In this document: piece by piece, positions 1-38,132 of the stretch
Layout of the letters: the number at the start of each line of letters is the position of its first letter
How positions within the stretch are numbered: position 1 is the first letter of the stretch
Origin: Candidatus Thorarchaeota archaeon
Lineage (GTDB): Archaea > Asgardarchaeota > Thorarchaeia > Thorarchaeales > Thorarchaeaceae
Direction of reading: 5' to 3'
Assembly: GCA_048884785.1 (NCBI GenBank)
Contig: JBHLQM010000019.1
Coordinates: 13,772 to 51,903, forward strand
DNA length: 38,132 nucleotides
Position numbers and translations under genes: made by a program
The notes under the pieces: generated by a model
What the model was told of the DNA's origin: nothing
What the model saw: the letters and a program-made list of their open reading frames with translations, nothing else
Databases searched by the model: none

Positions 1-639
1 AAGGTGAATCAGCTCATTGAAACATACAAACGGGGCGAACTAGATCCCAACCCAGGTCAGACGCTCCTAGAAACACTCGAACAACGAATCCAAGCAACAC
101 TTGCAGAGGCACGTGACTCAGCAGGTGCAGTTGCAGGTGAGCATTTGGGTCTCGAAAACTCGGCGGTCATCATGGCTCAGACAGGCGCTAGAGGTTCTCG
201 ACTCAATTTATCACAGATGGCTGCTGTTGTAGGACAACAGTCAGTCCGAGGTGGCCGTATCAGTAGAGGCTACATTGGCAGGACATTGCCACACTTCGAG
301 CGAGGAGACCTTGGCGCACGAGCTAGAGGATTTGTGAGTTCGAGTTACAAGAGTGGTCTTGACCCAATAGAATACTGGTTCCACGCTGCGGGAGGTCGTG
401 AGGGACTGGTAGACACTGCTGTACGTACATCAACTTCAGGTTACATGCAGAGAAGGTTGATGACAGCACTACAGGATTTGAAGGTAGAAACTGATGGTAC
501 AGTAAGAACATCACCTGGAACAATTGTCCAGTTTAAGTTTGGTGATGATGGCGTCGACCCGAGCAAGTCAGACCACGGACGCTCAGTGAATATTGACATT
601 GCAATCGAAAAAGTCCTAGGTAAGGGCAGGATTAAGTAG
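1..639 (+). CDS. rpoA1: DNA-directed RNA polymerase subunit A' (Rpo1N), C-terminal part; 5' end lies outside the window
   Basis: Bridge-helix region GGREGLVDTAVRTSTSGYMQRRL, also MAQTGARGS and QFKFGDDGVDP; lies directly before rpoA2. Confidence 0.97.
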   Translation, partial: KVNQLIETYKRGELDPNPGQTLLETLEQRIQATLAEARDSAGAVAGEHLGLENSAVIMAQTGARGSRLNLSQMAAVVGQQSVRGGRISRGYIGRTLPHFERGDLGARARGFVSSSYKSGLDPIEYWFHAAGGREGLVDTAVRTSTSGYMQRRLMTALQDLKVETDGTVRTSPGTIVQFKFGDDGVDPSKSDHGRSVNIDIAIEKVLGKGRIK

Positions 640-1956
<1,317 letters not shown>

Positions 1957-2063
1957 GCCAGAAGGCTTGCTAGAGCGGAATCGTTAAAACATAACTCCCG
2001 TAGTTGCAAGCCAGTTTCTGGGCTTATCCAAAGTCACAGTTTACAAAAAAAGAGGTCATACAA

Positions 2064-2351
2064 TTGAGCCTAAACCAACAAATCGCTAGCGCAGTAAGCA
2101 CCGGCAAGTGCATGATTGGAGCACAATCCTCTATTAGCGCACTTAGAAATGGCGAAGCAAAACTAGTCGTAGTTGCAGCTAACTGCCCCGCGGATGAACG
2201 CGATGATATTGAGAGATATGCCCAGTTAGAAGGAATCAAAATCCAGGTCTTCGAGGGAACCTCTTGGGATCTCGGAGAAACCGTGGGTAAACCCTTCATG
2301 GTTTCAGCGATTGCAGTAATTGAGCCAGGTGATTCAAAGATTCTGAAATAG
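2064..2351 (+). CDS. rpl30e: 50S ribosomal protein L30e
   Basis: AKLVVVAANCP, LGETVGKPFMVSAIAVIEPGDS; TTG start at 2064 after GAGGT; conserved position after rpoA2. Confidence 0.95.
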   Translation: MSLNQQIASAVSTGKCMIGAQSSISALRNGEAKLVVVAANCPADERDDIERYAQLEGIKIQVFEGTSWDLGETVGKPFMVSAIAVIEPGDSKILK

Positions 2352-2365
2352 CTGAGGCGATCTAC

Positions 2366-2800
2366 GTGACCAAAGTCAGACTCTCACTGGACGACATGCA
2401 ACTCATAGCATCATTTGAACGTATTACTGGTGCCGCAGCAGTGGATGTGGTCCGCGACGACGAAGGAAACCGTCTCATATTCGTTGTACGTCAGAAGCAG
2501 CTAGGCAGAGCCATTGGAAGAGGCGGCGAGAAAGTCAAAGCTGCAGCAGATGCTTTTGGCAGACCAATTGATGTTGTTGAGATGGCAGAGAGCGCCGAGG
2601 ACTTTGTTAAGAGCGCACTTGCACCAGCTCGAGTCGAAAAGATCAAGATATCTGAAACTCGGGATGGAAACATCGTGGCCTATGTCACTGTGAAGAAAGA
2701 AGACCGTGGAATTGCTATAGGTCAGAACGGACGTAACGTTGCGCGTGCCAGAATGCTTGCACGTCGCCATTTTGAGCTAGACAATGTCATGATTGCCTAG
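2366..2800 (+). CDS. nusA: Archaeal NusA (two KH domains)
   Basis: GRAIGRGG and GIAIGQNGRN KH motifs; lies between rpl30e and rps12. Confidence 0.95.
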   Translation: MTKVRLSLDDMQLIASFERITGAAAVDVVRDDEGNRLIFVVRQKQLGRAIGRGGEKVKAAADAFGRPIDVVEMAESAEDFVKSALAPARVEKIKISETRDGNIVAYVTVKKEDRGIAIGQNGRNVARARMLARRHFELDNVMIA

Positions 2801-2826
2801 TGAGAATCCGCTACGTTTCACAATGC

Positions 2827-2834
2827 TTTTAAGC
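2827..2834 (+). promoter_or_regulatory. Putative internal TATA box for rps12-rps7
   Basis: TTTTAAGC in the nusA-rps12 spacer. Confidence 0.5.
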
Positions 2835-2918
2835 ATACAAAAGGCGGGAGCCCTGACCACCCGCAGAGCAGACCATGAATGGTAGGCTCGGCACTAATCC
2901 CCTAACGAGGAAGATAAT

Positions 2919-3362
2919 TTGACGCGTTCAAAGAGCCCACTAGGCGAATTCGCAGGAAGACCCCTCAGCAGAAAGAGGAGGAAATTCCGCTGGAAGAAGT
3001 CCAGTTACAAGAGCAGGACACTCAAGCTGAAGAAGAAGACCGACCCATTAGAGGGCGCTCCACAGGCAAGAGGAATTGTACTTGAGAAGGTCGGTGTAGA
3101 AAGCAAGCAGCCCAACTCAGCTATCAGAAAGTGTGTGAGAATCCAGCTCTCAAAGAATGGCAAGCAGGTGACTGCTTTCCTACCTGGAGATGGTGCATTG
3201 AAATACATTGACGAGCACGATAGGGTCACGGTCGAGGGGATTGGTGGTGCTATGGGTGGTGCTATAGGTGACCTGCCTGGAGTGCGATGGAAGGTAACCC
3301 ACGTCAATGGTGTTGGCCTAGACTCATTAATCTATGGCAGGAAGGAGAAGCCAATCAGATAG
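2919..3362 (+). CDS. rps12: 30S ribosomal protein S12 (uS12)
   Basis: [29 protein letters not shown]; TTG start. Confidence 0.98.
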
Positions 3363-3371
3363 GTGGTAGTC

Positions 3372-4043
3372 ATGTCCGAAGAAGAGAAACCTACTGGCGA
3401 AGGCGAGGCTGTTGTTGAGAAACCCTCTGAAGGCCCCTCCCATATTGCTCCTGACCTATTACTCTTTGGCAAGTGGGACTCCACAGTTGTTTCCATTACA
3501 GATCCCGGTCTTTACGATTATATTTCACTGAAACCAGTTCTAATTCCACACACATCTGGCAGACACGCGCATCGCAGATTCAGAAAATCACGTGTTCCGA
3601 TTGTCGAGAGATATGCCAACAAACTCCTGAATGCTGGCAAGAGGAAGGACAAGAAGACTCGAACTGGCAGAAATGCAGGCAAGAAGTTGCACGCGATATC
3701 TCTACTACAGAGAGCTTTTGAGATGATTCATTACAGAACTGGCCTGAACCCAATCCAAGTCCTCGTAACAGCAATTGAGAAGTCTGCGCCAGCCGAGGAA
3801 ACCACAAGAATATCCTATGGTGGAATGGCCTACCCCCGCTCGGTTGATGTGGCTCCACAACGCAGGATAGACCTTGCTCTTAGATACCTTGCAGTTGGTG
3901 CTGTTAGGAACTCGCACAAAAATGCGAAGAGTCTTGAGGAGTGCATTGTAGACGAGCTACTTCTCGCATACAAGGGCGATCCATCAAGCTTTGCAGTTGC
4001 CAGAAAGGAAGAACGTGAGCGTGTAGCACGTTCAGCAAGATAA
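3372..4043 (+). CDS. rps7: 30S ribosomal protein S7 (uS7)
   Basis: LFGKWD, NPIQVLV, VDVAPQRRIDLALR, C-terminal KEERERVARSAR. Confidence 0.97.
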   Translation: MSEEEKPTGEGEAVVEKPSEGPSHIAPDLLLFGKWDSTVVSITDPGLYDYISLKPVLIPHTSGRHAHRRFRKSRVPIVERYANKLLNAGKRKDKKTRTGRNAGKKLHAISLLQRAFEMIHYRTGLNPIQVLVTAIEKSAPAEETTRISYGGMAYPRSVDVAPQRRIDLALRYLAVGAVRNSHKNAKSLEECIVDELLLAYKGDPSSFAVARKEERERVARSAR

Positions 4044-4181
4044 ACCGAATTCTATGGTACGGCTATGTCCGTGCCTCCTTTCTTTATTTTCCCTGAATCC
4101 CCGGACAATAAATTCAACATCGTATAATATAATACGAAAGCACTTAGCCTTACATGTAGAGCAAGGAGCGGGCATGAAACT

Positions 4182-4475
4182 ATGTGGTCTCCTGACATTC
4201 GTGATTTCCAAACAGATGACAATCATGTCAGGGCTGAGTATCGTACAGATCGTGATCATCTCAGAGTGGTATGGATGGAAACTGGACTATATGTTCTACA
4301 GAGCAGGTCTCGTGCGTATGAACCCGATGCTGACCTGTACACGCCATGGTCGCACTGGATTAACCTAATGGAACATGAGAGTTTTGCCAAAGTCATGTGG
4401 GTCTTTGCACAGGAGGCTCTTGAGAGGTCCGCAGTGGATGAATACACATGGGGAGAAATTGCTCGACACCTATAG
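4182..4475 (+). CDS. Hypothetical protein (97 aa)
   Basis: Protein-like composition, fills the gap after rps7; no recognised motif. Confidence 0.55.
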   Translation: MWSPDIRDFQTDDNHVRAEYRTDRDHLRVVWMETGLYVLQSRSRAYEPDADLYTPWSHWINLMEHESFAKVMWVFAQEALERSAVDEYTWGEIARHL

Positions 4476-4529
4476 TATGCATTTTTTAACAACTCATTGA
4501 ACGCTAAGATGTACAGAAGGGTGGATTTC

Positions 4530-5354
4530 ATGACTGACTATGCCAAATTTCACAAGATGGCAAGAGAGGATGTCAATGCTTGCATTGCCGTGTGGAAGCA
4601 GATTCTGAGTGAAGAAGATAGAGAGGTTGAATACGCCTACTCTAAAGGGTCTGCTACAAAAGCGTGGGATTCACCAATAGATTATGTTCCTGAAATCAGT
4701 GATGTAGATATTCATATCTTTACAACAAAAGCAGTGGGTCTCTTCAATCCTCCTTACAACTTTGATGATGCAATGCAACTATCCGAGGAATATGAAACGC
4801 GTTTTCATGAGATTAGACCAGATGCTTTTCATATGCCAAGGTCTCAGATTATTAATATTGAGCAATTGAAAGAAGTGCTGGAACATTACTGTCCACCTCG
4901 ACTGAGTGATGTCCAAGTTCTCCTAGGAGAACCCGAACAGGAAGAGTTTCCTGATACCGACATAATTCGCAAAAAGGACGTCATAAATCTCATCCAGTTG
5001 GAAGAACACATCGAACCTATACCAAGACAGGTATTTGATAAAGCTGGACATGATTTCTGGTATATCATCCGTTCTATGACTTGGCGCGTATCTCCATCCC
5101 CAGTTCGCATTCTTAGTCAGACCCATGATGACCCAATCGATCTATGGTCATGGAACAGAACCAAGATCGAACAAGAATTACGTAATCAGGACTATGAATC
5201 GATTGCAGACTCTTACAGAGGCTTCTATATGTCCGGATGGGACCTTTTCCTCTCCGATTTCAAGAGCAGAAGTGCCTATCGAGAAGTTGTAACCCACGGA
5301 TATAACCTACTCAAACAGTGTCATGATGAAGGTAAGAAGTTCATCCGAAGGTGA
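4530..5354 (+). CDS. Putative Pol-beta superfamily nucleotidyltransferase-fold protein
   Basis: YSKGSATK...SDVDIH matches the hG[GS]...DhDh motif (longer than usual spacing). Confidence 0.65.
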   Translation: MTDYAKFHKMAREDVNACIAVWKQILSEEDREVEYAYSKGSATKAWDSPIDYVPEISDVDIHIFTTKAVGLFNPPYNFDDAMQLSEEYETRFHEIRPDAFHMPRSQIINIEQLKEVLEHYCPPRLSDVQVLLGEPEQEEFPDTDIIRKKDVINLIQLEEHIEPIPRQVFDKAGHDFWYIIRSMTWRVSPSPVRILSQTHDDPIDLWSWNRTKIEQELRNQDYESIADSYRGFYMSGWDLFLSDFKSRSAYREVVTHGYNLLKQCHDEGKKFIRR

Positions 5355-5388
5355 TAAAACGGGCTAGGGCTGCTTTCTGAATCACGAT

Positions 5389-6342
5389 ATGAAGAAATCC
5401 ACACTTGCATATGTTGCAATCCTACTTGTTACAATACTTTGGGCATCTTCATTGATTCTTGCGAAGATTGTCTTCACAGAGATGACTCCAATAATCTTTG
5501 TTGCGCTTCGATACTCTATTGCAGCTCCATTTCTAGTTCTGCTCGTAATAGCGTCACGAGAAAGATCCCGTAGGCTAAGAAACATCAGGACGGACTGGCG
5601 TGTTCTGGCGCTTGCGGGAATAACCGGTCCATTTCTCTCTCAGGTGCTTCAGTACATCGGGCTTTCTATGACCAGTGCTTCGGAAACACTTCTGCTAATC
5701 AACATGAGTCCAGTATTTGCAGTCATACTTGCAGCACCCCTTATCAACGAAAGAATAACCATCGACAAGGTGGGTGGACTCCTATTAGCAACTCTTGGAG
5801 GATCATTGATAGTCATTGGAGGGAGATCACTTGATTTTGGTCTTGAACCAATACGCATTCTGGGGGATGTAATAATCATACTATCAACATTCTTGTTTGC
5901 AGTGAATGGCATAGCGGGAAAGGTTGCTATACGCGCAGTTGACTCAGTGTCTGTCACTGCAGCCAGTACATTGATTGCGGTACCATTCATTTGGATCTCA
6001 GCTGCAATGCTTGAAGATCTCACAATATTGGCTCAGCTTAGTGTTGAAGCATGGATTATTGTGCTATGGGTTGGCTTTGTCAATTCAGTAATCGCATTCA
6101 TTCTTTACTATGAATCAATGAAATACATAGAGGCGTCCAGGGTTCAAATCGCTCTGAACCTCATCTCTGTCTGGGGTGTAATGATGTCTGTTCTTGTTCT
6201 CAGCGAAGCCATCACCATTTTGCAAATCTTTGGTGGCACATTAACCATCATAGGCGTAATCATAGCTCAACGATACGCAGACACTGGTACTGAAACTACC
6301 ACAAATCCCGCGCATGATGTGTCCAACCCCTCAGACACGTAG
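5389..6342 (+). CDS. EamA/DMT family transporter
   Basis: About 10 TM segments in two repeats; LWASS, PIIFVALRY, MSPVF, LINERIT motifs. Confidence 0.92.
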   Translation: MKKSTLAYVAILLVTILWASSLILAKIVFTEMTPIIFVALRYSIAAPFLVLLVIASRERSRRLRNIRTDWRVLALAGITGPFLSQVLQYIGLSMTSASETLLLINMSPVFAVILAAPLINERITIDKVGGLLLATLGGSLIVIGGRSLDFGLEPIRILGDVIIILSTFLFAVNGIAGKVAIRAVDSVSVTAASTLIAVPFIWISAAMLEDLTILAQLSVEAWIIVLWVGFVNSVIAFILYYESMKYIEASRVQIALNLISVWGVMMSVLVLSEAITILQIFGGTLTIIGVIIAQRYADTGTETTTNPAHDVSNPSDT

Positions 6343-6350
6343 TAACATAT

Positions 6351-6395
6351 TGTGACCTTAATCTGTGACCCCTTGTTGTGGCTTCGCTATATATA
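6351..6395 (+). promoter_or_regulatory. TATA box (TATATATA, 6388-6395) with upstream TGTGACC direct repeat (6351-6357, 6364-6370)
   Basis: TATA starts 40 nt before the micro-ORF ATG at 6428. Confidence 0.6.
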
Positions 6396-6427
6396 CTAAA
6401 TCTGAGTAGGTATTCTTGTGAAATATC

Positions 6428-6532
6428 ATGGCTCTAGCAACTAATAACCGAACTGAACTCGAAAGAAAGACCAAGCACGAAGTCGTCAGAACAAGGGCTC
6501 TGGCTTATGCTTACAGAACTGTTGTGAGGTAA
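6428..6532 (+). CDS. Micro-ORF 1, 34 aa: MALATNNRTELERKTKHEVVRTRALAYAYRTVVR
   Basis: Translated by hand; follows TATA and GTGA; stop lies in GAGGTAA, which also serves as SD for ORF 2; similar to ORF 2. Confidence 0.65.
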   Translation: MALATNNRTELERKTKHEVVRTRALAYAYRTVVR

Positions 6533-6537
6533 TACTA

Positions 6538-6618
6538 ATGGCACTCGCGAAAACATCCAATGCACCCAAGACACAGATCTCCACCAAGGCTATTACTCAA
6601 GCGTACTTCAGGAGGTAA
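6538..6618 (+). CDS. Micro-ORF 2, 26 aa: MALAKTSNAPKTQISTKAITQAYFRR
   Basis: SD GAGGT upstream; MALA encoded by different synonymous codons from ORF 1; stop lies in GGAGGTAA. Confidence 0.65.
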   Translation: MALAKTSNAPKTQISTKAITQAYFRR

Positions 6619-6625
6619 CACTCTC

Positions 6626-6748
6626 ATGAATAATGCTTTTCCATGGTTCAAAGCCGAGGAGAAAAAATTCTACTCTGCACAACCATCCAAACATCAGAAT
6701 GGTAACAAACTATCTCTCGAAGAAGTGCTCGCGTTAGAGGCAACGTGA
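6626..6748 (+). CDS. Micro-ORF 3, 40 aa: MNNAFPWFKAEEKKFYSAQPSKHQNGNKLSLEEVLALEAT
   Basis: GGAGGT SD at 6611-6616; 3' part of track ORF 6560..6748. Confidence 0.55.
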   Translation: MNNAFPWFKAEEKKFYSAQPSKHQNGNKLSLEEVLALEAT

Positions 6749-6777
6749 GCACTCGTTTCTCTTTCGTCTTATTTTTC
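6724..6777 (+). terminator. 12-bp hairpin plus pyrimidine/T-rich tail closing the micro-ORF unit
   Basis: AGTGCTCGCGTT-AGAGGC-AACGTGAGCACT (one G-U pair) followed by TTTCTCTTTCGTCTTATTTTT. Confidence 0.6.
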
Positions 6778-7338
6778 TGCAATCGGAATTCCCGGTGGAT
6801 GGAGCGCAAAGAACTCGCTCTGTAAGATATCCAGATACAGCAGCCCTTTATACTCCCCATCAATAAACTCGGTTTCTCGAAACAATCCGACTCGCTTGAA
6901 ACCCACCTTCTCTGCGACATGTATCGCATGCTCATTATGCTCCATTGTATCCAAGTAGACACTGTGTAACCCCAGAACATTGAAGGCAATCCAAAGCATG
7001 ACCAGAGTTGCATCCGTTCCATACCCTCTTGATCTATTCTCCAGCTTATGTATCGCTAACCCAATTGATGCACGTTGGTGTGGGCTCTTAATATCATAGA
7101 ATCGCGAGATTCCTATGAACTCCTCATTTCTCTTATCCAATACTGCGAAGTGAAGCGTTCCATCACTCCAAGGACTGGAATTGCACACTTTTTCTAGCCA
7201 CTTTTCTACCACAAGTCGCGATTTTGGCAACGGAACTCCAGCCCATCTTCGAAGGCTCCAGTCATTCTGGTATTTCATGACATTATCAATGTCCGACATC
7301 TCTAATGTCCTAAGACAGACCAGATTCCCGTAATACAT
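6769..7338 (-). CDS. GNAT N-acetyltransferase, RimJ/RimL family
   Basis: RSRGYGTDA acetyl-CoA motif, AFNVLGLHSV, NEHAIHVAEKVGFKRVG. Confidence 0.92.
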   Translation of the reverse strand: MYYGNLVCLRTLEMSDIDNVMKYQNDWSLRRWAGVPLPKSRLVVEKWLEKVCNSSPWSDGTLHFAVLDKRNEEFIGISRFYDIKSPHQRASIGLAIHKLENRSRGYGTDATLVMLWIAFNVLGLHSVYLDTMEHNEHAIHVAEKVGFKRVGLFRETEFIDGEYKGLLYLDILQSEFFALHPPGIPIAEK

Positions 7339-7423
7339 ACTTGGTCAATCGCGTTGATATTGATAAATCTCCCCACAAGTCGGTGCAATTATCTTGGCCA
7401 ATGTAATTCTGTCATCGAGAGCA

Positions 7424-7807
7424 ATGCGACTTGTACGCGTAATCAAGCAACATCAGGGTGAAATCTCAACACCTCTAACTATAGAGAAGAACGATATTAT
7501 TGAAGGAGAGATACGAAAAACCAATTGGGACGGATGGTTATGGTGCAGGAATGCCAATGGGGTCTTTGGGTGGGTACCTGAGCCCTACCTAAAACAGCTT
7601 CCAGAAGATGGCAAGTACATGGTCATTCAAGACTACAACGCGTTTGAATTATCTGTAGATATAGGGCAGGAGCTCTTGATTCTAGATAAAGTCAGTAGTT
7701 GGGCCTGGGTAAGAACAATTGATCATAGAGAGGGTTGGGTGCCATTGGAGAATCTTGAGGAGGTCTCCAAGTCCAGTGTATCACTCGATTTAGATACTGG
7801 CACATGA
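7424..7807 (+). CDS. Tandem SH3-domain protein
   Basis: Two SH3-like units ending GWLWC...GWVPEPYL and DYNAFELSV...WAWV...GWVPLENL. Confidence 0.85.
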   Translation: MRLVRVIKQHQGEISTPLTIEKNDIIEGEIRKTNWDGWLWCRNANGVFGWVPEPYLKQLPEDGKYMVIQDYNAFELSVDIGQELLILDKVSSWAWVRTIDHREGWVPLENLEEVSKSSVSLDLDTGT

Positions 7808-7869
7808 TATTGACATGTATCCTGTCGAATACCTTTTCTGTCACCATTTATCTTGGAAAATTGAGTACA

Positions 7870-8412
7870 ATGACACGAATTGCCATATGCTACGGATCTC
7901 GATATGGTACCACCACTGAAATAGTAAAAGGAATGGCTGAAACTGCCACAACATTAGGCGCACAAGTTGAGATTGTTGAGCTCAAAAAGAGCAAATTGTC
8001 CGCAGCAATTGAAGAATACGACATAATCATAGTTGGCAGTGGTATCCGAGTAGAGAGGTGGACAAAGGAACCACTGAAATTCATAGAGGAAAATCTCGAG
8101 AGTCTGTCAAAACAAAAAGTAGCGCTCTTTGTTGTATGCGGTGACGCAGGTAACCCATCAAGATGCGACTACGCTCAGAAGAACTATTTAGACGCAATAG
8201 TTGAACAATATCCCGGCCTCTCTCCAGTATCAACAGGTCTCTTTGCAGGGATGTTTGATCTGAAACGGTACAATTTCCCAACTAGAGCTCTAGTGAAGAG
8301 CATCATTAAGCAGAGGGCATCAGGTCTCGAGGAGATACCAGAGGTAATGGACCTAAGAGATTGGGATCATATCAACGAATGGATCACCAAGCTCATTCAA
8401 ATCCGGAATTAG
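7870..8412 (+). CDS. Flavodoxin-domain protein (HemG-like family)
   Basis: YGSRYGTT FMN phosphate loop, YDIIIVGS, C-terminal DLRDWDHINEW. Confidence 0.88.
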   Translation: MTRIAICYGSRYGTTTEIVKGMAETATTLGAQVEIVELKKSKLSAAIEEYDIIIVGSGIRVERWTKEPLKFIEENLESLSKQKVALFVVCGDAGNPSRCDYAQKNYLDAIVEQYPGLSPVSTGLFAGMFDLKRYNFPTRALVKSIIKQRASGLEEIPEVMDLRDWDHINEWITKLIQIRN

Positions 8413-8439
8413 AAAATAATTTGACTTGGATTAGACCCT

Positions 8440-9495
8440 ATGATAAACGAGGTTCAAATCATGCCCGATGAACTCAGAGTTGGTACTTCACTGGCAAAAC
8501 GAGGAGAGCTCCAGAAAGGAGTCATTAAAGGAATCGAGCTCAATACAACAACACCAATAGACATCCCGGTCCTTGTGATGAATGGAGCTAAGAACGGTCC
8601 CACTCTTCTTGTTGTTTCAACGCAGCATGGAATTGAAATACAAGGGGTTGAGGTAGTTCACAGAGTTCTAAGAGAGAGGGTCAATCCTAAGGAACTTCGA
8701 GGTGCAATCATTGGTATCCCGGTCGAGAACCCGTTGGCATATATGCATCATCAGTATCTCTCATGGATTGACAACCAAGATCTTGGGGGTGGTGGAAGTG
8801 GGAGTCTTCTCACTGCGGACAGACCCCATGGTACTGCAACAGAGCGTCTGGCATATGCTCTCTGGCATGAGGCTTGGAGTAAGGCGGACTTGGTCATCAA
8901 TATTCACTGCAATGTGAGACCTGACGATCTCATCTTCCAAGAGATCCTCATAGGCAATCCAAAGACAAAACCCGGCCTTGAGAAGATGGCTGCTGCCTTC
9001 GGAGTGACCACAATAGTTGACGACACACCAATCAATCCCAAGGCCCCACCAACCCTTGGAAATCTGGCTGACCAAAAAGGCGTCCCAGTTCTTCTCATGG
9101 AGTTGATTGATGGTCGCTGCATCTCTGAACCATCAACAAGTGCCGGAGTACGTGGAGTACTCAATATCATGAAAGCATTTGACATGATTGATGGAGAAAT
9201 TGAACCACAGACGGGGTTCCCAATAATTCCCGGGAAATGCAGGTTTCAAGGTATTATTCGCGCCAATAAGGGCGGGCTGATACGTTTCCTGAAGAAACCA
9301 GGTGAGTTCCTTGAGAAAGGCGAGGTATTCGCAGAAATCTATGATCTGTATGGGGATGTGCTTGAGAGAGTAAAGATGACAATTGATGGCTATATCTGGG
9401 CCTATCCGTGCGGTGACATCCTTGGCACACCGGGAAGTATGCAGACTGTCCAGACTGGCGCCAATATAGCATACACCTTCACACAGACAAAGTGA
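8440..9495 (+). CDS. Succinylglutamate desuccinylase/aspartoacylase family (M14-like metallo-deacylase); start may be 8461
   Basis: GPTLLVVSTQHGIE (HxxE), NIH, C-terminal biotinyl-like domain (KGGL...IYDLYG). Confidence 0.88.
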   Translation: MINEVQIMPDELRVGTSLAKRGELQKGVIKGIELNTTTPIDIPVLVMNGAKNGPTLLVVSTQHGIEIQGVEVVHRVLRERVNPKELRGAIIGIPVENPLAYMHHQYLSWIDNQDLGGGGSGSLLTADRPHGTATERLAYALWHEAWSKADLVINIHCNVRPDDLIFQEILIGNPKTKPGLEKMAAAFGVTTIVDDTPINPKAPPTLGNLADQKGVPVLLMELIDGRCISEPSTSAGVRGVLNIMKAFDMIDGEIEPQTGFPIIPGKCRFQGIIRANKGGLIRFLKKPGEFLEKGEVFAEIYDLYGDVLERVKMTIDGYIWAYPCGDILGTPGSMQTVQTGANIAYTFTQTK

Positions 9496-9501
9496 CAAAT
9501 A

Positions 9502-9529
9502 TCTAGTAAAACTATCCGCGAATTCCTAG
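9502..9529. repeat. Degenerate copy A of the palindromic site (TCTAGTAAAACTATCCGCGAATTCCTAG)
   Basis: 17/19 match to the core at 9750 and 11062; starts 6 bp after the deacylase stop codon. Confidence 0.65.
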
Positions 9530-9606
9530 AATGTTACGTAGTTCATAGTGCTTATAGAGCAAAATCATAACATCAATTTCAGTTCTAGATATCAAATTGA
9601 AACGGG

Positions 9607-9803
9607 GAAATGGATGGATCTCGTGGTTTGGTGTAATGCTACTCTATCAGGGCGATTATCTTCTTTGATACCCCTCCTTCTTCTCTCGGTATCATTACTC
9701 CCAATACCATCCGTTTCCACCTTTTCCTGCAGATGACCAGCCCTCAATTTCTAGTAAAACCGTCCGCGGGTTTTCCTTGCATCTGCATCATGTATGTGCA
9801 TTT
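9607..9803 (+). repeat. Imperfect ~200-bp direct repeat, copy 1 (contains site B, 9751-9779)
   Basis: Shares ACCCCTCCTTCTTCTCTCGGTATCATTA, CAATACCATCCGTTT and TTCTAGTAAAACCGTCCGCGG-N-TTTTCCTTGCATCTGCATCATGTATGT with copy 2. Confidence 0.9.
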
Positions 9804-9979
9804 TGTTGGGACTGACATCTGTCACATATCTTGTCAAATTTAGAAAAGCTTGATTCAAGTGTTGTGGAAACAATACTTCCATCCATTGTTATCAAGTTTC
9901 ATTATGACTTTGGTATTAGGCATAGTTTTTTCATCATTTGCTGAAAATAGTGATTTAGCTAATCGAATCTGAGAGTAAA

Positions 9980-10819
9980 ATGATGGTTCAGAAAGTTCAG
10001 CCATTCCGCAACTTAATAGACAATATACCGAAAAACATAGGACTCTATTCAGTGGGAGTCATGCTTCTTTTTCTGTTTCGTGTCGCAATTGACCTACTAT
10101 GGCTTCTAGTAGGTATGATTGCATTCCTACTATCTTATTCCTCGATTTATGTCCTAAATGATCTATATGATATCGAGGATGATAAGAAAGATGAAAGAAA
10201 AATCCTGAGAAAGCCCTTGGCTCAGGGGGTTGTTACTAGAAAGGACGCAATAGGTATTTTCATTCTGTTTTTAGCTCTAGGTCTTTTTTCTTCAGTATTT
10301 CTCGGTCTGCCATTCTTATCTACTATTTGCTCCTTGATTTTCATAAATCTCCTTTATTCTACTCCCTCGATACACATTAAGAATAAGAGCCTAGAAGAAA
10401 TAAGCCCAAGAAGTCTGAAATATACGCTTTTGGGACTACCCCTTGTTCTTTTCATGCAAATATTGAAGATATTTCTCCCCTGGACAATAACTACAGAGAT
10501 GACTCAATTCCCTATTCTCTTTGCCTTTGGGTTTTCAGTCATCTACATTATAATCTTCAAAGGCTACAAGGAATACTTGACTATTGGAGAATCCGTTAGG
10601 CATATGTCAGGCTCATTCAGTGCCGCCATCGCTGTTTTTGCTTTGTCAATGTTGATATATCCTGAACCGCTGGCTCAAGCAATAATCATAGGGTACATAC
10701 TTCTAGGCATCCTATTCTTCAACGATTCGTATCTCACTGATAGAAAAGTCCTACTTCTGAGTCCTGTCTATATTTTTCTAGGAATTATCTTTCTATTTCT
10801 TGCAATGGCAATAACATGA
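9980..10819 (+). CDS. UbiA family prenyltransferase
   Basis: Asp-rich YVLNDLYDIEDDKK followed by RKPLAQG, NLLYS; multi-TM. Confidence 0.85.
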   Translation: MMVQKVQPFRNLIDNIPKNIGLYSVGVMLLFLFRVAIDLLWLLVGMIAFLLSYSSIYVLNDLYDIEDDKKDERKILRKPLAQGVVTRKDAIGIFILFLALGLFSSVFLGLPFLSTICSLIFINLLYSTPSIHIKNKSLEEISPRSLKYTLLGLPLVLFMQILKIFLPWTITTEMTQFPILFAFGFSVIYIIIFKGYKEYLTIGESVRHMSGSFSAAIAVFALSMLIYPEPLAQAIIIGYILLGILFFNDSYLTDRKVLLLSPVYIFLGIIFLFLAMAIT

Positions 10820-10920
10820 TAACTCACTAAGTTGTTAGCGACGTTCAGTGGGCGCATCTCTACAAGAAATCTATCAGTAAACAGCCTATAGAGCATCCGC
10901 TTCATACACATAGAATCAGA

Positions 10921-11115
10921 GAAGTGGACAGGTTTCGTGATTTGGCGAGTGTTACTCTATTAGGACGATTTCTTCTTCGACACCCCTCCTTCTTCTCTCG
11001 GTATCATTATCCTCAATACCATCCGTTTTCACCCTCCCTCATAGGTGGCTATTCTGGAAGTTCTAGTAAAACCGTCCGCGGATTTTCCTTGCATCTGCAT
11101 CATGTATGTACATTT
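10921..11115 (+). repeat. Imperfect ~200-bp direct repeat, copy 2 (contains site C, 11063-11091)
   Basis: Aligned by eye to 9607-9803. Confidence 0.9.
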
Positions 11116-11201
11116 CTATACATACCCAATCAGAGCCAACAGAGAATTGCCCTTGTATTATCATATTTATTATGAGGATAGACTCTGTTTCTGATTGCTC
11201 A

Positions 11202-12131
11202 ATGATTGAACCAGTCATGCACCCATTCAAGTTTGCGACGGACTTGGACTCTGTACGTGCCTTTCTCTCAGAGGTCTGCAGGATCAATGGGAGTCTTCAT
11301 TATCTGATTCCAACGAAGATTGAGAATCAGAAATACGGGCCATGTGGTCCAGATTACTCACAAGCAGATGATGAAACTATAAAGATATGGAGGTCATCTA
11401 GTACACCTAATTCTGAAATCATTGCAGTATCTCATCGGGGACCAGCAGGCAACTATCATATCGAGATACATCCAAAACACAAGGAGATAGAGAAAGAGCT
11501 CTTTGCCCAGATTGAGAGCCTCGAGCGGAAGAGGACTGACAATGAGAGATCCCGCATATACATGTACACTGTGGACGTGGATCCAAAGAGAATTGCGCAC
11601 TTGACCCAGATGGGCTATGAGGACTATGGACTCCACGAATACAACTATGAATTTCCTTCCAGTGCCGCCATACCACAATATGAGCTCCCTGAGGGGATCA
11701 AGGTGCGCTCCCTCATGGGTGAGGAGGATTATCCTAAGTATATCGAAATCGTAGGTTCGGTGTTCATACACTGTAGCGAGTTCATGACCTTAGAGAGAAT
11801 GAGGTTCATGACACAAGCAGAGTTCTTCTACCACGACCTCCATCTTGTTGCGACGACACAGGAAGACGAGTTCGTTGGTTTCTGCATCTATCGGCTCGAC
11901 CCCTTGACGAAGATAGCTGAAGTGGAAGGGTTGGGCATTCACCCGGACTTCACTGGACTAGGCCTGGAAAAAGCACTGCTCTGTGAGGGAATGAGGAACC
12001 TGCGGATGAAACAACCTCTGCTTGCATGTGCTGTCGAGGTCAATGTATCAGAGGAGTTCAATGAGCAGCTCCAATCTGCTGGGTATGTTCGAAGTGCGAT
12101 AATGAATATGTGGGGAAAATCCCTTGCTTGA
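11202..12131 (+). CDS. Tandem-GNAT acetyltransferase
   Basis: N-terminal GNAT-like half and C-terminal EGLGIHPDFTGLGLEKALL motif A; start 11202 chosen downstream of an AT-rich TATA-like tract. Confidence 0.8.
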   Translation: MIEPVMHPFKFATDLDSVRAFLSEVCRINGSLHYLIPTKIENQKYGPCGPDYSQADDETIKIWRSSSTPNSEIIAVSHRGPAGNYHIEIHPKHKEIEKELFAQIESLERKRTDNERSRIYMYTVDVDPKRIAHLTQMGYEDYGLHEYNYEFPSSAAIPQYELPEGIKVRSLMGEEDYPKYIEIVGSVFIHCSEFMTLERMRFMTQAEFFYHDLHLVATTQEDEFVGFCIYRLDPLTKIAEVEGLGIHPDFTGLGLEKALLCEGMRNLRMKQPLLACAVEVNVSEEFNEQLQSAGYVRSAIMNMWGKSLA

Positions 12132-12243
12132 ACCAATGGTCAAGTAGCCTTGTCGAAAGCATTAAAAGCATCCCGAGAGGTGACAGCCAAGCAGGTCCCC
12201 TACCCAGAGGACCGACTAACTAAGAATAAGGAGAATAAATGCC

Positions 12244-13542
12244 TTGTCCAAGAAAGATAAGGAGCATCTTAACCTCGTCGTCGTCGGACACGTTGACCAC
12301 GGCAAGTCCACTATGACAGGTAGGTTGCTTTACGAAACAGGCGCTGTTGACGAGCGTACTTTCCAACAGCATAAGGCCGAAGCAGAACGACTTGGGCGGC
12401 CCAGCTGGGCATGGGCTTTTGCGCTGGACCGTCTCAAAGAAGAGCGAGAACGTGGTCTTACAATTGACATCGCCTTCTTCAAGTTCCTGACTGCTAAATA
12501 CTATTACACAATCATCGACGCGCCCGGGCATAAGGACTTCATCAAGAACATGATAACTGGTGCCTCTCAGGCAGATGTTGCATTGCTTGTCGTGTCAGCA
12601 AAGACAGGTGAGTTCGAGGCTGGTGTTGGTCCTGGTGGCCAGACAAAAGAGCATGCATACCTGTGTATGACCCTCGGTGTTCCATCAATGATAGTTGCGA
12701 TCAACAAGATGGACGATGTCAATTACAGTGAGGAGCGATACAAAGAGGTCAAGGATGAAGTCGCAGGTTTCCTGAAGAGCATCGGATACAAGACCGATGA
12801 TATTCCATTCATTCCAACCTCAGCACTATCTGCTGCTAACCTCAAGGTGAGGACTCCGGACATCACTCCATGGTACAGTGGTCCCTGTCTGCTTGAGGCT
12901 CTTGACCTGGTCTCACTCCCACCCAAGCCAATTGACAAGCCTCTTCGCGTGCCTATCAACGACGTCTACTCCATCAAGGGTGTAGGAACAGTCCCAGTTG
13001 GCCGTGTCGAAACAGGTGTCATGAAGACCGGTATGAAGATCACTTTCATGCCTCCTAACAAGCAGGGTGAAGTGAAATCAATTGAGATGCACCATGAAAT
13101 CTTGCCTGAAGCTGTTCCTGGTGACAACATCGGTTTCAATGTCCGTGGTGTAGAGAGAAAAGATCTTGGTCGTGGTGACGTTGCTGGTCCTACTGACAAT
13201 CCACCCACTGTGGTGTCAGACTTCACAGGCCAGGTCATGGTGATACAGCACCCAACCGCCATAACAGTAGGCTACACACCAGTCATCCACGCCCACACAG
13301 CTCAGGTCGCTTGCAGGTTCGATGAACTCCAGAAGAAGCTTGACCAGAGAAGCGGCCAAGTGACCCAAGAGAACCCTGACTTCGTCAAGAAGGGTGAGTC
13401 CATGGTTGCGAAGCTCGTACCATTGAAGCCAATGGTCATTGAGAAATATAAAGAACTGCCTCAACTCGGGCGATTCGCAGTACGTGACATGGGTATGACA
13501 GTCGCTGTTGGTGTGGTCCTGGATCTAACACCAAGAAAATAG
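12244..13542 (+). CDS. tuf: Translation elongation factor 1-alpha (aEF1A)
   Basis: [36 protein letters not shown]; TTG start. Confidence 0.99.
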
Positions 13543-13557
13543 TATCCAATCAATTTC

Positions 13558-13589
13558 GGAGCCTACGGGCTCCTTTTCTTCCTCTTTTT
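13558..13589 (+). terminator. Hairpin GGAGCC-TACG-GGCTCC plus T tract after tuf
   Basis: 6-bp stem with cUNCGg tetraloop followed by TTTTCTTCCTCTTTTT. Confidence 0.8.
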
Positions 13590-13698
13590 CCAATGATAGC
13601 GTGTGTACCAAAGTATTCTGCAATGCAAACAACGATGCAGTCCAAAGAAAGTCCACCTCTTATATTAACTAAATCTGAATACAGGTACGTGACTTATA

Positions 13699-13794
13699 AT
13701 GTCCGGACCTTCAATTACAGGGGACGAACTGGCAAAGTACAGTCAGCCTGCATCGAGAAGAAACATTATTAGTTCACATCATTGCAAAATCTAA
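13699..13794 (+). CDS. Possible micro-ORF, 31 aa: MSGPSITGDELAKYSQPASRRNIISSHHCKI
   Basis: Follows a promoter-like 20-mer at 13661 that resembles the one at 6388; no other support. Confidence 0.3.
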   Translation: MSGPSITGDELAKYSQPASRRNIISSHHCKI

Positions 13795-13823
13795 TAATAT
13801 CGAAACATTTCGAGGTAATAAAA

Positions 13824-14456
13824 ATGAATAGTGATAATCTCGCAGTTGTCGGACGCTTTCAGATGAGGATTGACAGACTTGCTTTAAGCGGCTATCTCTT
13901 CTTTATAGGCGGAATTCAATGGTTTCTCGGGCTTCTTGCCGCAGAATCATGGTATCCTGGGTACAGTAACCGTATTGACTATGTGAGTGATTTAGGTGTT
14001 GGACCAACCGCTGTGCTATACAATACATCCGTCTTTATTCTCGGAGCTTTCTTAGTTGCAGGGGCGTACGTCTACTACTCCAGTCGGAAAGCGAAGGACC
14101 TCTCGATTCTCACCTTCCTTACTGGAATAGGTGCAATGGGCGTGGGTGTTTTTACCATAGACTCTCAACCAATGCACAGTGTCTTCACATTGATTGCTAT
14201 CCTATTTGGTTCGTTTTCGGCCATAGATTCTTTTCGTCACCTGAAGAGACCGATGTCGTACATATCCCTAGTTCTGGGAATAATATCTATTGTTTCTGTA
14301 GTAGTATTCTTCCCCTACTTGGGATTGCCTGTCGGATCAACTGAAACATTTCTTGGAATGGCAAAGGGATCTATGGAACGCTGGGCAATCTATCCACTAT
14401 TGGCCTGGATTATAGGCTTTGGTAGTCATCTAACTGGATTCACAGTTGAAAAATAG
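13824..14456 (+). CDS. DUF998-like membrane protein
   Basis: YPGYS...YVSDLG, GAMGVGVF, H in TM, GSMERWAIYP; SD GAGGT. Confidence 0.8.
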   Translation: MNSDNLAVVGRFQMRIDRLALSGYLFFIGGIQWFLGLLAAESWYPGYSNRIDYVSDLGVGPTAVLYNTSVFILGAFLVAGAYVYYSSRKAKDLSILTFLTGIGAMGVGVFTIDSQPMHSVFTLIAILFGSFSAIDSFRHLKRPMSYISLVLGIISIVSVVVFFPYLGLPVGSTETFLGMAKGSMERWAIYPLLAWIIGFGSHLTGFTVEK

Positions 14457-14475
14457 CCAACCTTAGTCTCTCTGT

Positions 14476-14505
14476 GGAGCCTTCGGGCTCCTTTCTCACT
14501 TTTTT
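14476..14505 (+). terminator. Hairpin GGAGCC-TTCG-GGCTCC plus T tract
   Basis: Same stem as at 13558 with a cUUCGg loop, followed by a T-rich tail. Confidence 0.8.
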
Positions 14506-14692
14506 CATTTGATGAAGGGTCCGGTCTTAATGACCCGGAGAGCATCGCCCTCCAGCAACAGTGTCGGTCATACTCTCTCAAGCACTGATTCGGTCATTAT
14601 CCCATATGGTTTGTTATCTGATCTGCCATAAGCACATCATCAATTTTGTAAGAATGCCAGTTATTATATCCTCGTTGCAGCTCTTTGTTAGT

Positions 14693-15166
14693 ATGTCAAC
14701 CCTACTAGAAAGAATCATGGCATATTGGCAATGGGCTGACAATTCGATTTGGAGTCTGGTTAGTGAGCTTTCAGACAGCGAGTTTGAACAGACATTTGAC
14801 GATAGTGTGCCTAGTATTCGCCAGAGATACGTGCATCTTGCACAGGATAACTGGGAATGGTATACTGAATGGACTGGAACAGATTTGGAAGACGAACCCA
14901 GTTTTGATAAGATGTCTCGGACTAGCCTCTTCACGTTTATCTCAACATATGTGGAGAAATGGGCGAATCTTCTGTCTACTAGTGGAACCAAGACAATGAA
15001 TATCAGAAGAGGTAACAAGACGTTTACCCTGACTCTTCCCGAAATCCTTTTCCATATGAGCAACCATGCTACTTACCACAGGGGACAGATCACACAGTCC
15101 CTACGACTCCTTGGAAAAGAAGTTCACATGACAGACTATGTGCCATTTCGTCTTGCAACTGCTTGA
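14693..15166 (+). CDS. DinB family protein
   Basis: YWQWAD, SIRQRYVHL, HMSNHATYHRGQ His triad; TATA-like TTATTATA about 30 nt upstream, so probably leaderless. Confidence 0.9.
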   Translation: MSTLLERIMAYWQWADNSIWSLVSELSDSEFEQTFDDSVPSIRQRYVHLAQDNWEWYTEWTGTDLEDEPSFDKMSRTSLFTFISTYVEKWANLLSTSGTKTMNIRRGNKTFTLTLPEILFHMSNHATYHRGQITQSLRLLGKEVHMTDYVPFRLATA

Positions 15167-15223
15167 TTGTTCCCCAAACGGAGCATATATGATAACAAAA
15201 GACAAACTCGACTGTGAAGCACC

Positions 15224-15445
15224 TTGAACGAAGAATCGTATGATGAGAAACGACCGAATCTGCTTCTAGTTGTAGCAATACTTCTCCTGATAGGTTCACC
15301 CGGATCTCTCTTGCTCTTCACATACACATCAATCAGCCCGTTTCTCTTAATTCTCATCATTCCTTTCACAGTCATAATCATCTATGGACTTGTACGAATC
15401 ATTCGTAGAACACAATCATATGAGCTAGATTCGAAGGAGTATTAA
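15224..15445 (+). CDS. Small two-TM membrane protein
   Basis: Two hydrophobic segments, TTG start. Confidence 0.6.
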   Translation: MNEESYDEKRPNLLLVVAILLLIGSPGSLLLFTYTSISPFLLILIIPFTVIIIYGLVRIIRRTQSYELDSKEY

Positions 15446-15478
15446 CTTCCGATTTCATACACTCTTGCGTGATTCAAG

Positions 15479-15883
15479 TTGGAAGAAAGAAGTTATCCCC
15501 CTCCGGATTTCGACGACTCATCAAGGCTGGGATCAGGGAATCGCATCATCTTTATTGTCATTATTATCGCTGGATTGCTTCTCCCAATTCTATTGATGAC
15601 ATCTCCCTTTGAATCAGTTGTTCTTTCACTGACTATCTTCTTCCCCATGGTTTGTTTGCTTCTTATTGTTGTTCTAGGCTGCAATAGAGAGAGGTCTCCT
15701 GCATATACAAACGCGAATAGCGATGACCGCGTGCTCGAATCAATGCGTCGTCGTGCAGTGCCTGTGTCGAACCGAGATCGCTGCCCAGAATGTGAAAACT
15801 ACCTAGAGCTTCAAAATGCAAGATATATTGATGATAATGTAGTTCTCTGCCCCTTCTGCGGCACCAGACTATATTTAGGATGA
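15479..15883 (+). CDS. Two-TM membrane protein with C-terminal zinc ribbon
   Basis: Two TM segments then CPEC...CPFCG. Confidence 0.75.
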   Translation: MEERSYPPPDFDDSSRLGSGNRIIFIVIIIAGLLLPILLMTSPFESVVLSLTIFFPMVCLLLIVVLGCNRERSPAYTNANSDDRVLESMRRRAVPVSNRDRCPECENYLELQNARYIDDNVVLCPFCGTRLYLG

Positions 15884-16061
15884 AATACTGTCAAGTAGGC
15901 TCCGGAATTACAGCACGAGATGAAAAGATTGCGGGAATAAACCGTTTGCAAGAAATAGCTTCGGTTTTGCATTTCAAGGAAAGTTTAAGTGACGTGCATC
16001 ATCGCAGATGAAATACTTGATTCTATAGGACAGACTGGCTCATAGAGGGCGCTATTACCTC

Positions 16062-17864
16062 ATGTTAAAGAAAGAAGTCTTCAATCAACAACTCAAGCTC
16101 CACATCCTCGCTGGTATCGTAGGTGTCATATCTGGAGCGGCAGCAATTCTGTTTAGATGGCTCATACTCGGGCTAAGTCTGGTGTTCGTTATCGTCCCCC
16201 AGGTTATGGGATCTGTAGGATGGATACTAACACCATTGTTAGGAGGCCTAGTCGTTGCTGCTATTGTGGTAAGGTACGCTCCTGAAACAAGGGGTCACGG
16301 TGTCCCCGAGGTAATGGTGGCCTACTCCCGCCAAGGCGGCGTAATGCGGACACGAACACCGGTCATGAAGAGCATCGCCTCAGCAATCACTATCGGATCG
16401 GGAGGTTCGTGTGGTCGTGAAGGCCCTATTGCTCAAATCGGAGCTGGAGCAGGATCTGCTGTAGCTTCATGGATGAAACTTGGGAAGAAGGAAACAAAGA
16501 CCCTCTTGGTATGTGGACTCGCCTCTGGTATCGCAGCAACATTCAATGCACCGCTTGGTGGCACACTCTTTGGAATCGAAGTTGTTGCAGGTGGGCTTGT
16601 CGGTTTCTCTATTATACCTGTCATATTATCTTCTGTTGTAGCTACTGCTCTCTCAAGAGCAATTCTAGGGAGTCACGTTTCATTTCAAGCCCCGAGCTTC
16701 TCATTGGGAAACCCTCTCGAGCTTGTATTCTATCTTGCGATGGGTATTCTGTTTGGACTGATTAGCGTAGTATGGATCAGGGGTTTCTATTCGATTGAAG
16801 ACCTATTTGATCGAATCAAGGCATCACCGTATCTGCTTCCAGCGATAGGTGGTCTTGTGACAGGTCTGTTTGGCTATCTGACCTTTTTCTCTGAAGGAAT
16901 CTTCGGTTATAGCGGTGAATTTGAATCACCGCAGCCATACTACCCTGCAATAATGGGTGTCGATTATCCCTTCATTGATGCGGCTCTTTTATCTACTGTG
17001 ACCCTGCCTGCGCTTATTGCATTTGGAATCCTAAAGATGCTTGCCACATCCTCGACATTAGGTTCGGGAGGGTCTGGTGGTATCTTTGCTCCAACATTAT
17101 TCATTGGTACGGCCTTTGGTGGCGCGTTTGGCTTGGCCTTTTCCTTCTTGTTACCTACAATAATAACCCATCCTATGGCCTTTGCCTTGGTTGGTATGAC
17201 AGCTCTCTTTGCAGGTACTGGGAGAGCGCCAATAACATGCATAGTTATTGTAATGGAGATGACCAATGATTACTCATTGATACTCCCTCTCATGCTTGCG
17301 ACCTCAGCCTCATTTCTTGTATCTTCTCTACTGGAAGAAGAGAGCATATACACAATGAAGTTAGTCAGAAGGGGAATTACACTAAAACAAGGCTTGCATA
17401 TTGGTGTACTGAAGGTCATATCTCTCTCAGAAGTAATGACCACTCACCCAACAACTCTTACTCCTACTATGACACAAGATGAGGTCCTTAGGATAGTTGA
17501 TCAGACTCACCACACCAAGTTTCCTGTTATTGACGCTGGGGATAAAATTGTTGGAACACTAATAACTGAAGACCTATTCCATGATCTTGATCCTGAAGCA
17601 CCACAACCCGTAGTTGGGGTCTTAATGAAGACGGACTTTCTTCATCTATCACCAGAATGTAAAATGGATAGTGTGCTCCATGCAATGATTGAACGTGATG
17701 AGGGACATGTTGTAGTCGTTGATCCAGCCAAACCCACTAAGATGATTGGATTCGTTACTAAGGCAGATGTCTTGAAGGCATACGAACTAGCGATATTCAG
17801 ACTTCAGCAACAGGGACTTGACATAGAAGAGATTGGCCCTGTTAGTATGGTCGATGTGCCATAG
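16062..17864 (+). CDS. CLC family chloride channel/antiporter with two CBS domains
   Basis: GHGVPEV, GREGP, FNAPLGG, GGIFAP, SIYT; C-terminal CBS pair. Confidence 0.95.
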   Translation: MLKKEVFNQQLKLHILAGIVGVISGAAAILFRWLILGLSLVFVIVPQVMGSVGWILTPLLGGLVVAAIVVRYAPETRGHGVPEVMVAYSRQGGVMRTRTPVMKSIASAITIGSGGSCGREGPIAQIGAGAGSAVASWMKLGKKETKTLLVCGLASGIAATFNAPLGGTLFGIEVVAGGLVGFSIIPVILSSVVATALSRAILGSHVSFQAPSFSLGNPLELVFYLAMGILFGLISVVWIRGFYSIEDLFDRIKASPYLLPAIGGLVTGLFGYLTFFSEGIFGYSGEFESPQPYYPAIMGVDYPFIDAALLSTVTLPALIAFGILKMLATSSTLGSGGSGGIFAPTLFIGTAFGGAFGLAFSFLLPTIITHPMAFALVGMTALFAGTGRAPITCIVIVMEMTNDYSLILPLMLATSASFLVSSLLEEESIYTMKLVRRGITLKQGLHIGVLKVISLSEVMTTHPTTLTPTMTQDEVLRIVDQTHHTKFPVIDAGDKIVGTLITEDLFHDLDPEAPQPVVGVLMKTDFLHLSPECKMDSVLHAMIERDEGHVVVVDPAKPTKMIGFVTKADVLKAYELAIFRLQQQGLDIEEIGPVSMVDVP

Positions 17865-17886
17865 GTTGCAGTCAATGGAATGACAA

Positions 17887-18165
17887 TCAATCTATTTCTT
17901 CATCATCGTCCATCGAATATGCTCGGTGTGTTTCAGTCTTCTTGCGCTCAAGTCTGAGCCCAACTGGAAACGGTCTATTCTGACCCATGCCCGATTGCCC
18001 AGAGTATGAATAATCATATCCTCTCGTCCCTCCAAATCCATCGACTGTCTTTTCGTCTGGTCTTGTCATCTTTACTCTGCCAGATGAAGGTGCACGTCCA
18101 AATGAGCATGCCGCACACATCAGGAACAACCCAAACGCAACTACAAACACAACTAATTCAATCAT
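17887..18165 (-). CDS. Hypothetical single-TM protein
   Basis: N-terminal hydrophobic helix, polar/acidic tail. Confidence 0.55.
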   Translation of the reverse strand: MIELVVFVVAFGLFLMCAACSFGRAPSSGRVKMTRPDEKTVDGFGGTRGYDYSYSGQSGMGQNRPFPVGLRLERKKTETHRAYSMDDDEEID

Positions 18166-18229
18166 GGTCCTCAAGCTATAATCTAATTTGAGCGTTTATA
18201 GGGTTTTGCAGGAAAAAGAGGCCCATTAA

Positions 18230-18700
18230 TCATTGAAAGACTGACTTACCAGTTTCAAAGTCATTGCTTCTCAACTTGGCAGATACAAAGGCAAATGCTG
18301 TATGAAGTGGCAGAGGTATTATTATCGGAGCCATCAGGGTATCCCAAAATAGAAGCAAAAGGAGTATTGTAAGAATTGACTGAGCTATTAGGACACCAAA
18401 GAGAATCCTTTGTATCCATTGCATTCGTGTTTGCTCCTCCCAGAAACGGAATAGAAACACACCAATAATAATGGCAACAGCAAACCACGTAAACCCAAGA
18501 ATTACTAGTACCGCAGGAAATGATGTAGTGAATGCAGGCACGATGGCTCCTAGCCCCATCCAAAATCCAAAATCATTCACGTACATCCAGAAGGGAAATA
18601 GCCAGAATTGTAGGACCGATTCGATCGCCGTAGGAGATACTACAACACCATACGGTAGAAAGATGCTTGCTATTGTCAGAATGAATAATCTACCTCTCAA
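18230..18700 (-). CDS. Hypothetical multi-TM membrane protein (ORF extends to 18889; probable TTG start at 18700)
   Basis: About 4 TM segments; TATA-like AATTATAT about 20 nt upstream of the TTG. Confidence 0.65.
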   Translation of the reverse strand: MRGRLFILTIASIFLPYGVVVSPTAIESVLQFWLFPFWMYVNDFGFWMGLGAIVPAFTTSFPAVLVILGFTWFAVAIIIGVFLFRFWEEQTRMQWIQRILFGVLIAQSILTILLLLLFWDTLMAPIIIPLPLHTAFAFVSAKLRSNDFETGKSVFQ

Positions 18701-18876
18701 AGCCGAAGACTCCCAGATGATATAATTGAGTCTAAGAATATCTGCTTTTAGTATCTGAAACTCTATACTCCATCTCACACGCAAGGTAATCTGCGCATTA
18801 GACGATTCAACATCAATCATCCTGAAAAGGTGAATAACCAGAAGAGATGACACTGAAGGGATTTTAATGGCCAATC

Positions 18877-19575
18877 TCACTTGTTCCATTCAGATACAAT
18901 CTTTGTGATTGCGCTTGATACAATGAAGACACCAACTGTCATACCCAAGAGAGAGAATGGTGTTGGAAAGTTTTCGCCGCTTGAATCCACTGTAGGCCAG
19001 CTCAGAAGTGAGTATCCATAGAGCACAATAGAAAGGCAACCTAGGGCCATGATTAGGGCAAAGAATGCCTTGTCATGGATAGCATCGGATTGAATCCTAT
19101 TTCTGTGGCGCATCATTAGAATTACAGCTAGTCCAATTATTGGAAACATGAACCAGTAGCTTAGCTGGAATAGAAACACGGTTCCGACCGCGCCTCCGTG
19201 AAGGACATATCCCCCCAGCGGCAGTACTGGTAGAATCAGCATGAGAATCCCTGAACTCGTAATGATCGAGTTGCTTAGTTTTGTACTTACTCTTGGTAAA
19301 GCATATTGAAGCAAAAGCAACCCAGATGTGGCAATTAAGAACATAAAGAGAGTCATTACAGGAAATCCGAGGTTCTTTTGGACTTGAATCCGCAAAGCAT
19401 GTTCTGCAATTATACTATCAATTATTAGATTGGTAAGAACAGCTGCAGGAAATAGCAATAGTTGTCCTATACCTAGAATGAGCAAACTAACAATAGAATA
19501 TGCAAAATTGCTCATTGCTTCAAACTCATCTAGGGCCGTATCATTTGACCGCACAGCCTCACTTTCTGTTTCCAC
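18877..19575 (-). CDS. Hypothetical multi-TM membrane protein
   Basis: About 6 hydrophobic segments. Confidence 0.7.
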   Translation of the reverse strand: METESEAVRSNDTALDEFEAMSNFAYSIVSLLILGIGQLLLFPAAVLTNLIIDSIIAEHALRIQVQKNLGFPVMTLFMFLIATSGLLLLQYALPRVSTKLSNSIITSSGILMLILPVLPLGGYVLHGGAVGTVFLFQLSYWFMFPIIGLAVILMMRHRNRIQSDAIHDKAFFALIMALGCLSIVLYGYSLLSWPTVDSSGENFPTPFSLLGMTVGVFIVSSAITKIVSEWNK

Positions 19576-19677
19576 TCAACCCCAACTCAGATACTATCTA
19601 GCGGAGTGTCGCCTTAAGCATTAGCATTTCAGACAGAATCTTCAAGCACAGTATATTTGTATAAACAAGAAGGGAGA

Positions 19678-19791
19678 TGGCGCTGAGGAAGGGATTCGAA
19701 CCCTTGAGTCTTACGACACTGGATCTTTGCAGGATGGCTGGAATGCCAATCTTTAGCAATCCAGCTCCCTACCAGGCTAGGATACCTCAGC
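19678..19791 (-). tRNA. tRNA-Ser(GCT) with a 29-nt intron at position 37/38 (19725-19753); CCA encoded
   Basis: Acceptor GCTGAGG/CCTCAGC, discriminator G, long variable arm, GTTCGAATC T-loop, anticodon stem CTGGA/TCCAG; bulge-helix-bulge with TTGC/GCAA central helix. Confidence 0.95.
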
Positions 19792-20001
19792 ACTTGTACC
19801 GCGCTCGTGATGTAGTTCTCTCATAAACATTTTGACAAGGCCCTCTTACAACCTCACAATGAACAAGATTTGGGTTCCTAACCGCAAAATGAGAATTCCG
19901 GGAGAATAAAGCTCGAAACAGCTTCACATTGCCACATATCATATTTGATGAACGCCGGGCAAAGAAAAGACTCTGTCCGGCCACTCACAACTTATGTGAA
20001 T

Positions 20002-20208
20002 CTAACGAGTGAAGCCGTTTCTCAGGGAGTCAACTCGACCAGATGTCTTGATCCGTTCAAGATCATTGAGGGCTTGCTGTGCGGCAATCTCGCAGCGATG
20101 ATACCGTGCACCCTCTTCATATTCCAACCATCGAGCTGTTCGTTTGCGTACTTGGGTCTTTACGACCTCAACCATCTGTCTAAGCACAGTTACTGTCTGC
20201 ATTTCCAT
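20002..20208 (-). CDS. Hypothetical small helical protein (68 aa, MEMQTVTV...)
   Basis: GTGA upstream of ATG; charged, helix-favouring composition; divergent from the regulator. Confidence 0.5.
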   Translation of the reverse strand: MEMQTVTVLRQMVEVVKTQVRKRTARWLEYEEGARYHRCEIAAQQALNDLERIKTSGRVDSLRNGFTR

Positions 20209-20523
20209 TATTTTCACGCTCTCAATATGAGCGGAACATAGGCAATACATCACCGCATTCGACTAAGCGCCAGGTTCAAGTTGCAAGACCTATACGCTCA
20301 ATATCGAGCTTGGTGTCGCACTTGTAATTTGTACCGGAGTTCTAGTCAAAGGAGGAAATATATGGCAGCGAACGCTTCGCTGTATTGCCATATGTTAACC
20401 ACAACGAAAAATCCGGCAATTATTTATATAAGATTTGTTACCAACGCAAGAATTAAATACTAATTTTTGGCAACTTCTATATGGTTGTACTCAAAAAAGA
20501 GCATAGCTGAGATAGAGTAGAAG

Positions 20524-21621
20524 GTGAGTAGTCTGGAGATAGCTTTACCCCTAAATGACATTGACATAGACATTCTACTTGCATTAGAAAAAGAAGGCGC
20601 GAAGACTTCAACGAGAAACCTAAGCAAGATTCTTGATATTCCTGATAGAACGATTCGTTATCGCCTGAACCGATTGAAGGAGAAGGAACTTCTCCACCCG
20701 CTTTTCATCCAGACATATGAGAGAAAGATTGGACTTGCTGAAAAAGCACTCTTTCTTCGATCCGTACCCAGTAAAGAGAGCGCACTGAAAGATATACTTG
20801 ATAAAATTCCAATTTTTTATAATTATGCAACCACCCATGGAACATATGATGGATTTATTGTGTACTCTATGTTCCCGATAGCATCCTCTCACATGATCAC
20901 TCGACTAGCAGAGGAAATGAAAGATGCTGGTCTGATAGAGGATTACTATGAATTTGATCTTGTTGACTATCGTACCAAAGGGGTCAACGTGGAGGCGTTT
21001 CTAACAGGGCACGAATGGGATTGGCAGAGATGGTATGGTGAGATTGGCAAGATTATTGATGACTGCGAAACTGTTGACATGAACTTTGAAGAGTTTCCAC
21101 AGGTAGTTAGCTTTGATTTCAAAGACATCCAGATTATAATGAACATGATTGAGAATGCAGAGATAACCCTGAAAGAACTTAGCGAAATCCTTCAATTGTC
21201 TCAGCCACAGGTACACAAACGTATCAAAAGTCTGGAAGATAGCGGTATAATTAGGGGATACAAACCATCCTTCAGACCCTTCAAAGATGGAACATCGGTT
21301 GGGATAGTATTCAAATCACGAAAACATGCAAAAGAAATCCTCTGCGCTATTCATCGTTTGCCCTTCTTCGTTTCATTCGCCATGGAAAATATCAATCACT
21401 ATTTCCTTACGATATATGTTCCCTCGGGTGAAATGAATAGCCTTCTTCAGGGCATAAACAGGATCAAGCAGTATACAGATGAATTCTTTACGCAGACTCT
21501 CATCTGTGTTACAACAAAGGGCCACCTCCATCTCCTCAAAAACTACAATCAAGAAACGAAACAGTGGGATATCCCTGTTAGTGATTATATCAATCTGATT
21601 AGGGAAAAATCTCAACAATAG
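20524..21621 (+). CDS. Lrp/AsnC-like transcriptional regulator with two wHTH+RAM-like units
   Basis: LNDIDIDILLAL...LSKILDIPDRTIRYRLNRL and KDIQII...LKELSEILQLSQPQVHKRIKSLEDSGIIRGY. Confidence 0.9.
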   Translation: MSSLEIALPLNDIDIDILLALEKEGAKTSTRNLSKILDIPDRTIRYRLNRLKEKELLHPLFIQTYERKIGLAEKALFLRSVPSKESALKDILDKIPIFYNYATTHGTYDGFIVYSMFPIASSHMITRLAEEMKDAGLIEDYYEFDLVDYRTKGVNVEAFLTGHEWDWQRWYGEIGKIIDDCETVDMNFEEFPQVVSFDFKDIQIIMNMIENAEITLKELSEILQLSQPQVHKRIKSLEDSGIIRGYKPSFRPFKDGTSVGIVFKSRKHAKEILCAIHRLPFFVSFAMENINHYFLTIYVPSGEMNSLLQGINRIKQYTDEFFTQTLICVTTKGHLHLLKNYNQETKQWDIPVSDYINLIREKSQQ

Positions 21622-21787
21622 GAAAGATGTAACGGCGCGTGATGCCTCGACTGTCCGTTTCTTAAATTCCGTATCTACGAGGTTCCCGATTCTAGCCTTT
21701 AGAGTTGCTTTTGTATTCAATCAACGCATCTAATAACTTGAAAGCTCTTTCCAAAATCCTTAACTTCACATAACAAAGGAGTTAGAA

Positions 21788-22102
21788 TGCGACGGGTAGG
21801 GTTGGGTCGTTTGCCGCGACCTGTAACCGGAATGGCAATACCGGAACCAGTAACAATCACCGAGGTTGAACCGGAACGAAGTGGGTCCAGTTGCAGGACG
21901 TTGACGAGTGGTCTCTGAAGTCTGCATCGGCCGTAGCAGTAGATGTAGGTCTACTGTGAGCGTGCTCAGACGTTCGAACCGGGCTAGGTCCTGGCGGAAG
22001 CAGTCCTAAGGACGAGGTGTGGAGCCTCAGAGGGTGCCGCTTTGAGAAGTGCAATTGATACGCTCATTGAGGACCGACAGTCGGAGTGGGCGAGCTGTCG
22101 CA
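21788..22102 (+). ncRNA. ffs: Archaeal SRP (7S) RNA
   Basis: Terminal helix TGCGAC/GTCGCA; Alu domain GGTCG/CGACC, TGTAA motif, CCGG/CCGG with complementary loops TTGCC/GGCAA; helix 8 TAGG-TCC-TGGC-GGA-AGCA; about 315 nt. Confidence 0.93.
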
Positions 22103-22127
22103 CCTTACTGTAATCCAAATTAAGGAC

Positions 22128-22436
22128 TCAAAGATCTGAAAGTTCTACGGCGGACCCTTGAATACAATAATAGTCCCAACGAAGGCTCATGGTCTTGGAT
22201 ATTGCGCAATTTGAGCAAAGGCAACCCTTTCTTTCGTGGATGATTGCACTTTTTCCTAATGTGCAAAATACAAGATCAGTTTCTCCACTACCTATGCAAG
22301 TTGAGCACTTGTTGCATTGACAAAGGTGTAAGACCTGTACCGCACTCTTCTTCTGGTCCGCCTCAGACATACCTGCCATCATTGCTGTGTATTTTGCCTC
22401 AAAGGAATCAGTCTTCCATGTTTCAATACCTGCCAT
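22128..22436 (-). CDS. DUF2769-like Cys-rich protein
   Basis: CQCNKCST...FCTLGKS...KGCLCSNC...YYCIQG pattern. Confidence 0.8.
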   Translation of the reverse strand: MAGIETWKTDSFEAKYTAMMAGMSEADQKKSAVQVLHLCQCNKCSTCIGSGETDLVFCTLGKSAIIHERKGCLCSNCAISKTMSLRWDYYCIQGSAVELSDL

Positions 22437-22533
22437 TCATAACACCAAGAATTTCGTTTGTTCTTCAATTATTGAACAGAACTTAAGTTCTTATTGACAA
22501 TTATTGGCCAATCTGTTTCAGAATCGTTCAGTC

Positions 22534-24315
22534 TTAGACAAATCGACCAGTGTTTCGCTTGATTTGCACAATCTCTTCAAAGATTTCGCGTTCTTGTTGA
22601 GAGAGGTCGTCCAAGAACTTCTTTCTGATTGCAAGTACCTGAGCGTCTGGAACATCGACATAGAGAACATCGTCGTCTTTGATCTGGCGACCTACGGTAG
22701 GTCCGCGTATCGAAACAGCCACTTCCATTCCTGTAACCGCCTCTTCTATGTTCACACTTCTATCCTGAATCTGAAGAATTGTCCCAACCCGCTTGCCTTC
22801 GGAGTTCATCAACAAAACCCGTGGTTTCACAATACCAAACACTCTCACACCAACTACTGCAGGCTTACTATGCCTGAAGATATACTGTGGGATAATCTCA
22901 ATCTTTCCGGGTCGTATGATGGAGCTGAGCGATTCGGCTTTTGCTTGTTCACGCTTTACCATAATCCATGCATTGTACTCATCATAGAGTCGATAGATGA
23001 CCTCATTCAGGAACACTTCCACACCATACTCTGCCGCAAGTTCATCAATATCTGGTGCAAACTTAACGTTGAATCCTAAGATGACTGCATTAAGTGGGTC
23101 AGTATCGCCAGATGCATGTGCCTCAATCACATCACGTTTAACAATAGGGCCAACATCGGCAAATCTAACGGGTACCTTTCGTTCCTGAAGGAACTGAGAA
23201 ACTGCTTCTAGTGAGCCAAGTGTATCCGTTTTCAGTATAATTCCTGATTTGTCTGTCTGAATACGTATCGAACGAACTTCATCTCTGACTTTCTTCTTGA
23301 TTTCTTCCAATTTCTCCGGGTCTGAAACAGCATAGACCGGTGCTCCAGCGACTGCGCCTTCAATGTCAGGTGCAACAATCTTCACACCTGCAGCAGCATG
23401 CACCTCCGACACATGTGTGAATTTTTCTTTTGGGTCACGAATTTCATCAAGCGGTTTTGGCAGTAGAAGGGCTCTGATTTTAGCAACCACTACCTTGTCT
23501 AATCCTCCCACCACTACAGTATCGGTCTTTTTGAGTATTCCATCGTAGATGATAGTATCAAGAGTCATTCCTAGACCCGTTTCCTCACGTATCTCAAGAA
23601 CAGCTCCCTTTGCAGGACCCGAAGAAACCCTTAGTCTCTCTTTCATATACTGCTGAGTAAGGCCTGACAATACCATTAGGAGTTCTGGAATTCCATCTCC
23701 AGTCTTCGCACTAGTTGGAACGATTGCAACGCTTTTTGTAAAGTCTGTAACTCTGTCGAATCTCTCTGATGGAATGTCATTTGCAGAGAGCGCTCCGACT
23801 ATTTCATACACCCGTCTATCCATCTCTGCCTGGACAGACATGGGCTGTGCCTTAATTGCCTGCATAAGCGACATACCTGGCTTTGTCTTCCACCCAGGGA
23901 TCTTGTCCATCTTATTCGCTGCAATCAAGAATGGGGTCTTTCCTGAACGAAGAATCTTGAGGGACTCATAAGTCTGAGTCAATGGTCCCTCATTGATATC
24001 AACAACAAGGATAGCAATATCAGCTATCGCTCCTCCACGCCTTCTTAGATTCAGGTACGCTTCATGACCGGGTGTGTCTATGAAGAGGAGTCCATCTATT
24101 GTCAGTTCGGTCTTGACTGCCTTGAGCAGTTCTCCGCATATTGATAGTATTGTCTCTGTGGGGAAGAACGAGGCGCCAATATGCTGAGTAATCCCTGCCA
24201 CTTCTCTCTCCTGTACGCCCGTACCTCGCATTTTATCCAAAAGAGAAGTCTTTCCATGGTCAATATGTCCAAGTACAGTGACTATCGGTGACCGAAGCTT
24301 AGTTGATTGTGACAA
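22534..24315 (-). CDS. infB: Translation initiation factor aIF5B (IF-2)
   Basis: LRSPIVTVLGHIDHGKT, GITQHIGA, DTPGHEA, NKMD, DTLGSLEA. Confidence 0.98.
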   Translation of the reverse strand: MSQSTKLRSPIVTVLGHIDHGKTSLLDKMRGTGVQEREVAGITQHIGASFFPTETILSICGELLKAVKTELTIDGLLFIDTPGHEAYLNLRRRGGAIADIAILVVDINEGPLTQTYESLKILRSGKTPFLIAANKMDKIPGWKTKPGMSLMQAIKAQPMSVQAEMDRRVYEIVGALSANDIPSERFDRVTDFTKSVAIVPTSAKTGDGIPELLMVLSGLTQQYMKERLRVSSGPAKGAVLEIREETGLGMTLDTIIYDGILKKTDTVVVGGLDKVVVAKIRALLLPKPLDEIRDPKEKFTHVSEVHAAAGVKIVAPDIEGAVAGAPVYAVSDPEKLEEIKKKVRDEVRSIRIQTDKSGIILKTDTLGSLEAVSQFLQERKVPVRFADVGPIVKRDVIEAHASGDTDPLNAVILGFNVKFAPDIDELAAEYGVEVFLNEVIYRLYDEYNAWIMVKREQAKAESLSSIIRPGKIEIIPQYIFRHSKPAVVGVRVFGIVKPRVLLMNSEGKRVGTILQIQDRSVNIEEAVTGMEVAVSIRGPTVGRQIKDDDVLYVDVPDAQVLAIRKKFLDDLSQQEREIFEEIVQIKRNTGRFV

Positions 24316-24471
24316 GATTCAACACCACACAGAAGAGTAATGACTCGCAAAAGTTCACAGCATATGAAATTGTCGTTTGGGCGATTCGATGACACGGTCA
24401 CAAGCCTCATATAACATATCAGCTGGACTTGCCTAGAGCGGACACATCTTCCATGGTGTCCAGAATGACAA

Positions 24472-25149
24472 TTGGTGAAACTCTTGGAAAGATCACTTGT
24501 AATTATCAAACCTGATGGTACTGCTCGGCGACGGGTCAGCGCCTTAGTTCTGAAGAAACTCATCAATCAAGGACTAAGAGTTATAGCATTCAAGGAGATG
24601 GAGGTGCCCGAATCACTGGCCAAGATGCATTATGATGTCCACAAGGACAAACCATTCTTTCCGTGGCTTGTGGAATTCATATCGTCAGCACCTGTCCTTA
24701 CAATGATTCTAGAATCCGAAAACGCTATTCAGAAGGTCCGAGATGCACTTGGAGCGACATTCGTTCAGAAAGCCGCTCCAGAATCACTACGTGGAAAATA
24801 TGGAATCTGGGCTGGTATCAACATAGCTCATGCGTCTGATGCACCTGAAACGGCAGCGAATGAAATCAAGCTTTGGATAACACATGGAGGTCTTAAGGAG
24901 TCCTCTGGTGCCGATGATGAAGCACGTGCCTACATAGAGAAGTATTCCAAGGGTAGAGCGGATTACACAATGGAGATTCGGGAAGTGGTCAAGAATGCAA
25001 TTGAAACCCATGATATCTCAGATTCCGTTTTAGAGGAACTGAAAGATTTACTTGGTAGAGATGCCGATGGTGTAAATACCGACCAGATAAATGCCCTAGC
25101 TATCGCTATTTTCGACTTTGTAAGAGAAGAAGTTGAAAAATCAAAATAG
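24472..25149 (+). CDS. ndk: Nucleoside diphosphate kinase with C-terminal extension
   Basis: ERSLVIIKPDG, HYDVHKDKPFF, LGAT, SLRGKYG, NIAHASD catalytic His. Confidence 0.93.
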   Translation: MVKLLERSLVIIKPDGTARRRVSALVLKKLINQGLRVIAFKEMEVPESLAKMHYDVHKDKPFFPWLVEFISSAPVLTMILESENAIQKVRDALGATFVQKAAPESLRGKYGIWAGINIAHASDAPETAANEIKLWITHGGLKESSGADDEARAYIEKYSKGRADYTMEIREVVKNAIETHDISDSVLEELKDLLGRDADGVNTDQINALAIAIFDFVREEVEKSK

Positions 25150-25200
25150 AATGAAAGTTAAGGTGACATGACCTGCCACCTTAACTCCAGCTTCGTATGG

Positions 25201-25401
25201 CTACCGGCCTGCTTTTCCGCCTTTTTCATAATCAGCTGTCCATTTCGTGTCCCGAGGCTTCATACGGCGCTTCAGTCTGTTTACCTTACACTTGTTCGAA
25301 CAGAACCAAAGCATAGCGCCATCCTTGGTCTGGACAAAGGCAGAACCTGTTCCTGGTTCAATATCCTTGCCACAGAAACTGCATTTCTGCGTTCCAACCA
25401 T
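25201..25401 (-). CDS. rpl24e: 50S ribosomal protein L24e
   Basis: CSFCGKDIEPGTG...FCSNKC...KWT. Confidence 0.96.
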   Translation of the reverse strand: MVGTQKCSFCGKDIEPGTGSAFVQTKDGAMLWFCSNKCKVNRLKRRMKPRDTKWTADYEKGGKAGR

Positions 25402-25408
25402 TGTAGTT

Positions 25409-25630
25409 CTAGCGCCTCCTCATCTTACGAGCCTCACGCTCAGTTTCACGCAGGATCAGTATATCACCCATCCTAACGGGTCCCTTCACATTTCGTGTGA
25501 GGACTCGGCCCTTATCCCTACCATCTAGGATTTTAACTCGAACTTGCGTGATTTCTCCGGTCACTCCCGTGCGTCCCAAGAGCTGAATGACCTCGGCAGG
25601 AATTGAGGGGGTTTCTTCTTCACCGCTCAT
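25409..25630 (-). CDS. rps28e: 30S ribosomal protein S28e
   Basis: [32 protein letters not shown]. Confidence 0.97.
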
Positions 25631-25650
25631 CTTCATCAATCACCTAACGG

Positions 25651-26022
25651 CTATTTTCGTAGTCCAGCTATCTTGTCTACGATATCAACAACAAGATCCT
25701 TGGCTTTGCCTTCGACAACAATGGCAACTGCAGCTGTGGGACGTTCAATACCTGCAGCATTTCCAAGGTCTCTCTTGCTTGGAACATAGATGTATGGAGC
25801 CTTCTTATCATCGCAGAGACCAGGCATGTACATTGTAATCTCTGGTGGCTCAACATCTTCAGCAATCACTACAAGACGAGCAATTCCTCGCTCAATACTC
25901 TTTGTGGCCTCGTTAATTCCCTTCTTTATTCTGCCACTATCTTTGGCTATCTCGAGGGCCTCAAGGGCCTTCTTTTGAAGCTCTTCAGTGGCTTCCCAAT
26001 CGACAAAACTCGGTTTTGGCAT
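25651..26022 (-). CDS. rpl7ae: 50S ribosomal protein L7Ae
   Basis: KKGINEATKSIERG, IAEDVEPPEI, LGNAAG. Confidence 0.97.
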   Translation of the reverse strand: MPKPSFVDWEATEELQKKALEALEIAKDSGRIKKGINEATKSIERGIARLVVIAEDVEPPEITMYMPGLCDDKKAPYIYVPSKRDLGNAAGIERPTAAVAIVVEGKAKDLVVDIVDKIAGLRK

Positions 26023-26029
26023 AACAATC

Positions 26030-26054
26030 TACCTCAGTTCTTACTTCATTGGTA
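26030..26054 (-). promoter_or_regulatory. Kink-turn in the rpl7ae 5' UTR overlapping the SD
   Basis: UACC-AAU-GA-AG-UAAGAA-CU-GA-GGUA: C helix, 3-nt bulge, tandem G-A/A-G; TATA TTTTAAAA at 26128-26135. Confidence 0.75.
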
Positions 26055-26161
26055 TTCAGTATTCATGTGAATGAACACAGACAAAGCAACTCAATCAGTT
26101 GCTCCCCCCGCGCCTCGTTCTGACTTCTTTTAAAACTGTCGAACAGGTCCTTTGTGAGAAT

Positions 26162-27160
26162 TTATCTCTTGTATCCGAGTTCTTTCAACGCCTGTATAGA
26201 CTCCGCATCGGACACTCTCATATGCTGAAGCACTGAGTATCTGTTTCTCTTCTCCATTATTCTAAGTGCATGATGGACATCATCAAGAAAGATAGCATCC
26301 GTCATGTCCAATGCATTGAGTGTAACAGGAATCTCTCTCTCCTCCAGATAGCGATATACTTCTTGAGCATTATATTTTGAGTAGCCAGCTTGTTCTAGGA
26401 AGAACAGACTGAATGGTGTAGCAAATGCCACCTGAAGACCATGAAGGCTCTGCATTCTTCGATCCATGGCATGTGATATTGCATGTTCTGTGCCCGAACA
26501 GGGTCGTGAACTTCCAAATGACGTCATTGCGTTGCCTGTATCTATAATCGAACGTACAAGGACTTCCAAGTCATCACTTTTGAGTACGGAGTTTAGTGAT
26601 TCATTCACGATATCAAATACCTGTTCATCAAGGGCTTCTCCTGCATGTTCATGGGCAAGTTTCCATTCTGCCAAGCTAGAGGTCTTGGAAATAATGTCTC
26701 CAATTCCTGAGAGGGTGAGAATGCGTGGAGCTGTTGACATTATGTCTAAGTCAGCAAGAATCACCTTTGGCTGCTTACATTTTTCGGAGTATCGATAGCT
26801 ATTATGCATAACAGAGGCCACGTCGCTGGCTATGCCATCGTGTGATGCGGCGGTAGGGACGGATATCCAATCCAAACCAGCCTCATTGGCAAATAGCTTC
26901 GCAAGGTCTATACTCTTTCCGCCGCCAAATCCTACGATTAAATCTACTCCTTGATACCTAGAAACAACACCTTTTTCGTATTCTGGGGAGATGGACCAGA
27001 TAATATTCGCATCAACAATCTCCTCTATAGTCCTTCCGTATTTATCGAATATCATAACATCGCTCACAACAAGAGGTCTATGATATCCTTCCAATACGGA
27101 ATTAAGCTGTTGGATGGCCCCCTCTGAAACAATCACTTTGATGGGGCACTCAGGGACCAT
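26162..27160 (-). CDS. egsA: sn-glycerol-1-phosphate dehydrogenase
   Basis: GGGKSIDLAK, PTAASHDGIAS, GIGD, SRPCSGTEHAISHA, LHGLQVA. Confidence 0.9.
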   Translation of the reverse strand: MVPECPIKVIVSEGAIQQLNSVLEGYHRPLVVSDVMIFDKYGRTIEEIVDANIIWSISPEYEKGVVSRYQGVDLIVGFGGGKSIDLAKLFANEAGLDWISVPTAASHDGIASDVASVMHNSYRYSEKCKQPKVILADLDIMSTAPRILTLSGIGDIISKTSSLAEWKLAHEHAGEALDEQVFDIVNESLNSVLKSDDLEVLVRSIIDTGNAMTSFGSSRPCSGTEHAISHAMDRRMQSLHGLQVAFATPFSLFFLEQAGYSKYNAQEVYRYLEEREIPVTLNALDMTDAIFLDDVHHALRIMEKRNRYSVLQHMRVSDAESIQALKELGYKR

Positions 27161-27267
27161 GTTATCAACTCGGTGTCAGTCGAACTCCAAATCCCTGTTA
27201 AGGGCTTCTATCTTACATAAAATCGTGACTTCCTCTATGTATAGTGGAGGTTTTGTATAATTCTGGA

Positions 27268-28092
27268 TCATATAGCACTCGCATATACCAGCTCATTTTC
27301 ATGCTTCACAATCTCAACAATACGGTCGCCTCTTTCAAGCTCCAACTTCAACCGATCAATACTCTGGCGAATCACGCTCATTGGCATATTCCCTTCTCTC
27401 AATTGGATTGCATCTGGTATGTACGAGTCTCTCAGTATACCTACACTATCCCGACCAAAGCTCATAACATCCCCAAAGATTTCTACTCCCCTGACTCTCT
27501 CATCAACCGTAACAATCATCCCCACTTGATTATCCCATCTACCGAACTTGGCTGCACGCATACTAAAAGTTCCCCGTAACTGTCGATAAAGCTCTCCAAG
27601 TGCACTTGTTCCTGAGCTGACACTCCACATATTAAGCATCTTTGCGACGTGCTGCCACACTTGATTCTGATCCGCATTCTTTAGAATCAACCCACGAAGG
27701 GAAACTGGAACATCAGTATGAATCCATTGTTCCTTCGAATGCTGCCATCTTCCAGCCTCAATACAAAACACACTCACATCCTTTGAACCATCGACTATCA
27801 TACTCTCTCGAACAACGCGGTCTTGTTTTCCTCCATCTAGAACAGCCTCTCCAGCACGAATTAATATTGGTTCGTCTGTTCTGAAGTGCAGGCTTGGTAC
27901 ATTATCAGTTTCGTCTACCTTCAGCTTGCCTAGGTCAAGTGCCAAGTCCATTGAGAGCATTCTTCTATACGGACTTGCATCACTATCCACCAGGCCACTC
28001 ACAGCCACATTACCAAATACTCTTGGCTCAGTTACAGTCATTCCTTCGATAAGACTAAGCATCTCAGATGAATTTCTTGCCCCCATAAGCAT
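27268..28092 (-). CDS. ARPP-1/DUF6569-like domain protein
   Basis: ILIRAGEAVLDGGKQDRV, VFCIEAGRW, QNQVW, QVG...GVEIF motifs. Confidence 0.75.
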   Translation of the reverse strand: MLMGARNSSEMLSLIEGMTVTEPRVFGNVAVSGLVDSDASPYRRMLSMDLALDLGKLKVDETDNVPSLHFRTDEPILIRAGEAVLDGGKQDRVVRESMIVDGSKDVSVFCIEAGRWQHSKEQWIHTDVPVSLRGLILKNADQNQVWQHVAKMLNMWSVSSGTSALGELYRQLRGTFSMRAAKFGRWDNQVGMIVTVDERVRGVEIFGDVMSFGRDSVGILRDSYIPDAIQLREGNMPMSVIRQSIDRLKLELERGDRIVEIVKHENELVYASAI

Positions 28093-28323
28093 CCCTCATT
28101 CCCGAATGAGACAACTCCGGAATGATATACTGATGTTCGCTATAAAAGGACCACAAGACCAAATCTGTAAACTGAGTAGCGCCAAACATTGGCATAATCA
28201 ACATCCTTTATGTAGGGCTTTTTGAGGGCTGATGCGAACATCAAGTGAGTGTTACTCAGGAAATACACTAGCTGAAATGTTGACAGTGCCTCGAATCTTC
28301 AAGGACTAGTGGAGTCAATACTG

Positions 28324-28821
28324 ATGACCCGATATGTCAAGGTTGCTTTGATGGGTTCCGGATATGCAGGGAAATCCACTCTGATCAAACTACTCACTGA
28401 TAGGACTGCGAAACTGGAAACCAACTACAAACCCACTCCAGGTATGGATTGTGGCACTATAACAATTGACGATTCGACAAAGGTGTCCCTTGTAGAGATG
28501 GGTGGTCAGACACATTTCGAATTCATGTGGCCGGACCTGTTACGAGGAAGTAGATTAGTCTTAGTTGTCACTGAGAGCACTCCTAAGGCTGTACTCAAGA
28601 CAAGACAACTCTTGCATAAATACCAAGAGCAACTACAGAATGTTCAGCTAATTGCAATTGCAAATAAGCAAGATATACCCGGATCAATGAAACCTGAATC
28701 AGTTCAGGATTTGCTTGGAATACCAACGTATGGCATGGTTGCAATTGACCCCAAACAGAGACTAAATGGATACAAGTTGATAGTCCAAGGTCTGTCCGAT
28801 TTGGTAGCGGCCAGTGCATAG
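28324..28821 (+). CDS. Small Ras-superfamily GTPase (Arf/MglA-like)
   Basis: G1 GSGYAGKST, G2 PT, G3 EMGGQ, G4 NKQD; 165 aa. Confidence 0.9.
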   Translation: MTRYVKVALMGSGYAGKSTLIKLLTDRTAKLETNYKPTPGMDCGTITIDDSTKVSLVEMGGQTHFEFMWPDLLRGSRLVLVVTESTPKAVLKTRQLLHKYQEQLQNVQLIAIANKQDIPGSMKPESVQDLLGIPTYGMVAIDPKQRLNGYKLIVQGLSDLVAASA

Positions 28822-28867
28822 AGTCAATTTAACAAGCAGGTATCTCCACTGGACCAAACCCTAAGTC

Positions 28868-28977
28868 TTTTATACAAACATTAACCTGCTCACATTGCCC
28901 AGGACACGGGCGATCGAGCTGATTGGCGAAAAATTCAGCCTCTTAGCGAGTCCGTCCGGGAACAGTGTCTTTTGGGT
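28868..28977 (+). promoter_or_regulatory. TATA (TTTTATAC, 28868-28875) and structured 5' leader (28897-28977) of the rpoD operon
   Basis: Nested pairings GCCCA/TGGGT, GGACAC/GTGTCT, GGGC/GTCC, TCG/CGA, GCTGA/TCAGC. Confidence 0.55.
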
Positions 28978-29004
28978 GTAATTACCACCAAGGTTCGTGA
29001 TGCG

Positions 29005-29805
29005 ATGGAAATCACAATTATTCACAAGGGTGAGAATGAAATACGTTTCCTCTTAGAAGGCGTTGATGTATCATTTGCAAATGCTATTCGGAGGACAATG
29101 CTGACAAGATTACCCGCAATGGCAATTGATGAAGTACTCGTTCTTGAGAATACTAGTGTCATGTATGACGAGATGCTGGCACATCGCCTAGGACTAATCC
29201 CTTTGACCACAATGCTTGATGATTATAATCTGCCGGATGAGTGTGATTGTGAAGGAAAGGGATGCAGTCTTTGTCAATGTACACTCACACTTGAGAAAGA
29301 GGCTGGCGATATTGATGAAGTCATATATTCTCGCGACCTCACGTCACAGGACCCGAAGGTAGTTCCCGCCTCAGGCGACATTCCTCTAGTAAAACTTGCA
29401 CCACACCAACGAGTAATAATAGAAGCCTATGCTAGGCTCGGGCGAGGTGTTGAGAATGCCAAGTTTCAACCAGTTTCCACAGTATCATACAAGTACGTTC
29501 CACTCGTTACCGTTGACAAATCCAAATGTAATCAATGCGGCGACTGTGTGGAGGTCTGTCCAAAGAAGATTCTGAGGCTTGATGGTGACACAATTGCTAC
29601 ACAGAATACCCTAGATTGTTCTCTCTGTGAAGCCTGTGTTGAAGAGTGTGAACCCGGAGCCATTACAATCGACTCCAAATCAAACAGTTTCCTGTTCAAA
29701 GTGGAGTCTACAGGTGCACTACCTCCTGAGGAAATTGTAGTCAAATCGGCAGAACTTCTCAAGGAGAGAGTCCAAGTGGCTCTTGACTTTGCAAACTCAC
29801 TGTGA
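29005..29805 (+). CDS. rpoD: RNA polymerase subunit D (Rpo3) with a ferredoxin-like 2x[4Fe-4S] domain
   Basis: FANAIRR, NTSVMYDEMLAHRLGLIPL, CNQCGDCVEVCP, CSLCEACVEEC, VESTGALPP. Confidence 0.97.
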   Translation: MEITIIHKGENEIRFLLEGVDVSFANAIRRTMLTRLPAMAIDEVLVLENTSVMYDEMLAHRLGLIPLTTMLDDYNLPDECDCEGKGCSLCQCTLTLEKEAGDIDEVIYSRDLTSQDPKVVPASGDIPLVKLAPHQRVIIEAYARLGRGVENAKFQPVSTVSYKYVPLVTVDKSKCNQCGDCVEVCPKKILRLDGDTIATQNTLDCSLCEACVEECEPGAITIDSKSNSFLFKVESTGALPPEEIVVKSAELLKERVQVALDFANSL

Positions 29806-29818
29806 AGGAGCCAGAAAA

Positions 29819-30181
29819 ATGGTACAGTCTGGAGCAACTGACCCAAATACACGCGCACTGATTAATGCGCTACAAAAGACATCAACTAAACACAATGTCA
29901 AAGTATGGAAGAGAGTGGCTGAACTATTGGCCCGTCCAACGCGAAAACGCGCTACAGTCAATGTTGGCAAAATTGGTCGCTATACCAATGATGGCGACGT
30001 TGTCGTAGTGCCTGGAAAAGTCCTCGGTTCAGGTAATTTACCTCACAAAGTCACTGTAGCAGCGCTTAATGCGTCTGCAAGTGCAAGATCTGTGATTGTA
30101 GGCGCCGGAGGCTCACTAATATCAATTAATGAACTTCTATCAAAAGAACCGAAGGGAAAAGGAATTCTGATAATCACATAG
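29819..30181 (+). CDS. rpl18e: 50S ribosomal protein L18e
   Basis: VWKRVA, VNVGKI, VVPGKVLGSG. Confidence 0.96.
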   Translation: MVQSGATDPNTRALINALQKTSTKHNVKVWKRVAELLARPTRKRATVNVGKIGRYTNDGDVVVVPGKVLGSGNLPHKVTVAALNASASARSVIVGAGGSLISINELLSKEPKGKGILIIT

Positions 30182-30190
30182 GTGGTCAAG

Positions 30191-30643
30191 ATGAGCGAAA
30201 ACAACATTATGATATATGATGCAGAAAACATGGTTATTGGCCGCCTTGGATCAAAGGCCGCAAAGGCAGCTTTACTTGGTAACAAAGTTGTCATTGTGAA
30301 TGTTGAGAAGGCAATAATAACAGGCAATCGACGCACAGTCATTAATGCATGGAAGAGCAGATATAACATCAGAACCTCAACAAACCCATTGAGGGGCCCA
30401 CTCCATCAGAGACGTCCCGATAAATTGGTACGCAGAGCTATTCGTGGGATGCTACCTTGGCCCAGGCCGCGTGGCAGAGATGCTTACAAACTAATCAACG
30501 TCTACATTGGTGTCCCGGAGGAGTATGCAGACAAAGAGAAGATAGTGCTGGATGGCTCACAATATCAAAGTCTGAGAAGAAAGTACATCACTATAGCAGA
30601 CCTGAGCTATGAGTTGGGCTGGCGGAATCCGGAGGTAGTATAG
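30191..30643 (+). CDS. rpl13: 50S ribosomal protein L13 (uL13)
   Basis: DAENMVIGRL, RRAIRGMLP. Confidence 0.96.
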   Translation: MSENNIMIYDAENMVIGRLGSKAAKAALLGNKVVIVNVEKAIITGNRRTVINAWKSRYNIRTSTNPLRGPLHQRRPDKLVRRAIRGMLPWPRPRGRDAYKLINVYIGVPEEYADKEKIVLDGSQYQSLRRKYITIADLSYELGWRNPEVV

Positions 30644-30644
30644 A

Positions 30645-31043
30645 ATGCGCGTAGTAGTATCAACAGGAAAGCGCAAGACATCACTTGCAAAAGCAACCGT
30701 GAAAAATGGATCTGGCAGAATCCGAGTAAATGGACAACCTCTGGAAATAATACAGCCAGAGATGTCCCGTCTTAGGATTATGGAACCATTGATAATCTTC
30801 GGTGAAGGATGGAAAAGATACGACATCAGCATCCGAGTTCGTGGTGGCGGTTTCATGAGTCAGGCCGATGCAGTCAGAATGGCGATTGCAACTGGTCTCT
30901 TCAAAATGAGCCAAGACTTCGAGGCCCGGTCAAGGATGTTAGAACACGATAGGACTATGCTAGTTGGTGATCCTCGACGAACAGAACCCAAGAAGTTTGG
31001 TGGACCTTCAGCACGGTCAAGATATCAGAAATCATACAGGTAG
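30645..31043 (+). CDS. rps9: 30S ribosomal protein S9 (uS9)
   Basis: [30 protein letters not shown]. Confidence 0.98.
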
Positions 31044-31053
31044 GCGATATGAA

Positions 31054-31272
31054 ATGATAATACCCGTACGTTGTTTTACTTGCGGCAAGGTGATTGCTGA
31101 CAAATATGAACAATTCAAGCGTGAGGTACGTCAAGGTGAAGACCCTGCTGTCGTCCTAGATCGCTTGGGATTTAGTAGATACTGTTGTCGCAGGATGTTA
31201 CTGTCGCACATTGACATTATTGACAGCTTCATGGCATTTGCAACGACTGATAGCGCGGAGGCTAGGCAATGA
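31054..31272 (+). CDS. rpoN: RNA polymerase subunit N (Rpo10)
   Basis: [12 protein letters not shown]...[11 protein letters not shown]. Confidence 0.97.
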
Positions 31273-31907
31273 TTGGTGAAGGCGAAATTTCAGAAGCAGA
31301 CCTATTGACGCCCATGGACAAGTATCTAGCTGCAGGCTGCCACATTGGCACCCAAGTAAAGACACAAGACATGGAGCCATTTGTATACAGACAGAGACCC
31401 ATCGGTCTCTATGTACTAGATGTGAGAAAAACAGATGAGCGAATTAGAGTGGCTGCCAAACTTATCTCGAGGACTGATCCGGATAAGATAGTCATTGTTT
31501 CAGGCCGTGTATATGGCAAACGTCCAGTACAGGCCTTTGCTCATTATATTGGTGCACATGCATTCACTGATAGATTTATTCCAGGAACGCTTACCAACCC
31601 AAGTATTGCGGGTCCGCGTGTGTACATCGAACCAGAACTCGTTATACTCACAGACCCCCGTACCGACCAACAGGCTCTATCTGAGGCCGCACGGATTGGG
31701 GTGCCAGTAATCGGACTATGTGACACCGATAACGTGACTACAAATGTTGACCTCGTAATACCTTCCAACAATCGTGGTCGAAAGGCATTGGCTTTGATAT
31801 ACTTCTTGCTAGCAAGACAGGTTTTGCGAGAGCGCGGCGAAATAACTTCTGAAGGTGAAGCAGCATTCACTGCAGAGGACTTTGAACCGCAGGGTCAGAA
31901 GTTCTAG
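31269..31907 (+). CDS. rps2: 30S ribosomal protein S2 (uS2)
   Basis: [30 protein letters not shown]. Confidence 0.97.
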
Positions 31908-31914
31908 TATCTAA

Positions 31915-32301
31915 TCAATTTGTAATTGAAATGACGCCGTTATCGGCGTCTATCTCTACTTTTTGTCCCGTCTTCAAATTCTCTGTGTCAATCTGGTCGA
32001 TTGCAGGGATATCTGATATAATACACCCAACAGCAACAATTGGATCGGTTGCCTTATTGACTATTGCAAGAGGGGCTTTTCCTGCCTTGCTTAATGAATA
32101 GAGGACATATGATCCAACAGTGGAACCCTTTCCAGTTGGGAAGACCAAGATTTTGCCAGATATGGATTGTCCTTCTAATTGATGGCCCTTTTCAACAATG
32201 ACGCCTGTTTCGGGGTCACAGCCTCCGTAGAATGAAATATCATCCGATGTTGCAAGAACTTCTCCTCTCACCTTGCCACCAAAAATCTTTCTTCCTTTCA
32301 T
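31915..32301 (-). CDS. Phosphomevalonate dehydratase small subunit (aconitase X swivel, DUF126)
   Basis: ISFYGGCDPETG, GKILVFPTGKGSTVGS; in operon with mvk. Confidence 0.88.
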   Translation of the reverse strand: MKGRKIFGGKVRGEVLATSDDISFYGGCDPETGVIVEKGHQLEGQSISGKILVFPTGKGSTVGSYVLYSLSKAGKAPLAIVNKATDPIVAVGCIISDIPAIDQIDTENLKTGQKVEIDADNGVISITN

Positions 32302-33485
32302 GACGTCGCCTCCCTGATACATTCTTCTATTGTTCGTATCTCTGTTCTGAACTCATTCTTTCCACGTGCATAGAAACACGCCTTTGCCGAGTCTGTCATA
32401 AGACCCTTGAATCGTCCCTTTAGGGGTGCAACTGCACAACAGGCATCGCTAACAAGGAAGGCTCCTGCTCTCTCTATCTTGTCATAGTATCCCATCTTCT
32501 TGGCCAAATCCTTTGTAGGTCTAGCTGTAGTAATCCAGACAGTCTTGCCATTGACAACCTCTTTTCCATCAAGCATTTCTGCTATCTCAGCAATCTCCTT
32601 GATGCTGGCATGCGGACATCCGATACTAATGAAATCAATCTCAGCATTTTCATCATCGAGAGACTTTCTTGCCTGGTCTAAGTCCGTCTTAGTGACGATT
32701 TCAGTTTCATCAGGAATAGCAGTCCTGTTTGGTGTAATCCCCTCCATGTGGAAGATGGCAACTCCACCATAGGTCGCGATTGAAGCGCAGAAGGATTTCA
32801 ACTCTTCAGATGTAGCATGAGGTATCCCCGTAATATAGGGGATTGCTTTTCTTGTACGTTCTCCGATTACCTGACCAAGTAGTCCGAAATCGTCTGTATT
32901 CCTTAATTCTGCTTTCACCTCATATTTCACTTGAGCAATCCTATTCTTGTCCAGATGAAATTCATACTCTGCAGTTCTCCCAGTGAGCGCAGCAGCAAGT
33001 GCACTTGGCCCTCCTTCCCTGTTGGTATATGCCCCAATCACTGAGTTGGCAAAACATACAGCTGATGACTCTGCCCATGCGATATGCTCTCCAAAGTGTG
33101 GGAGGTTTCCGATTAGGTATGGTGTACATGTGCAAGTCGTAATAACTCCCATTCTCTCGAAGGCATCTACAACTCTCTGTTGATTGACAGCAAAGTCTTC
33201 GCTGATGCCATGTTTCTTCCATTCTTCTAGGTCCATTCCCGCTGGATTGAGGGTAGTCAACACTCTGACCTTGCCGTCAGTGGCCATATCAGCAAGATAG
33301 TCCAGCCCGGCTTCTCCTAGATTATGATACGAAACTCCAGCAATCTGAACACTCGAAACAGGTATGAGTCGTTCAGCACCATAAATCTCACCGAGATTGA
33401 TGATTAAATCGAGCGCTTTCTTGGTCGCTCTCCCATATTTTCCCTCAAGCATTCTTTTCTCTTCAGAAGTTAAATGAAGTCCCAT
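32298..33485 (-). CDS. Phosphomevalonate dehydratase large subunit (aconitase X, DUF521); start may be 33491
   Basis: TCTCTPY, AWAESSA, NSVIGAYTNRE, IGCPH, DACC, TDSAKA. Confidence 0.9.
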   Translation of the reverse strand: MGLHLTSEEKRMLEGKYGRATKKALDLIINLGEIYGAERLIPVSSVQIAGVSYHNLGEAGLDYLADMATDGKVRVLTTLNPAGMDLEEWKKHGISEDFAVNQQRVVDAFERMGVITTCTCTPYLIGNLPHFGEHIAWAESSAVCFANSVIGAYTNREGGPSALAAALTGRTAEYEFHLDKNRIAQVKYEVKAELRNTDDFGLLGQVIGERTRKAIPYITGIPHATSEELKSFCASIATYGGVAIFHMEGITPNRTAIPDETEIVTKTDLDQARKSLDDENAEIDFISIGCPHASIKEIAEIAEMLDGKEVVNGKTVWITTARPTKDLAKKMGYYDKIERAGAFLVSDACCAVAPLKGRFKGLMTDSAKACFYARGKNEFRTEIRTIEECIREATS

Positions 33486-33490
33486 TCTCA

Positions 33491-34795
33491 TCACCCCATG
33501 AACTTGTCAAGGTCAACGGTTGGGAATTCTGCCTTGTTGAAACTCTTTCCCTTAGTTTCCAGTGGCTTCGTACAATCAAATCCGACCTTTGTAGTCATCT
33601 TGGTCTCTGGTTCCGCACTTGGATCCAAGCTCGACCCTGGTTCCTTATCTTTTATCAAGAGGTCTTCATCAGCTTGAAACCTTGTTGCCAATGCCCACTC
33701 TCGCTCTTCCTCGTTATATATGTCAATGTCGTCATCGTATACCCAGACATGCTTTGCACTTGTATGCCCTGCAAAAGCAGCCTCAATTGCTTTCAAGCCG
33801 TCATCATCATTTTGTTTCTTTAGTTTCACCGCAACATGGAGCCAGCTGGCTCCACCTGGCGTAATGTTGACGTCCAAGACATTGATGCCGCGCTCCTTTA
33901 TTTTTCTAAAGATAGTTGGTTCACGCGGCATTCCCATGAGGATTTTATGCTCAGATCTCCCGGGCAAGAGTCCCTGCCATATTGCGGTCTTCCTATGTGT
34001 GATCTTCTTGACCTCAAAAATTGGCTCTTCGCGAATCACATCAACAGTTTCAGTGAGATCTATGAACGGGCCTTCAGCATGTCTTTCCTCAAGATACATT
34101 CTTCCTTCGAGAACAAACTCACAATCTGCAGGTATTCTCAGATCAACTGTCTTTGCCTTTGTAACATTGAAGGACTTCAATGCATTACCAATCTCGAGTT
34201 CATCAACTCCGGTCTCAACAGAGGTGGCTGCAGCTATCAGAATCTCTGGAGTATTACCTATGCAAAAGGCAACGTCTACTTCTCCATTTCTCTCCAAGAA
34301 TTTTGCAAAGTCACGTCCACTTACCACTCTTGCAACCATCTTGTTCTTTTCAAGCTGCATAGCACGATGGAAATCTAGATTCTGACCGTACTCAGGATCC
34401 GAGGATACGACAACACCAGATGAGATGTACGGGCCTCCATCCACTTTATTGTGCAAAAGAATTGGTATCTTATTCAGGTCTACTTTATCCTCAACAACTT
34501 CTTGGCACGGTGCATCACGTGTTAGTTTAGGAGGACTACGATTCTCTATTGCATTTGCTAGAGTCGGAATTATCTCCTCAGTCTCTATTCCAAAATACTC
34601 TGCAATCTGGGTCTTAGTGCAGAAGAGATTGCCTGCAACTCTGAACTGAGACTCCTTTACATTTTCAAAGAGAACCGGGTTTGGTTCCAGTGATTTCAGG
34701 ACGCCTGCAATCTCAAAATTCTTCGAGATTGCTTTCTTTACAGTAGTCAGTTTACCTCTCTGATTCAATACCTTCAGATAGTCCTCAAGAATCAA
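33491..34795 (-). CDS. UbiD family decarboxylase, probable trans-anhydromevalonate 5-phosphate decarboxylase
   Basis: DGGPYI, EGPF, EH, DDDIDI, WALATRFQ, SSLDPS, KVGFDCT; TTG start after GGAGG; operon context. Confidence 0.88.
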   Translation of the reverse strand: MILEDYLKVLNQRGKLTTVKKAISKNFEIAGVLKSLEPNPVLFENVKESQFRVAGNLFCTKTQIAEYFGIETEEIIPTLANAIENRSPPKLTRDAPCQEVVEDKVDLNKIPILLHNKVDGGPYISSGVVVSSDPEYGQNLDFHRAMQLEKNKMVARVVSGRDFAKFLERNGEVDVAFCIGNTPEILIAAATSVETGVDELEIGNALKSFNVTKAKTVDLRIPADCEFVLEGRMYLEERHAEGPFIDLTETVDVIREEPIFEVKKITHRKTAIWQGLLPGRSEHKILMGMPREPTIFRKIKERGINVLDVNITPGGASWLHVAVKLKKQNDDDGLKAIEAAFAGHTSAKHVWVYDDDIDIYNEEEREWALATRFQADEDLLIKDKEPGSSLDPSAEPETKMTTKVGFDCTKPLETKGKSFNKAEFPTVDLDKFMG

Positions 34796-34809
34796 TTCTA
34801 TTCCTCCAA

Positions 34810-35751
34810 TCAAGCTCCAAATGAGGTCTTGATAACAAAGGCCGCTCCACCTTTCTCCAAAGCCTGTGCTATCTTATCCCTTGTAACTGTGTCGGAAGCA
34901 ATGGCAATCATGTTTCCGCCTCTTCCTGTTCCGGTCAACTTTGCTCCAAGAGCTCCATTATCTCTTGCTATTGTGACCAAATTATCTAGTTCCTCGCATG
35001 ACACTGTGAGTTCTTGAAGCAGTTCATGATTTCTGTTCATTAGATGTCCAATCTTTTCCAGTTTCAATGCTCTCAAAGCAGAAAGGGAATCTTTGACCAA
35101 GTGTTCGTATTCATTCGCTATTCGAGTGAACCACTTCGGATTGGCTTCCTTCTTTGCCCTTACATCTCCCACAACTTCTGTTGTACTGGCCGTAATCCCT
35201 GTTGATGCTATTATGAAATTGATAGACCCGTCAAGAGTGATAGGGCTGAAGGTTGGAGGTCCGCCATGTAGGTCTCTCACATACCACACCAGTCCGCCAT
35301 ACGTGGAAGCTGTATTATCAATTCCTGACGGTGTACCATGATAGCCTTTCTCTCCCTCAAAGGCAGCCTCATTTACTTCTGCATCACCCAGTCCAAGATT
35401 AAATTCTTCGTTGAGGGCTCTGGCCAATGATACACAGCTTGCTGCACTCGCCCCAAATCCCGATGCACATATCAAATCGCCTCCGAGTTCAATATGGATT
35501 CCCTGTCTAGAGGTATCAATTTTCAAATGCCGAAGTACATTGTTGATTGAAACTGTCTGCTCATCCATTTTCTGTTCTTTATACCCTTCAACTTCTGGTC
35601 TTCGATCGTCCAGTGTCCAACCTGATGAACTACTTCTGGTAACCTTCGCTAAAGTCACTGCATCGATTCCTACTGCAAGTGAAGGCAACCCATATACTAC
35701 GAAATGTTCACCAAATAAGATGCTCTTTCCATGACCTGATCCAACACCCAT
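34810..35751 (-). CDS. mvk: Mevalonate kinase
   Basis: GKSILFGEHFVVYG, SGFGASAA, HGTPSGID, GAKLTGTGRGG. Confidence 0.93.
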   Translation of the reverse strand: MGVGSGHGKSILFGEHFVVYGLPSLAVGIDAVTLAKVTRSSSSGWTLDDRRPEVEGYKEQKMDEQTVSINNVLRHLKIDTSRQGIHIELGGDLICASGFGASAASCVSLARALNEEFNLGLGDAEVNEAAFEGEKGYHGTPSGIDNTASTYGGLVWYVRDLHGGPPTFSPITLDGSINFIIASTGITASTTEVVGDVRAKKEANPKWFTRIANEYEHLVKDSLSALRALKLEKIGHLMNRNHELLQELTVSCEELDNLVTIARDNGALGAKLTGTGRGGNMIAIASDTVTRDKIAQALEKGGAAFVIKTSFGA

Positions 35752-35916
35752 TTGATCACTCTCAATCCAACGTTTGAACGGCTCGTATCAGCTCGATACT
35801 TTTGAACCCTTCCTTCGGCAAAACCAGAATCTCCCCCATCTGGTCATCATATAACAGACTTTTGATAAAGGATAGATGATTTGGAACACTCACGTAATAT
35901 CAGAGAAGTCAGTACG

Positions 35917-36885
35917 ATGTATAGGATTCTTGATCTGTTCTGTGGCGCAGGTGGTTTCTCCCATGGCTTTGTATCGGTCTTCGGAGGGACGCATCTAGCG
36001 GTTGATATCGACACCTTGCCATTGGAAACATACAAGGCCAACTTCTCTGACTCGCTGATTCTGCAGTGTGATATTGGAAGTCTGCATGCCAATGAGATTC
36101 TCGACATAATGAATGGGCCTCCAGACATTGTTATCGCCTCTCCGCCATGTGAGGAATTCAGTCTTGCAAACCCCGATAGCGATAGCCCAGCCGCGGAACG
36201 AATCTATGGTACTGGAACTGCACGTCTGCTGCTTGATACAATCCGATTAGTCAGCGACCTCTCACCGCGTATCTTTGTAATTGAGAATGTTGCTGCTCTC
36301 ATGATGGGCGGTGGAAAGGAGATTGTACAACGGGAGTTCAAAAGAGTCGGCATTGATGATGTGAAGTTCAATCTGGTTCGGTCCCACCTTCATGGAAACC
36401 CCTCAAAGAGAGTCAGGCTCTTCATCAGCAACATACGAATAAAACTACCAAAAAGAACTCCTCCCACAGTAATAGAAACGATCGGTGATCTTCCCCCACT
36501 TGGATTAGACTCACTATTCAATTATCATGAAGATATTCCCAATCACTCCTATACATCGGTAAGTGAGGACAAGATCAAACAAATACGGAAGGCAGTCTGG
36601 GGTCGAGGTGTTCGACATTTCAGAAGCGCTCAGAAGAAGACTCGGCCAAACTGGGTGCGTCTTCACCCAAACAAGGTGTCAACTTCAATCATAGGGCTTT
36701 CGAGGTATATCCACCCCTTTGAAGACAGGCTATTAACAGTGAGAGAACATGCAAGACTCATGTCATATCCAGACGACTTTATCTTCTTAGGTCACTCCGA
36801 GAGCCAATACAATCAAGTAGGAGAATCAGTACCACCACTCATATCGAGAGAAATCGCAGAGGAGGTCAAATTACATATTGACTGA
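35917..36885 (+). CDS. C5-cytosine methyltransferase (Dcm-like)
   Basis: DLFCGAGG, SPPC, ENV, RVR, IHP...RLLTVREHARLMSYPD, QVGESV. Confidence 0.92.
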   Translation: MYRILDLFCGAGGFSHGFVSVFGGTHLAVDIDTLPLETYKANFSDSLILQCDIGSLHANEILDIMNGPPDIVIASPPCEEFSLANPDSDSPAAERIYGTGTARLLLDTIRLVSDLSPRIFVIENVAALMMGGGKEIVQREFKRVGIDDVKFNLVRSHLHGNPSKRVRLFISNIRIKLPKRTPPTVIETIGDLPPLGLDSLFNYHEDIPNHSYTSVSEDKIKQIRKAVWGRGVRHFRSAQKKTRPNWVRLHPNKVSTSIIGLSRYIHPFEDRLLTVREHARLMSYPDDFIFLGHSESQYNQVGESVPPLISREIAEEVKLHID

Positions 36886-37342
36886 TATCAAAAAGAACCT
36901 GTTTGTCGTTCTTCACAATGTGCATTCAGTATCAAGGGTTGTTGAAACCGCACAAGTAGTATACGGACTTGACTATCAGAATTTCATAGTCACACGAGCA
37001 GAAGGCTCTGCTGCACAGTCCGGAGTCCCAGATGCAAATCGTCTAGCAATGAAACTCAACCATAATTTCATGGTTCTGCCCGATCTAAAGGACGCACTGG
37101 AGCTGCTACAAATAGAGAAACCAATAATGATTGTATCGCCAGTTCTTACAAAGGAACGACTTGATTTAGCGGCTCTTGAGAATCGTGCTAGGTCCGGAGA
37201 GAAAATCATAATTGCGCTCTCTGGAAGTAACAGTTCCTTCTCAAGAAAGGAAATGGACTTGGGTGAATGTTACAGTATTGATGCCGCAATTGACATAGGT
37301 CCTGCAGGCACTGCCGCAATAATCCTTCATGCTCTCAAGTAG
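36878..37342 (+). CDS. DUF2122-like protein (SPOUT/SpoU-like; often labelled 'RecB-family nuclease')
   Basis: VVLHNVHS, AEGSAAQSGVPDA, LPDLKDALELL, FSRKEMDLG; overlaps the MTase stop. Confidence 0.75.
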   Translation: MTDIKKNLFVVLHNVHSVSRVVETAQVVYGLDYQNFIVTRAEGSAAQSGVPDANRLAMKLNHNFMVLPDLKDALELLQIEKPIMIVSPVLTKERLDLAALENRARSGEKIIIALSGSNSSFSRKEMDLGECYSIDAAIDIGPAGTAAIILHALK

Positions 37343-37436
37343 TCTTAGAGTGCCTTCTCGGTTGCCCCTTTTTCTAGCAAAGGCATATGAACACAGTGAG
37401 CACTAATATTACCTGCTAATCTGTGGGGATGTTCGT

Positions 37437-38039
37437 TTGATAGCAGTCATTCTAATGATTGTCATAACGTGGTTACTCATAGGTGGGCATGCCAAAGACA
37501 AAACTGTGGTCCTGCTAGCCGTGGGCCTTCTCTCCTCATACATAGTTGCTGTGCTAGCAAGTATACTACCGATTCTAGATATTCCATTGGAGAATAATGA
37601 AGCAATACGAGTGTTCTCTCCGGCGGCGTTCCCCTTCAGCATTCAACAATACCGCAATTATGACGCAGGGCTCTTCAACTATACATTATCTCTTGGTTGG
37701 CCTCAAGGCTTCCCACTTATACAATCACCCATAATGGATGACCAGTCCGAATACATTCATTTCCAACATTATTCTATAGGGCTAACACTTGGTCTAATTC
37801 TTCTTCTAGGCGTTGTTCTTACAGTACTAGCTCTTCACTGGGCTGATACGAAACATGTTCTGGATAGAATCAAAAATCCCATTTCGCCAGTGTACGTTCT
37901 TTTTCTTCTTCAGCTGGCACTGATAATCCTAATAGTATCTCCACTTGCACTGGGTTCTCCCTACTTCTATGGCGGACTACTTGTGTTGCTGCTTACGTTT
38001 TATCCAACGATAAGACAATTTAGAAACAGAACACAATAA
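37437..38039 (+). CDS. Hypothetical multi-TM membrane protein
   Basis: About 5 hydrophobic segments. Confidence 0.65.
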   Translation: MIAVILMIVITWLLIGGHAKDKTVVLLAVGLLSSYIVAVLASILPILDIPLENNEAIRVFSPAAFPFSIQQYRNYDAGLFNYTLSLGWPQGFPLIQSPIMDDQSEYIHFQHYSIGLTLGLILLLGVVLTVLALHWADTKHVLDRIKNPISPVYVLFLLQLALIILIVSPLALGSPYFYGGLLVLLLTFYPTIRQFRNRTQ

Positions 38040-38057
38040 TTCACTAAAAACAGGAGA

Positions 38058-38132
38058 TGGTGGGCCGGAGGCGATTTGAACGCCCGACCTCTTGGATCCG
38101 AACCAAGAATCATACCAAGCTAGACTACCGAC
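38058..38132 (-). tRNA. tRNA-Pro(CGG), CCA encoded; about 2 nt at the 5' end cut off by the window edge
   Basis: Acceptor 3' strand CCGGCCC-A-CCA, D arm TAGTCTAGCTTGGTATGAT, anticodon stem CTTGG/CCAAG with loop TTCGGAT, T-loop GTTCAAATC. Confidence 0.93.

Follow-up and report, generated by a model that had tools for sequence, protein, structure and literature searches.

The three copies of a short intergenic sequence analysed here, located in a 38,132-nucleotide stretch of Thorarchaeota DNA (referred to as the window), appear to represent a Thorarchaeota-specific gene-boundary element. Sequence comparison suggests that it is best read as a gene-end signal recognised by a factor and acting in transcript 3'-end formation, termination or insulation, a reading we regard as plausible while giving it somewhat less than an even chance. 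To our knowledge, the delimitation of transcription units in Asgard archaea is almost unknown, owing to the small number of cultures and transcript maps, and a near-invariant, strand-specific and stop-linked motif occurring in two classes provides a concrete handle, both as bait for its reader and as a target in sediment metatranscriptomes. A factor-read end signal would, if true, be a kind of terminator or insulator undescribed in archaea.

All three copies are on the plus strand. Copy A (9498-9526, core TCTAG... from 9502) starts 6 nt past the TGA stop codon of the 351-aa open reading frame of an AstE/AspA-type deacylase (8440-9495, plus strand) and is the ortholog of a deacylase-motif junction present in relatives. 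Copy B (9746-9774, core from 9750) has its nearest upstream stop codon 254 nt away, and copy C (11058-11086, core from 11062) is the counterpart of an HxlR-motif-GNAT junction found in one genome of the same genus. In the window copy C precedes a GNAT-like open reading frame (11106-12131, plus strand), the start of which is probably at 11203 or 11219 by comparison with the genome G017. The preliminary description of this DNA was correct in reporting three non-random sites in the same orientation at gene boundaries, shuffled sequences giving none. In the frame used there, B (9751-9779) and C (11063-11091) differ by a single base and are the only matches in the window to the 29-nt pattern at up to three mismatches (expectation from shuffles 0.00), and A (9503-9529) has its first 18-23 nt in common with both. 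Calling copy A degenerate was not justified, as a weight matrix built from 70 motif copies in relatives scores it at 40.4, compared to 39.6 for B and 41.0 for C; A lacks the right arm only, and this arm is itself unconserved. The sites had furthermore been described as 11-7-11 palindromes. Read from the sequence, arm complementarity is 9/11 in B and 8/11 in C, and only these two copies look palindromic. In the right arm, the seven outer positions (24-30, beyond ATT) are random among 59 non-redundant copies, the arms do not covary and their pairing corresponds to the expectation from column make-up, while TCCGCG, taken for the asymmetric spacer of a recombinase site, is invariant and the most conserved part of the motif. 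The palindrome is thus a local accident of B and C. The source genome, a metagenome-assembled genome (MAG) of 3.6 Mb with 91% completeness (G000), contains a further copy on the minus strand (C29:32207-32235, matrix score 24) and one copy of the sister class described below (C66:8068-8096), whose TAG doubles as stop codon for a GFO/IDH/MocA oxidoreductase gene.

Comparison with relatives yields the class I consensus (AAYT)TCTAGTAAAA-YYR-TCCGCGRATT, which is asymmetric, strand-specific and approximately 25 nt long, with about 20 near-invariant positions forming two conserved halves around three free central nucleotides. The class I core ATCCGCGGAT forms an inner palindrome of 8-10 bp, position 20 being A in 44% of the copies; the 59 copies show no conserved hairpin or palindrome over the full motif. 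A DNA search of 86 genomes of the family recovered only the ~25 nt around the motif. Scanning with the class I pattern finds it in 46 of these 86 genomes and in 7 of 16 genera with one to five copies per genome, the class I genera including g1, g9, g11, g12 and g14 while ten species of g11 lack it, and the reversed control pattern gives 0 matches; all genomes are MAGs and relatives are not independent, so that such counts overstate the statistical weight and the independent evidence amounts to about 15 distinct gene contexts. In 596 Gb of species-representative genomes we found 43 matching stretches, approximately 33 of them in Thorarchaeota-type MAGs, a few of which are labelled just 'uncultured archaeon', and about ten in scattered bacteria, where the conserved flanks are missing and the weight-matrix score is low; outside this Thorarchaeota family the motif occurs nowhere above chance. 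Metagenome contigs contributed 29 additional loci. Rfam covariance models gave no hit at gathering score in the window and nothing meaningful at E-values up to 5 in 9400-11250, RNAalifold, run for either strand of the two repeat units carrying B and C, gave nothing decisive with these two sequences, and a full-text literature search for a Thorarchaeota intergenic motif returned nothing relevant. While neighbouring proteins have diverged to 45-80% identity, the motif has remained near-invariant.

The context of 93 non-redundant class I copies shows a tight association with the ends of genes. The nearest upstream open reading frame is co-oriented with the motif in 81 of 89 cases, and the distance from its stop codon to the motif has a median of 6 nt and is at most 15 nt in 61/81. 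The genes in front belong to at least eight unrelated families (deacylase, tandem SH3, DUF2334, Zn-ribbon, EamA, HxlR, a membrane protein of 130-144 aa and flavodoxin), the deacylase being the gene that most often precedes the motif in relatives. The distance to the next start codon varies from 1 to 454 nt with a median of 66 nt. In at least nine independent contexts the motif lies between convergent genes: a Zn-ribbon gene is followed after 11 nt by the motif and after another 3-4 nt by the stop codon of the convergent gene, and the combination of motif and convergent gene is also found behind EamA, deacylase, SH3 and flavodoxin genes. In genus g12 the motif fills the ~40-nt gap from the deacylase stop codon to the AGGTGA ribosome-binding site and ATG of SH3, showing that the motif is inside the mRNA there. 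Exceptions without a co-oriented upstream gene are the divergent region ahead of a DUF7521-wHTH operon and one site before SH3.

The preliminary description had proposed scanning relatives for hits that bound variable genes, and copies do bound gene units of variable order and presence. With D for deacylase, F for flavodoxin_5, S for tandem SH3 and m for the motif, the order is D-m-F-S-m followed by aEF1A, a beta-lactamase-like gene or others in genus g11 and D-m-S-F-m in g12, with D-m-S-m, S-F-HxlR-m-GNAT, EamA-m-S-HxlR, DUF2334-m and Zn-ribbon-m-MFS occurring elsewhere. The flanks of the m-F-S-m module differ among genomes, and the interval within one pair of copies is filled either by a 138-nt spacer or by a 115-aa gene in reversed orientation. 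The D-m junction itself is kept across genera in which the deacylases are 73-83% and the SH3 proteins 43-50% identical. In the window the tandem-SH3 (7394-7807) and flavodoxin_5 (7804-8412) genes, both on the plus strand and jointly spanning 7394-8412, have orthologues flanked by the motif in other genera. The aEF1A gene (12244-13542, plus strand; 12153-13542 including upstream elements) has its own BRE/TATA (GTCGAAAGCATTAAAAG) and a conserved leader of ~60 nt, and, unlike in genus g11, no motif is located directly upstream of it.

Sense orientation, linkage to the stop codon, persistence between convergent genes, the intercistronic case and the lack of a hairpin fit a gene-end signal, the function being inferred from position alone. 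Placed directly behind the stop codon, the motif would be copied into the 3' UTR or into intercistronic RNA and would be recognised by its sequence, i.e. by the two conserved halves with the free 3-nt middle, and not by a hairpin. A dedicated factor may then act on the upstream transcript by ending, processing or protecting it, and insulate the unit that follows, either reading the nascent or mature transcript or acting as a polar roadblock on the DNA, for which protein-roadblock terminators serve as working analogy. In the window, A would be the inherited copy behind the deacylase and C the copy ahead of the GNAT-like gene. The aEF1A promoter downstream of the second copy stays intact in genomes with a decayed or class-switched motif, which assigns the motif to the upstream unit. 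Several points run counter to a gene-end signal: B and C are located ~250 nt from the nearest upstream stop codon, some copies have no co-oriented gene in front, and efficient termination within the deacylase-motif-SH3 operon would silence the downstream genes. As candidate readers we considered HxlR, which is present in 14/86 genomes and absent from the source genome, the tandem SH3 protein, which is absent from the motif-bearing genus g14, and the wHTH protein of the DUF7521 operon, which is encoded by a core gene (74/86 genomes); judged by distribution across genomes, all three drop out as the trans-acting factor.

Among the copies that seemed decayed we discovered a sister class, in which TCTAGTAAAATCATTCGCCT provides the second half (TTCGCCT) followed by a T-rich tail, the half-site TCTAGTAAAA being common to both classes. 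It was found in 58/86 genomes and 11/16 genera, with a pattern that is shorter and has background (~75 matches versus ~19 for the reversed control). The sister class stands in for class I at orthologous positions, i.e. at the SH3-motif-aEF1A junction in three g11 genomes and at the DUF2334-motif junction in g10. Typically it separates a GFO/IDH/MocA oxidoreductase gene from a convergent UbiE methyltransferase gene, and it is also found between M24 peptidase and PP-loop ATPase genes. Runs of at least five T are found in 9/30 copies of the sister class (30%), which often ends in T5-T8, compared to 2/93 class I copies, which mostly carry just T2-T3, and 1.3% in the background. With T runs this rare, class I is not a standard archaeal oligo-T terminator. 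More distant homologues precede the DUF7521-wHTH operon, also in genera lacking class I, and a diverged variant by mutL is antisense to both neighbouring genes; the source genome has no copy of this mutL type. Thorarchaeota might mark the ends of selected transcription units by a sequence-specific, factor-dependent signal with two specificity classes sharing TCTAGTAAAA, a generalisation we consider doubtful. Read by a protein or an RNA, such a signal would act as terminator, 3'-end element or insulator in the manner of eukaryotic or organellar systems such as roadblock terminators or the mitochondrial dodecamer, unlike the oligo-T terminators of other archaea.

Known systems offer partial parallels. 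In yeast mitochondria, a dodecamer located behind coding regions serves 3'-end processing and stability, and the Thorarchaeota motif resembles it in being short, sequence-defined, unstructured and strand-specific, in following stop codons including those within polycistronic units and in presumably being read by a dedicated factor. It is an analogy only: the sequences are unrelated, the host is an archaeon, a handful of genes is concerned and processing would be a prediction here. With archaeal oligo-T terminators the motif shares the position behind genes and between convergent genes and, in the sister class, the frequent T5-T8 tail, whereas ordinary oligo-T terminators occur genome-wide and need no conserved sequence of 20 nt. 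Bacterial REP/BIME elements are likewise oriented intergenic repeats behind genes or between convergent genes that fall into sequence classes and are found at points of rearrangement, but REPs are hairpin palindromes in tens to hundreds of copies tied to RAYT transposases, whereas the motif is stemless and has few copies.

The arrangement of the sites had led the preliminary description to propose a recombinase core site, with cassette-like gene capture or excision analogous to pdif modules, or alternatively an operator; this is borne out in part, by a real motif at gene boundaries and by copies that bound variable gene units. We consider it very unlikely, and the least likely of the rivals, that the motif is a recombination or cassette boundary site at which gene units ending in it are captured, excised and shuffled. 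The permutation of one- or two-gene units ending in the motif (D-m-F-S-m, D-m-S-F-m, D-m-S-m, S-F-HxlR-m and EamA-m-S-HxlR), the exchangeable content of the copy pair with the 138-nt spacer or reversed gene, the variable flanks of the m-F-S-m module and a UbiA gene bracketed by motif-bearing direct repeats would all be accounted for, and the position directly 3' of co-oriented open reading frames, bounding unrelated small genes of variable order and presence, resembles that of attC sites. Like Xer-type sites the motif is ~28 bp long, conserved between related genomes and intergenic at gene boundaries, and an 11-7-11 notation fits B and C. pdif modules require inverted site pairs; the paired copies within a locus are all direct repeats, so that the layout is not pdif-like. 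dif consists of two inverted 11-bp arms with a 6-bp spacer, is found near the terminus with about one site per chromosome and depends on XerA (PMC2958812), while the arms of the motif are not conserved as inverted repeats in relatives and one to five direct copies are present. The partner enzyme is missing as well: profile searches detected neither PF00589 nor PF00239, and hence no Xer-type gene, in the source genome and two other motif-bearing genomes (G042 and G049), all three being incomplete MAGs, while control genomes scored in 14/14 and 12/14 cases, respectively. Genome G057 encodes a single integrase, which is located 188 kb from the motif and has no homologue in the source genome by tblastn. 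Integrons and gene cassettes have been reported in Archaea (PMC9668308), but we found no attI and saw no IntI-type gene (PF00589) in the flanks of the 93 sites, the motif does not fold into an imperfect palindrome with RYYYAAC/GTTRRRY cores as attC does, and it is the sequence that is conserved and not a structure. Arrays have two to three copies only, adjoin the housekeeping gene aEF1A and are stable at orthologous places across genera despite the divergence of the neighbouring proteins; the copy behind the deacylase is inherited at one place across five genera, which speaks against cassette mobility. Several of the bounded genes (flavodoxin, aEF1A, UbiA) moreover have their own promoters, UbiA orthologues elsewhere have no motif in the ~1.5 kb examined to each side, and the homology between the B and C units is long and imperfect and not a short identical core. 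The tempting claim of a new archaeal cassette-recombination system was removed as unsupported. A role as replication terminus, dif site or origin found no support either: one to five copies per genome do not suit a single-site element, and in the closed genome G057 the Orc1/Cdc6 genes are found at 783 and 1833 kb and the motifs at 1290-1294 kb, the sampled GC skew tracking the local coding strand only and revealing no terminus. One motif was noticed 80 nt from the exact midpoint of the chromosome, probably an artefact of sequence rotation.

The operator alternative appears rather unlikely to us. Here the double-stranded motif, ~65 nt ahead of the next gene's start site, would serve a sequence-specific transcription factor as operator or upstream activating site, by which a small accessory regulon is co-regulated. 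The low copy number per genome and the palindromic core of class I suit an operator, and so does the position of downstream promoters: a TATA-like WWTTGTG box of the leaderless flavodoxin promoter starts 27-29 nt after the motif in 20/93 copies against 0.4 expected, the TATA box of the beta-lactamase-like gene is found 22-26 nt past the motif behind three different upstream genes, conservation in the B/C units extends from the motif exactly to a TATA-like box, and the copy ahead of the DUF7521-wHTH operon sits among repeated GATGAWTCR boxes. (A micro-ORF ending 4 nt before the copies of this type is explained by these boxes and their 21-nt spacing.) An operator fits poorly to the copies wedged between two convergent stop codons, which leave no promoter to be controlled, to the wide range of distances to the next start codon and to the g12 gap, which is too small for a promoter between motif and SH3; the sister class lacks a palindrome, aEF1A and UbiA retain their own promoters irrespective of the motif, and the orientation is fixed relative to the upstream gene. 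We judge it unlikely, and slightly less probable than the operator, that the motif is a purely post-transcriptional RNA target, single-stranded in 3' UTRs, intercistronic spacers or 5' leaders, to which an RNA-binding protein or a complementary small RNA would bind so as to tune translation or decay, transcript ends being unaffected. The sense orientation of nearly all copies agrees with this, two halves with a free 3-nt middle suit bipartite pairing or a modular reader, the motif abuts the SH3 ribosome-binding site in g12, and the element adjacent to mutL puts the complementary strand into a sense transcript. Yet no partner RNA was found and the mutL-type copy is missing in the source genome, shuffled sequences pair with 16S rRNA at least as well, and the model does not require the tight link to the stop codon. 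Less probable still is a promoter on the opposite strand, in which the reverse complement (CCGCGGAYRR-TTTTACTAGAA, or GGCGAATGA-TTTTACTAGA) would form a leftward BRE/TATA pair driving an antisense RNA over the preceding 3' end or a divergent gene. This reverse complement resembles the promoter sequences GTCGAAAGC-ATTTTGTG of flavodoxin and GTCGGAATG-TTTTTAAT of a tRNA-Val, and in several contexts a leftward gene begins at a distance of 37-90 nt (a conserved membrane protein of ~60-68 aa, a CesT-like gene by mutL, c19 and c65). In 81/89 class I copies, however, the left gene converges, leaving only antisense RNA as product, a matrix derived from 31 tRNA promoters of the source genome favours neither strand, both scoring in the top ~1%, and the CesT-like context has better TATA boxes between motif and gene. 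An operator or antisense promoter would, if true, define a small lineage-specific regulon.

Copies B and C are embedded in a direct repeat of ~185-nt units bracketing a UbiA-family prenyltransferase gene. Unit 1 (9621-9803, plus strand) is composed of an upstream block of ~125 nt, motif B and ~35 nt ending in the TATA-like GCATTTTGT; unit 2 (10935-11115, plus strand) is 83% identical to it, and these are the only two copies in the 3.6-Mb genome. The conservation of the repeat is mosaic with two well-kept blocks around a diverged stretch of ~30 nt. A tblastn match of the upstream block at 25 bits contains a stop codon and was judged to be due to chance, giving no gene remnant. Coding on the minus strand with TAG as sense codon (pyrrolysine) was rejected as well: a peptide before the TAG is shared, but stops arise from the central triplet in relatives, and in copy C the TAG is followed by a stop. 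A search of metagenome contigs for exact matches to the repeat block, made in search of relatives lacking UbiA, found none.

Located between B and C, the UbiA gene (open reading frame 9980-10819, plus strand) spans 9890-10819 together with ~90-110 nt of its own upstream region. The six remaining genomes of the genus are without an orthologue. The closest relatives (56-69% identity) belong to g11, where they occupy a different locus, and the ~1.5 kb examined to each side contain no motif. The g11 genes align in their upstream regions with the ~100 nt preceding UbiA in the window, indicating that the gene came with its own promoter; UbiA is a lineage-specific insertion. The genome of the same genus with the order S-F-HxlR-m-GNAT lacks both UbiA and the long repeat, which suggests that A and C are inherited and that B derives from a duplication of the C unit. 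This is consistent with a model according to which the ~185-nt C unit was duplicated during the insertion of UbiA, probably by homologous (Campbell-type) recombination integrating a circle within the unit.

Neither a tyrosine recombinase (XerA or integrase, PF00589) nor a serine recombinase was detected in searches of the whole genomes of G000, which carries the window, and of the motif-bearing Thorarchaeota genomes G042 and G049, all three being metagenome-assembled genomes of 90-93% completeness, which raises the question whether the Thorarchaeota lineage is without Xer/dif altogether.

A fourth class I-like copy of the motif, the ~25-nt strand-specific gene-boundary element, lies on another contig of G000 (C29:32207-32235, L006) and is preceded by a TATAAAGG box, with a convergent ABC ATPase gene now 17-21 nt from the copy and the 16S rRNA gene 3.6 kb further along the contig. 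In other genera the corresponding copy is directly followed by an operon in which a gene for a DUF7521 membrane protein is joined by one for a winged-helix protein of 97 aa; in the genus of G000 this operon is located 7 kb off. Upstream of the operon the motif is flanked by GATGAWTCR boxes, of which there are three, with a spacing of 21 nt between two of them (loci L036, L043, L046 and L175-L182). As the 97-aa winged-helix gene is a core gene of the family, being present in 74 of the 86 genomes compared, these boxes are probably its auto-operator.

In a copy of the sister class, which shares the first half of the motif and continues with a TTCGCCT-type second half and a T-rich tail, the TAG of the motif doubles as stop codon for a gene encoding a GFO/IDH/MocA oxidoreductase (G000:C66:8068-8096, L201). 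The equivalent site in genera g11 and g12 adjoins a UbiE methyltransferase gene and is found 3-10 kb from the orthologue of the UbiA prenyltransferase gene of the window (9980-10819). Genus g11 (L208, L211, L213, L222-L224) has, in the interval that separates the oxidoreductase gene from the sister-class motif, a conserved minus-strand gene for a membrane protein of ~60-68 aa (MLQT...), starting ~37 nt from the motif and overlooked with an ORF cut-off of 70 aa.

The closed 2,579,137-bp chromosome of G057 (CP070658.1) carries a motif copy at 1,289,648, only 80 nt off its exact midpoint and roughly halfway between the chromosome's two Orc1/Cdc6 genes, located at 783 and 1833 kb. Rotation of the assembly by half its length has probably placed the copy at the midpoint artificially, in which case the original contig ends adjoined the motif.

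Within the window, the aEF1A gene (12244-13542, plus strand) has its own BRE/TATA (GTCGAAAGCATTAAAAG) in the region 12153-12243, followed by a ~60-nt leader (GGTGA.AGCCAAGCAGGT...GACCGACTAAC) of almost the same sequence in genus g11; in the elongation-factor mRNA this stretch may form a structured 5' leader. A tRNA gene at 19681-19791 (Rfam tRNA match, 47 bits) presumably contains an intron, given its length of 111 nt.
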